A stretch of DNA of 42,576 nt from an uncultured Gammaproteobacteria bacterium. Its GTDB lineage: Bacteria > Patescibacteriota > Patescibacteriia > CAIXNZ01. The stretch is from the NCBI GenBank assembly GCA_964590345.1, contig CAZPVP010000005.1, forward strand, positions 1 to 42,576, read 5' to 3'. The notes under the pieces were generated by a model that ran no database searches, was not told the origin of the DNA, and was given only the letters and a program-made list of their open reading frames with translations. The translations under genes were made by a program, and so were the position numbers. Shown here one piece after another: positions 1-42,576 of the stretch (its first letter is position 1; the number at the start of each line of letters is the position of its first letter).

Positions 1-5
1 AAAAT

Positions 6-55
6 AGGACATTTTAACTTCCCTGAGAATAGGACATTTTAACTTCCCGTTGACA
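6..55. repeat. Left copy of the 50-bp window-terminal inverted repeat. It contains two direct 21-nt units (AATAGGACATTTTAACTTCCC) at a 25-bp period, and its inner boundary reads ...CCCGTTGACA.
   Basis: 6-55 is the exact reverse complement of 42527-42576 (50/50 by eye). Identity stops at 55/56. Confidence 0.95.
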
Positions 56-70
56 GAAACACGCAAAGTC

Positions 71-99
71 TTGACAATTTTTTTAGATTATGATAAGCT
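71..99 (+). promoter_or_regulatory. Sigma70-type promoter with extended -10
   Basis: TTGACA at 71-76, a 17-nt spacer, and TGaTAAGCT at 91-99. The same architecture recurs at other loci in the window. Confidence 0.6.
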
Positions 100-400
100 T
101 AAATATCGCCCACTGATTTTCTTGACTGTTTTATTCCCCCTGAAACAGTCTTGATCAGTGAGCGATTCTTGGAAACAGATAAAAAAATTTGTTTCCAAAA
201 ACCTGCAGGCACGATAAGCATGGGAGCGTACTTGAGGATTTAATCCGGCTCCGGCTAGATTATTCCTTAGATACGTTTTCTTGTCTGCAGATTTTTGGAG
301 AATAAAAAGTCAATAATCATCAACCTGGCAGAAGCAAAATGCTTTCAGCTGGGTCGGGCTGGAAGCATAATGCTATCTGCCTCCTTGAAAGGAGGTTGAA

Positions 401-541
401 ATGGCAAAACCCGTTTCAAATAGGTACGCAAAACGCGTGCGCAAGCTTAGGAGAAAGTCAAACTGGCTTTTGTCGATGAGTTTCATGAGCAGCAGATACA
501 ATGAAAGCAATGGACAGCACTCCCGAAAAGGAGACAAATAA
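401..541 (+). CDS. 46-codon basic micro-ORF (MAKPVSNRYAKRVRKLRRKSNW...)
   Basis: GGAGG lies 5 nt upstream of the ATG, but that SD is paired with CCTCC (380-384) in a hairpin. No recognisable family. Confidence 0.25.
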   Translation: MAKPVSNRYAKRVRKLRRKSNWLLSMSFMSSRYNESNGQHSRKGDK

Positions 542-555
542 CCTGTTCCGATTTA

Positions 556-588
556 GACCCACAAATTGTGGGCCTATTTTTTATTTTG
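556..588 (+). terminator. Rho-independent terminator
   Basis: CCCACA-AAT-TGTGGG stem followed by a T-rich run (ATTTTTTATTTT). Confidence 0.6.
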
Positions 589-725
589 AGGATATCTAAT
601 GAACAGAGATGCACGACCAGAGTTTCCCGTTGCCACAAAGTTGGACGAGCTAAGCAGTTCATCTATTCATGATATACCCGCTAGATGGGACATTTGGACA
701 TTTTTTACAAAGGAACTTCCAATAA

Positions 726-1076
726 TCAAAAAAGCACGCAATTGCGTGTTTTTAATTTTCTAAATATTTTTTTATTCTTATCTTCTCTTTGGTTATCGCC
801 TTTAAAATATAATTGAATAAACTCAATTAATCCCTTATCAATATAATGGGCATAAATTAAACGCAAGGTATTGCCTTTTAAATAACGGCAGAAAAAACGA
901 GCCTTAACAATTAACAATTGCTCATTTTTATGTAAAACAGCAAAATTTTTATTGGCACAAACATCAATAAAAGGGATATTTTTCTTAAAAGTATTCAAAT
1001 CATCAGCTAACGATTTATATTTCTTGGCTAATTTTTTACAACCTTTATCAAATTCCTTAATTGAGTTAAAGTTCAT
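726..1076 (-). CDS. RelE/ParE-superfamily-like toxin, partner of the upstream Panacea antitoxin
   Basis: 116 aa. Overlaps the upstream gene by 11 nt. Shows the toxin-like pattern KKLAKKYKSL...LRLIYAHY...IEFIQLYFKGD. Confidence 0.65.
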   Translation of the reverse strand: MNFNSIKEFDKGCKKLAKKYKSLADDLNTFKKNIPFIDVCANKNFAVLHKNEQLLIVKARFFCRYLKGNTLRLIYAHYIDKGLIEFIQLYFKGDNQREDKNKKIFRKLKTRNCVLF

Positions 1077-1845
1077 CTCGGTGTTCCTTCACCGAATACT
1101 TATCATCACGATAAAAAACACTTTCATAATCAATAACTTCGCCATTTTCATGACTTTTCCAGGGTATATCATTATGAGAGTATTCTGTTAATTCTTTAGC
1201 GCTTTTATTGGCCAAACGATTAATCACGTCGTCAATATGCGTAATTTCTCTTGCTGAAAGCCGGCTTAAATCAGGCTTTCTGCGTGGCAAGTATTTTTTT
1301 TGTTCATATTGAAAATATTTACTTTTAACTTTTTCCAATTCACCTTTATCAGTCATTTCATCAACAATTTCTTTTTCAAAAGCTACCGGAGTCGGGCCAT
1401 AATGATTTTTAATATATTTGGCGCCAATTAATTGCTCCTCGTATTTTTCATAATAATCAAAATCAATAAAATACAATAATTTATAAATGGCTGTTTCGCC
1501 AATATTAGGCAGTGCCCCGACTTTTTCTAAAATGTAAAGCAAAACCTCTTTAAATTTTTTTAAATTCTGCTGAGGCACGCTAATTCTGATTTCCGGTTTA
1601 GCTGATTTTTTAGGCTTTGACTTGCTTAATTTAACTGAAATTTTACTGGATTTCTCTGCTAAAAAATTTTCCAAAGTCAAACCAAAAATCTCGGCTAATT
1701 TTTTAGCCTGTTCAATGGTTAAGTCTGCCTTGCCATCTTCTATCTGCTTATAAGTGGGCCTGGACACATCAATCTTTTGGGCTAAATATTGCTGAGAGAG
1801 CTTGTTTTCTTGCCTTAACTTTTTTATAAAATTATTAAGCGCCAT
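1066..1845 (-). CDS. XRE-family HTH fused to a DUF4065/Panacea (SocA-like) antitoxin domain
   Basis: N-terminal part LSQQYLAQKIDVSRPTYKQIEDGK (HTH_3-like). C-terminal part KLLYFIDFDYYEKYEEQLIGAKYIKNHYGPTP, typical of DUF4065. Confidence 0.85.
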   Translation of the reverse strand: MALNNFIKKLRQENKLSQQYLAQKIDVSRPTYKQIEDGKADLTIEQAKKLAEIFGLTLENFLAEKSSKISVKLSKSKPKKSAKPEIRISVPQQNLKKFKEVLLYILEKVGALPNIGETAIYKLLYFIDFDYYEKYEEQLIGAKYIKNHYGPTPVAFEKEIVDEMTDKGELEKVKSKYFQYEQKKYLPRRKPDLSRLSAREITHIDDVINRLANKSAKELTEYSHNDIPWKSHENGEVIDYESVFYRDDKYSVKEHRDEL

Positions 1846-1868
1846 ACTGTAATTTTACCAATGTTAAA

Positions 1869-1908
1869 ATTTTTGTCAAGTTGATAAGTAAAATTATTTG
1901 ACAAAAAT
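1869..1908. promoter_or_regulatory. Palindromic operator-like element spanning divergent TTGACA boxes
   Basis: ATTTTTGTCAA ... TTGACAAAAAT: perfect 11-bp arms between the divergent TA operon and the 2016 gene. Confidence 0.5.
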
Positions 1909-2015
1909 ATTTATACCTGCTATGTTGATAAATAAGAAACATACTTCCCGCAATTCCCTAAGAATTGCTTAATTAACCGGACTGGAGCTTAGGGGGAAAG
2001 TCAAAAATTAAAAAT

Positions 2016-2222
2016 ATGTATTCATATTATGTAAACAAAAACGCTCAATCAAATGGCGATCATGAGGTTCACAGAGAAGGTTGTAATTATTTGCCTGAGC
2101 AGGATAACAGAGAATATCTTGGTGATTTTTCCTCCTGTCATGAGGCGGTTAAAGAAGCTCTAAGAAGAAATTATGATGCCAATGGCTGCATTCATTGTTC
2201 TAATGCGTGTCATACGCAATAA
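2016..2222 (+). CDS. Small Cys/His-rich protein of unknown function
   Basis: 68 aa with GDHEVHREGC...LGDFSSC...NGCIHC, followed by a terminator. Confidence 0.65.
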   Translation: MYSYYVNKNAQSNGDHEVHREGCNYLPEQDNREYLGDFSSCHEAVKEALRRNYDANGCIHCSNACHTQ

Positions 2223-2240
2223 ATTGTTCTTTACTACTAA

Positions 2241-2271
2241 AAACGCGCGACAATGAGTCGTGCGTTTTTTT
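2241..2271 (+). terminator. Rho-independent terminator
   Basis: ACGCGCGA-CAATGAG-TCGTGCGT stem followed by a T7 run. Confidence 0.7.
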
Positions 2272-2410
2272 CTTGGAAATTTATTTATAAATTTAATAAA
2301 ACTATGCCAAGTATATACTAACCGAGGGTACGGTTATTGAAAAAAGAGAGTTGTTGAGTTGTATGAGGAGCAAAATTACTCTTAAAAATAAGATTGTAAG
2401 TTTAGAATGA

Positions 2411-2662
2411 TTATAAGACAAATAATGTTTTAAATTTTTTTACTACAGCAGGTAGCAATATGCCCCACTTAGACAAAATCCCTATAGGTAATGACCAATC
2501 ATCAAAAGATTTTTTATCGTATACTTTTTTATATTCTAGAGACCATTTATAATCCTCTTTAAAAGTTAAAATTAAATGATTTAAAATCCGCTCCCCTAAA
2601 CTACAAGCCCCAGTTAATGCTGGATAATAAGAACCTATAATAAAGCTTCTTCTTATTTGCAA
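2411..2662 (-). CDS. Hypothetical 83-aa ORF, possibly a gene fragment
   Basis: ORF only. No recognisable motif and no clear RBS. Confidence 0.3.
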   Translation of the reverse strand: MQIRRSFIIGSYYPALTGACSLGERILNHLILTFKEDYKWSLEYKKVYDKKSFDDWSLPIGILSKWGILLPAVVKKFKTLFVL

Positions 2663-2702
2663 GTAAAATTTATTGTGAAAAGCTATAATTGAAACTGGAG
2701 AT

Positions 2703-4208
2703 GTGCCTAATTCAATAAAATTTTGTAATTTTTGTTCAAAATTATCTTTTCCAAATTTAATTAAAATTGCACCAGATGGATTTTATGTTTTAGGTGCAAA
2801 TAGATATGATGGTTATGGTACTGTAACATTTTTTGAAAAACATCCATGGAGTAAACCAAGAACAAAAAAACACCTCAATCAATTACTTGATAGAGGCATT
2901 TCTTTTGTCCCTGGAAGGACGGCAGACCCTTCATCCGTCCGCCAAATCCTTTTAAAAAAGGCAGGCGTCGTGCCAAGCAGAGCCGTGATAGAACTTTCTG
3001 GCGTCAAGGACTCTACTCCTATTATATCACCCCCTGAAAAACTTGTCAAACCCGAACCACGATTTGTTAAAAAAGAAACCGCTAAAGATGTAAGTAATAA
3101 AAATATAGAAAAAAGATTAAATGAAATAGATGAAAAAAGAAGTGAAGTAAAATCAAGAATATTGCAAATAGCTACAGCTCCTAAAAAAACCATTGACGGG
3201 ACTGCTTTAACAAAAGAGCAAATATCTGATTTTTTTCAAAAACAAATAGCCAAAAGACCTGAGTTATTAGCTCCTGAAGATATGGGAAAATGGGAAGATC
3301 CAAATTTTTATGTGAGATTAGTTGGTAATGCTATACCTACGATAGCAGGAGCTATAGTAGCAGGTGCAATAACAGGGCCGATTGGTGGCGTTGCTTTTAC
3401 TGTTGGCGTAGAAGGCGGGTTTGCTTATCAAGAAGCAATTAATGCTGGTGCTTCGGCTGATCAAGCTAAAATTATTGCGACCAAAGTTGGTGCTATAAAT
3501 GGCTCATTGGAATATTTGCCTATTGGCAGAGTATTAAATAAAGTTAAGGGAGGCAGACAATTAAAAGGTAATATATTAAGACGTATTATTAAAGAAATAG
3601 TAGCACAAGGCGGAACAGAAGCGTCTACTGAAGCTATGCAAGAAATAGTTAATAATGCTGTTTTAATGGAAATAGATGAAAATAGAGAGTTATTTGATAA
3701 TGTATTAGAAGCAGCAGTAGGTGGTGGACTTGTTGGTATACTAATGGGTGGTGGTGGTCAGATTATAAGTAAGCAACAGCCTATTTCTCAACCTACACAA
3801 CCACAAATACAACCTATGCAAGAACCAACTATAATGTTAGATGAATTAGATTTTGCTGGTGTTGAACCTCAAAAAGCTAAAGAAATTTATGCTGATATTA
3901 AAGATTTGCCAATTAATGAACAAAGAAATAAAATTAAAGAATTAATTGATCAAGGTGTAATAGATAAAACTATATTTAAAAAAATGAAAGCGATTAGAGC
4001 AGGAGAAAAATTAGAGGGATTGGATTATGATATTAAAACATTACCGATAAAACAAAAAGCTCAATATATTTGGGATAAATTACAAGAATTTAATGGTGAT
4101 GAAAATGCTGAAAAAGAATATTTGAAAGAACTTAAAGAAAAGGGTATTTTGTCAAAAAATACGATGAAAGAATTAAAAAAGATTAGATTTGAAGAAAGAG
4201 GCTATTAA
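2703..4208 (+). CDS. Orphan 501-aa protein with a central Gly/Ala-rich hydrophobic region. Possibly of mobile-element or phage origin.
   Basis: Long ORF with coding-like composition. Contains AIPTIAGAIVAGAITGPIGGVAFTVGVEGG and GGTEASTEAMQEI segments. The start (GTG at 2703) is uncertain. Confidence 0.65.
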   Translation: MPNSIKFCNFCSKLSFPNLIKIAPDGFYVLGANRYDGYGTVTFFEKHPWSKPRTKKHLNQLLDRGISFVPGRTADPSSVRQILLKKAGVVPSRAVIELSGVKDSTPIISPPEKLVKPEPRFVKKETAKDVSNKNIEKRLNEIDEKRSEVKSRILQIATAPKKTIDGTALTKEQISDFFQKQIAKRPELLAPEDMGKWEDPNFYVRLVGNAIPTIAGAIVAGAITGPIGGVAFTVGVEGGFAYQEAINAGASADQAKIIATKVGAINGSLEYLPIGRVLNKVKGGRQLKGNILRRIIKEIVAQGGTEASTEAMQEIVNNAVLMEIDENRELFDNVLEAAVGGGLVGILMGGGGQIISKQQPISQPTQPQIQPMQEPTIMLDELDFAGVEPQKAKEIYADIKDLPINEQRNKIKELIDQGVIDKTIFKKMKAIRAGEKLEGLDYDIKTLPIKQKAQYIWDKLQEFNGDENAEKEYLKELKEKGILSKNTMKELKKIRFEERGY

Positions 4209-4447
4209 ATTCCCAAATAGAAATCTTGTGGTGTACCAGAATAGTCTTTGTACCAGAATAGATTATATAAAAATAAAACAATAAATAGAATTAAAAAGGA
4301 TATATATATAAAATATTTCCATTTATTCCAAAAATTTAAGAATTTCAATAATAATTTGTTTGGGCTTTTATTTTTTGATTGTTTTTCTATTAAAATAAGG
4401 AAAGTAACCCATAAAATTATTAAAATTAAAAATATTATTCCTATCAT
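4205..4447 (-). CDS. Possible small membrane protein (80 aa, two hydrophobic segments)
   Basis: ORF only. The region is very AT-rich, there is no SD, and the ORF could be spurious. Confidence 0.25.
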   Translation of the reverse strand: MIGIIFLILIILWVTFLILIEKQSKNKSPNKLLLKFLNFWNKWKYFIYISFLILFIVLFLYNLFWYKDYSGTPQDFYLGI

Positions 4448-4513
4448 ATAATTGTAATTTAGGTAATTTAGCTATTTTCTGGTTATCCATTCGTCATAAT
4501 GATTAACCAGACC

Positions 4514-7432
4514 AATCTACAAAAGTAGAAATTTAATAGGTGTATTTGAGTTCCTTGTATTATCAGCCCACCCAATATCTACAAAAGTAGAAATTTAATA
4601 GGTGTATTTGAGCATGGTAATCGTCTTTCATGATAGTAGATCTACAAAAGTAGAAATTTAATAGGTGTATTTGAGAGTTTGCCATACAATGGACTATTGA
4701 ATCTACAAAAGTAGAAATTTAATAGGTGTATTTGAGTAAATCCTTATCAAATTTAATGCCATGATCTACAAAAGTAGAAATTTAATAGGTGTATTTGAGC
4801 TAACACAAAAATGATGAAAGAGACAATATCTACAAAAGTAGAAATTTAATAGGTGTATTTGAGTATTTCCATGACATTGAACCCCATGTATCTACAAAAG
4901 TAGAAATTTAATAGGTGTATTTGAGGAAAGAAATATGGTGGAAATACATGGCATCTACAAAAGTAGAAATTTAATAGGTGTATTTGAGTAACTGTTGCTA
5001 TAAAGGAATTATAATCTACAAAAGTAGAAATTTAATAGGTGTATTTGAGCATTAAAATGTGGATGAAAGAGACAATATCTACAAAAGTAGAAATTTAATA
5101 GGTGTATTTGAGTATGACTGATTTTTTAAACTGGATTTATCTACAAAAGTAGAAATTTAATAGGTGTATTTGAGAAATACCGCAGGATTTGAAAACCTTA
5201 GCATCTACAAAAGTAGAAATTTAATAGGTGTATTTGAGTAAGGCGGAAGTAATAGATGAGGTTAATCTACAAAAGTAGAAATTTAATAGGTGTATTTGAG
5301 TAGTAACTTGAACATCACCTGCCGCAAATCTACAAAAGTAGAAATTTAATAGGTGTATTTGAGAATCCCAGCCCCTAAAATCCCTGCCTAATCTACAAAA
5401 GTAGAAATTTAATAGGTGTATTTGAGGGGTAAGGTTAAGTAGTTATCTTTACATCTACAAAAGTAGAAATTTAATAGGTGTATTTGAGTAGTGTCCTTGC
5501 TATTTTTGTTGAGTTATCTACAAAAGTAGAAATTTAATAGGTGTATTTGAGATATAGTTGATATGCAGACATATATATCTACAAAAGTAGAAATTTAATA
5601 GGTGTATTTGAGAGCAAAACCAACAAAAGAAAATATAAATCTACAAAAGTAGAAATTTAATAGGTGTATTTGAGAAAAGTATCATACCCGCTACCGCAAT
5701 CATCTACAAAAGTAGAAATTTAATAGGTGTATTTGAGTCGTGCTGCTACTGAGGCTGCTAAAATCTACAAAAGTAGAAATTTAATAGGTGTATTTGAGGT
5801 TAGCTTTTAGAAGAATGAATGGTATCTACAAAAGTAGAAATTTAATAGGTGTATTTGAGCCATATTTTTAGCAGATTAATTCATTAATATCTACAAAAGT
5901 AGAAATTTAATAGGTGTATTTGAGGAACCACAAACATCTGTGAAGAATGACAATCTACAAAAGTAGAAATTTAATAGGTGTATTTGAGCTGTTAAACTAA
6001 CAGAGCCAGCGCCATATCTACAAAAGTAGAAATTTAATAGGTGTATTTGAGCACGATACATTATTTTGTATTAAGTTTATCTACAAAAGTAGAAATTTAA
6101 TAGGTGTATTTGAGTAAGGCAACGGCAAGAATTAGTAGGAATATCTACAAAAGTAGAAATTTAATAGGTGTATTTGAGGTCTCTGCCCCTAAAGTCTCTG
6201 CCCAATCTACAAAAGTAGAAATTTAATAGGTGTATTTGAGAAGAATTATATCAAAAAGTCATTAAATCTACAAAAGTAGAAATTTAATAGGTGTATTTGA
6301 GCAACAAAAACCACAAGGGGAGTTATCTATCTACAAAAGTAGAAATTTAATAGGTGTATTTGAGCTTACCCCAAGATAGTTGAGCAAGAATCTACAAAAG
6401 TAGAAATTTAATAGGTGTATTTGAGTCAGAAGTTGTCGCTGACAAATTAAATCTACAAAAGTAGAAATTTAATAGGTGTATTTGAGAAATACACATACAC
6501 CTGAGGGTCGTATCTACAAAAGTAGAAATTTAATAGGTGTATTTGAGCGGTAATCACGCGTTAGACAACGCTATATCTACAAAAGTAGAAATTTAATAGG
6601 TGTATTTGAGACATGAAACACACACTAAGATGGTTCCATCTACAAAAGTAGAAATTTAATAGGTGTATTTGAGTTGAAAGTTTATCTAAACATCAAATAT
6701 CTACAAAAGTAGAAATTTAATAGGTGTATTTGAGACAAAAAGAGATTAAAAGGAAACAATAATCTACAAAAGTAGAAATTTAATAGGTGTATTTGAGTTC
6801 AAATCAAAAAGTAAGCTTAGATCAGGCACGATCTACAAAAGTAGAAATTTAATAGGTGTATTTGAGCATGTGGGGACAATGGGTTAGTCTTTATCTACAA
6901 AAGTAGAAATTTAATAGGTGTATTTGAGTAATAAATAAGCTGAAGTATTGGATACATCTACAAAAGTAGAAATTTAATAGGTGTATTTGAGGGTTCGCTG
7001 CTAAATTGAATATAACATCTACAAAAGTAGAAATTTAATAGGTGTATTTGAGCTTTTTCACAGGTAGACCCCAAAATAATATCTACAAAAGTAGAAATTT
7101 AATAGGTGTATTTGAGTCGTGATATGAACGGAGTGGATTTAGAATCTACAAAAGTAGAAATTTAATAGGTGTATTTGAGTTATATGGAGCAAACAAACGG
7201 CTTTTAATCTACAAAAGTAGAAATTTAATAGGTGTATTTGAGAAGATGCTGATGTTAATGCTCAGAAAAATCTACAAAAGTAGAAATTTAATAGGTGTAT
7301 TTGAGTTGTTTTAGTGTGTTTTGCATACTTGTGATCTACAAAAGTAGAAATTTAATAGGTGTATTTGAGTAACACTGTCAGCGTCTTGAACCAATTATCT
7401 ACAAAAGTAGAAATTTAATAGGTGTATTTGAG
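4514..7432 (-). CRISPR. Type V-A CRISPR array: 47 identical 36-bp repeats and 46 spacers of about 25-33 bp
   Basis: The plus-strand repeat is ATCTACAAAAGTAGAAATTTAATAGGTGTATTTGAG. On the minus strand it reads CTCAAATACACCTATTAAATTTCTACTTTTGTAGAT, which ends in the Cas12a crRNA handle (stem TCTAC/GTAGA). Confidence 0.98.
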
Positions 7433-7598
7433 TCTTAAAATAGCTAATTTAAGCGAAAAAGATACAAATAATGCACATGTGCAATTACGACTTTTTCGCT
7501 TAAAATAGACAAATTTAAAATATAAGGACTTAGGTTTTGTATTTCTTAAAATATACCCACTGAAATTTCCACTTTTATTATCTTGTAAAAGTGCCAAA
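7433..7598 (-). promoter_or_regulatory. CRISPR leader between cas2 and the first repeat
   Basis: AT-rich 166 bp. It carries a 13-bp inverted repeat (7449-7461/7491-7503) enclosing the palindrome TGCACATGTGCA (7472-7483), and a direct repeat CTTAAAATAG at 7434 and 7499. Confidence 0.6.
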
Positions 7599-7877
7599 TT
7601 AAATATAAATAAGATCTGTGTCATCATGTTTTGCATAACCATAATATTTTATTTTTTTCTTGCATCCCTCACATATACGAAAAATTACAATACTGTCAGA
7701 ATCTGAAAAATGTTTTTTATACTTTAATTCTACCTCAATTAAAATATTTTGCAATACCCTTTGGCTATCTTTTATCTTAAAAACAGAATATTGTAGGCGA
7801 TGACCATATTTTGATAAAAATTTGGCAAATTTAGTTCTTTTCATGTCATTGCTAAAATCATAAGATACTATAAGCAT
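7599..7877 (-). CDS. cas2: CRISPR-associated endoribonuclease Cas2
   Basis: 92 aa. MLIVSYDFSNDMKRTKFAKFLSKYGHRLQYSVFKI matches the Cas2 N-terminal pattern. The position next to cas1 and the array agrees. Confidence 0.9.
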   Translation of the reverse strand: MLIVSYDFSNDMKRTKFAKFLSKYGHRLQYSVFKIKDSQRVLQNILIEVELKYKKHFSDSDSIVIFRICEGCKKKIKYYGYAKHDDTDLIYI

Positions 7878-7890
7878 AAATCAAAAAAAA

Positions 7891-8859
7891 TTAACGAATT
7901 ATAAAATTTTTTATTTCCCCTTCTTCATTTAAAATAAAATAATAATGCGCTCTAATATAATTATAAATATTCTCTTTCTGCCCTAAAACCTCCTTCATGA
8001 AAAATTTAATATATTTAGAACTTTTTTTATATGATAAATAATACTGTCCCTTTCTATGACCAAAATCTTTTTCATCAAAAATGTTTAATTTATGAAGCTT
8101 AACAAGCGCTTTATCAATTACACACCTAAAAGGTTCCATCATATCACAAGAGAAAGATTTTCTTTGAAAATATAATTGATGGTATATTCCCTTGTAAGTA
8201 TCAAATCCATATACTCTCAATAATGAATCTACAAAATTAAAAAGATAACTATAACCCATATCTAAAAGAATATTATTTTCGTCATTTTTCCCACGAGGTA
8301 TTCTTCTATACCAACTAATTCTAGAAAAATAAGCACGAAAACATTCTTTACTCATACTTCCCTCTAATCCTCTTAGAGATTCCTTATTTTTAGCACCTCT
8401 AATTTTCTTCGTCATAATGCTTTTATAAACCATTCTTTTTTTACCGCCGATTTCTTGAATATTTGCTCCACGTAATAAAGATAATTGATTAATTAATTTA
8501 TTTTCAACAATTTTTTTTGCTATAAAAAGGCATTTATCCTCAGACAAATTATATTGTTTCTGCCTTAAAAGGTAATTACCTTCAGCATATGATTGAATAC
8601 TAGCATAACACTCCAAATTATTTCTAAGCAAAAAAATTGAAGCTCCGGTTCTAACTAATTTTTGGATTAATTTACTGGTAATAGTAATGTCACCAATAAT
8701 AAAAACAATTAATAATCTATGTATCGGGACTTTGCTATAATTCTTATTGTTTTTCAAAACTAAAATATTTTCGTTGTTAAGCTTAATGTTGCATTCTTTA
8801 AAAGAAGAAGCATCTAAGCAAAAAATTTGTTTTTCTTTAAAATCATTGGGTTGGATCAT
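7891..8859 (-). CDS. cas1: CRISPR-associated integrase Cas1
   Basis: 322 aa with Cas1-like motifs NILLDMGYSYLFN, GIYHQ and DMMEPFRCVID. Synteny is cas4-cas1-cas2. Confidence 0.9.
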   Translation of the reverse strand: MIQPNDFKEKQIFCLDASSFKECNIKLNNENILVLKNNKNYSKVPIHRLLIVFIIGDITITSKLIQKLVRTGASIFLLRNNLECYASIQSYAEGNYLLRQKQYNLSEDKCLFIAKKIVENKLINQLSLLRGANIQEIGGKKRMVYKSIMTKKIRGAKNKESLRGLEGSMSKECFRAYFSRISWYRRIPRGKNDENNILLDMGYSYLFNFVDSLLRVYGFDTYKGIYHQLYFQRKSFSCDMMEPFRCVIDKALVKLHKLNIFDEKDFGHRKGQYYLSYKKSSKYIKFFMKEVLGQKENIYNYIRAHYYFILNEEGEIKNFIIR

Positions 8860-8868
8860 AATTTTTAA

Positions 8869-9408
8869 TTAACATAATTCACCATAAATGCACTGTTGGC
8901 ATTTTTTATTATTTAATTTTTTTTTACTGGTTAATAAGTTAAATCTGCGAATATTTTTTAATGAATTATTAAATTTTTTAATAACCTCGCAATTAAAAAC
9001 CACGGAGTATTTCTTATTATCAACTAAAGAATATAATGTTGCTTTTTTTACCTCATATCCCATTTCTTCAAGGCATACCTTTTGAGCATAAAGTTGAAAT
9101 AAATAACCATCATATATTTTTTTAATTTTTCTTTTTCTCTCAATTAACTCTTTCTTTGCGAAGTCATAAATATCAACTTTACCGATCAAACCATATTTAT
9201 CAGAAAAAATTTCTATTCCCTGCACAACATTCTTTTTTGTTGAATATTGCCGATTGTCAATATTTTTATGCGCAATATTACCAGCAATTTGATTTTCTCC
9301 ATTATAATGCCACTTATCAAAATCTTCATAAACACTATGAAAATAAAGCGAACGTGGACAAAAAATAAAATCATTAAGTTTTGAAATTTGAATATAATCG
9401 TAATACAT
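8869..9408 (-). CDS. cas4: CRISPR-associated exonuclease Cas4
   Basis: 179 aa. N-terminal Cys (FIFCPRSLYF), C-terminal CQQCIYGELC, and nuclease core DIYD...ELIERKRK. Confidence 0.85.
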   Translation of the reverse strand: MYYDYIQISKLNDFIFCPRSLYFHSVYEDFDKWHYNGENQIAGNIAHKNIDNRQYSTKKNVVQGIEIFSDKYGLIGKVDIYDFAKKELIERKRKIKKIYDGYLFQLYAQKVCLEEMGYEVKKATLYSLVDNKKYSVVFNCEVIKKFNNSLKNIRRFNLLTSKKKLNNKKCQQCIYGELC

Positions 9409-9431
9409 AATAATCTTAATTTAACATAAAA

Positions 9432-9460
9432 ATATATCATTAAACTTATGACTTTGTCAA
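9432..9460 (-). promoter_or_regulatory. Candidate promoter of the cas4-cas1-cas2 operon
   Basis: On the minus strand: TTGACA, then N15, then TGaTATATT. Confidence 0.45.
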
Positions 9461-9488
9461 TTCCGTTTCAGTAAATTTTATCTAATAG

Positions 9489-9530
9489 AAAACTCCCCCT
9501 TTAAATCTTGAAAATCTTCGGGGGAGTTTT
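9489..9530 (-). terminator. Hairpin downstream of cas12a, a possible attenuating terminator
   Basis: AAAACTCCCCC ... GGGGGAGTTTT: an 11-bp perfect stem with a 20-nt loop. Confidence 0.5.
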
Positions 9531-9554
9531 ATTATAAAGACAATAACTATTTAT

Positions 9555-12500
9555 TTAAGATACAAATTGATCCCATTCATCCTGAGTAATCAACAAATCA
9601 CCATTTTCCATTTTGCTTAAATCACTGAATTTTTTCTTAAATTTGGAAATTTTATCTAAAACAAGGATTCCCTTGCGAGCAATATTATAAGCTCCATTAG
9701 CATCGCCATTAAATACAAAAGGTTCCCTGCCGGAATATTTACTTTTTAAATTCTTTAAATTACTTTCAGAATGGAAATGGCATGAAGGGCATTCAATAAA
9801 ATCGTAGCATTTTTCTTTTATTTCATTTCCACTGTTGTCTTTCTCTACTATAGCATTACGAAGCTGTAAAATAAGACGGATATTATGAATAATCGGTTTA
9901 TAAAAAGAGCCATTCCCCAAATTTTTCCCCTGAATTTGCTTAATTATATTTTCTTTGTTAATTTCTATATTATTTTTTTTGAATATATTTTTTAATTCCT
10001 CATTGGGATATATCCATTTTGTTTCCCCACCGCGGTTATCTTTTCTTCTTAAATATTGCAAACGAGTAACATCCGAATAAAAAACAAATTCGTCCCTTTT
10101 TTCTTTATTGTCAAAAAGAGTAAATCCTGATTTGCTTTTACTGGTCTTTTTCTTTTCTTCTATCACATCTTTTCTTCTGTAAGTAAATCTGAACCTGTCT
10201 TTTTCTTTTTCATAAATGATATCAAATTTTTCAATAAATTGTTTATTCTTTGATCTAATATCTATTTTTGTAGGGATGTTCTTACGAAACCCGCAAACAG
10301 GACATATTGCCGAGGTATAGCTGGCAGGAACATAAAAAATAAAGCCGCATTGTCTGTAAATATCCTTAAAATTATTAATTTTTGGAGTAAGCTGAAAAGC
10401 TTTTGTGGCACTACCTACTTGTTCAAAATCCCGATCCTTAAAAACCAAATAATTAAGCTTTTTTGCCAACGCTAATTCTAAATTTTGATAAACTTGTTTT
10501 TCTATTGCAAATCTGCCCCGTTTAAAGCCCGCGTTCAAATCTTCAAAAATTATAATAGCATTATATTCAATCATTAAATTACAAATTTTCTTTACCAATT
10601 GAGAAATATAGCCTTTTTTCATTTCTTTTATTTTACCAATGATCTGCCAATTTTTACGTGCCTCGGCCCTCTTTTCTTCTAATTCAGATAATTTTTTATG
10701 ATAATCAGTGCCATTGATTTCATTAAATGATCTAGTCTCCAATATATTCTTTCTTTGATCAATAACCGAATAATACGCCAAATGTTTTTCACCTCTATCA
10801 ATACCGATAATATTAACATCTTTATTATTAGCCAAATACTCCCTAACACTTACACTAAAAGAATCGGCTTTGCCTTTGTACTTATTATTATCTTTTTCAA
10901 CTTCATCTCTGGCAAAGTTCAAAGTTAAAGGACAATGAAAAAAAACTTTATTTTCTGTATATCTTTTTTTATTGATAACCTCTACTGAAGTTTTTCTTTT
11001 TTTATCTACCTCCTTATCAAGAGAAGCTTTCCTAAAAAATACTTCTGCCTGACCATTTAATTTTATAATCGGATTATTTTGATTTCTTTCACTGAAAATC
11101 TCTTCCCAAAAAAAAGTATGTAAATTCTTTTTCCCTTCAGCCTTTGAATTAAAATCTTTATTGTGTATTTCAAATAAAAATAATTCCCCGCTATTATTCT
11201 TTTCTTTTATATATTTTTCAGAAATATTTTCAAACCAAATTTTCCAAGTATTTTTGGATAAATCATTATAAAATTCTCCAATATTTTTTTTATATTGTTT
11301 TGTTGGCTTTATATGATTAAAACTAAACAAACTCCAGCTAGGATGCTTAGGAATACATTCCTTAAAAAAATCAATAATTTTATGCATATTTTTTATTGAG
11401 AAAGCAGGGGAATCAATTTTAAATGATCCTGAGCGATAAATATCCAACAGCTCTTTATTTGGACGATATTCCTTAATACCTTTATTCGAAAATATTCCTT
11501 TAGGAAAATCTCTTTTGGGGTCAGCCATTAATTTATAAACCATTTTTTTATAGAATCTCTTATCATTTAAATTACCTTTTTGATATTTATCTAAAAAAAT
11601 ATCATTATGATTTTTTTTCATAATACCCAAATAATATTTACCTTTCTTTTTTAAAATTACACCTAAATTATTTTGTTCTTTATTTTTATCCCATCCATCG
11701 AGGAGTGTACCACATTCAAAATTTAACTTAATTTTATCTTCGCTATAAGGCTTTTGGGTAAGATAATTTCTAAAGACATTATAATACTGCCAGGTATGTA
11801 CATTTTGATAATAATCATTAAAACGATCATAAAATAAGCTATCTTCATCTATACTATCGGGATTCCATAATCTTTCTTTTCCTTTTTCCAAAGAAAAATA
11901 TTTTATCATTTGATAGATAGATAATGAACTTTCGCAATAATCACGAATAATCTCTTTTTGTCTCAAAATATTTTTATAAAGTTTATCTTTTTTAATTATC
12001 GCTTCAATATCTTGTAATACTTCTTCATATCCTTTCTTTTCTTTATTGCCTTTAAAATTTTCGTTAAACTCGCTCTGCCAAATTTTAAGAAAAATTATAT
12101 AATTATCAGACTCTTTACCGCTAAAAATATCCTTATATTTATCACGAAAAATATCATTTCTATCCTTAATTTCAATATTTTGTAATTTTTCTTTTAACTC
12201 AGCTATTGAAACAAAATCAGGCAATTTCTTTTGGCCTTTTTCTATGAATAAACTTCTGATAAAATTCCAATCAGCAAACCACTTATTGGATATTTGATTA
12301 ATAAACCTTCCCGCAACATATATATTGGAAATATTAAAATTGCCGCGATTTGCTAATTGATCTTCAATAAATTCATTAAATAAATCAAATGCTTTGGGAT
12401 TTTGCAATTTATTTTCTTTTATAAAATCATTCATAACTTTAAAGACCTCATTATCTTGAGTAATTTCTATAAAACCGGATTGTTCTATGTCTCTGGCTGT

Positions 12501-13382
12501 CCTCTCTCCCATAATCTGCTTAAAAAGTATTTTAAAAAAAGGCAAATCATTTTTATTTTTTGTTTTTTGACGCTTAAAATTGACTTTTTTGTTTATTTCG
12601 GCAATTAAATCATTATATTGATCTATTTGCCCCTGACTAAGACAATTATTAAAATATTTTAAATTAAAAATATCTTTTTGCACCTTATTGAATATATCAT
12701 CATGCTTCCCTTTATATTTATTTTCAAATTGTTTTTGATTTTCTAAAAATTTCGGCAGATTCTCATTAACTATTCTTGTCGGAATTGCGGTTGAAGTACC
12801 GTCATCTTTATAAAAATTCTTTCTGGTTTGATGAAAGCCGTTAAAATAAGTACTAAATTTATTAAAACTTTCAAAAATACTTTTATCATCAATTACCGCT
12901 TCCGGATATTTATATTTTAAAAAATCAAAAATTTCTTTTTTAAAAAATAAATCCAACTTTTTAAGTTTTCTTACGTTAGTTTTTAGTTCCTCCTTTCTTA
13001 TTTTTTTTAAATATTTATTTTTCCATTCTTCTAATATTTTTTCAAAATTTATTAAAATATTTTTTCTGATTTTTTTAGCTTCGTCTTCTATTTTTTTCTT
13101 ATTTGAATTACTTTTTTCATTTTTATATTTAAAATAAGCTTGCTCATAATCCTTTAACAATTTACTACTAATTTCCGTCTTATGCAGTGCATCATCAATA
13201 AATTCCCTATGTAATTTATCAAACCAATTTTTAACTTCTTTATAATTTTTAGACAAGATTTCGTCTTTTTTAAAAACTTTATTATCTTCAAGCATTTGGG
13301 GAGTATTATATTTTGGTATAAGTTCAAAGCGCAAAGTTTTAGAAAGTTCATAAAGGTTAGTAAACTTGTTTAAATTTCGCAT
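9555..13382 (-). CDS. cas12a: Cas12a (Cpf1) type V-A effector nuclease, 1275 aa
   Basis: N-terminus FTNLYELSKTLRFELIP. RuvC-I IGIDRGEKHLAY, RuvC-II IIIFEDLN, RuvC-III NGDANGAYNIARKG, and YTSAICPVCGF. Adjacent cas4/cas1/cas2 and a Cas12a-type repeat support the call. Confidence 0.95.
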   Translation of the reverse strand: MRNLNKFTNLYELSKTLRFELIPKYNTPQMLEDNKVFKKDEILSKNYKEVKNWFDKLHREFIDDALHKTEISSKLLKDYEQAYFKYKNEKSNSNKKKIEDEAKKIRKNILINFEKILEEWKNKYLKKIRKEELKTNVRKLKKLDLFFKKEIFDFLKYKYPEAVIDDKSIFESFNKFSTYFNGFHQTRKNFYKDDGTSTAIPTRIVNENLPKFLENQKQFENKYKGKHDDIFNKVQKDIFNLKYFNNCLSQGQIDQYNDLIAEINKKVNFKRQKTKNKNDLPFFKILFKQIMGERTARDIEQSGFIEITQDNEVFKVMNDFIKENKLQNPKAFDLFNEFIEDQLANRGNFNISNIYVAGRFINQISNKWFADWNFIRSLFIEKGQKKLPDFVSIAELKEKLQNIEIKDRNDIFRDKYKDIFSGKESDNYIIFLKIWQSEFNENFKGNKEKKGYEEVLQDIEAIIKKDKLYKNILRQKEIIRDYCESSLSIYQMIKYFSLEKGKERLWNPDSIDEDSLFYDRFNDYYQNVHTWQYYNVFRNYLTQKPYSEDKIKLNFECGTLLDGWDKNKEQNNLGVILKKKGKYYLGIMKKNHNDIFLDKYQKGNLNDKRFYKKMVYKLMADPKRDFPKGIFSNKGIKEYRPNKELLDIYRSGSFKIDSPAFSIKNMHKIIDFFKECIPKHPSWSLFSFNHIKPTKQYKKNIGEFYNDLSKNTWKIWFENISEKYIKEKNNSGELFLFEIHNKDFNSKAEGKKNLHTFFWEEIFSERNQNNPIIKLNGQAEVFFRKASLDKEVDKKRKTSVEVINKKRYTENKVFFHCPLTLNFARDEVEKDNNKYKGKADSFSVSVREYLANNKDVNIIGIDRGEKHLAYYSVIDQRKNILETRSFNEINGTDYHKKLSELEEKRAEARKNWQIIGKIKEMKKGYISQLVKKICNLMIEYNAIIIFEDLNAGFKRGRFAIEKQVYQNLELALAKKLNYLVFKDRDFEQVGSATKAFQLTPKINNFKDIYRQCGFIFYVPASYTSAICPVCGFRKNIPTKIDIRSKNKQFIEKFDIIYEKEKDRFRFTYRRKDVIEEKKKTSKSKSGFTLFDNKEKRDEFVFYSDVTRLQYLRRKDNRGGETKWIYPNEELKNIFKKNNIEINKENIIKQIQGKNLGNGSFYKPIIHNIRLILQLRNAIVEKDNSGNEIKEKCYDFIECPSCHFHSESNLKNLKSKYSGREPFVFNGDANGAYNIARKGILVLDKISKFKKKFSDLSKMENGDLLITQDEWDQFVS

Positions 13383-13416
13383 ATTTTTAAAATTAAATTA
13401 TTAATATTTTCAATAA

Positions 13417-13575
13417 TTATATCGCAATAGTAAAGCTAGTCTGAATATCTTGCTCTCGTTTTGACCAGCCATCTTGGGTCTTAAATTTATTAACCAAATC
13501 TTGAATCTTCTTTTTTAATTTTGCCTCTTCCAATTCAACATTGGGCGTGTTTAAAATTATTTTCTTTTTATCCAT
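13417..13575 (-). CDS. 52-codon ORF directly upstream of cas12a (MDKKKIILNTPNVELEEAKLKKKIQDLVNKFKTQDGWSKREQDIQTSFTIAI)
   Basis: Found by hand, since it is below the ORF-track cutoff. It ends 34 nt before the cas12a start. A promoter-like element at 13599-13627 lies upstream. There is no SD. Confidence 0.3.
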   Translation of the reverse strand: MDKKKIILNTPNVELEEAKLKKKIQDLVNKFKTQDGWSKREQDIQTSFTIAI

Positions 13576-13598
13576 AAATTTATTGTAAAATTACTCTA

Positions 13599-13627
13599 AT
13601 TTTAACGCCATTATCGCTTAAAGTCAA
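13599..13627 (-). promoter_or_regulatory. Candidate promoter of the small-ORF/cas12a unit
   Basis: On the minus strand: TTGACT, then N17, then TAAAAT. Confidence 0.45.
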
Positions 13628-13702
13628 TCTAAATTTTAATAAAAATTTAATTTAAAAGAAGTGATTCGTGAATCACTCCTTCATTTGAGATATTTAATTT
13701 TT

Positions 13703-15601
13703 TTATTCCTCGGAACTTTCTGGCTGTTCATTATTTTCTGGTGGTTTTTCAGTCCCGCCTTCTTCACCTTCTGAAGCTTCCTCTGGACCGACTTCATAAA
13801 TTGCACTCCAGGCTACATAATGTGAACGCCAGATTTCTTTTTCTTTTTCCTGACCTGGCCGGGTGATGTAACGGTAAAAATGTGCGTCAGCTCCGCTTCT
13901 GGCATGTTCCATTAATTTTTTTTTGCCTGGTTCTAAATCTGAATTTTCAATCATTCTTGGCGCACCTGGCCCGCGCCAGTTATAAACTTCGGGTTCAGTA
14001 ATTTCAACCTGCCGGCCGTCACTTTTGCCCCAAAAAGTAAAAGTTAATTTTGTATCCTCTATTTCTGTCTGGATTAAAATATAATTGCCAGTATCATTAA
14101 TAAACCTGACATCAGGATGAGGACTATAAATAGCCGCGTCCATGCCAATTGGCTTATAATACGAAACAATATAGGAATGGGGTTTTCTTTCAATTATTGG
14201 CAAACCGCTATACAAAGCTGCCCGAAAAGTTGTTGTGGCTATCTGGCACAACCCTCCCCCATATTCAGGAATAGTCCGATCACCTTTAATTACATATTCT
14301 GGATAATAACCTGTTGAAGCATTAACTGGACCGATTCTTTCAGCCAAAGAAAACCCTTCGCCTGGTTCAATTAACATGCCATGCAAATGATTAGCTGCAT
14401 TAGTAATATTTCTAATTCTATTAATCCGGCTACCAGCAAAATCAGATTCACCAACCCCAATTATTTCTGTAATACCAAAACCATTAACCTCGCCTGTCTT
14501 AACTTGGGGCTCCGATTCTTTAACAATTAAATCAATTTCATTATTTTTTCTGGCAAAAAATTGGTCATTTATCTTTGAAAAATTGCTTTCTATATCTAAT
14601 TTTAAGCCAAACTTATGGGGCTTAAATTCTGTTACTTTGCCATCTTCAAAGGTAAATCTTGCGTCTTGAGCTGGCAAATTAATTTCTTGCGCTAATTCTT
14701 TTAATTTTTTCTTTAATAATTGCGGCTTAAAAGTCAACAAAATTTGCTTATTTGCTTTTTTAAAAGCCAGCCAATTTTTAAATTCATCTCTTTCAATCTC
14801 CCAATTATCATCTTTATACTTTAAAATAATTTTTTCTTGTTTTAAAATATCCTTAATCAAAAGCTTATTTGCTTCGGCTTCTCTTTTGGTAACAGAAGGC
14901 AAAGAAGGTTTTGTTTTCAAATTAATTGTTTGTAAGCTCAAAAAATTAAGATTATTTTTCAAATCATTAATTGCTTGCTCATAATCAATAATGAATCCCC
15001 TTTTTTCTGGTTCAATTTTGAACTCGGTTTCATTAACAAAAACTATTTCAGCATTTTTAGCTGGATTCTCAAAAATTTCAAATTTATTTTGCAAAATTTC
15101 TTTTAAATACTCGTCATGCAACGTATAGATTAATGGAATTTCCTGGCGATATAAAAGGGCTTTTAATTGCTTATTTAGATTTACTAAAAAATTATTTTGT
15201 CTACCATACCAAAAAGCCTGATCAACCATCTTGCTCTTTTCAAAAATTAAAATTTGATAAGCTAAATCAGGATCAGCTGGCGATAAAGTAGTCGTTTCTA
15301 CTTTTAAATTATTGTTTTTATATTTAAAATTCAACCCTCTTAATTTTAAATTATCAACGAACATATTTAATTTATCCATAGCTTCTAAAGGAGTTAAACT
15401 ACCAATTTCTATGCCATCAATGTAAATGCCAGGATAAATTTTATTATAATAATAAAATTGATAAGCAAAAATCGGCATGGCAAAAAATAAACCAATCAAG
15501 AAAAAAACAAAAAAAATAGTTAATAAAACCATTAACTTTTTTTCATTTGCTTTTTTCTTTTTATTTTTAAAAAGTAAATCAAGTCTAAGTTTCATTCGCA
15601 T
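13703..15601 (-). CDS. VanW-family protein with an N-terminal membrane anchor
   Basis: GGGLCQIATTTFRAALYSGLPIIERKPHSY is the VanW core. The N-terminal TM segment is LMVLLTIFFVFFLIGLFF. Confidence 0.85.
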   Translation of the reverse strand: MRMKLRLDLLFKNKKKKANEKKLMVLLTIFFVFFLIGLFFAMPIFAYQFYYYNKIYPGIYIDGIEIGSLTPLEAMDKLNMFVDNLKLRGLNFKYKNNNLKVETTTLSPADPDLAYQILIFEKSKMVDQAFWYGRQNNFLVNLNKQLKALLYRQEIPLIYTLHDEYLKEILQNKFEIFENPAKNAEIVFVNETEFKIEPEKRGFIIDYEQAINDLKNNLNFLSLQTINLKTKPSLPSVTKREAEANKLLIKDILKQEKIILKYKDDNWEIERDEFKNWLAFKKANKQILLTFKPQLLKKKLKELAQEINLPAQDARFTFEDGKVTEFKPHKFGLKLDIESNFSKINDQFFARKNNEIDLIVKESEPQVKTGEVNGFGITEIIGVGESDFAGSRINRIRNITNAANHLHGMLIEPGEGFSLAERIGPVNASTGYYPEYVIKGDRTIPEYGGGLCQIATTTFRAALYSGLPIIERKPHSYIVSYYKPIGMDAAIYSPHPDVRFINDTGNYILIQTEIEDTKLTFTFWGKSDGRQVEITEPEVYNWRGPGAPRMIENSDLEPGKKKLMEHARSGADAHFYRYITRPGQEKEKEIWRSHYVAWSAIYEVGPEEASEGEEGGTEKPPENNEQPESSEE

Positions 15602-15815
15602 CTTTCTTTAATATTTCCTTTAAAATATTTTTAGCCAATTTCTCTTGCTCCGAAGTTGCCTCTTTACTTTTACTTAAATTTAAAAAAATCAAATCACCTT
15701 CCTTTACATCTTCGGTTAATTTACTTTTATCAAGAATTAATTTTTGTCCGTCATCCAAAATTAAAACAGCTTTCCCATCTTCAAAACGATCAATTGTTGC
15801 TCTTAATTGTATCAT
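15585..15815 (-). CDS. DUF3006-domain protein
   Basis: ATIDRFEDGKAVLILDDGQKLILDKSKL..EGDLI pattern. Overlaps the VanW start. Confidence 0.7.
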   Translation of the reverse strand: MIQLRATIDRFEDGKAVLILDDGQKLILDKSKLTEDVKEGDLIFLNLSKSKEATSEQEKLAKNILKEILKKDANET

Positions 15816-15818
15816 TAT

Positions 15819-16295
15819 TTAGCTTTCCTGAATTTTAACATTAATTAATTTTGATTTTTGGGCTTTTGGCAAAATAATTGTTAAAATACCGTTTTTTAAA
15901 ATTGCCTCAACTTTATCAGCCTGCACTTCAACTGGCAAAATAATAGAACGGGAAAACCCCCCCCAATAACATTCTTTATAAAAATAATCGACATCTTTTT
16001 CTTCTATTTCTTGTTCTCTTTTGCCACGAATAGTCAACAAGTCATTATGGATATAAATTTCTAAATCTTCGGGCTTAACTCCGGCAATAGTCGCTTTAAC
16101 AATAATCTTATCTTGGGTTTGATATACATCAACTGAAAGCTGGCCTTCATAATCTTCGGTAAACCATTCCTCTTCTTCTGCTGATTTTAACCCTTTTTGT
16201 GATAAATCCAAAACATGCGACTCATCATTTTGGCCATTTTCTAAATTATTCTTTAATTCTTCTAAACTGGTAAAAAATGTTTGGTCTTCAGCCAT
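15819..16295 (-). CDS. Hsp20/alpha-crystallin small heat-shock protein
   Basis: Alpha-crystallin domain: SVDVYQTQDKIIVKATIAGVKPEDLEIYIHNDLLTIRGKRE...GILTIILPK. Confidence 0.9.
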   Translation of the reverse strand: MAEDQTFFTSLEELKNNLENGQNDESHVLDLSQKGLKSAEEEEWFTEDYEGQLSVDVYQTQDKIIVKATIAGVKPEDLEIYIHNDLLTIRGKREQEIEEKDVDYFYKECYWGGFSRSIILPVEVQADKVEAILKNGILTIILPKAQKSKLINVKIQES

Positions 16296-16640
16296 CTAAA
16301 TTAAATATTAAAAGTTATAAACTTGATTATATTATACTAAAAAAATAAAAGATAAACAAGCAAACCCCTCCAAATAAAACTGTCTTTATCTTTAAAAAAA
16401 GCGTTAAAAATTATTAACAATTTAAATTTTCGTGCTTAATTCTGTTAATTTTCTTTAACAAAGTTATTAACAGACAATTCTTGACAAAATATGCTATAAT
16501 AAAATTATAAAAGGGGGGATCGCTCCTTAAAACTAAAGAAAGGGGGAAAGAAAACTCGGCTAAGAATTTTCAGTTTTTACTGAAAAAACAAACAACCAAT
16601 TTTAACCCAAGAAAGGATGACAAAAAAACGGTGAAGTAAG

Positions 16641-16793
16641 ATGAAACCCAGAACAAAAAAGCTGATTAACACTTATGAAAAATTATCAAATGATTCTGAA
16701 AGCTTTAATTTTTTTCATCAGCCTTTTGTTCCTTCAGTAGCAAAAAGGACTTGGTTTTTACGCCCAGCAGCAAATTGCTGGTGTGGTGGTTAA
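16641..16793 (+). CDS. 50-codon ORF ending ...RPAANCWCGG. Coding status uncertain.
   Basis: Found by hand in a 700-bp ORF-free gap. It lies downstream of the extended -10 TGcTATAAT (16492-16500). The RBS is weak. Confidence 0.2.
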   Translation: MKPRTKKLINTYEKLSNDSESFNFFHQPFVPSVAKRTWFLRPAANCWCGG

Positions 16794-17009
16794 CTTAAAT
16801 TATATTAGTATTTCCAAAAAGAAATTATTTTCAGGGGAATGGTTTAATCAACTATTCAAAATCCTGCACCAAAAAAGTTATTACTATTTATTGTCAAGTT
16901 ATTGTCAAGCAAAAAATTTTTGAATAATTAATTAAGCTAAATAAATTTCTTTCTTTCAAAAAAATTAAACCCTAAAATTGCTTTGGGGTTTTATTATTTT
17001 AAAAAAATA

Positions 17010-17786
17010 TTATTTATTCTCTTTTATGGCAATATATTTTTCAGCTCCTTGCCAGGCCAGTTCAAATAAGGATCTTAAACCTTCAACAATATCTTTACTT
17101 TCAATAACAATCCCGATCCATTTATTCTTTACTGAAATAAGAGCTACTTTATTCTTATACAAAACAAAATCAGCAAAAAAAGGAAATTTATTTAAAGGCA
17201 AATATCGCCTTTCTTCCCCCTTTATAAGAGGTAAGCTTGGGATCTCTTTTTTAGAATCATAAACAGCTATTGTTCTGCCCTGAATATTTTTCTTATTATA
17301 TTTTTGACGATGATCATTTTTAGAAGAGGGAAAATATTTTAAGGCAATATTAATATTAAAAATATTATCAATTTTTTTAGCTTTACTTTTTAAAATATCT
17401 TTTTGAATCATAGCAATACCGTCCCGGCCTTCAAAAAATTTAACTTTTGTCCTTTCAGTTGTTAATCGCCCCAGCATTTCTAATTCCGGCATTATTTTTT
17501 TTGCAATTTCTATTTTATCATTAAGATCTTTTTTCTCCTGATATAGTAAATCTAACATCTGCAAAGGATTTTCAATGATAAAATAAGTTTTTTTGTTGCG
17601 GCTGGTGTTCTTAATTAAATTCTTTTTTTCTAAAGATTCCAAAATAACATAAGTGGTAGCCCGATTCAAGCCGGATTTGGTAGCTAACTCTTGAGCAGTG
17701 GCATCACCCATTTCTAACAAAGCCACATAAACTTTAGCTTCTTTTTCGGTCATGCCTAATTGCTCAAGCTGTTTATTCAAAGTCAT
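17010..17786 (-). CDS. TrmB-family transcriptional regulator
   Basis: N-terminal LGMTEKEAKVYVALLEMGDATAQELATKSGLNRATTYVILESLEKKNLI (TrmB HTH). Confidence 0.85.
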   Translation of the reverse strand: MTLNKQLEQLGMTEKEAKVYVALLEMGDATAQELATKSGLNRATTYVILESLEKKNLIKNTSRNKKTYFIIENPLQMLDLLYQEKKDLNDKIEIAKKIMPELEMLGRLTTERTKVKFFEGRDGIAMIQKDILKSKAKKIDNIFNINIALKYFPSSKNDHRQKYNKKNIQGRTIAVYDSKKEIPSLPLIKGEERRYLPLNKFPFFADFVLYKNKVALISVKNKWIGIVIESKDIVEGLRSLFELAWQGAEKYIAIKENK

Positions 17787-17873
17787 AATTTTAATAATTA
17801 TTGAACCATAAATCCCTTATCACGAATTATAGCGATTAATTCGCGGGATTAGTGGTTATGAATTAGTATTTTT

Positions 17874-18431
17874 TTACACTTTTTTATATAAATAAATGCT
17901 GTCTTTGGCTGTTGCATATTCAATATTTTCTTTAAAATTTTGCGCCTCCTCTAAATTAAACATATAAGAAACAATACGGCTGCCTTTTTTGAGTAGTTGA
18001 AATTTAGGCTCTAAAATTCTTAATGCTTCTGGTGTCAAAAAAGAAAAAATTACATCAAAATTATATAAATCCAAATTAAAAAAATCTGCTTTAATTATTT
18101 GGATTCTTTTTCTTAAAAAAGGATGGAATAAAAGCCGTAATTTGGTAATTGTTCGCAAAATAAAAGACATTTCAATGCCAATAATTAAATTATGTTTATG
18201 CCTTTTTGCTACAGCAATAACTATCCGGCCCGTACCAGAGCCCAAATCACAAACATGTTCGCCTTTTTTTATTTTAGCCAAATCAATCATTATTTTAATC
18301 ATCTTTTTCGGGGTTGGCACATAAGGGACAATGTTTTTAAAACTAATCATTATAAAAGCTATATATCCTAAAATAATTATCAGACATAGCAAAAAGAAAA
18401 TTTGCAAAATTAATAAAATTGTTACTATCAT
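17874..18431 (-). CDS. Membrane-anchored class I SAM-dependent methyltransferase
   Basis: Motif I VCDLGSGTGRIVI. N-terminal TM segment. Confidence 0.75.
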   Translation of the reverse strand: MIVTILLILQIFFLLCLIIILGYIAFIMISFKNIVPYVPTPKKMIKIMIDLAKIKKGEHVCDLGSGTGRIVIAVAKRHKHNLIIGIEMSFILRTITKLRLLFHPFLRKRIQIIKADFFNLDLYNFDVIFSFLTPEALRILEPKFQLLKKGSRIVSYMFNLEEAQNFKENIEYATAKDSIYLYKKV

Positions 18432-18436
18432 ATTTT

Positions 18437-19057
18437 TTAATCTTTTTTACGAATTGCCCAAAAATAATAAAGCGAGGTCACAGTCAACCAAACATTTAAA
18501 ACTAAAAAGACAGGATTTAAAATATTAAAACTCACTAAATAACTTATTAAAGCAACATGAGCGATTGTTTTAAAATATGGGATGTCAGGTGTTACGCTTA
18601 TTAACCAGTCACTTGGCTGACCCGCTCTCTTTTTAATTGTGGCTAATAATTGCGTAACCAATTCTATTAAAATATTATAAGCTAAAAGCCAAGCCAAAGC
18701 TGCTTGTAAATAAATAAAACCAACAATAACAAAAGCATACATAAAATTATCAACCACTGAATCCAAAAATCTGCCTTTATCACTTTGTATATTTAGATAA
18801 CGAGCCAAGGCACCATCAATTAGATCTAAAAACCAAAATAAAAGATAAAGAACTAAAACCCCCCATAAATTTTCTAAATAAAAATAACAAGCTAAAGGAA
18901 AAACAAAAAGCAAACGAAAAGAAGTGATTTTATTGGGCGTAATTTTTAATTTAGCCAATAATTTTAATAAGGGCAAAAAAATAATTGCCCGCCATTTATA
19001 AGAAAGTTTTTTGAATTTTTGATAACTTTTTTCAAAACCCATGGATTTAATAATCAA
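18437..19057 (-). CDS. CDP-alcohol phosphatidyltransferase family protein
   Basis: DLIDGALARYLNIQSDKGRFLDSVVD fits D-x2-DG-x2-AR-x8-G-x3-D-x3-D. Multiple TM segments. Confidence 0.9.
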   Translation of the reverse strand: MIIKSMGFEKSYQKFKKLSYKWRAIIFLPLLKLLAKLKITPNKITSFRLLFVFPLACYFYLENLWGVLVLYLLFWFLDLIDGALARYLNIQSDKGRFLDSVVDNFMYAFVIVGFIYLQAALAWLLAYNILIELVTQLLATIKKRAGQPSDWLISVTPDIPYFKTIAHVALISYLVSFNILNPVFLVLNVWLTVTSLYYFWAIRKKD

Positions 19058-19071
19058 TTATCAATAACCAA
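19051..19071. repeat. Heptamer-phased tract (TAATCAA TTATCAA TAACCAA), left flank of the four-helix-bundle gene
   Basis: Read directly. AATAACCAAT (19063-19072) is complementary to ATTGGTTATT (19520-19529). Confidence 0.8.
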
Positions 19072-19115
19072 TCATTAAAAAATTTATAAATTTTAATAAA
19101 TAATAACTAAAAATA

Positions 19116-19486
19116 TTATTTTTCACTTTTCTTGGTTATTATTGAGGTAAATATTTTAATAAACTCTGTTGCTTCTCTTATTAAATCATTTTGTTTTTCC
19201 AATAGTTTTTCGTCATCATTAATATCCATTAATTTTAACCATAAGAGAATCTCTTTAGCTTCTTTACGGCAAATCTTAATTCTATATATAAATCTTTATC
19301 ACTTAAACATTCATTAGCTTCAATATAATTAGCAGCTGTAGACCCAGAAGCTCTTATTAATTGTTTATTATACTCAAAATCAGCCGAAGTTTTAGGAGTT
19401 TGTTTGGTGAAATCCCTACATCCTTTTGCAAATTTAAAAATCCTCTCTTCTAAATCAAATTGTGTAAATTTTTTCTCGTCCCCCAT
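19116..19486 (-). pseudogene. Four-helix-bundle (23S rRNA IVS-type, TIGR02436-like) protein gene with a 1-nt frameshift
   Basis: The frame from 19486 gives ...GSTAANYIEANECLSDKDLYIELR and then stops. The shifted frame continues ICRKEAKEILLWLKLMDINDDEKLLEKQNDLIREATEFIKIFTSII to a stop at 19116. The shift lies near 19270-19280. Confidence 0.75.
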
Positions 19487-19495
19487 CTTTATAAT

Positions 19496-19538
19496 TTAAT
19501 TATTAATTATTGTTTGATTATTGGTTATTGGTTATTGG
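19496..19538. repeat. Heptamer-phased tract (TTAATTA x2, TTGTTTG, then TTATTGG x3), right flank of the four-helix-bundle gene
   Basis: Three perfect tandem TTATTGG copies at 19518-19538. Inverted relative to 19051-19071. Confidence 0.85.
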
Positions 19539-19550
19539 AGGTTAAAATAT

Positions 19551-20090
19551 TTACCAAGCAACTTTTTTAATTTTTAATTTATAACCTAGCCAATTAGTTA
19601 TTAGAGGTAAAAATGGAGAAATAACAATTATCAATATAGTAATGGCCCAGCTGGGGATATAAACTAAATGAATCAGGACCAAAGCGCCTAAAAAATCCAG
19701 CTGGTCCCAGGGGAACCATTTTGCGCCTGGTTTTAAATTTTGCCGGCGTTTAATAAAACTTTTGACTGCATCGCCTAAAATCACGCCAAAACCAAATAAA
19801 AATCCAAAAACTAAACAAGAAATGCGCGCATAATCCAAGATGCTTAATTGTTTAAAAAAAGTAAAATTGTATAAATACTTCTGCAGTAAAGCTACTAAAA
19901 TACCTGCTATTATTGCAGCGATCAGCCCTCGCCAGGTTTTATTTTTGCCTAATATTGGTTTGCCTTTATAAGTTTTATTAAAATCAATTGGTAAAGCTAA
20001 TTTATTGCCAAAAATTTTTGTTGCAAAAACTGGTGCCATATTAGCAAAATAAGCTGGCAGCATAAAATATAGTGCTTGAAGTATAATCAT
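19551..20090 (-). CDS. CarS-like (DUF46, CDP-archaeol synthase family) membrane protein
   Basis: PIDFNKTYKGKPILGKNKTWRG, GDAVKSFIKRR, DQLDFL and a C-terminal KLKIKKVAW. These parallel the conserved blocks of archaeal CarS as I recall them. Confidence 0.8.
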   Translation of the reverse strand: MIILQALYFMLPAYFANMAPVFATKIFGNKLALPIDFNKTYKGKPILGKNKTWRGLIAAIIAGILVALLQKYLYNFTFFKQLSILDYARISCLVFGFLFGFGVILGDAVKSFIKRRQNLKPGAKWFPWDQLDFLGALVLIHLVYIPSWAITILIIVISPFLPLITNWLGYKLKIKKVAW

Positions 20091-20188
20091 AATTTAGTAA
20101 TTTGTAATTTGGCATTAGGCAATAGCCATAGACTTTTATATAAAAATTTAAAAAAATATTAAGTACTAATGCCTAATTACTATTGACT
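20091..20188. repeat. Inverted pair of heptamer-phased tracts (20091-20132 and 20161-20188)
   Basis: AATTTAG TAATTTG TAATTTG GCATTAG GCAATAG CCATAGA versus AAGTACT AATGCCT AATTACT ATTGACT. GGCATTAG and CTAATGCC are complementary. Confidence 0.7.
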
Positions 20189-20239
20189 TTTATATTTAAA
20201 ATTATAGCAAAAAAAAGCAAATTTTACGATATTTTAAGA

Positions 20240-20268
20240 TTGACTTTTTTAAATTTTTATGCTAAAAT
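20240..20268 (+). promoter_or_regulatory. Promoter of the tRNA pair
   Basis: TTGACT, a 17-nt spacer ending TGc, then TAAAAT. The predicted start lies a few nt before tRNA position 1. Confidence 0.6.
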
Positions 20269-20276
20269 TTTTTTAT

Positions 20277-20353
20277 GCACCTGTAGCTCAATTGGATAGA
20301 GCGCCTGGCTTCGGACCAGGAGGTTGAGGGTTCGAGTCCTTCCGGGTGCACCA
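20277..20353 (+). tRNA. tRNA-Arg (anticodon TCG), CCA encoded
   Basis: Hand-folded cloverleaf. Acceptor GCACCTG/CGGGTGC, anticodon stem CCTGG/CCAGG, loop CTTCGGA, T-loop TTCGAGT. Confidence 0.9.
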
Positions 20354-20426
20354 GGGTGCATAGCTCAGTTGGTAGAGCAGCTGCCTCTTAAGCAGCGGGT
20401 CGGGGGTTCGAATCCTCCTGCACCCA
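20354..20426 (+). tRNA. tRNA-Lys (anticodon CTT), starting immediately after the CCA of tRNA-Arg
   Basis: Acceptor GGGTGCA/TGCACCC, anticodon stem GCTGC/GCAGC, loop CTCTTAA, T-loop TTCGAAT. Confidence 0.9.
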
Positions 20427-20428
20427 CG

Positions 20429-20728
20429 ATGAAATACTATGTTTACTTTTTATTAAGTTTAAAAGATAATAAATTTTATATTGGCTGTACTACGATGTAT
20501 CCGCTAAAAAGATTAAATTTGTATCATAATAAAAATAAAGTGAAATCTACTAGGCACCGCACTCCTTTTATTTTATGCTATTATGAAATTTATAATGATA
20601 AAAATTTAGCTTTTAAAAAAGAATTTTATTTGAAGCATCCAAAAGGATACAAAGAAAAGCTTGCTATAATAAATTTAATAGAAAATACTCCAAAAGATAA
20701 ATTGCCAATAATTAAAAAAATGTATTAA
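20429..20728 (+). CDS. GIY-YIG nuclease-domain protein (99 aa)
   Basis: KYYVYFLLSLKDNKFYIGCTTMYPLKRLNLYH shows the GIY...YIG motifs. The ORF-track N-terminus (20324-20428) is a read-through of the tRNA genes. Confidence 0.8.
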   Translation: MKYYVYFLLSLKDNKFYIGCTTMYPLKRLNLYHNKNKVKSTRHRTPFILCYYEIYNDKNLAFKKEFYLKHPKGYKEKLAIINLIENTPKDKLPIIKKMY

Positions 20729-20731
20729 TTT

Positions 20732-20813
20732 TCAGGTAGAGCAGCCCCAAAGGTGCCCCTTTGGGGCTGCCTCTTAAGCAGCGGGTCGGGGGTTCGAATC
20801 CTCCTGCACCCAC
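20732..20813 (+). pseudogene. Partial tRNA-Lys copy: D-loop to 3' end, interrupted by a 22-nt palindrome and lacking the 5' acceptor strand
   Basis: TCAGGTAGAGCAG, then CCCCAAAGGTGCCCCTTTGGGG (20745-20766), then 47 nt identical to the tRNA-Lys 3' part. Confidence 0.8.
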
Positions 20814-20830
20814 ATTAATAAATTTTTTAT

Positions 20831-21406
20831 ATGGAAAATACTGAAATCGAAATTCAAGTCAAAATTGAAAAAAGTCAGCCGCTTTTAAATTTCTTAGAAA
20901 AAAATGCCGAATTCAAAACTCAAAAACATCAAATTGATGAATATTTTACTCCTGTTCATCACGATTTTACTAATGTTCGTCCTGTTAAAGAATGGTTGCG
21001 CCTCAGAAATGCTGAGGGAAATTATTCTATAAATTATAAAAACTGGCACTTTGATGATCAGGGCAAAAGCCATTATTGTGACGAGTACGAAACTAAAATT
21101 GAAGATTTAGATAAACTGAAAAAAATATTAATAGCTTTAAATTTTAAATCCTTAACTATTGTTAATAAAACAAGAAGAACTTGGCTCTATAAAAATTATG
21201 AAATTGCTATTGACTCTGTTAAAAATCTCGGGGATTTTGTTGAAATTGAATATATGGGCGAAGAAGAAAATTTTGAGCCTAAAAAAATCACTGAAGAAAT
21301 GATAAGTTTTCTAAAAAAAATTGATTGCGGTAAAATTGAAAGAAATTATCTTGGTTATCCTTTTCTCTTATTATTTCCTAATGAAGCTAAATGGGAAACT
21401 CAATAA
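20831..21406 (+). CDS. CYTH-domain protein (class IV adenylate cyclase / triphosphatase-like)
   Basis: N-terminal EIEIQVKIE (ExExK) and C-terminal LGDFVEIEY. Confidence 0.75.
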   Translation: MENTEIEIQVKIEKSQPLLNFLEKNAEFKTQKHQIDEYFTPVHHDFTNVRPVKEWLRLRNAEGNYSINYKNWHFDDQGKSHYCDEYETKIEDLDKLKKILIALNFKSLTIVNKTRRTWLYKNYEIAIDSVKNLGDFVEIEYMGEEENFEPKKITEEMISFLKKIDCGKIERNYLGYPFLLLFPNEAKWETQ

Positions 21407-21418
21407 ATTTATAATCCT

Positions 21419-21829
21419 ATGAAAATTACTATCTGCGGTAGCATGGTTTTTGCTCAACAAATGCTGGACGTGCAAAAACAATTAGTTGAATTGGGACATG
21501 AAACAATTGTGCCTATTGATACTCATGATTGTTTAGCTAAGCCAGAATTACAAGTTGATTTAGACTGGTGTACGAGTCAAAATCTTGATAAAGATCATTT
21601 TAATAAAATAGCTGATAGTGATGCGGTCCTAATTTTAAATTATCCGAAAAATAATATCAAAGGATATATTGGTGGTTCAAGTTTAATGGAATTGGCAGTT
21701 GCCAGACATTTAGATAAAAAAATCTTTATTTTGCATGATTTACCAAACGAAGACGATTTGAGATATGTTTTAGAAATAAAAACTATGAAACCAATTATCC
21801 TAAACGGCGATCTAACAAAAATCAGTTGA
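21419..21829 (+). CDS. Nucleoside 2-deoxyribosyltransferase-like protein
   Basis: MKITICGSM..., ADSDAVLILNY and GYIGGSSLMELAVARHLDKKIFIL resemble the NDT-like fold pattern. Confidence 0.5.
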   Translation: MKITICGSMVFAQQMLDVQKQLVELGHETIVPIDTHDCLAKPELQVDLDWCTSQNLDKDHFNKIADSDAVLILNYPKNNIKGYIGGSSLMELAVARHLDKKIFILHDLPNEDDLRYVLEIKTMKPIILNGDLTKIS

Positions 21830-21864
21830 TTCAGCTTTCAGCATTCATAATTCATAATTCAAAA
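21830..21864. repeat. Heptamer tandem tract: TTCAGCT TTCAGCA TTCATAA TTCATAA TTCAAAA
   Basis: Read directly. Five phased TTCAnnn units immediately after the stop codon. Confidence 0.85.
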
Positions 21865-22069
21865 TACTATGGCAAAATCAAAAAAGAAAACAACAGGGGT
21901 TAAAAATCCCAGATTAAAATGGCGGAAGAAAAAAGCAGGCAAAAAGAAAAAAAATTGACCCACTGCGGAATTCGGGCTTTAGCCTTTTAATTTAAAACTC
22001 TAAAGAGGAAATTCCACAAAAGCCAATTTTTTATCTTTGCCTTTCCCCAATTTTTATGCTAAAAAAAGT

Positions 22070-22537
22070 ATGGAGTATCCATTTAATTACATTACCAATC
22101 TCTGCTATTTAATTAATGATAAAAATCAGGTGCTTTTGATAATGAAAAAAAAGGGATTTGGCCGGGGTAAATGGAATGGACCTGGCGGCAAAGTTCAAGA
22201 AGGTGAATCTTTGGAACAAGCTGCTATTCGTGAAGTGCAAGAAGAAGCTAGTTTAAAGCCAATAAAACCAAAATATTTAGGATTTATTGAATTTATCTGG
22301 CTCAATCAGGAAAAAAATAACCAACGCTGCCATATTTTTTTAACAAAAAATTTCACTGGCAAACTCTGTGAATCAGAAGAATGTCTGCCAAAATGGTTTA
22401 ATATTGATAAAACACCTTATGATCAAATGTGGGAAGACGATATTTACTGGCTACCACAAGCCTTAGCCGGCCAAGAAATCAAATATCGTTTTTTCTTTGA
22501 TGAGAATAATAAGTATTTAAAACATGAAAAGATTTAA
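22070..22537 (+). CDS. Nudix hydrolase (MutT-like)
   Basis: Nudix box GGKVQEGESLEQAAIREVQEEASL. The ATG at 22070 is preferred over the TTG at 22037. Confidence 0.85.
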   Translation: MEYPFNYITNLCYLINDKNQVLLIMKKKGFGRGKWNGPGGKVQEGESLEQAAIREVQEEASLKPIKPKYLGFIEFIWLNQEKNNQRCHIFLTKNFTGKLCESEECLPKWFNIDKTPYDQMWEDDIYWLPQALAGQEIKYRFFFDENNKYLKHEKI

Positions 22538-22593
22538 TAGCCTATTGCATCTGGCTTATAGCTAATGGCTATTTGCTATATGCCATTTGCCAA
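22538..22593. repeat. Eight phased heptamers: TAGCCTA TTGCATC TGGCTTA TAGCTAA TGGCTAT TTGCTAT ATGCCAT TTGCCAA
   Basis: Read directly. tNGCnnn pattern with strict 7-nt phase. Confidence 0.85.
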
Positions 22594-22597
22594 ACTT

Positions 22598-23173
22598 ATG
22601 AATATCGAATACGAAGCAACATTTACCCAAATAAATAAAGGTGGCATCAGGAAAAAGCTCCAAGATATTGAAGCTAAATTAATTAAGCCCGAATTTTTAA
22701 TGAAACGGGTTGTTTTTCATCCGCCAAAACATATTAAAAATGGCTGGATGAGAGTGCGTGATGAGGGTGATAAAATTACTTTGGGTTTAAAAGTAATTGA
22801 GGGTAATAAAATAACTGATCAAAAAGAAATTGAACTGGTAATTAATGATTTAAATGAGGGCTTTAAACTGCTTGAAGCCATAGGTGCCCGAAAAAAATCT
22901 TACCAAGAAACAAAAAGAGAGCTTTGGCATTTAGATGGACTGGAAATAACAATTGATACCTGGCCAGGTTTGCAGCCCCTTATTGAGATTGAAGGCAAAA
23001 ATGAAGAAAAAGTTAAAAAAACAGCAACCAAGCTTGGCTTTAACTGGCAAGAAGCGGTATTTGGTGCCACTGATGAAATTTATGAAAGAGAATTGGGTAT
23101 ACCCAAAAAAATTATTAACCAACAGACACCGGAAATAACATTTGAAAATCCACCGAAAAAGTATAAAAAATAA
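22598..23173 (+). CDS. Second CYTH-like domain protein with a degenerate ExExK motif
   Basis: NIEYEATF..., WMRVRDEGDKITLGLK and PLIEIEG. The ATG at 22598 is preferred because the ATG at 22565 lies inside the heptamer tract. Confidence 0.6.
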   Translation: MNIEYEATFTQINKGGIRKKLQDIEAKLIKPEFLMKRVVFHPPKHIKNGWMRVRDEGDKITLGLKVIEGNKITDQKEIELVINDLNEGFKLLEAIGARKKSYQETKRELWHLDGLEITIDTWPGLQPLIEIEGKNEEKVKKTATKLGFNWQEAVFGATDEIYERELGIPKKIINQQTPEITFENPPKKYKK

Positions 23174-23265
23174 AAAATCACTCCTACCTCGGAAGGACAT
23201 GCTTCAGCTTGTTACTGTAACAGACTAAAGTCTGTCCATCTGTTAAGAGTGATTTTTGTTTCCAC

Positions 23266-23967
23266 TCACTCCCAATTTTTAACCTGTAAAGCTTCTTGCG
23301 CAGCTTCAACTTGCGCTTCCTGTTTCGAAGATCCCTCGCCCTTAGCGACCAAATCTTTTTTCAAAAAAACTCCCACAATAAAATGTTTGGCATGATCAGG
23401 TCCTGATTCTTCTAAAACTTTATAAACCGGCGTAACGCCTACTTTATCCTGGGCAATTTCCTGAAAACGGCTTTTAGGATCCTGATATAATTTATTTTCC
23501 AAAATTTCAGGTAATTTCACCATAATGTTATCCATAATAAATTCTTGCGATACTTCATAGCCTTTATCTAAATAAATTGCCCCAATAATTGCCTCCATTG
23601 CATTAGCCAAAATATATTGCCGTGCTTTTGATTCTTTATCTCTTGCTTCACCTTTACTTAAATAAAGATATTCTTCAATCCCTAGCTCTCTAGCGATTTC
23701 AGAAAGCATATTAGAATTAACCAAAGAAGCTCGCCAGTTGGTTAATTCACCTTCAGGATTGGAATAATTTTTATACAGATATTCAGTCACAACTAATTCC
23801 AAAACCGCATCTCCTAAAAATTCTAAACGCTCGTTATGGTCAAGTTCAAATTCTGGATGTTCATTTAAATAAGAACGGTGAACAACCGCTTGCTTAATTA
23901 AATCTTTATTTGTAAACTTCACTCCTATTTTTTTTTCTAATTTTGAAAAACCTTTCATAGGTTTCAA
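23266..23967 (-). CDS. rnc: Ribonuclease III
   Basis: Signature ERLEFLGDAVLELVVTEYLY plus a C-terminal dsRBD. Confidence 0.95.
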   Translation of the reverse strand: MKPMKGFSKLEKKIGVKFTNKDLIKQAVVHRSYLNEHPEFELDHNERLEFLGDAVLELVVTEYLYKNYSNPEGELTNWRASLVNSNMLSEIARELGIEEYLYLSKGEARDKESKARQYILANAMEAIIGAIYLDKGYEVSQEFIMDNIMVKLPEILENKLYQDPKSRFQEIAQDKVGVTPVYKVLEESGPDHAKHFIVGVFLKKDLVAKGEGSSKQEAQVEAAQEALQVKNWE

Positions 23968-23970
23968 GGC

Positions 23971-24040
23971 CTATGGTAAATAGCAAATGGCAAATGGTTA
24001 TTCCATATGCAATATGCTATTTGCCATATAGCAAATTAAT
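23971..24040. repeat. Ten phased heptamers forming an imperfect palindrome (AAATAGC AAATGGC AAATGGT ... TATGCTA TTTGCCA TATAGCA)
   Basis: Read directly. The 5' half is roughly complementary to the 3' half. Confidence 0.8.
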
Positions 24041-24047
24041 AATTATA

Positions 24048-24482
24048 TTACTCTTTTATTTCTCCTTTTTTTTCCATCTCTTTATAAATCGCACCTAAAA
24101 CACCGTTAACAAACTTGCCCGATGATTCTCCGCCATAAGTTTTGGCAACTTCTATTGCCTCATTAATCGCCACCTTAGATGGAATATCAGGGTCAAATTT
24201 TAACTCAAAAATGCCTATTCTTAAAATATTGCGATCAACAATAGTAATTTGCTCCAATGGCCATTCAGTTGCATATTTCTTGATCAATTCATCAATTTCT
24301 TTTTTATTTTTCAAAACTCCTTCAATTAAATGCTTAGCAAATCCCTCATCATCAAAACTCGGCGCAAATTCTTCTAAATTGCGCTCTAAAATTTCATCAA
24401 GATTTTTCTCTTGACTATTATTAAAATCCCATTGATAAAGTGTTTGCATCGCTATAGTACGTGAAAGATGACGATTAGCCAT
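24048..24482 (-). CDS. nusB: Transcription antitermination factor NusB
   Basis: [13 protein letters not shown]... and [26 protein letters not shown]. Confidence 0.9.
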
Positions 24483-24594
24483 GAATTTTGGGTATTAATA
24501 ATTAATTTTAAACGCAAAAATTGCTTACAAAAAACACTTAAGCCTTTTTGTGTTTCGTAAAATTTTCAGTAATTTAATTTTATCCTGTTTATCC

Positions 24595-24825
24595 TTATTC
24601 GGTTTGCTTTTCCTTTTGTTTGCGTAATTTTTTTTCTTCCTTTTTATCCAATTTTGATTTTAATATCTCTTTATTTTTATAAGATCCACAAAAAGCACAA
24701 ACCTGATGTGGTAATTTTGCTCTTCTGCATTTAGGACACAAAACTGTCTTGACTTTTTTTATAGCAAAATGTGATGCTCTTCTTTTTTTTGACCCCTTGG
24801 TTCTTTTCTTTTTTGGTACAGACAT
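24595..24825 (-). CDS. rpmF: 50S ribosomal protein bL32 with a Lys/Glu-rich C-terminal extension
   Basis: MSVPKKKRTKGSKKRRASH...CPKCRRAKLPHQVCAFCGSY. The start at 24825 (Met13 of the track ORF) is preferred. Confidence 0.9.
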   Translation of the reverse strand: MSVPKKKRTKGSKKRRASHFAIKKVKTVLCPKCRRAKLPHQVCAFCGSYKNKEILKSKLDKKEEKKLRKQKEKQTE

Positions 24826-24833
24826 AATATTAC

Positions 24834-24918
24834 AAATTAATAACCAATGAACAAGCACCAATATCCAAAATTTTCTTCGTATTTCCGCTTTGATGATTGA
24901 TTATTGGTTATTGATTAT
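24834..24918. repeat. Inverted pair of heptamer-phased tracts (nnnnCAA x5, then TGnTTAT x4) around a 22-nt core
   Basis: AATAACCAAT (24839-24848) is complementary to ATTGGTTATT (24903-24912). This is the same 10-mer pair that flanks the four-helix-bundle gene. Confidence 0.85.
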
Positions 24919-24975
24919 TACTAAGTATATATGATTATATATTATTTCCCAATTTTTGGCAAGGTTCTTTAAAAA

Positions 24976-25003
24976 TTGACAAAATATCTAAATATGATAA
25001 AGT
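24976..25003 (+). promoter_or_regulatory. Promoter of small paralog 1
   Basis: TTGACA, then N13, then TGaTAAAGT. Confidence 0.55.
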
Positions 25004-25033
25004 AATTTAATAAAAACTAAAAAGGAGGAGCAA

Positions 25034-25309
25034 ATGGCGGAATTACATTTTAACTTTAAACGATACGCGTGGAAAAATGTCTTTTCAAATCTGGGTAAAA
25101 TCACTGAAATTGCGGAAGATAATAATTGTAATTTGGATATTGAAAAATGCACTCTGCCTAAAAAATTTTTTATCCTTAGTGGTACAGAAAAAAACCTAAA
25201 AAAAATTCGAGAAAAAATATGGGAAGAAGGTATCCCCATTGGAGGGAATATTATTACTGACAAAGAATTAAAAGAAAAAATAAAAGGTGAAAAAAAGGGA
25301 AAAAAATAA
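25034..25309 (+). CDS. Small protein of unknown function, paralog 1 (91 aa)
   Basis: Strong SD (AAAGGAGGAGCAAATG), with its own promoter and terminator. The C-terminal EEGIPIGGNIITDKELK resembles that of paralog 2. Confidence 0.6.
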   Translation: MAELHFNFKRYAWKNVFSNLGKITEIAEDNNCNLDIEKCTLPKKFFILSGTEKNLKKIREKIWEEGIPIGGNIITDKELKEKIKGEKKGKK

Positions 25310-25317
25310 AAAACTTA

Positions 25318-25346
25318 AAATCCCGACCGCAAGGCGCGGGATTTTT
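25318..25346 (+). terminator. Rho-independent terminator
   Basis: GC-rich hairpin ATCCCGACCGCAAGGCGCGGGAT followed by T5. Confidence 0.65.
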
Positions 25347-25382
25347 AAATCTAAAGTAATTAATAAAGTAATTAATATGGAA

Positions 25383-25411
25383 TTGACAATAAAGACATCT
25401 TTTGCTAAATT
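25383..25411 (+). promoter_or_regulatory. Promoter of small paralog 2
   Basis: TTGACA, then N14, then TGcTAAATT. Confidence 0.55.
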
Positions 25412-25439
25412 TTAAAAAAACTTGTTTAAAGGAGGACAA

Positions 25440-25655
25440 ATGGCAATCTTAAAATTTGAAGAAGTTAATTTTATTAGAATAATTATTAATATTTACAATC
25501 TTGCCAAAAATTTCAATGTTAATACCAGTTCTTTAAAAGATTATAAAATCATAACAGGTCAAAAACAAGAATTAGAAAAACTGCAAAAAGCTCTGCAAAA
25601 ACAAGGATTATCTCCTGGTAATCTTATAACCAAAAAAGAAATAAAAAATGGCTGA
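25440..25655 (+). CDS. Small protein of unknown function, paralog 2 (71 aa)
   Basis: SD AAAGGAGGACAAATG. MAILKFEE... and KQGLSPGNLITKKEIK parallel paralog 1. Confidence 0.55.
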   Translation: MAILKFEEVNFIRIIINIYNLAKNFNVNTSSLKDYKIITGQKQELEKLQKALQKQGLSPGNLITKKEIKNG

Positions 25656-25663
25656 ATACGACA

Positions 25664-25697
25664 AAAAAATCCCACAACCGTGGGATTTTTATTTTTT
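25664..25697. terminator. Terminator hairpin between convergent genes
   Basis: AAAAATCCCA-CAACCG-TGGGATTTTT, with T runs on one side and A runs on the other. Confidence 0.65.
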
Positions 25698-25746
25698 CAA
25701 TTAAATATTTCTTTTCCCTAATATACCAATATACTAATAAACTAAG

Positions 25747-28392
25747 TCAAACCAAGGCAATATTAGCAACTTTATCTTTTTTATCTTTAAAACTCATCAA
25801 GCGAACACCTTGAGTCGCCCGGCCTAAACGGCTGACTGATTTCAATGGTAAGCGGATAACTTGCCCTCTTTCAGAAATAATAATCATATCGCGATCCAGA
25901 TCTTTATTATTAATTAAACGAGCACCAACAATTTTTCCAGTCTTATCAGTTATATTAGCCGTTTTAATACCAGTGCCACCGCGGCCTTGAATTCTATATT
26001 CAGATATAGGAGTTCTTTTGCCATAACCTTTTTCCATAACAACTAATAAATCCAAATTCGCATCTTTAACTGATTTTTCATTAATATCCATTCTGACCAC
26101 GAAATCATCGTCTTTTAATTTAACACCTCGTACGCCAGCTGCGGTTCGCCCCATTGATCTAATATTTTTCTCTTTAAACCTAACTGACATACCATTAGCT
26201 GTAACTAAAACTATTTCATCATTGCCTGTCGAAGGTTTAGCCCACCATAAAATATCCCCTTGTTTTAACTTAATAGCAATCAAACCGCTTTTTCTAATCT
26301 TAGTAATTTCTTGAATATCAACTTTTTTAATTAAACCTTTTTTTGTTACTAAAACTAAATATTTATAATCACCTAGTTCCGCCAAATCTAAAACGGAGGT
26401 AACTCTTTCATGCGGAGCAAGATTTAAAAAATTAACTAAAGCCTGCCCTTTTGCAGTTCTTGTTGTTTGAGGAACTTCATAAGCTTTAAGCTGAAAAACA
26501 CGTCCGCTTGTTGTAAAAAATAATAAATCAGAATGAGTTTTTGTTGTAAAAAAATGTTCAACAATATCTTCTTCTTTTGTCATTAAACCTGCTATGCCTT
26601 TACCGCCACGAGCTTGGGTTTTAAAAGTTTCTGGCGGCAGACGCTTAATATAGCCATCACGCGTAACAATTACAATTGTTGGCTCATTGGGGATCAAATC
26701 TTTCACCGAAAATTCTCCTACCGATGATTTTACAACTTCAGTCTTTCTCTCATCACCATACTTTTGTTTAATTTCACTTAAATCTTTTTTAATAATATTT
26801 AATATTTTTTTACGTGATTTTAAAATTGCTTCAAGCTCAGCAATTATTTTTTTCTTTTCTTTAAGTTCATCAATTACTTTTTGTCTTTCTAAATTAGCTA
26901 ATTGCGACAATCGCATTTCTAAAATTGCCAAAGCTTGTATTTCAGTAAACTTGAATTTTTTCATCAAATTCTTCTTCGCCTCTTCTCTATCTTTTGATTT
27001 TTTAATAGTATTAATAACTTCATCAATATTTTTCAAGGCTTTAACTAAACCTTCCAATATATGAGCTCTTTCTTTAGCCTTAGCTAAATCATGCTCTGTT
27101 CTACGGCGAATAACTTCTTCCCGATGTTTAATGTATTCTTCAAAAATCATCTTTAAAGTTAAAACGCGTGGCTGAATACCATCAATCAAAGCTAAAGTGT
27201 TAACATGAAAAGTATCCTGTAGTTGAGTTGATTTATATAATTGATTTAACAATTTTTTGGGATAAGCATCTTTTTTTAATTCAATCACTATTCTTACTCC
27301 TTCTTTTGAAGATTCATCACGCAAATCTTTAATGTCTTTAATTTTTTTATCCCGTACTAAAGAAGCAATTTTTTCAACTAAATTGGCCTTATTAACCTGA
27401 AAAGGAATTTCAGAAATTACAATCCTGAACTTACCGCCTTTAATCTCTTCAATTTCCGCTTTGCCGCGCATAACAATAGACCCCTTGCCAGTAGCGTAAG
27501 CTCTTTGAATTTCCTTAATATCATAAATTATCCCGCCAGTTGGAAAATCAGGACCTTTAACAAATTTAGTTAAATCTTCAACTGTTGCTTTGGAATTATC
27601 TATTAAATAACTAATGCCGTCACAAAGCTCTCCTAAATTATGTGGGGGGATATTGGTAGCCATACCTACAGCAATCCCCATTGTTCCGTTCAATAAAAGA
27701 TTAGGTAATTTAGCTGGTAAAACTATTGGCTCTTTATAAGAACCATCAAAATTTGGTGTAAAATCAACTGTTTCTTTTTCAATGTCAAAAAGTGTTTCTT
27801 CTGCGACTGCTCTTAATTTTGCTTCAGTATAACGATAAGCAGCAGCGCTATCACCGTCCATTGAACCAAAATTTCCTTGTCCCCAAACTAATGGATAACG
27901 CATTGAAAAATCCTGAGCCATTCTAACCATTGAATCATAAACAGCTGTATCACCATGCGGATGATACTTACCTAAGACTTCACCAACTATAGTAGCTGAT
28001 TTTTTAAATTTGGCATTGGAACGCAAACCAATACTCCACATAGCGTATAAAATCCTGCGATGCACAGGTTTTAAGCCATCACGAACATCAGGCAATGCCC
28101 GAGAAACAATCACTGACATGGCATAATCTAAGTATGAATCCTGCATCTCTTCAACCAATGAGCGTTCTTCAATATTGTTAGGTCCTTTTGTCTGTTCATT
28201 AACTTGCGCCCTCTGGCTAATTTCTTTTTTCTTTCTTATCTTTTTCTTATCGGTTTTTTTATTTTTAACTGATTTTACTTTTTTAGCCGTAGATTTGACG
28301 GATTTTGTTTTCTTAATTTTCTTATTTTTCCTTGTTTTTTTCTTGGATTGAGCAGATTTCTTAGAATCTGCTTTTTTCTTTTTAGCTGGCAT
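25747..28392 (-). CDS. gyrA: DNA gyrase subunit A with an N-terminal Lys-rich extension of about 70 aa
   Basis: [14 protein letters not shown] and [11 protein letters not shown] (catalytic Tyr region), plus C-terminal beta-pinwheel repeats. Confidence 0.95.
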
Positions 28393-28401
28393 TGCTATTT
28401 T

Positions 28402-29187
28402 TTATTGATTAATATTTAAATTTTCAGATTCTATTAAATTATTTTCTTCTTCTAAATTATCTAGCTTATCTTTCAATTTATTAGTTATTTCATCCTTAAA
28501 TTGTTCTTTTTCAATCATTTCTTTAACTTCTTCTTTTGACTCTAAAGCTTCCTGACTTTTTTCTTTTATAGTTGTTTCAAATGAATAAACATCCTCTTTA
28601 AAATCTTGCAAAGATTGTTCTAATTCCGGTTTTAAAAAAATATTTTCTTTATTTGAATCATTAAAATTATATCCCATACTATTTTTTATTCCTGATATCC
28701 AAAAACAAACTATCACAATCATAATAACAGCCATTGAAATATACATAATAATATGCTTTTGTCTTTCTGTAAAATTATCAGCTTCTTTATTTTTATAAAA
28801 AGCATTATCTTTATCATCAAATTCTGGTTGCATTTTTTCCTCTTCATTAAAATCAAAATTATAGTCAAAAAAATAATCAGCTTCTTTTTTTTCTTGCATT
28901 ACTGAATTTCTTTCTAATCTGCCTTCGGAACCTGTTTCAGATATAACTGATCCATAAATTGTTTCTTTTGATTCTTTATCAGCGATTTTTACTTTGATTT
29001 TTTTACCTAAAGATTTTTTTGTTGGCTTTTTACTGGCTGTTTTCCTTTTAACTGCCCTTTTCTTTGCGGTACCAGTTTTCTTACCATCAGACTTTTTCTT
29101 AGCTGATTTTTCTTTTACTTTTTTTGACGATTTCGCTTTTCTCGTTTTCGGCTTTTTGTTTTTTTCTTTTTTTACTTTTCTAGACAT
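28402..29187 (-). CDS. Hypothetical membrane protein with a Lys-rich N-terminus, one TM segment and an acidic coiled-coil C-terminus
   Basis: ORF with a TM segment (IIMYISMAVIMIVIVCFWI). No recognisable family. Confidence 0.6.
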   Translation of the reverse strand: MSRKVKKEKNKKPKTRKAKSSKKVKEKSAKKKSDGKKTGTAKKRAVKRKTASKKPTKKSLGKKIKVKIADKESKETIYGSVISETGSEGRLERNSVMQEKKEADYFFDYNFDFNEEEKMQPEFDDKDNAFYKNKEADNFTERQKHIIMYISMAVIMIVIVCFWISGIKNSMGYNFNDSNKENIFLKPELEQSLQDFKEDVYSFETTIKEKSQEALESKEEVKEMIEKEQFKDEITNKLKDKLDNLEEENNLIESENLNINQ

Positions 29188-29197
29188 TTTTTAAAAT

Positions 29198-29836
29198 TTA
29201 GACTTTATTAAGTATAATTACTTTTGTCTCTTCTTGTGGCAAATCTTTTTTCGCAATTTTTAATTTATCCATTTTTTTTGGAGTTGTTATACCAAACTCT
29301 TTTAAAAATTTATCAACTGGTTCAATTTTTACTTTTAAGCCTGGAATTTTATAATGCATCGGGATAACAATGCGAGGCTGAATTTGGCTGATAAATTTAA
29401 CTGCTTCCGTACCATTTATTGTTAAATTACCTCCAACTGGAATTAATAAAACATCTACACCCTCAAGCTTTTCTATTTGTCTTTCAGTTAAATTATCTTG
29501 GCCAATTGATCCCAAATGAGCAACTCTTATACCATTATATTCAATTATATAACTCGTCATTTTGCCCTTTTCAGCACCTTTTTTGTTATCTAAATAAGAA
29601 TACAAACCATAAATAAAAACGTCCTTAACTTCATATTCACCTGCTCCATTAATAATAAAAGGGCGACCTTTAATTGCACTAGTATTATTATAACCTTCTT
29701 TATCAAGGGTAATTAAAAGCAAATCAGCTTGAAATTTGGGCATTTTTAAGCCTGTTTTATCATGCGGATCAATAGCAATTGTCAAATCTTTATCCTGAAT
29801 TTTAAAGGCCGATTGGCCTAACCATTGGATTGTCAT
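29198..29836 (-). CDS. MBL-fold metal-dependent hydrolase (UPF0173-like)
   Basis: MTIQWLGQSAFKI...IDPHD...VLLIPVGG...MHY pattern. Confidence 0.7.
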   Translation of the reverse strand: MTIQWLGQSAFKIQDKDLTIAIDPHDKTGLKMPKFQADLLLITLDKEGYNNTSAIKGRPFIINGAGEYEVKDVFIYGLYSYLDNKKGAEKGKMTSYIIEYNGIRVAHLGSIGQDNLTERQIEKLEGVDVLLIPVGGNLTINGTEAVKFISQIQPRIVIPMHYKIPGLKVKIEPVDKFLKEFGITTPKKMDKLKIAKKDLPQEETKVIILNKV

Positions 29837-29940
29837 AATTTACATTTTAAATTATATAAGTAAAGCAAGGATTAAGTTCATACTTAATCCTTAATTTCCA
29901 ATAATATTTTAACATATTAAAAAAAATAAATAAAGACCTA

Positions 29941-29969
29941 TTGACAAGACTTTATTATGGGTATATACT
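29941..29969 (+). promoter_or_regulatory. Promoter preceding the DUF5320 gene and the metal island
   Basis: TTGACA, then N17, then TATACT. Confidence 0.5.
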
Positions 29970-30006
29970 CATAATAACGGTATTCTAACAATTAAATTTA
30001 AAAACT

Positions 30007-30240
30007 ATGCCCTATGGAGATGGAACAGGGCCTTTGGGGTTTGGACCTGGCACTGGCTGGGGACGAGGACCTTGTGGTGCGGGCTTTAGAAGAGGCAGAG
30101 GATCTGGTCGAGGATTTGCCTTCCGAAAAAGATTTTTCCGAGATTGGCAGCCTAGCACAGAAGATTTAGATTCAGAAGAAAAAATGTTAAAAGAAGAATT
30201 AGCAGAAATCGCTAAAGAAAAAAAGGCCTTGAAGAAATAA
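30007..30240 (+). CDS. DUF5320-family Gly/Arg-rich small protein
   Basis: MPYGDGTGPLGFGPGTGWGRGPCGAG N-terminus and a coiled C-terminus. Confidence 0.75.
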   Translation: MPYGDGTGPLGFGPGTGWGRGPCGAGFRRGRGSGRGFAFRKRFFRDWQPSTEDLDSEEKMLKEELAEIAKEKKALKK

Positions 30241-30242
30241 AC

Positions 30243-30286
30243 AAACTCGAAAATTTTCTTTATTTTAGAAAATTTTCGAGTTTTGT
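30243..30286 (+). terminator. Long AT-rich hairpin terminator
   Basis: AAACTCGAAAATTTT ... AAAATTTTCGAGTTT, followed by T. Confidence 0.6.
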
Positions 30287-30329
30287 TATACTTAAAATGT
30301 AAATTTTTAAATCATAACATCTTAAACTT

Positions 30330-30539
30330 ATGCCTTTTGGAAATCAAACAGGTCGTGGCAATCAAGGACAAGGTTTTGGTGGTGGTGGCCGAGGCCGCCA
30401 ACAAGGTGGTTTTGGCTTAGGGCCAGCTGGTGAATGTATTTGTCCCAATTGCGGTCAAAAACAAAAACATCAAAGAGGCTTGCCTTGCTATCAACAAAAA
30501 TGCCCAAACTGTGACAGCGTAATGACCAGAGCTCGCTAA
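30330..30539 (+). CDS. Gly/Arg-rich N-terminus fused to a CPxC...CPxC zinc-ribbon-like small protein
   Basis: MPFGNQTGRGNQGQGFGGGGRGR...CICPNCGQKQKHQRGLPCYQQKCPNCDSVM. Confidence 0.7.
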   Translation: MPFGNQTGRGNQGQGFGGGGRGRQQGGFGLGPAGECICPNCGQKQKHQRGLPCYQQKCPNCDSVMTRAR

Positions 30540-30625
30540 ATTATTATTAAAATTATAAAAAAAATATATTATATTAATTTAATTATTTTTTTCTTTTATT
30601 TAATTAAAAATTTAAAAACACGCTT

Positions 30626-30946
30626 ATGAAAATATGCTTTACTGCTGAAGATAAGACTTTAAATTCCCAAATTGATCCGCGCTTTGGCCGCTGCAAATTT
30701 CTATTATTTGTAGATTCAGGAGATGAAAAAATAATTAAAACAATTGATAATACTCGAATTGCAAACTGGCGTGGCGCCGGCATAGCTACTGCCCAAAAAA
30801 TCGCTAATGAAAATGCTCAAGTAGTTATTACAGGCAACATCGGTCCTAACGCCTTTACTGCTTTACAATCAGCTAATATTAAAATTATTACCGACGTTTC
30901 AAATTTAACAGTTAAACAGGCTCTAAAAAAAATTCAAAACAAATGA
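30626..30946 (+). CDS. NifB/NifX-family (dinitrogenase FeMo-cofactor-binding domain) protein
   Basis: IDPRFGRCKFLLFVDS... and VVITGNIGPNAF. Confidence 0.8.
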   Translation: MKICFTAEDKTLNSQIDPRFGRCKFLLFVDSGDEKIIKTIDNTRIANWRGAGIATAQKIANENAQVVITGNIGPNAFTALQSANIKIITDVSNLTVKQALKKIQNK

Positions 30947-30974
30947 ATTAAAAAAAACCGAAAAACCTTCTGTC

Positions 30975-31043
30975 ATGGGCCATTTTGGTCAAGGCAAAAG
31001 ATTTAATCAGAACCGAAAAAGAAATCGCCAAGGTCAATCTTGA
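30975..31043 (+). CDS. 22-codon Gly/Arg/Asn-rich micro-ORF (MGHFGQGKRFNQNRKRNRQGQS)
   Basis: Found by hand between the two NifX-like genes. Its composition echoes the DUF5320 N-termini. No clear SD. Confidence 0.2.
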   Translation: MGHFGQGKRFNQNRKRNRQGQS

Positions 31044-31057
31044 TTTTTTTATTAATT

Positions 31058-31405
31058 ATGAAAATTGCCATTCCTACCAATGGAAAAAACTTAGATGATT
31101 TGGTGGCCGCACATTTTGGCCGAGCCAAAAATTTTTTAATTTATGACACTGAAAATAAAAATATTGAAATCATCCCTAATGCTTCTCAACATATGGGCGG
31201 ACAAGGAGTTCCGCCTGAATTATTAAAAAAACATAATGTAAATGTCTTAATTTGCAATTCTTTGGGTTTTAAAGCTGTTACAAATTTAAAAAAAGCTAGC
31301 ATTGAAATTTATTGCGGCGCAAATAATTCAATCAAACAAGCAATTACTGCTTTTTTCAATAATCAACTTAATAAGGCAAACGAAATAAATAGCTGTCATC
31401 ATTAA
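31058..31405 (+). CDS. NifB/NifX-family protein, second copy
   Basis: MKIAIPTNG...VAAHFGRAKNFLIYD. Confidence 0.8.
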   Translation: MKIAIPTNGKNLDDLVAAHFGRAKNFLIYDTENKNIEIIPNASQHMGGQGVPPELLKKHNVNVLICNSLGFKAVTNLKKASIEIYCGANNSIKQAITAFFNNQLNKANEINSCHH

Positions 31406-31407
31406 AT

Positions 31408-32247
31408 ATGCCTAAAAAAAACTTTAAAAAAATCGCCATAACTGGTGGCAAGGGTGGCACAGGTAAGTCAACTTTTGCGATCTTATTGACTAATAAATTT
31501 TTAAAACAAAGCAAAAAAATAATTTTAGTTGATGCAGATGTTGAATGTCCCAATGATCATCTTTTAATCGGTAAAAAAATACAAACTGCTCAAAAAAATA
31601 TTTATGCTAATTTTCCTTCATTAAATAAACAAAAATGCACCAAATGCGGGGACTGTGTTCAAGCTTGTCGCAGTAATGCAATATTTCAAGCTCCAGGACA
31701 ATTTCCTGTTTTTCTTGAAGAACTTTGTTCAGCTTGCGCCACTTGCTGGACAATTTGTCCTGAGAAAGCCATTAAAACAAAAAAAGTAAAAACCGGACAA
31801 ATTTTTGTTAATAAAATTAATCAAAATTTTTATTTAATCACTGGTTTGGCTAAAGCTGGGATAGACGAAACAGGGCCGATTGTTACTCAGCTTAAAAATT
31901 TCGCTTTAGATTTTGCTAAAAAACATGATGCTGATTATATCTTATTTGATACTGCCGCAGGCATCCATTGCCCGGTAATTCAAGCTCTGATAGATGTTGA
32001 CCTAGCCTATGCTGTTACTGAAGCAACGCCAATGGGCGCCTATGACTTGGATATTATTTTGAACTTATTAAAAAAATTAAAAATAAAAACTAAAATAATT
32101 TTAAATCAAGCTGACTTGGGCAATAAAAATTTAATCAAAAAAATCTTAAATAAAAATAAAATTAAACAAATAGATCAAAAAATTCCCTATTCAAAAAATT
32201 TAGTTCAAGCCTATTCAAAAGGTGAATTACTAAATTTTAAACTTTAA
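31408..32247 (+). CDS. MinD/ParA-type P-loop ATPase with an inserted 2x[4Fe-4S] ferredoxin domain
   Basis: GGKGGTGKST deviant Walker A, plus CTKCGDCVQACRSNAI and CSACATCWTICPEKAI. Confidence 0.85.
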   Translation: MPKKNFKKIAITGGKGGTGKSTFAILLTNKFLKQSKKIILVDADVECPNDHLLIGKKIQTAQKNIYANFPSLNKQKCTKCGDCVQACRSNAIFQAPGQFPVFLEELCSACATCWTICPEKAIKTKKVKTGQIFVNKINQNFYLITGLAKAGIDETGPIVTQLKNFALDFAKKHDADYILFDTAAGIHCPVIQALIDVDLAYAVTEATPMGAYDLDIILNLLKKLKIKTKIILNQADLGNKNLIKKILNKNKIKQIDQKIPYSKNLVQAYSKGELLNFKL

Positions 32248-32258
32248 AAATTAAATTT

Positions 32259-32999
32259 ATGACCATTTTAATTTGGATAATTACCAGTACACTGGCTATG
32301 AGCATAATAGCTTGGGTTGGATTGCTCACTTTGTTTTTAAAAGAAAATTTACTGAAAAAAATAATAATGCCACTGGTTGCTTTTTCAGCCGGCGCCTTAT
32401 TAGGCGGGGCTTTTTTGCACATGATTCCTGAAGCTATTAATAAAATGGATAATTTATTGAATTTATTTCTTTGGCTATTATTTGGTTTTGCTTTATTTTT
32501 TTTAATGGAAACCTTTATTAATTGGCACCATTGTCATGAAACTCCTTCAAAGCATAAAAAACCAGTAACTTATCTTATTTTAATTGCTGATGGCATTCAT
32601 AATTTTATTGGCGGTTTAGCCATCGCTGGGGCTTTTATTGTTGATGTACGAATCGGTCTTGTAACTTGGTTGGCTTGTGCTGCTCATGAAATACCGCAAG
32701 AACTTGGTGATTTTGGTATTCTGATTCATGGTGGCTGGCACAAGAAAAAAGCTTTATTATTTAATTTCTTTTCTGCTTTAACTATTGTTTTCGGCGGACT
32801 AATAGCTTATTTTATCTCAACAAAAATTGATGTTACGTTTTTATTGCCTTTTGCTGCTGGCAATTTTATTTATATCGCTTCTTCAGATTTAATTCCTGAA
32901 ATTAAACAAAAAAGCAAACTTAAAATAAACTTAATTCATTTTATAACTTTTATTCTTGGTATTTTATTAATTTTATTAGTCAGATTCATTAAACTTTAA
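32259..32999 (+). CDS. ZIP-family divalent metal transporter
   Basis: HEIPQELGDFGILIHGG signature. Multi-TM. Confidence 0.85.
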   Translation: MTILIWIITSTLAMSIIAWVGLLTLFLKENLLKKIIMPLVAFSAGALLGGAFLHMIPEAINKMDNLLNLFLWLLFGFALFFLMETFINWHHCHETPSKHKKPVTYLILIADGIHNFIGGLAIAGAFIVDVRIGLVTWLACAAHEIPQELGDFGILIHGGWHKKKALLFNFFSALTIVFGGLIAYFISTKIDVTFLLPFAAGNFIYIASSDLIPEIKQKSKLKINLIHFITFILGILLILLVRFIKL

Positions 33000-33007
33000 A
33001 TTTGCTC

Positions 33008-33886
33008 ATGAAAACAAAAGGTAAAAAATTAAAATTAGTTATTGCTTCTGGCAAAGGCGGGGTTGGCAAATCAATGATAACCTCTTCTTTGGCTATTTTA
33101 TTTAATCAGCAAAACAAAATAATTGCAGTTGACTGTGATGTTGATGCGCCTAATTTAGCCATTTGGTTAAATGAAGCGACAACTTGGCAAAAAATAAAAA
33201 AAATTAGCACTTCAGAAAAAGCTATCGTCGATTATAAAAAATGCATAGGTTGCGGTTCTTGTGCCAAAAACTGTCAATTTAAAGCTATTAAAATGGTTAA
33301 AAATAAACCACAGATAAATAAATTCACTTGTGAGGGCTGCGGCTTATGTGAAATAATTTGTCCTACCAAAGCCATATCCCTCAAATCAGTAAAAAATGGT
33401 GAAATAAAAACTAAAAAAACAAAATATGATTTTAAATTAATTACTGGTCAACTTTATCCAGGCGAAACTGGTTCTGGTAAAGTTGTTGATCAAGTTAAAA
33501 AAGAAGCTGATAAAAACGATTATCAAATTATGATTATAGATTCCTCGCCTGGTACTGGTTGCCCAGTAATTGCTTCCTTACAAGATGCAAATTATGTAAC
33601 TTTGATAACCGAGCCGACACCTTCTGGTTTTAGTGATTTAAAAAGAGTTTTAGAAGTAGTAAATTACTTTAAAACACCTTATGGTATAATAATTAACAAA
33701 TGGGATATAAATAAAAAATTGAGTTTGAAAATCAAAAAGTGGAGTGGTTCAAAATTTATCGGTCAAATTTCTTATGAGCCAAAAATTTTTGAAGCTATTG
33801 CCAGTTTTAATCCTGTTATGAAAACCGGCCTAAAAACAAAAAAAGAGCTTAAAATAATTTATAAAAAAATAAAAAACATATTATGA
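33008..33886 (+). CDS. MinD/ParA-type P-loop ATPase with a ferredoxin domain, second copy
   Basis: SGKGGVGKS, CIGCGSCAKNCQFKAI and CEGCGLCEIICPTKAI. The start could be TTG at 33002. Confidence 0.85.
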   Translation: MKTKGKKLKLVIASGKGGVGKSMITSSLAILFNQQNKIIAVDCDVDAPNLAIWLNEATTWQKIKKISTSEKAIVDYKKCIGCGSCAKNCQFKAIKMVKNKPQINKFTCEGCGLCEIICPTKAISLKSVKNGEIKTKKTKYDFKLITGQLYPGETGSGKVVDQVKKEADKNDYQIMIIDSSPGTGCPVIASLQDANYVTLITEPTPSGFSDLKRVLEVVNYFKTPYGIIINKWDINKKLSLKIKKWSGSKFIGQISYEPKIFEAIASFNPVMKTGLKTKKELKIIYKKIKNIL

Positions 33887-35094
33887 ACAAAGAAAAAGTA
33901 TCCATAATAAGCGTTTTGATTAACATACTTTTATCCGCTTTAAAACTAACAGTCGGTTTTTTTATTAATTCTATCGCTTTAATTTCTGATGGCATTCATT
34001 CTTTTTTAGATATAATTTCAAGCATTATTTCTTATCTTGGGATAAAAATTGCCCAAAAACCAGTTGATGAAAAACATCCTTATGGTTATTATGTTGCCGA
34101 AACTCTGGCCGGTTTAGGCGTAACAATTTTACTAGCTATTTCTGCCGGCTGGATCATTTATGAAGGTATTGAACAAATTATTAATCAAACAACCATTAAA
34201 TTATCAATTTGGGGCTTTGTTGTAGTTATTATTTCTATAATTTTAAATGAAGTCATTGCCAGATTAAAATTTAAATATGGCGAAAAAGAAGAAAGCCTGG
34301 CTTTGATTGCTGATGCAGAACATTCAAGAGCTGATGCGATATCCTCTATCGGCGTCTTAATTGGCTTATTTTTAGCTACTTTTTTTATCTTTGCTGATGG
34401 CATAATCGCAATTTTAATTGGTCTTTATATCCTAAAAGAAAGCTATAATATTGGTAAAACAACGACAGATAATCTACTTGGAGTTAAAGATGAAAAAACT
34501 GAAAAAATTATAAAAAAAATTTGCCAAGAAAAAAATATTGAAATTTCAGAACTTAAAACCCGTAAAATTGGTTCAGCTACATTTGCTGAATTAACCATCA
34601 AACTACAAACAACTTTAAAAGTTAAACAAGCGGAAAAAATCTCTAAAGAGTTACAGGAAGAACTGCTCAATAAAATCACCATATTAAAACAAGTGGTTAT
34701 TCAAATAGAATCACACAATATAAAACAAGGAATTATTAGGCCAAGGTTTGGCAGAAGACTTGGCTTTAGAGGCAAATTTGAAAAAATAGGACCTAATAAA
34801 AAAGGATATAGAATTGCTATCCCAATTAAAAATAATGAAATATATGAGGAATTCGGTGCACCTCAATATTTAATTGTTGATAAAAAAAATAATGAAATAG
34901 TTCAAAAAGAAATTATAGATAACCCTCATTTTAATTCTAAAGGCGGTCATGGTGTTCGTTTTGTTAAATCTGTTGAACCTGATGAAATAATAACCAAAAC
35001 AATTGGTAATGGAGCTAAAGAAAGGTTAAAAGAATTAAATGTAAAAATTAGAATAATTGAACCAAAAACTAAATTAAAAGATTTACAAGTTTAA
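33883..35094 (+). CDS. Cation-diffusion-facilitator (CDF) transporter fused to a C-terminal NifX-like domain
   Basis: CDF motifs SDGIHSFLDIISS and ADAEHSRADAISS. The C-terminal part is GYRIAIPIKNNEIYEEFGAPQYLIVD...IITKTIGNGA. The start overlaps the upstream stop in ATGA. Confidence 0.8.
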   Translation: MNKEKVSIISVLINILLSALKLTVGFFINSIALISDGIHSFLDIISSIISYLGIKIAQKPVDEKHPYGYYVAETLAGLGVTILLAISAGWIIYEGIEQIINQTTIKLSIWGFVVVIISIILNEVIARLKFKYGEKEESLALIADAEHSRADAISSIGVLIGLFLATFFIFADGIIAILIGLYILKESYNIGKTTTDNLLGVKDEKTEKIIKKICQEKNIEISELKTRKIGSATFAELTIKLQTTLKVKQAEKISKELQEELLNKITILKQVVIQIESHNIKQGIIRPRFGRRLGFRGKFEKIGPNKKGYRIAIPIKNNEIYEEFGAPQYLIVDKKNNEIVQKEIIDNPHFNSKGGHGVRFVKSVEPDEIITKTIGNGAKERLKELNVKIRIIEPKTKLKDLQV

Positions 35095-35104
35095 CTTTAA
35101 AAAT

Positions 35105-35380
35105 ATGCCTAGACCAAAAAGTTTGCGACACATCACATTTCAGCCAAATGTAACTTATTTTAAACCTCAGGGCGTGCCCATGAGATTTTTGGATGTGATA
35201 GAATTAACTCATGAAGAAGTTGAGTGTTTACGGCTAAAAAATATTGAAGGATTAGATCAGGATGAAGCAGCTAAAAAAATAAAAACATCGCAATCAACTT
35301 TCCAAAGAATTTTAAGCTCAGCTTATAAAAAAGTCAGTCAAGCATTAATCAAAGGCCAAGCAATAAAAATAATTAAATAA
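35105..35380 (+). CDS. DUF134 (UPF0251) predicted DNA-binding protein
   Basis: MPRPKSLRHITFQPNVTYFKPQGVP...LTHEEVECLRLKNIEGLDQDEAAKKIKTSQSTFQRIL. Confidence 0.85.
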   Translation: MPRPKSLRHITFQPNVTYFKPQGVPMRFLDVIELTHEEVECLRLKNIEGLDQDEAAKKIKTSQSTFQRILSSAYKKVSQALIKGQAIKIIK

Positions 35381-35386
35381 AATTTT

Positions 35387-35659
35387 ATGAAAGTTTTAAA
35401 ATTCGGCGCTGTCTGGTGCCCTGGCTGCTTAGTCATGAAACCCCGATGGCAAGAAATTGAAAAAGAATTGACATGGCTTGAAACAGAATATTACGATATA
35501 GATAAGGACAAAGAAATGGCTGAAAAATACAATATTGAATCGGAAATAATTCCGACTTTTATTTTTTTGGATGAAAAAGGTGAGGAATTTTTACGTTTAC
35601 ACGGAGAAATTGAGAAACAAAAACTAATTAATATTATTAATAACAATAAAGATAAATAA
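35387..35659 (+). CDS. Thioredoxin-family protein
   Basis: WCPGC active site. Confidence 0.85.
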   Translation: MKVLKFGAVWCPGCLVMKPRWQEIEKELTWLETEYYDIDKDKEMAEKYNIESEIIPTFIFLDEKGEEFLRLHGEIEKQKLINIINNNKDK

Positions 35660-35661
35660 AT

Positions 35662-36876
35662 ATGCCAAAGCTGAAATTAATTTTAGTTATTTTTATTTTA
35701 TTCGTTTTATTATTGCCTAACCTTGCTCTTGCCCAAGAAAAACCTCTTGATATCTATTTTTTCTGGGGAGAAGGCTGTCCTCACTGCACTAAAGAAAAAA
35801 CTTTTCTAAAAAAGATAGAAAAGCAATATCCGATTAAAATAAATGGTTTTGAAGTTTATCAAAATGCTGAAAATCTAAAACTTCTGCAGCAAATAGGCAA
35901 ACAGCTTAATTTGGAAACTGCTGGTGTCCCTTTTATTATTATTGGCGATAAAGCATTAGTTGGTTTTTTAAATGAACAGACAACAGGCAATCAAATCAAA
36001 AAAATGATTAATCAATGTTTACAGGATTCTTGCCCCGATCCAATCGCACCAATAATAAAAAAAATGCAACAAACGACCACATCCGAGCAAAAGCCTGTTA
36101 GCGAACCAGCACAATCAGAAATGGAAAAAAATCACTTTATTGATTTACCTATCTTTGGCGAGATAGACGCAACACAATTTTCATTGCCCTTTTTAACTAT
36201 TATTATTGCTGCTATTGATGGCTTTAACCCTTGCGCCATGTGGATATTGCTTTTCTTGATAAGTTTGCTTTTAGGTATGGAAAACAAGAAAAAAATGTGG
36301 GCTTTGGGCACTGCCTTTATTTTAGCTTCTGGTATTGTTTATTTTTTATTTTTATCAGCCTGGCTAAATCTTTTTCTCTTTATTGGCTTTATTTTTTGGG
36401 TAAGAATTTTAATTGGCCTTATTGCTATTGGCAGCGGCTCATATCACCTTTGGGATTTTTATAAAAACCGGCCGGGTTGCAAAGTAGTTAAAAGTGAACT
36501 AAGGGAAAAATTTTTTACCAACCTTAAATTTGTTACCAAAATACCTTCTTTTTGGCTGGCTATGATAGGCATGATTATTATTGCTTTTGCTGTTAATTTG
36601 ATTGAACTAGTTTGCTCAGCTGGCTTACCAGCAATTTATACTAATATTCTATCACTCTCTGATATTCCCAGTTGGCAATATTATCTGCTTTTACTCCTGT
36701 ATATTCTTATCTTTATGATTGATGACATGTTTATTTTCGTCGTAGCTATGGTAACCTTAAGAGCTACTGGCATAAGCACAAAATATACTCGCTATGCTAA
36801 TTTAATCGGCGGTATTATAATATTAATATTAGGAATATTATTAATTCTTAAACCTGAATTATTAATGTTTAGCTAA
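35662..36876 (+). CDS. Secreted thioredoxin-fold domain (CPHC) fused to a DsbD/CcdA-like membrane domain
   Basis: Signal peptide, GCPHC, and TM-embedded Cys residues (GFNPCAMW and ELVCSAGLP). Confidence 0.75.
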   Translation: MPKLKLILVIFILFVLLLPNLALAQEKPLDIYFFWGEGCPHCTKEKTFLKKIEKQYPIKINGFEVYQNAENLKLLQQIGKQLNLETAGVPFIIIGDKALVGFLNEQTTGNQIKKMINQCLQDSCPDPIAPIIKKMQQTTTSEQKPVSEPAQSEMEKNHFIDLPIFGEIDATQFSLPFLTIIIAAIDGFNPCAMWILLFLISLLLGMENKKKMWALGTAFILASGIVYFLFLSAWLNLFLFIGFIFWVRILIGLIAIGSGSYHLWDFYKNRPGCKVVKSELREKFFTNLKFVTKIPSFWLAMIGMIIIAFAVNLIELVCSAGLPAIYTNILSLSDIPSWQYYLLLLLYILIFMIDDMFIFVVAMVTLRATGISTKYTRYANLIGGIIILILGILLILKPELLMFS

Positions 36877-36906
36877 TTAAACTTAATTAAAAAATGTTGC
36901 CATAAG

Positions 36907-36937
36907 AAAATCCTACACTATTTAGTGTAGGATTTTT
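36907..36937. terminator. Bidirectional terminator between convergent genes
   Basis: AAAATCCTACACTA-TT-TAGTGTAGGATTTT. Confidence 0.75.
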
Positions 36938-36941
36938 ATAA

Positions 36942-38435
36942 TTAAAATTTTTCCTTAGTAGGATTTGCTGCCGGGTCTTCACTGTCCTTAAGCTCATTTA
37001 ATAACTCCTCGTAGTCAGAAGGCTTGCGAAGAACACCCTCTTTGAATTCATCCGGATATTGCTGAGCAACTTGAACATCAGCGTCTTTTAATAATCTGAG
37101 AGCCAAATCAACATTGCCTTTGCTTGCTTGATAGGAAGATTTTATTGCTGCGCGAAAAATTGGTTCATAATCCCTATCCTGCAAATATAAAGCAACGCCT
37201 AAGGTTAAAAGGGCTTGAAGTCTGAGAGTAAAAACTTCTTCAGCAAAATGATTTTGCTCTAAATAAGCATCGATTTGCTCAACGATTACCTTTAAGTTTT
37301 GATCAGCTTTTTCAAAACTACCTGCTAAAATAAGGGCTTTGACCTTGTTGCGCATGACTATCCAGCGCCCCAAAAAACTCTTTTTAGCATCTTCTGCTTC
37401 TTTTTGTTTTTCAATCTCAGCAAATGACCGCTCAGCATCATACATAAATGATTGTGCATCAATTTGATCAGGACAAATTGCTTTTAATTCCTGAACAATT
37501 AATGCCATCAAATCCTGGAATTCTTTTTTCTTGCCCGTACTGGCATTATAAGCCCAGCCCATGGCCATATTCCATTTTTTAAGCTGCTCAGTGGTCTTGC
37601 CTCTGTATCCTTCTAACCAGGAATACGCCAACATATGCTTAATGAATGCTTTTTCATCTTTTTCGCCTTGCCTAAGCAAAACACCTAATGAAATTAAACA
37701 AGATTCCGCTTCTTCATGTTTGCCAAGAGCCACTAAAGTCATGGCGATCTGGAGCATAATATCAGCATTATCCGGCTTGTCTTTTGCCAATTCTTTCAGT
37801 AAGAATAGGACTATTTGATAATTTACAGAATCTTTTAACCGCAAATATTCCAATAATTGCAAAATAAAATCCTCTTTGCTTATTTGCTGACAGATTATTG
37901 GGATAAAAGATCCTAATGTTTTTTTTATTACCTCTTCTTCGTTTTCCTCATTTTTAAGAACAAGCTCTTTTGTTTCTTCAAAATATTTTTCTGCTCCTGC
38001 GAGATCCTTTAATCTAAAAAGGACTAAAGCAATTTGTAAAGTAATTTCTGCATCATCAGGATATTTTTCCTTTAATTCGCTTAAAAAATTCAATCCATCT
38101 CTCACATCATTTTCATTTACCAATAAAGATTCAATTAAATTGTTTACAAAAATTTCTTGATCTGCCGCTAAGGTTGCAATTAAAGCAAAGCTTCTTTGCG
38201 CCAAACGCAAAAGATCTTCGTCCTTTTCTTCTTCTAATGTATCTTGCTTATACTCATTTAACGCGTAACATCCCAGATTGTTCAAAAGATTAAGAATTCT
38301 TCTGGCTCCGCGGGCCAAAACTTCCCTTGCTTCCTCGGCCTTACCCTGCTTAGCCAAAAAAAATCCAAACTTAAGATAATTATTGGCATTATCGGGGAAA
38401 AGCCAAATCATCAGCCTGTACCAATACTTGAGCAT
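36942..38435 (-). CDS. TPR-like helical-repeat protein (497 aa)
   Basis: Repeated amphipathic helix pairs with an A/L/E-rich pattern. SD AAAGGAGG is present. Confidence 0.65.
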   Translation of the reverse strand: MLKYWYRLMIWLFPDNANNYLKFGFFLAKQGKAEEAREVLARGARRILNLLNNLGCYALNEYKQDTLEEEKDEDLLRLAQRSFALIATLAADQEIFVNNLIESLLVNENDVRDGLNFLSELKEKYPDDAEITLQIALVLFRLKDLAGAEKYFEETKELVLKNEENEEEVIKKTLGSFIPIICQQISKEDFILQLLEYLRLKDSVNYQIVLFLLKELAKDKPDNADIMLQIAMTLVALGKHEEAESCLISLGVLLRQGEKDEKAFIKHMLAYSWLEGYRGKTTEQLKKWNMAMGWAYNASTGKKKEFQDLMALIVQELKAICPDQIDAQSFMYDAERSFAEIEKQKEAEDAKKSFLGRWIVMRNKVKALILAGSFEKADQNLKVIVEQIDAYLEQNHFAEEVFTLRLQALLTLGVALYLQDRDYEPIFRAAIKSSYQASKGNVDLALRLLKDADVQVAQQYPDEFKEGVLRKPSDYEELLNELKDSEDPAANPTKEKF

Positions 38436-38480
38436 TTTTGCCTCCTTTTTGTTTTTTAATGTTCAATTTTTTGATTTTAA

Positions 38481-38509
38481 ATCTTAGCAATAAAATTCTG
38501 TCTTGTCAA
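38481..38509 (-). promoter_or_regulatory. Promoter of the TPR-like gene
   Basis: On the minus strand: TTGACA, then N14, then TGcTAAGAT. Confidence 0.55.
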
Positions 38510-38525
38510 GGATATAAGCAAAAAA

Positions 38526-38554
38526 CTTGACATTTATTTTTAAATAATTTAAAC
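38526..38554 (+). promoter_or_regulatory. Promoter of rpsA, giving a leader of about 240 nt
   Basis: TTGACA, then N17, then TAAACT. Confidence 0.55.
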
Positions 38555-38803
38555 TCTAATTAATTATAATTTTATTAACTTCTTTACGAAGGCTTGTTAA
38601 AAACATAAAAAAAGTTTTTATCAGGTTAACCTTAAATAAAATCTCCTGTTTAAGGGGAATTCTTTATTTATAAGAATGCGAATCTGCGAATGAGCTACGA
38701 ATCTACAAATATTTTACAGTATACCCATAGCTCCCATAGCGCTTCTTCCTCTTGTTAAGTTATTTGTAGCTCTGCAGTTTATCCGTAGATATATAACAAA
38801 ATT

Positions 38804-40084
38804 ATGACCAAAGATAATAAAAAAACAACTGAAGACAAAAAATCAGAATTTGCGAAATTGATTGAAGATTCTCAATATTTAAAATTACCAAAAATTGGCG
38901 ATGTTATAAAATGTAAAGTGATCAGTGCCTCAAAAACAGAAGTGCGACTTGATTTTAATGGCATAAAAACTGGCGTTGTCCGCGGACGAGAACTTTATAA
39001 CGAATCTGAAGAATATAGCAAATTAAAACCAGGTGACACAGTTGAAGCGACAGTCATTGAATTAGAAAATGAAAAAGGCGAAATGGAACTTTCTTTCCGA
39101 TACGCCGGCCAGCAAAAAGCCTGGAATAATCTAAAAGAATTAATGGAAAAAGAAGAAATTATCCCGGTCAAAGTTACTGATGCGAACAAAGGCGGATTAA
39201 TGGTTAAAGTCGGACATATCAGTGGTTTTTTGCCTGTTTCTCAGCTTATTCCAGAACATTATCCGCGGGTTGAAGGCGGTGATAAAAATAAAATTTTAGA
39301 ATTTTTGAAAAAATTTATTAATCAATCATTGCAAGTCAAAATTATTAATGCTGATGAAAAAGAAGATAAATTAATCGTCTCTGAAAAGGCTGCCTGGGAA
39401 GAATCTCAAGAAAAAGCTGTTTCTAAATACAAAACAGGCGACAAAGTTAAAGGCAAAGTTACTGCAGTTACTGATTTCGGCGCTTTTGTTGAATTTAACG
39501 ATAAAATGGAAGGATTAATTCATATTTCAGAATTAGCTTGGCAAAGGATTGATGATCCACGTGATTTTATTAAGGTCGGTGATAAAATAGAAGCCGAAAT
39601 AATTAATATTGACGGCACTAAAATATTTCTTTCCAGCAAAAAATTAAAAGAAGACCCATGGAAAGATGTAGCCCAAAAATATAAAGTTGGTGATAAAGTT
39701 AAAGGCACTGTTTTAAAGGCAAACCCGTTTGGTCTTTTTGTTGAACTGGATAAAGATATTCATGCTTTGGCGCATATTTCAGAACTTTCAAACAAACCTA
39801 TCGATAATTTAGATGAAATTGCCAAACCCGGTGATACTTTAGAATTTAAAATTATTTCCATTGAGCCAGAAGAACACCGATTAGGCCTAAGCCTTAAAGC
39901 TTTGAAAGAAAAACCAAAGGCTGAAAAAAAATCCGAAAACGAAAGAGATAAAGAAAAAGAAGATAAAAAATCAGAGAAAAAGAAAAAAAAGAAAGAAATA
40001 TCAGAAAAAAAGGCCGAGAAAGAAGAAACGTCACCAAAGGCAAAAAAGAAAGAAAAAAACCCTGTTAAAGCTGAAAAGAAATAA
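38804..40084 (+). CDS. rpsA: 30S ribosomal protein bS1 with a Lys-rich C-terminal tail
   Basis: Repeated S1 motifs (GDVIKCKV, GDKVKGKVTAVTDFGAFVEF, GDKVKGTVLKANPFGLFVEL, GDTLEFKIISIE). No SD, as is usual for rpsA. Confidence 0.9.
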   Translation: MTKDNKKTTEDKKSEFAKLIEDSQYLKLPKIGDVIKCKVISASKTEVRLDFNGIKTGVVRGRELYNESEEYSKLKPGDTVEATVIELENEKGEMELSFRYAGQQKAWNNLKELMEKEEIIPVKVTDANKGGLMVKVGHISGFLPVSQLIPEHYPRVEGGDKNKILEFLKKFINQSLQVKIINADEKEDKLIVSEKAAWEESQEKAVSKYKTGDKVKGKVTAVTDFGAFVEFNDKMEGLIHISELAWQRIDDPRDFIKVGDKIEAEIINIDGTKIFLSSKKLKEDPWKDVAQKYKVGDKVKGTVLKANPFGLFVELDKDIHALAHISELSNKPIDNLDEIAKPGDTLEFKIISIEPEEHRLGLSLKALKEKPKAEKKSENERDKEKEDKKSEKKKKKKEISEKKAEKEETSPKAKKKEKNPVKAEKK

Positions 40085-40100
40085 AATATTACAAATCCCC

Positions 40101-40139
40101 AGCGCCGTCCGGCCAATTGGCCGGGCGGCGCTTTTTTTA
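40101..40139 (+). terminator. Strong GC-rich rho-independent terminator
   Basis: AGCGCCGTCCGGCC-AATT-GGCCGGGCGGCGCT followed by T7. Confidence 0.9.
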
Positions 40140-40262
40140 TTAGACAATTTTACAATTTTATAAATTATCCACAAAAATTTGCTTTCTTTTAATTTTTTAT
40201 TTATAATATTTTATAGAAGGGTTTGCGGCCGCAGCCCATTTGCGATAAAGGAGGGGCACTTT

Positions 40263-40388
40263 ATGTGCCAGAAACGTCAACCCAAGCAAAGGAGACGAAG
40301 TATGGCAAGAGACGGACCGAAACTGGCAGCAAGAAGTGAAAGCAAGGGAAGAGCCCAAAAGGGAAAAGTGGCTCACGAAGTAAAATAA
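40263..40388 (+). CDS. 41-codon basic micro-ORF (MCQKRQPKQRRRSMARDGPKLAARSESKGRAQKGKVAHEVK)
   Basis: AAGGAGG lies 8 nt upstream. The ATG sits in the hairpin GGCAC-TTTAT-GTGCC. An in-frame second start at 40302 has its own AAGGAG. Confidence 0.25.
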   Translation: MCQKRQPKQRRRSMARDGPKLAARSESKGRAQKGKVAHEVK

Positions 40389-40567
40389 GGCAAAGAAGCG
40401 GCCTGAAAAGTCATTGGCGCAGGATTCAAAGGAGACTCGCCATGAAAATTGACTATGGTTAGCAAAATATTAATCTCTTTCTAAAAAAATTCGAATGTGG
40501 CAATTGTTATTCATCAAGCTTATACAACATAGGCGAGAACAAACCAACAAATAAAACCCCTAACTAA

Positions 40568-40607
40568 GGGGCAGTGTAAATTAAAAGGGACGCACTGCCC
40601 CTTTTTC
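40568..40607 (+). terminator. Rho-independent terminator
   Basis: GGGGCAGTG ... CACTGCCCC followed by T5. Confidence 0.75.
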
Positions 40608-40693
40608 ATTTAGCGAAACTTTGTCTCTGTGTTATAATTAAATTAGCCTTTTTTTCATAATATACAAATTTACCAATAAACTGCTATAAAATT

Positions 40694-42058
40694 ATGAAAC
40701 TTCATTTTTACGGCGGAGCCAAAGTCGTCACTGGCGCAAACTATCTCCTTGAAGTCGGTAAGACTAAAATTCTGGTTGATTGTGGCATGTTTCAGGGCTC
40801 AAAAGAATTACATGATTTAAATTATGAAAATTTCCCCTATGACCCAAAAAAAATCAATTATGTTTTTATAACCCATTCTCATTTTGATCATTGTGGCCGT
40901 TTAGCTAAACTAGTTAAAGACGGCTTTAAGGGCAAAATTATTTGTACACCTCCTACCCGTGATTTAATGGCTGTCGCTCTGGCTGATAGTGTTCATTTAC
41001 TTGCTGAAGAAGCGAAAGAACTAAAGATAGAGCCACTATATAACGAAAAAGATCTACTAAAAATGCTGAGCCTGATTAAAGCTCATGAATATGATAAAAA
41101 AATAAAACTTACGTCTAATATAGCATTTCGCTTAAAAGAAGCTGGTCATATCTTGGGTTCTAGCATGGTGGACTTTTGGTTAAAAGAAGGCAATAAAAAA
41201 ATAAAAATAACTTTCACTGGCGATTTGGGTAATCCGCCCACACCGCTGCTAAAACCAATTGCTCCGATTAATAAAACAGATTATTTGGTCATTGAATCAG
41301 CTTATGGCGACCGGCTTCATGAAAGCAAAGAGCAGAGAAAACTTCTTTTAGAAAGGACCATTGAAGATATAATTACAAGAAAAGGAGTATTAATGATTCC
41401 TTCGTTCGCTTTGGAACGCACTCAGGAATTGCTTTATGAATTAAATGATTTAATTGAAAATAGCCGTGTCCCCAGAATCCCTATTTTTATTGACAGCCCC
41501 TTAGCGATCAAAATAACTGATGTCTACAAAAAACATCAAAAATATTTTAATAAAAAAACCAAATATATCATAAGCGGGGGGGATGATATTTTCAGTTTCC
41601 CAGGTTTAAATTTCACACCAACCACTCAAGAATCAAAAGATATCATAAAAACACCACCACCCAAAATTATTATTGCTGGTTCTGGCATGTCAACTGGTGG
41701 CCGCATCTTATTTCATGAAAAAGAATATTTATCAGATCCTAATAATATGTTTTTAGTCATTGGTTTTCAGGTCGAAGGAACTTTGGGACGAAAAATTTTA
41801 GAAGGAATGCCAGTAGTTAATATTTTGGGTAGGCAAATTAAAAATAAAGCGGAAATCCGGGCAATTGGCGGCTATTCAGCTCATGCTGATCAAAAACAAT
41901 TATTAAATTTTATTAAAAATATTAAAAAACCTATTAAAAATGTTTTTGTGGTTCAGGGTGAAAGAAAACCAGCCGAAGAATTAAAAAGAGTAATCAAGGC
42001 CAAGCTGCTTATTGAGGCAACCGTACCAAAATATGAACAAACTATAGAATTATTATAA
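40694..42058 (+). CDS. MBL-fold beta-CASP RNA-metabolising hydrolase (CPSF73/RNase J-like)
   Basis: ITHSHFDHCGRL (HxHxDH) and the beta-CASP C-terminal motif GGYSAHAD. Confidence 0.85.
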   Translation: MKLHFYGGAKVVTGANYLLEVGKTKILVDCGMFQGSKELHDLNYENFPYDPKKINYVFITHSHFDHCGRLAKLVKDGFKGKIICTPPTRDLMAVALADSVHLLAEEAKELKIEPLYNEKDLLKMLSLIKAHEYDKKIKLTSNIAFRLKEAGHILGSSMVDFWLKEGNKKIKITFTGDLGNPPTPLLKPIAPINKTDYLVIESAYGDRLHESKEQRKLLLERTIEDIITRKGVLMIPSFALERTQELLYELNDLIENSRVPRIPIFIDSPLAIKITDVYKKHQKYFNKKTKYIISGGDDIFSFPGLNFTPTTQESKDIIKTPPPKIIIAGSGMSTGGRILFHEKEYLSDPNNMFLVIGFQVEGTLGRKILEGMPVVNILGRQIKNKAEIRAIGGYSAHADQKQLLNFIKNIKKPIKNVFVVQGERKPAEELKRVIKAKLLIEATVPKYEQTIELL

Positions 42059-42060
42059 CC

Positions 42061-42095
42061 AAAAGCTGACCGGTCAATGACCGGTCAGCTTTTTT
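42061..42095. terminator. Bidirectional terminator
   Basis: AAAAGCTGACCGGTC-AAT-GACCGGTCAGCTTTT. Confidence 0.85.
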
Positions 42096-42135
42096 AAAAA
42101 ACTTCGAAGATTTTTCAGCTCACAGCTGAATTTTT

Positions 42136-42399
42136 TTATTTTTCTTTGCCTTCTTCCGGCTGAATCAGTTTAACACTCACAAAAGAATTATTTTTCAAAC
42201 CAATCGTTCTAACCAAATGCCTAATCGCACTGATATTTCTACCTTGTTTACCAACCAAACTGCCAAGATCTTCAGGATCAGCATGGATTGTTAATAAAAC
42301 TCCTCGTTCATTAACAGTTCTTTCAACCTTAACTTTTTTAGGGTTATTAACCAGCATTTTAATTAAAGTTTCTAAAAATTTCTGGTCTTCATTTGCCAT
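42136..42399 (-). CDS. KH-domain RNA-binding protein (KhpA/UPF0109-like)
   Basis: LVGKQGRNISAIRHLV (GxxG) in an 87-aa protein. Confidence 0.8.
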   Translation of the reverse strand: MANEDQKFLETLIKMLVNNPKKVKVERTVNERGVLLTIHADPEDLGSLVGKQGRNISAIRHLVRTIGLKNNSFVSVKLIQPEEGKEK

Positions 42400-42526
42400 A
42401 ACTTCTTAAGTTAATAAATTAACAAAAGATACTAAAATGACCTTTAAAAACTATATGAATGCTTATAACGTTATAATACCATATTTTATGATATTAAATT
42501 AAAGTTGTCAATATATTAGCAAACAA

Positions 42527-42576
42527 TGTCAACGGGAAGTTAAAATGTCCTATTCTCAGGGAAGTTAAAATGTCCT
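42527..42576. repeat. Right copy of the 50-bp terminal inverted repeat (TGTCAACGGGAAGTTAAAATGTCCTATTCTCAGGGAAGTTAAAATGTCCT)
   Basis: Exact reverse complement of 6-55. It runs to the last base of the window. Confidence 0.95.

Follow-up and report, generated by a model that had tools for sequence, protein, structure and literature searches.

A structured RNA gene conserved in one class of candidate-phyla-radiation bacteria, set between a transposable-element end and a later insertion

The window is the whole stretch of DNA that was analysed, 42,576 nucleotides of contig C5 of the genome here called G000. Window positions 56–725, described in the original prediction as one G+C-richer, ORF-free and hairpin-dense transcription unit, are a composite of an RNA gene, a later insertion and the edge of a transposable element rather than a single unit. 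The absence of ORFs is borne out, as no ORF of at least 60 aa occurs on either strand of 56–725 and the longest is 59 aa, at 483–662(−). The higher G+C content is borne out as well. In 200-nt windows the G+C content is 0.40–0.445 over 101–700 and 0.25–0.35 over 701–2800; however, similar values at 2801–3100 and 3301–3500 mean that the composition of 101–700 is not unique within the window. The hairpins at 105–166, 169–198 and 203–290 are all found in the minimum-free-energy fold, and the segment 100–595 folds with a z-score of −9.30 (0/100 shuffles as good). The two CTGCAG sequences at 203–208 and 285–290 are present, but instead of two palindromes they are the paired arms of one helix. A TA module and the end of a mobile element do adjoin the region, as described. 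The RNA gene belongs to the chromosome, is syntenic and lies outside the transposable element. The features of the locus are the following.

1–55 (+): 'A-end' of a transposable element present in multiple copies; two 18-nt sites AGGACATTTTAACTTCCC in tandem precede GTTGACA; the contig breaks here
56–70 (no strand): 15-bp target-site duplication GAAACACGCAAAGTC, whose reverse complement directly abuts the element's 'B-end' on contig C17
71–99 (+): promoter of the RNA gene, with −35 TTGACA(A) at 71–77 and extended −10 TGATAAGCT at 91–99
105–303 (+): structured non-coding RNA, ends predicted, consisting of a family-specific 5′ domain (P1 and P2) and the class-wide rod hairpin P3
105–166 (+): P1 hairpin, with the apical loop TTCCCCCTGAAA at 134–145
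169–198 (+): P2 hairpin of 10 pairs, 4 of them with changes on both sides
199–293 (+): P3, the class-wide core rod, with closing stem 203–211/282–290, stem 222–228/274–280 and apex GGC-TCCG-GCT at 247–256
212–221 (+): invariant one-sided loop of P3, CGATAAGCAT, facing U281
311–719 (+): 409-bp insertion specific to G000, absent from 13/13 relatives
311–319 (no strand): left copy of the 9-bp direct repeat CAATAATCA flanking the insertion
321–398 (+): leader element, with twin hairpins and a CCTCC 380–384/GGAGG 391–395 hairpin sequestering the SD; 87% identical to C40:483–560(−)
401–541 (+): 46-codon ORF, belonging to a rare small-protein family but diverged and truncated at the N terminus
556–588 (+): intrinsic-terminator-like hairpin (stem 558–572, T-run), part of the insert
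599–763 (+): 54-codon frame that begins as a remnant of the cassette's second gene and extends past the end of the insert
720–728 (no strand): right copy of the 9-bp direct repeat CAATAATCA
730–753 (no strand): bidirectional terminator AAAAGCACGCAATTGCGTGTTTTT from the terminator scan, aligning to the terminator directly after the RNA in the related loci L040 and L046

Window positions ~100–303(+) constitute an independent gene for a structured non-coding RNA with its own sigma-70-type promoter. The promoter had been correctly named as TTGACA at 71–76 with TGATAAGCT at 91–99; TTGACAA does not vary among the 14 aligned family sequences, all of which also conserve the TG-N-TAnnnT block. The pair is missing from the output of a simple promoter scan, since its −10 element matches only 3 of the 6 consensus bases. 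Among 39 RNA copies examined, 31 carry TTGA[CT][AT]-N15–19-TAnnnT upstream. Positions 105–303 fold with a z-score of −9.24 on the plus strand (0/200 shuffles as good) and −5.42 on the minus strand, and the RNA is placed on the plus strand because of this lower energy and its invariant G·U pairs. An intrinsic terminator stands directly 3′ of the RNA in all seven family loci with 3′ flank examined, and a U-run follows the RNA immediately in many lineages. At this locus the terminator scan yielded two sites, the stem at 558–572 with its T-run and 730–753, the latter unused in the earlier account. The site at 730–753 is the original terminator of the RNA gene and also ends the gene 726–1076(−). 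The hairpin at 556–588, proposed as the boundary of the unit, is indeed terminator-like, but it is part of the insert and is missing from all 13 relatives.

Downstream of the RNA gene stands a convergent VanW-like gene in 21 of 42 loci, and 16 of 42 have clpP upstream of the RNA on its own strand. G000 keeps this order, with clpP on C17 beyond the transposable element and the VanW gene at window 13703–15601(−). The RNA does not have the arrangement of a cis-regulatory leader, since most loci have a convergent gene on its 3′ side and the RNA ends at a terminator or U-run.

The part of the RNA that is universal in the family is one long rod hairpin with a closing stem of ~20 bp. On its 5′ strand an invariant 10-nt internal loop, CGA(C/U)AAGCAU, stands opposite a single U and is bracketed by an invariant A–U pair together with G–C, G·U and G·U pairs. 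The distal arm beyond this loop is ~35 bp long and carries a UNCG-type cap. The 5′ hairpins P1 and P2 are an addition of G000's own family; the apical loop block of P1, invariant and C-rich, is identical in 14/14 family sequences. Compensatory changes occur in 11 of 44 pairs of the family alignment (A1), including 2 of the 7 pairs of the P1 outer stem, and in 23 of 27 core pairs of the class alignment (A3, 36 sequences). Overall, 92.2% of the A3 cells pair, compared with 70.9% after shuffling (0/500 shuffles reach the observed value) and 41–50% when the partners are slid; the A3 sequences were found with a model from the same RNA family, so these counts are biased somewhat in favour of the structure. 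The control with slid partners speaks for a real pairing signal. Ten nucleotides on the 5′ strand face one on the 3′ strand in all 36 A3 sequences. A pairing of the loop segment GACAAG with CUUGUC of the 3′ strand can be drawn in the window; it was set aside as unsupported because the partner column co-varies with a closing-stem column.

The 13 other genomes of the family all match window ~64–311, at 74–83% identity and with nothing beyond. A covariance model of the family RNA (R1) finds matches in 17 of the 17 genomes of the order. The core model (R2) matches 134 of 151 sampled genomes of the class and 124 of the 136 high-quality ones, with one match per genome except in three genomes that have two; in the 17 class genomes with no R2 match the RNA may have been lost or have diverged, or the assembly may be incomplete. 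Across the phylum sample R2 matched only G000 and the 6/6 genomes of the same class, against 0 of 144 genomes sampled from other classes. R1 gives the window 206 bits and R2 gives it 96.8 bits, its own sequence being among those from which both models were built, and its RNA has the rod hairpin, the invariant loop opposite the U and the bracketing A–U and G–C/G·U/G·U pairs that define the family. Records retrieved by a pattern search are titled Falkowbacteria, Uhrbacteria, Magasanikbacteria, Komeilibacteria, Buchananbacteria and Kerfeldbacteria, the group named ABY1 in GTDB. Pattern matches labelled Treponema, Bacteroidales and Eisenbacteria, as well as 3 of 4 from IMG/VR, were discarded as not being good R2 matches (none or 19.6 bits). 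One copy of the RNA is located on a phage-like contig.

The RNA matches no catalogued family and represents a new one. In the Rfam 15 scan, one of the checks proposed with the original prediction, only two tRNAs reached the gathering threshold over the whole window and no family was found at the RNA. With E values up to 10 on window 1–900 the best hit, to a microRNA model, scored 25.9 bits where the threshold is 60, and Rfam 15 likewise gave no match at the RNA in 20 diverse homologous loci. Full-text literature searches on CPR/Patescibacteria RNAs, which covered article bodies rather than supplements, returned no published description of it. RNase P RNA and tmRNA were both located elsewhere in G000, at C4:27357–27872 and C39:2409–2776 respectively; thus the RNA at 105–303 is neither one.

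Upstream of the promoter, the sequence at the left end of the window recurs as the same 50–55 nt at the ends of contigs C1, C13, C38, C41, C43 and C46, and C5 carries it at either end. The two ends of the window do form a perfect inverted repeat of 50 nt, and the proposal that the left terminal repeat is a mobile-element end proved right, the element being multicopy with 15-bp target duplications. Six A-end/B-end flank pairs share a 15-bp duplication, including C5-left/C17 and C5-right/C24. Two distinct conserved ends with the same short flank duplication identify a transposable element, known from its ends alone as its interior falls outside the assembly. On C17 the clpP gene follows beyond the B-end and the duplication. 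The element has inserted just upstream of the RNA promoter and separates the RNA gene from clpP.

Downstream, the segment 311–719 was inserted between the RNA and its original terminator. Removal of 311–719 raises the alignment score of the window with relative L040 from 37 to 76. The flanking 9-bp repeat may represent an att core, a target duplication or micro-homology, and it was linked to no enzyme of mobilisation. From its sequence, the insert is a decayed copy of a small-protein cassette. It is collinear with C40:560–105(−) of G000 by tblastx, and it holds the twin hairpins, the CCTCC/GGAGG hairpin, the 46-codon ORF and the 556–588 terminator. The CCTCC (380–384)/GGAGG (391–395) hairpin and the ATG-initiated ORF at 401–541 are present as predicted; as parts of the RNA, however, these two, the twin hairpins and the terminator all fail, being absent from 13/13 family relatives. 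The product of 401–541 aligns with the 62-aa ORF of C40 and its relatives at 24% identity, with 4 invariant columns kept and the first 15 residues missing. Full-length members of the family are recognised from residue 1 on by an N-terminal LTDEEIRELL block, and 401–541 was accordingly filed as a truncated relative. The fuller copy on C40 has its own promoter, and with it as query 2 related loci were found. The frame 599–763 matches the C40 ORF 3–257(−) at 44% identity over 39 aa (tblastx); this second cassette gene had no relative among proteins of 46–149 aa. In G000 transcription probably reads through the RNA into the insert and stops at 556–588, which from prediction would be the only visible source of transcription for the promoter-less 46-codon ORF. 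The leader at 321–400 resembles SD-sequestering 5′ leaders in that its CCUCC pairs with the GGAGG SD further downstream, 5 nt ahead of the start codon, with equivalent pairing in the small-protein relatives. It differs from them in that no ligand-binding core, thermosensor signature or covariation is shown by the two close copies and two distant loci available.

The composite arrangement, a trans-acting role of the RNA and read-through into the insert are together likely to be the best explanation of the whole. The role itself is held with less than even confidence: the RNA may be an abundant, constitutively made, trans-acting RNA of a housekeeping type. Its invariant one-sided loop would then be a candidate docking site for a protein partner, a mechanism proposed by analogy. 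By the same kind of analogy the RNA might serve, like 4.5S, 6S or Y RNAs, as a ribonucleoprotein scaffold, and not as a cis-regulator or a long leader; this too is tentative. A bolder and unlikely proposal makes the rod RNA the RNA subunit of a housekeeping ribonucleoprotein that was not known before and originated in this CPR class. SRP RNA, the Ffh M domain and a recognisable 6S RNA were all looked for and not found in the sampled genomes. If the proposal is true, the RNA would assume an existing core function in transcription, translation or protein targeting, or supply a new one, and that function would be valuable enough for a phage of these bacteria to carry a copy.

The explanations that compete with the composite arrangement concern the extent of the transcript and its coding nature. 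A single evolved transcript of ~480 nt (105–588), either a large structured RNA or a riboswitch-like leader for the 46-codon ORF, is suggested by the lack of a scanned terminator between 303 and 556 in G000, so that a physical read-through transcript is likely in this genome. The insert also folds better than shuffled sequence (z = −4.85), its CCTCC sequesters the GGAGG SD, and leaders of related small-protein genes pair upstream CUCCUC/CCUCC with their own SD. Nonetheless, 311–719 is missing from all 13 family relatives, where the terminator follows the RNA directly; the 9-bp direct repeat stands on both sides of the segment, and excision restores the alignment to the relatives. The ORF is a truncated copy with a fuller, separately promoted paralog on C40, and no aptamer-like conserved core was found. 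A single ~480-nt unit is therefore very unlikely. The original prediction stands as to a novel structured RNA and its promoter, but the conserved RNA measures ~200 nt (~100–303); conservation and covariation, also among the proposed checks, are strongly positive for this part. Of the riboswitch-like leader of a micro-protein, the anti-SD/SD pairing survives, in the insert and in the small-protein relatives; no sign of a ligand-sensing aptamer was seen. The alternative that the region is a decayed protein gene, or a chance structure with no functional RNA, applies to the insert, where decayed coding sequence is present. For 100–303 it is already refuted by covariation, since substitutions across 36 sequences keep base pairs and not a reading frame; the RNA is kept in single copy class-wide and its promoter is conserved, and as an account of the RNA this reading is barely credible.

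Three other identities or modes of action were weighed against the ribonucleoprotein role. A highly diverged SRP RNA comes to mind because 4.5S or small SRP RNA (RF00169) is likewise a single-copy, promoter-driven rod of ~110–125 nt whose asymmetric internal loop, between conserved pairs, is the most conserved part, and canonical SRP RNA was detected in 0/14 family, 0/151 class and 0/151 phylum-sample genomes. The hallmarks of SRP RNA are a conserved GNAR-type apical tetraloop and adjacent symmetric and asymmetric loops. In contrast, the apex here varies (UCCG, UUCG, UUUUA, UACG and others) and is UNCG-type with no conserved GNAR loop, and the only invariant loop differs in sequence and lies ~35 nt from the apex. 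Models RF00169 and RF01854 gave no match in G000, and none at E up to 10 on window 1–900. The Ffh M domain (PF02978) was found in 0/151 class and 0/151 phylum-sample genomes, with 14/14 controls positive; ffh and ftsY are absent from G000 by NCBIfam models (TIGR00959 only 17 bits, TIGR00064 none), and no G000 ORF combines DTAGR with a P-loop, the SRP-GTPase motifs. An excerpt of one report describes SRP subunits as absent from many CPR bacteria (PMC8080830). With Ffh, FtsY and the structural hallmarks missing, a divergent SRP RNA was rejected as highly improbable. A 6S-like regulator, which would bind the RNA polymerase holoenzyme by open-promoter mimicry, agrees with the strong sigma-70-type promoter, the single copy, the copy on a phage-like contig and a rod made of closing stem, single-stranded region and terminal stem. 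The resemblance to 6S RNA (RF00013) covers architecture, size range and a putative sigma-70 transcript of the abundant type; minimal forms of the new RNA measure 126–150 nt. The Rfam 6S model matched 0/151 class genomes, which leaves the 6S role with no known occupant in the class; RF00013 gave no match in G000, nor at E up to 10 on window 1–900, but since the model picks up just 5 of the 14 controls, the lack of matches carries little weight in either direction. Described 6S RNAs have a bubble that is unpaired on both strands and poorly conserved in sequence, whereas the unpaired region here is one-sided, with 10 nt facing a single nt in each of the 36 A3 sequences, and invariant in sequence. 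The 6S identity is disfavoured, and a 6S-like role is distinctly unlikely.

A base-pairing regulator, in which the invariant loop or, in G000's family, the C-rich P1 loop UUCCCCCUGAAA would pair with translation-initiation regions of mRNAs, is also unlikely. Both invariant stretches are predicted to be single-stranded, and the loop contains CAU, the complement of the start codon. A 12-nt perfect complement of the loop occurs in G000 in another promoter-driven, ORF-poor transcript (C2:~273), and an extra perfect 12-mer complement is found in 4 of 13 relatives, with ~1.2 estimated by chance over 14 genomes. However, no complement is conserved across the relatives, 9 of the 13 having none besides the gene's own antisense strand; 9–10-mer complements in G000 are scattered and in chance-like numbers, and an internal loop inside a long rod would be an unusual seed. 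Of two 11-mer complements in G000, one lies in a frame other than that of the surrounding ORF and one near the end of a promoter-driven, ORF-poor transcript; Rfam gave no match at either site.

Candidate-phyla-radiation bacteria have tiny genomes, in which almost everything conserved is therefore likely to be needed, and their RNA biology is nearly untouched. About nine in every ten genomes sampled from the class retain the RNA, and it is missing from the RNA-family catalogue. Single-copy and promoter-driven, with an invariant loop and very strong covariation, it offers a testable entry to unknown core biology, and the covariance model is ready for annotating genomes of this class. For annotation, the locus illustrates that an insertion and a transposable element can disguise a compact RNA gene as a long 'transcription unit'. 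Orphan classes of conserved bacterial non-coding RNA that came from comparative genomics include raiA, OLE, ROOL and GOLLD. Like these, the RNA is defined by covariation and phylogenetic distribution before function, and is lineage-restricted, not cis-regulatory and occasionally phage-borne. Unlike them, it has no sequence or structure match in Rfam 15, is confined to one class of candidate-phyla-radiation bacteria and is much smaller than OLE, ROOL and GOLLD.

Window positions 56–725 had originally been predicted to form a single G+C-rich, ORF-free transcription unit encoding either a novel structured RNA of ~480 nt or a riboswitch-like leader. The longest ORF in this region is 59 amino acids, below the 60 specified, and the G+C content is 0.40–0.445 over 101–700 compared with 0.25–0.35 in the next 2 kb. 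The promoter elements (TTGACA at 71–76 and TGATAAGCT at 91–99), the hairpins, including the CCTCC/GGAGG hairpin, and the 46-codon ATG ORF at 401–541 are all present, and a terminator-like stem at 558–572 followed by a T-run was found by scan. The predicted RNA, 100–595, folds with a z score of −9.30, a value equaled by none of 100 shuffled sequences. The structured RNA itself is borne out, with the qualification that its gene takes up only the first 200 nt, that conservation is confined to ~64–311 and that 311–719 is an insertion. In a DNA search of the genome and its family, ~64–311 was the sole conserved part, with one copy at 74–83% identity in each of the 13 other family genomes, where 312–725 had no match. 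In the family alignment TTGACAA is invariant and TG-N-TAnnnT is conserved; the RNA body follows, and 3′ of it each relative carries an unrelated stem-loop with a T-run.

The RNA is distributed across the class. A covariance model derived from the family finds it in 17/17 genomes of the order and in 104 of the 151 sampled class genomes; what is retained throughout the class is the third hairpin, 199–293. A core model built from 36 diverse copies raises the count to 134/151 class genomes (124/136 of those with ≥90% completeness), with a single copy per positive genome except for three genomes with two. In a 151-genome phylum sample the core model matches the window's own genome and 6/6 genomes of the same class, and all 144 genomes outside that class are negative. 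Scanning species-representative genomes for the exact pattern gave at least 119 stretches; where informative, their titles point to Falkowbacteria, Uhrbacteria, Magasanikbacteria, Komeilibacteria, Buchananbacteria, Kerfeldbacteria, Parcubacteria and 'Patescibacteria group'. We take these titles to correspond to GTDB class ABY1. Three pattern matches with odd taxon labels are not matched by the core model. Some lineages carry tandem pairs, as in loci L054 (1381–1474 and 1581–1675), L079 (1299–1387 and 1511–1604) and L134 (269–367 and 468–562).

RNAalifold predicts three hairpins for the 14 family sequences, and of their 44 pairs 11 carry compensatory changes. In the core alignment of 36 sequences, collected, like the family set, with models of this same RNA family, 23/27 pairs are altered on both sides, and standard pairs occupy 92.2% of cells compared with 70.9% after shuffling (0/500 shuffles reach the observed value). 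Sliding the partners by 1–3 columns drops the pairing to 41–50%. The two CTGCAG sequences listed as separate palindromes do occur, as the two arms of one closing stem.

Elements of the conserved core of the RNA, from the core alignment (window coordinates).
203–211 with 282–290, + strand: closing stem
212–221, opposite the single U 281, + strand: invariant one-sided internal loop, CGA(C/U)AAGCAU
Pairs flanking the loop, + strand: an invariant A-U, then G-C, G.U, G.U
Stem beyond the loop-flanking pairs: variable yet co-varying
Distal helix: AGGA/UCCU
Apex: YGGC-UNCG-GCU

The + strand folds with an energy of −79.8 kcal/mol (z = −9.24) and the − strand with −64.4 kcal/mol (z = −5.42); these energies and the G.U pairs identify + as the functional strand. 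Many lineages extend the stem outward, with a U-run directly after it. Predicted full-length RNAs span 126–335 nt, the minimal forms being one rod with a short 5′ tail; the RNA ends are predicted ones. The family of the window's genome has two additional 5′ hairpins, and the loop of one of these, UUCCCCCUGAAA (134–145), is identical in 14/14 family sequences.

The promoter pattern lies upstream of 31/39 copies. clpP is found upstream on the same strand in 16/42 loci, and a convergent VanW/PG_binding_4 gene downstream in 21/42. This context marks the RNA as a syntenic chromosomal gene in its own right, with its own promoter and no cis-linked gene, rather than a riboswitch-like leader. The clpP-RNA-VanW order is retained in the window's genome but interrupted. 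The 15 bp at 56–70 recur reverse-complemented on contig C17, where they adjoin the opposite end of the transposable element that begins the window at 1–55, and clpP lies on C17 past this duplicate. The VanW-like gene is at 13703–15601(−), ~13 kb from the RNA, and the intervening DNA holds a SocA/Panacea-type antitoxin module, phage-like ORFs, a 48-repeat CRISPR array and cas12a-cas4-cas1.

Within the first 1200 nt, the sequence CAATAATCA has exactly two occurrences, at 311 and at 720. Deletion of 311–719 aligns the window with the relative L040 through the RNA 3′ end into a terminator (score 76, versus 37 undeleted), the window having AAAAAAGCACGCAATTGCGTGTTTTT at the place of AAAAAATACGCATATTGCGTATTTTT in L040. 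Thus 730–753, also detected by the terminator scan, is the original terminator of the RNA. The 409-bp insert is collinear with C40:560–105(−) of the same genome, with 87% DNA identity over 78 nt (window 321–398) and two further, weaker protein-level segments. C40 has its own near-consensus promoter, then the same leader and a 62-aa ORF. A search of 1.84 billion representative proteins gave seven relatives of this ORF, 52–97 aa long, each of which aligns from residue 1. The 46-codon ORF shares 24% identity with this family and keeps four invariant columns, and its first 15 residues are missing; it is thus a truncated, diverged copy. At two metagenomic loci the family forms tandem arrays, and the leaders there contain an upstream CUCCUC or CCUCC with the potential to pair with the SD. 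The predicted SD sequestration thus holds as a recurring trait of the small-protein genes and does not belong to the conserved RNA. What remains of the second cassette gene forms the start of a 54-codon frame at 599–763; no relatives of similar length were found for that gene. The window shows no promoter belonging to the insert, and we infer that its transcription would depend entirely on read-through from the RNA promoter. C40:1106–2419(−) (L131), immediately upstream of the more complete cassette copy, encodes a 437-aa TnpB-type protein with HTH_OrfB_IS605, OrfB_IS605 and Cas12f1-like TNB domains.

At gathering thresholds Rfam 15 detected only two distant tRNAs in the window; no family lies at the RNA, and a search of 1–900 with E up to 10 gave chance-level matches only. 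RNase P RNA and tmRNA were found elsewhere in the genome. The rod resembles 4.5S RNA in shape. SRP RNA was detected in none of the genome itself, the 14 family genomes, the 151 class-sample and the 151 phylum-sample genomes. The Ffh M domain was likewise detected in none of the 151 class and 151 phylum-sample genomes (controls positive 14/14), NCBIfam models found neither ffh nor ftsY in the window's genome, and no ORF there has SRP-GTPase motifs. An SRP RNA identity is rejected because neither the RNA nor the Ffh M domain was found in these samples, nor FtsY in the window's genome; a passage in PMC8080830 describes SRP subunits as missing in many CPR bacteria. A 6S-like regulator is a less likely rival. 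The Rfam 6S model matched 0/151 class genomes, a model that detects only 5/14 controls, and the one-sided 10/1 loop of the rod argues against a 6S-type open-promoter mimic.

The RNA combines a conserved promoter and fold, an invariant single-stranded loop, a single copy and class-wide occurrence with the lack of a cis-linked gene. It may act in trans and be constitutively expressed, and the invariant loop with its flanking G.U pairs may serve as a specific docking site, for which a protein would be the most likely ligand. We advance this reading tentatively, as a serious possibility that falls short of probable. A base-pairing regulator is the other rival; extra perfect 12-mer complements occur in only 4/13 relatives, with ~1.2 expected by chance over 14 genomes, and the search for complements across relatives gave no conserved target. 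A separate ORF-poor stretch of ~300 nt at C2:~230–570(−) (L255), with a near-consensus promoter, a terminator at its end and no Rfam match, contains near its 3′ end 12 nt that are perfectly complementary to the invariant loop.

Multiple copies of a transposable element interrupt the assembly; they are seen at window 1–70 and 42507–42576 and on contigs C1, C7, C10, C13, C17, C21, C24, C25, C31, C37, C38, C41, C43, C46, C52 and C67. Each of its two ends has two tandem 18-nt sites and terminates in ...ACA, and 15-bp target duplications pair the flanks in six cases. TTGACA follows directly after 15–16 bp in 9/9 flanks of the A-end (the type of end at window 1–55), suggesting that insertion takes place immediately 5′ of promoter −35 boxes. 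Its interior, hence its transposase, is absent from the assembly. At C7:20880–23010 (L251 381–2511) a solo A-end and then a TTGACA promoter precede a 427-aa IS110-family transposase (Transposase_20) by ~800 nt.

The adjacent toxin-antitoxin module noted in the original prediction agrees with the domain matches: at 726–1845(−), a 259-aa HTH_3 and SocA/Panacea antitoxin-domain protein and an overlapping 116-aa ORF, which matched no family, are likely such a pair. A 68-aa ORF at 2016–2222(+) matches phage family phrog_4298 (E 1e-24) and a 501-aa ORF at 2703–4208(+) weakly matches giant phage virion proteins, suggesting mobile DNA beside the CRISPR array. The type V-A locus (4509–7496 and 7891–13382(−)) has 48 repeats at 61–65-nt spacing, adjoined by cas1, cas4 and a 1275-aa Cas12a with Cpf1 REC1, REC2, PI, RuvC and NUC domains. 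The 3′ 48 nt of tRNA-Lys(CTT) (20380–20427) are exactly repeated 386 nt downstream (20766–20813), which looks like the attachment-site scar of an integrated element. A further rod RNA copy (core model 52 bits, invariant loop intact) lies at 2509–2601 of L258, a 37.9-kb IMG/VR contig, in a phage-like context of Rad52-like, Cpn60-type chaperonin and ParB-N/DNA-methylase genes, hinting that phage may carry the RNA.

Follow-up and report, generated by a model that had tools for sequence, protein, structure and literature searches.

The RNase residues of Cas12a have been described in the type V-A system of Francisella novicida, where they act as acid, transition-state stabiliser and base (PMC11127173). 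In the same organism full-site spacer integration needs residue D7 of Cas2, and Cas1 prefers a TCTA palindrome at the 5' end of the repeat (PMC13034035). Cas12a has been known in CPR bacteria since 2015 (PMC6509639); of 354 genomes of Parcubacteria, Microgenomates and relatives, 1.4% contained CRISPR (PMC4742961). According to PMC7862264, which cites Stringer et al. 2020, a boxA in CRISPR leaders increases the expression of distal spacers.

Here we analyse a stretch of 42,576 nucleotides, referred to throughout as the window. Judged from its sequence, it comes from a CPR genome and carries a type V-A locus that is complete, has a full set of adaptation genes and lacks a tracrRNA. The locus adds a further Cas12a ortholog and 46 spacers to those already available, and is not new in kind.

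Results

The locus and its host

The genes cas12a, cas4, cas1 and cas2 form an operon on the minus strand; the leader and the array with its 47 repeats follow on the same strand, with no terminator detectable in between. The features are:

4515..7432, minus strand: CRISPR array, 47 repeats of 36 nt with 46 spacers between them, sharing the transcription direction of the cas genes
4576..4551, minus strand: spacer 46
7396..7370, minus strand: spacer 1, the newest by position
7433..7598, minus strand: leader, 166 nt, from the cas2 stop codon to repeat 1, conserved in related loci
7450..7501, minus strand: leader hairpin AAGCGAAAAAG-UC-(apical stem-loop)-UUUGUAU-CUUUUUCGCUU, ending 17 nt before repeat 1
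7583..7594, minus strand: boxA-like motif GCACTTTTACAA, starting 4 nt past the cas2 stop codon
7599..7877, minus strand: cas2, 92 aa, N-terminal aspartate D7 kept
7891..8859, minus strand: cas1, 322 aa, motifs GLEG, GIYHQ and DMMEPFR
8869..9408, minus strand: cas4, 179 aa, RecB-type motifs D79, E90-x-K92 and QxxxY, cysteines C17, C170, C173 and C179
9555..13382, minus strand: cas12a (cpf1), 1275 aa, domains REC1, REC2, PI, RuvC and Nuc
9780..10304, minus strand: Nuc-region segment between two CxxC motifs (CPVC, aa 1027-1030; CPSC, aa 1198-1201)
10959..11030, minus strand: short WED-domain loop, aa 785-808, KASLDKEVDKKRKTSVEVINK-KRY, equivalent to the FnCas12a loop with the RNase residues
13383..13702, minus strand: intergenic region upstream of cas12a, with two promoter-like sites
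13445..13416, minus strand: candidate promoter-like site TTCAGA-18-TATAAT
13627..13599, minus strand: candidate promoter-like site TTGACT-17-TAAAAT
23266-23967: RNase III (rnc)
24048-24482: NusB (PF01029, E = 1e-41)

An earlier, sequence-only reading had described the type V-A locus as complete and its genome as CPR-like, and family models, Pfam, PADLOC, GyrA and an anti-repeat scan all agree with that call. GyrA is 82-87% identical to proteins of Buchananbacteria, Uhrbacteria and Falkowbacteria, and we therefore take the host to be a CPR/Patescibacteria bacterium. Along with gyrA, the chromosomal genes in the window include nusB, rnc, tRNAs and a gene for a protein with an S1 domain, probably ribosomal protein S1. 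The extent of the locus had been put at 4514-13627, and both ends need correction: the array ends at 4515, one base away from the stated start, and 13627 marks a promoter-like hexamer rather than a gene boundary. Upstream of cas12a, 3 promoter-like sites compare with 2.5 +/- 1.6 in shuffled sequence; as the count does not exceed this background, we regard such sites as candidates only. None of the promoters or terminators at the locus exceeds chance expectation. The array transcript would start upstream, probably jointly with the cas genes.

Effector and adaptation genes

The profile search that had been proposed as a check places the effector within Cas12a, with 830.7 bits on TIGR04330, the curated equivalog model (cut-off 300). 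The PADLOC Cas12a profile PDLC01231 gives 1171.8 bits over aa 1-1274, five Pfam Cas12a domains (REC1, REC2, PI, RuvC_1 and NUC) all lie above their gathering scores, and FnCas12a structures are matched at E ~1e-170; Pfam finds no HNH domain in the protein. All of the peptides singled out by the sequence-only reading (SKTLRFELIP, IGIDRGE, FEDLN and GDANGAYN) occur in the 1275-aa translation, and the RuvC motifs are intact, as it had stated: D862, E947 and D1227 align to FnCas12a D917, E1006 and D1255. Similarly, R1175 in the Nuc domain aligns to FnCas12a R1218, and the PAM-contacting lysines K568 and K628 are conserved relative to K613 and K671. The predicted crRNAs would direct DNA cutting by RuvC beside a T-rich 5' PAM.

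The Nuc segment bracketed by CxxC motifs looks like a four-cysteine zinc ribbon, to judge by its cysteine pairs. Weak side-matches to Cas12e and Cas12f profiles overlap this region.

The protein had also been described as compact and divergent. Among 115 relatives the median length is 1309 aa and this protein has 1275, so the former does not hold; the latter is true only in a relative sense, the nearest Cas12a proteins in public metagenomes being 65-66% identical and hundreds more being present there, several labelled as Patescibacteria-group.

Cas4, Cas1 and Cas2 each pass a curated model, in keeping with the full adaptation module that had been claimed. Cas4 scores 208.8 bits on the type V model TIGR04328 (cut-off 70), and Cas2 scores 52.3 bits on TIGR01573 (cut-off 24.5). 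Cas1 scores 138.7 bits on TIGR00287 (cut-off 71.7), with a Pfam Cas_Cas1 match at E = 8e-51, and 282.6 on the type-V-specific TIGR04329, slightly below its cut-off of 300. New spacers of 25-28 nt would be inserted at repeat 1 by Cas4-Cas1-Cas2.

The array and its processing

The repeat, CTCAAATACACCTATTAAATTTCTACTTTTGTAGAT, is present in 47 exact copies (minus strand, 7432..4515), the last one included, just as the sequence-only reading had it: identical repeats, homogeneous to the leader-distal end. The 46 spacers between them measure 25-33 nt (mode 27) and contain no duplicates. For the initial 19 nt of the repeat, chance predicts 0.05 occurrences; there are 47, each of them within the array. 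Scanning the whole window on both strands for these 19 nt, with up to 3 mismatches allowed, returned array copies only and hence no anti-repeat or tracrRNA, which bears out the claim that the system does without one. Outside the array, the window has just one stem-loop of the repeat type, with one mismatch; it lies at about 30700, far from the locus.

All 47 repeats end in AATTTCTACTTTTGTAGAT, and the minimum-free-energy fold of their 3' end is a 5-bp stem-loop. The canonical 3' handle AAUUUCUACUUUUGUAGAU (of the UCUAC-N3-5-GUAGAU type) lies on the strand that is transcribed with cas12a. Each such handle would be bound by Cas12a, and the predicted crRNAs would be about 40-44 nt long, with the 5' end AAUUUCUAC...

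The enzyme departs from FnCas12a at the site where cutting would be expected. Its WED loop has 21 aa compared with 37 in FnCas12a and contains no histidine; the positions of H843 and K852 lie inside this 16-residue deletion, while the residue aligned with K869 is N804, which K805 and K806 adjoin. In every one of the solved Cas12a structures the loop is longer, by 13-50 residues. Among the 99 relatives with a parsable WED loop, the short form is found in 74, of which 41 are histidine-free; most of these 41 carry a lysine adjoining the K869 position, and some short-loop relatives have a histidine at a new position (NH-KRY or SH[ED] types). The earlier proposal of self-processing had been drawn from the repeat handle by itself, which all 47 repeats carry; the RNase residues H843, K852 and K869 are not conserved by alignment. 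Since this canonical triad is not conserved, we assign no residues to the pre-crRNA cutting step, the best candidates by position being K805 and K806 beside the K869 position. We treat the WED RNase site as a property of characterised Cas12a members and not as a definition of the family; and because the histidine-free short loop is common to many relatives, pre-crRNA self-processing by this Cas12a is something that we infer from the handle rather than assert.

The leader

Aligned with the leaders of two related loci, L002 and L001, the leader has a mean column identity of 80%; a wider alignment comprises 17 loci. Its boxA-like motif matches E. coli boxA, GCTCTTTAACAA, at 10 of 12 positions, in a CPR host. 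Related leaders match the boxA consensus GCUCUUUAACAA at 8-11 of 12 positions in the same place, just past cas2, and nearly all of them have such a motif at the equivalent position. By resemblance and position it is a candidate boxA (NusB/NusE binding site). From its place immediately behind cas2, the putative boxA would recruit NusB/NusE, which would prevent polymerase from terminating across 2.9 kb of untranslated array.

In the leader hairpin, a basal stem of 11 bp is separated from a variable apical stem by an internal loop that is asymmetric and conserved (bases UC / UUUGYAU). The hairpin also occurs in 19 or more further type V-A loci, most of them from Patescibacteria, and no Rfam family matches it. 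The distance to repeat 1 is 17 nt in 20 of 20 loci, all 285 of the 285 pair cells hold standard pairs, and three apical pairs have changes on both sides; this covariation argues for pairing rather than for a sequence recognised by a protein. Wobble pairs take the form G-U only on the crRNA-sense strand; one pair has them in 14 of the 19 sequences, and A-C cells are absent. Most likely, the hairpin either belongs to the leader transcript as an RNA element that acts in stability, in antitermination or in processing, or serves spacer integration as a landmark at a fixed distance. Where the effector of a hairpin locus can be read, it mostly has the shortened WED loop, often without histidine. We tentatively suggest, while leaning against it on balance, that type V-A arrays mostly from Patescibacteria share an undescribed leader module, made up of a boxA-like site and a covarying two-tier hairpin 17 nt from repeat 1, together with mostly short-loop effectors, and that biogenesis or adaptation may differ there from F. 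novicida.

Spacer targets

Non-chance target matches were found for 1 of the 46 spacers, and that match is partial: spacer 23 agrees at 22 of 27 nt, on the PAM-proximal side, with a tail-fibre-like phage ORF on two IMG/VR contigs, flanked by 5'-CTTG. The target virus has 49% GC compared with 31% in the host. The earlier proposal to derive the PAM from the spacers was thus not borne out, as this single partial match cannot define one. There are no self-targeting spacers in the window (longest exact match, 14 nt). Spacers 20 and 33, and likewise 38 and 42, are variants of the same target, which fits repeated sampling of related invaders. We found no sister array, the repeat being absent from the scanned genome and metagenome collections.

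Discussion

Taken as a whole, the locus is very probably a type V-A Cas12a immune locus that works through the proposed steps of transcription, boxA action, interference and adaptation. The system might, however, be intact yet idle, its long array dating from past activity and acquisition having stopped. The near lack of protospacers would agree with this, as would the want of a close sister array, with the repeat missing from the scanned collections, that could reveal spacer turnover. Missing targets are nevertheless expected, because CPR phages are scarce in the databases; and the four open cas genes with their catalytic motifs, the 47 repeats identical to the last and the conserved leader make an idle system rather improbable. 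Ongoing spacer acquisition is a plausible reading.

It is also conceivable, although we think it unlikely, that the locus is a genuine type V-A system whose Cas12a lineage lacks canonical WED cutting of pre-crRNA and has a re-built lysine-only site or a host RNase instead. The fully canonical handle, identical across 47 copies, tells against this, as do the multi-spacer arrays kept by histidine-free relatives (L001 and L002), the lysine that adjoins the K869 position in most such relatives and the existence of metal-independent RNases without histidine, among them some Cas6 enzymes. In its favour stand the deletion of H843 and K852, the histidine-free loop, the alignment of K869 to N804 and the recurrence of these traits among short-loop relatives, where histidine is missing in 41 of 74 and displaced in others. 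RNase III is encoded nearby (23266-23967), but with no anti-repeat it would have no double-stranded RNA substrate. For the hairpin, the competing view is that it works as DNA, as a cruciform or protein-binding palindrome that places Cas1-Cas2(-Cas4) at repeat 1. The invariant spacing in 20 of 20 loci and the conserved internal-loop bases would suit such a role, and these arrays differ at the repeat's 5' end, where the repeat of the window lacks the palindrome preferred by F. novicida Cas1. Yet the freely covarying apical stem speaks for base-pairing itself, the strand opposite the crRNA-sense wobbles would hold mismatches, and F. novicida needs no more than 3 nt of leader in vitro (PMC13034035); a DNA-level role thus seems doubtful to us.

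Should the hairpin prove to be a functional signal, as RNA or as DNA, in transcribing the array, processing its first repeat or integrating on the leader side, crRNA biogenesis and/or adaptation in this lineage would differ mechanistically from F. novicida, and the same departure would follow if the enzymes of this lineage use a lysine-only site or do not process pre-crRNA. The leader with boxA and hairpin may explain how a 2.9-kb untranslated array could be fully expressed or, alternatively, how integration could be targeted where type V-A repeats lack the Fn-type palindrome. A large natural group of Cas12a proteins is without the H/K/K triad by which self-processing has been explained, which bears on their usability in multiplexed arrays. 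The 46 spacers, from a host group poor in CRISPR, are useful for linking hosts and phages in CPR.

Comparison with known systems

The closest relatives, P0002 (labelled Candidatus Muiribacteriota) and P0003 and P0004 (from JGI metagenomes; loci L002 and L001), are 60-66% identical over their full length and have the same short WED loop, although P0002 carries a histidine (DSHEIVNKKRY) at a position that is valine in the window protein. L001, L002, L010 and L011 have the gene order of the window, and L001 and L002 also share its leader hairpin. In L002, whose Cas12a is 66% identical, the repeat differs at 2 of 36 positions. The relatives' loci carry other spacers and shorter arrays, with at least 12-13 repeats on their contigs.

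With the type V-A system of F. novicida U112 (FnCas12a/Cpf1; PDB 5mga, 5ng6 and 6i1k) the locus shares the order cas12a-cas4-cas1-cas2-array, the absence of a tracrRNA, a 36-nt repeat ending in UCUAC-N4-GUAGAU, spacers of about 27 nt, the RuvC D/E/D residues, the Nuc arginine and the PAM lysines. It differs in its WED loop, in its Nuc CxxC...CxxC pairs, neither of which is seen in the aligned FnCas12a sequence (Fn SKICPVTGF; no second CxxC), in its repeat 5' end without the TCTA palindrome, and in a leader with a boxA-like site and a hairpin at -17. The boxA and Nus cases of CRISPR leaders described in PMC7862264 likewise have a boxA-like 12-mer upstream of a long untranslated array and NusB in the host. 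Those named there are from E. coli, Coxiella and Legionella, none of them CPR, unlike the present host; and here the putative boxA stands directly after the cas2 stop codon and is followed by the conserved two-tier hairpin.

Identity and setting of the locus

The locus occupies positions 4515-13382 of the minus strand, where open reading frames of 1275, 179, 322 and 92 amino acids lie upstream of the array on the same strand. On the NCBIfam model TIGR04330 (the Cas12a/Cpf1 equivalog, with a cut-off of 300) the 1275-aa protein reaches 830.7 bits, so that the profile search places it in the family to which the sequence-only reading had assigned it. A PADLOC Cas12a profile covers it in full at 1171.8 bits, and its Pfam domains are REC1, REC2, PI, RuvC and Nuc. 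All solved Cas12a structures are matched by this protein, the best being the reconstructed ancestor ReChb (2e-189), followed by the characterised Cas12a of Francisella novicida, FnCas12a (~1e-170). The remaining three frames encode a type V Cas4 (TIGR04328, 208.8 bits), Cas1 and Cas2, with the usual catalytic motifs present. Residues were mapped to FnCas12a numbering using structures 5mga and 8y0b, as follows.

Table. Residues of the window Cas12a, their FnCas12a counterparts, and their domain or role
D862; FnCas12a D917; RuvC
E947; FnCas12a E1006; RuvC
D1227; FnCas12a D1255; RuvC
R1175; FnCas12a R1218; Nuc
K568; FnCas12a K613; PAM contact
K628; FnCas12a K671; PAM contact

By family models and alignment to FnCas12a, then, the genes, array and catalytic residues of a type V-A locus are as they had been described.

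The Nuc region (aa 1027-1201, 9780-10304) also carries two CxxC motifs, CPVC and CPSC. The aligned FnCas12a sequence lacks these cysteine pairs, which are kept in the closest relatives of the window protein (e.g. the Cas12a proteins P0002-P0032) and are absent from P0033-P0047. The two motifs suggest a retained four-cysteine zinc ribbon.

Besides the locus, the window encodes gyrA, nusB, rnc, genes for lipid and metal transport, two tRNAs and a protein with an S1 domain, which is probably ribosomal protein S1. The locus is therefore chromosomal; an origin in a mobile element was rejected, since the flanks are housekeeping genes. GyrA supports the description of the genome as CPR-like: it shares 82-87% identity with proteins that carry the labels Candidatus Buchananbacteria, Uhrbacteria, Falkowbacteria and Patescibacteria group. 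CRISPR systems are rare in these lineages, being recorded in 1.4% of 354 genomes (PMC4742961).

Other features of the window include the following.

1066-1845, minus strand: protein with HTH and SocA/Panacea domains (antitoxin-like, PanA type)
726-1076, minus strand: 116-aa frame of unknown family, overlapping the preceding gene
19551-20090, minus strand: CarS-like protein (CDP-archaeol synthase family), in a bacterial genome
18437-19057, minus strand: CDP-alcohol phosphatidyltransferase, near the CarS-like gene

The first two of these may form a toxin-antitoxin pair.

The array and its targets

7432..4515, minus strand: CRISPR array, 47 copies of CTCAAATACACCTATTAAATTTCTACTTTTGTAGAT (Tandem Repeats Finder and exact matching)

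The 47 repeats do not differ from one another, even at the terminal copy, and the 46 spacers between them measure 25-33 nt, with 27 nt in 19 cases; no spacer occurs twice. A search of both strands of the window with the repeat's first 19 nt gave 47 matches, all of them in the array, against an expected 0.05. The repeat was not found in the genome and metagenome collections scanned for sister arrays, nor does the contig index contain the Cas12a protein. Directly 3' of the last repeat there is an 8-bp inverted repeat, TCTGGTTA...TAACCAGA (~4480-4511, minus strand), which lacks a U-tract and which the terminator scan did not pick up. A 501-aa frame (2703-4208, plus strand) runs convergently towards the array's trailer end; it matches no Pfam, NCBIfam or PADLOC family.

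Two pairs of spacers are related: spacers 20 (6204-6179) and 33 (5390-5364) have 20 of 26 positions in common, and spacers 38 (5076-5050) and 42 (4827-4800) share their first 15 nt. Each pair was apparently sampled from variant copies of one target, which fits repeated encounters with related invaders.

When the 46 spacers were compared with 50,697 phage records, the only matches were two at chance level (E = 6). We also scanned IMG/VR with eight spacer patterns. Those of spacers 20/33, 1, 14, 28, 34 and 5 found no match; the 38/42 pattern returned four, about the number expected by chance, and these were rejected as targets (the best, contig L007, matches spacer 42 at 24 of 28 positions with an ATTA flank). 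A contig from a metagenome scan with the 20/33 pattern, L009, was likewise rejected, as its match comprises the 20 searched bases only. The single credible match belongs to spacer 23 and is partial, covering the PAM-proximal 22 of 27 nt, in two overlapping IMG/VR contigs (L028, 7755-7776; L029, 1080-1101) of a virus with 49% GC. The surrounding reading frame runs for more than 999 codons without a stop, and its repeated motifs, such as AAPAYSFTSSTNSGMYY, look like those of phage tail fibres. In this one partial site the 5' flank is CTTG, compatible with a PAM of the TTV type; the predicted PAM is TTV or TTTV.

No spacer targets the window itself. Together with the open genes and their catalytic motifs, the identical repeats and the conserved leader, this supports a working system, and we consider the locus very probably functional. 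No direct sign of recent spacer uptake was seen, and the ongoing acquisition proposed in the sequence-only reading is at most plausible.

A conserved leader

The 166-nt leader is conserved in four related type V-A loci (L002, L001, L010 and L011), and contains two elements.

7583-7594, minus strand: boxA-like 12-mer GCACTTTTACAA, in agreement with GCTCTTTAACAA at 10 of 12 positions
7501..7450, minus strand: two-tier hairpin, AAGCGAAAAAG-UC-(apical stem-loop)-UUUGUAU-CUUUUUCGCUU

The boxA-like motif (in RNA form, GCACUUUUACAA) begins 4 nt past the stop codon of cas2, and almost every related leader has one in this position. The window also encodes NusB (24048-24482, minus strand), adjoining the gene for RNase III (23266-23967). 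According to a report citing Stringer et al. 2020 (PMC7862264), a boxA upstream of natural CRISPR arrays raises the expression of distal spacers. Promoter and terminator scans gave nothing above shuffled background. The array would be transcribed by read-through from the cas operon, and the putative boxA would shield its 2.9-kb untranslated transcript from termination.

The hairpin is present in the same four related loci and in L013-L027. When one genome per species was scanned for the basal-stem pattern, 15 loci came up, 12 of them labelled Patescibacteria group (Paceibacterota, Moraniibacteriota, Saccharibacteria, Jacksonbacteria) and the rest 'bacterium' or, in one case, Bdellovibrionales. 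In all 15 the hairpin ends 17 nt from repeat 1, and the arrays carry the Cas12a handle.

To assess the pairing, we aligned 19 sequences with MAFFT, without structural information, and compared the alignment with shuffles. All 285 of 285 pair cells are standard, versus 90.9% in shuffles, and the covariation score is 0.29 versus 0.09. The search pattern left the four apical pairs free; three of these show changes on both sides, and none is broken. In the basal stem the pattern accepted any combination at the S-S position, and there all 19 sequences have complementary bases. Each of the 19 folds into the same two-tier shape. Wobbles on the crRNA-sense strand are G-U, seen at one pair in 14 of 19 sequences, and never A-C. 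This asymmetry points to pairing of the crRNA-sense strand, most simply as RNA. An Rfam search with the leader matched no family, with nothing below E = 3.9. A second, upstream hairpin (~7509-7540; 5' arm CAAAACC), seen by eye in many loci, is at most a candidate: a MAFFT alignment gave it no consensus structure.

The fixed distance to repeat 1 would suit a landmark for spacer integration, but the in vitro requirement in F. novicida is for at most 3 nt of leader (PMC13034035).

One hairpin-bearing locus, L021 (Candidatus Jacksonbacteria RIFCSPLOWO2_02_FULL_44_20), has the repeat GCCAAATACCTCTATAAAATTTCTACTTTTGTAGAT, which presumably resembles that of a Parcubacteria Cpf1 locus in the original survey. 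If this is that locus, the hairpin would also adjoin a published Cpf1 ortholog. The conserved leader, with its boxA-like motif and hairpin, merits follow-up and is one of two features that raise the locus slightly above the routine.

Processing of the pre-crRNA

At its 3' end the repeat forms a 5-bp stem, UCUAC/GUAGA, and the pre-crRNA would be expected to be cut after 5'-...UAUUA, directly before AAUUUCUAC. FnCas12a cuts its pre-crRNA with WED-domain residues H843 (acid), K852 and K869 (base) (PMC11127173).

10959-11030, minus strand: WED loop of the window Cas12a (aa 785-808), without histidine and 16 aa shorter than in FnCas12a

In the window protein 21 aa, KASLDKEVDKKRKTSVEVINK, separate the conserved FFR motif from the conserved KRY, compared with 37 aa in FnCas12a, and H843 and K852 belong to the part that is missing. 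K869 aligns with N804, immediately followed by K805 and K806. Judging from this alignment, the chemistry cannot be that of the published triad. The sequence-only reading had held that the system is self-processing and so needs no tracrRNA, which is half supported: we indeed find no anti-repeat, while self-cutting is something we infer from the repeat handle, the RNase residues of FnCas12a being unconserved.

By alignment offsets, every solved Cas12a protein has 13-50 more loop residues, among them Lb2Cas12a (8h9d), considered as a short-loop example and rejected for its ~20 extra. Among the best 120 homologues the loop could be parsed in 99, and it is short in 74 of these; 41 of the 74 lack a histidine there, and others carry one at new sites, either immediately ahead of KRY or, seven residues upstream, as S-H-E/D. 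The His-less relatives P0003 and P0004 adjoin multi-spacer arrays. Because the short, often His-less loop is common to so many homologues, some beside such arrays, its shortening is not decay of the window gene alone. This non-canonical RNase loop, which many Cas12a proteins from uncultivated lineages have in common, is the second feature that merits follow-up.

Relation to known systems

The effector had been called compact and unusually divergent, and neither description is supported. At 1275 aa it falls below most relatives in length without being compact, the median of 115 being 1309 and 17 of them shorter still; its closest relatives, the metagenomic proteins P0002 and P0003, are 65-66% identical, with a continuum down to ~35%. 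Operon order is identical in related contigs, and the repeat of L002 is almost identical to that of the window, differing at 2 of 36 positions. The locus is a real, complete CRISPR-Cas system of type V-A in a Patescibacteria chromosome, of a kind already known; Cas12a in CPR bacteria has been on record since the first Cpf1 paper (PMC6509639).
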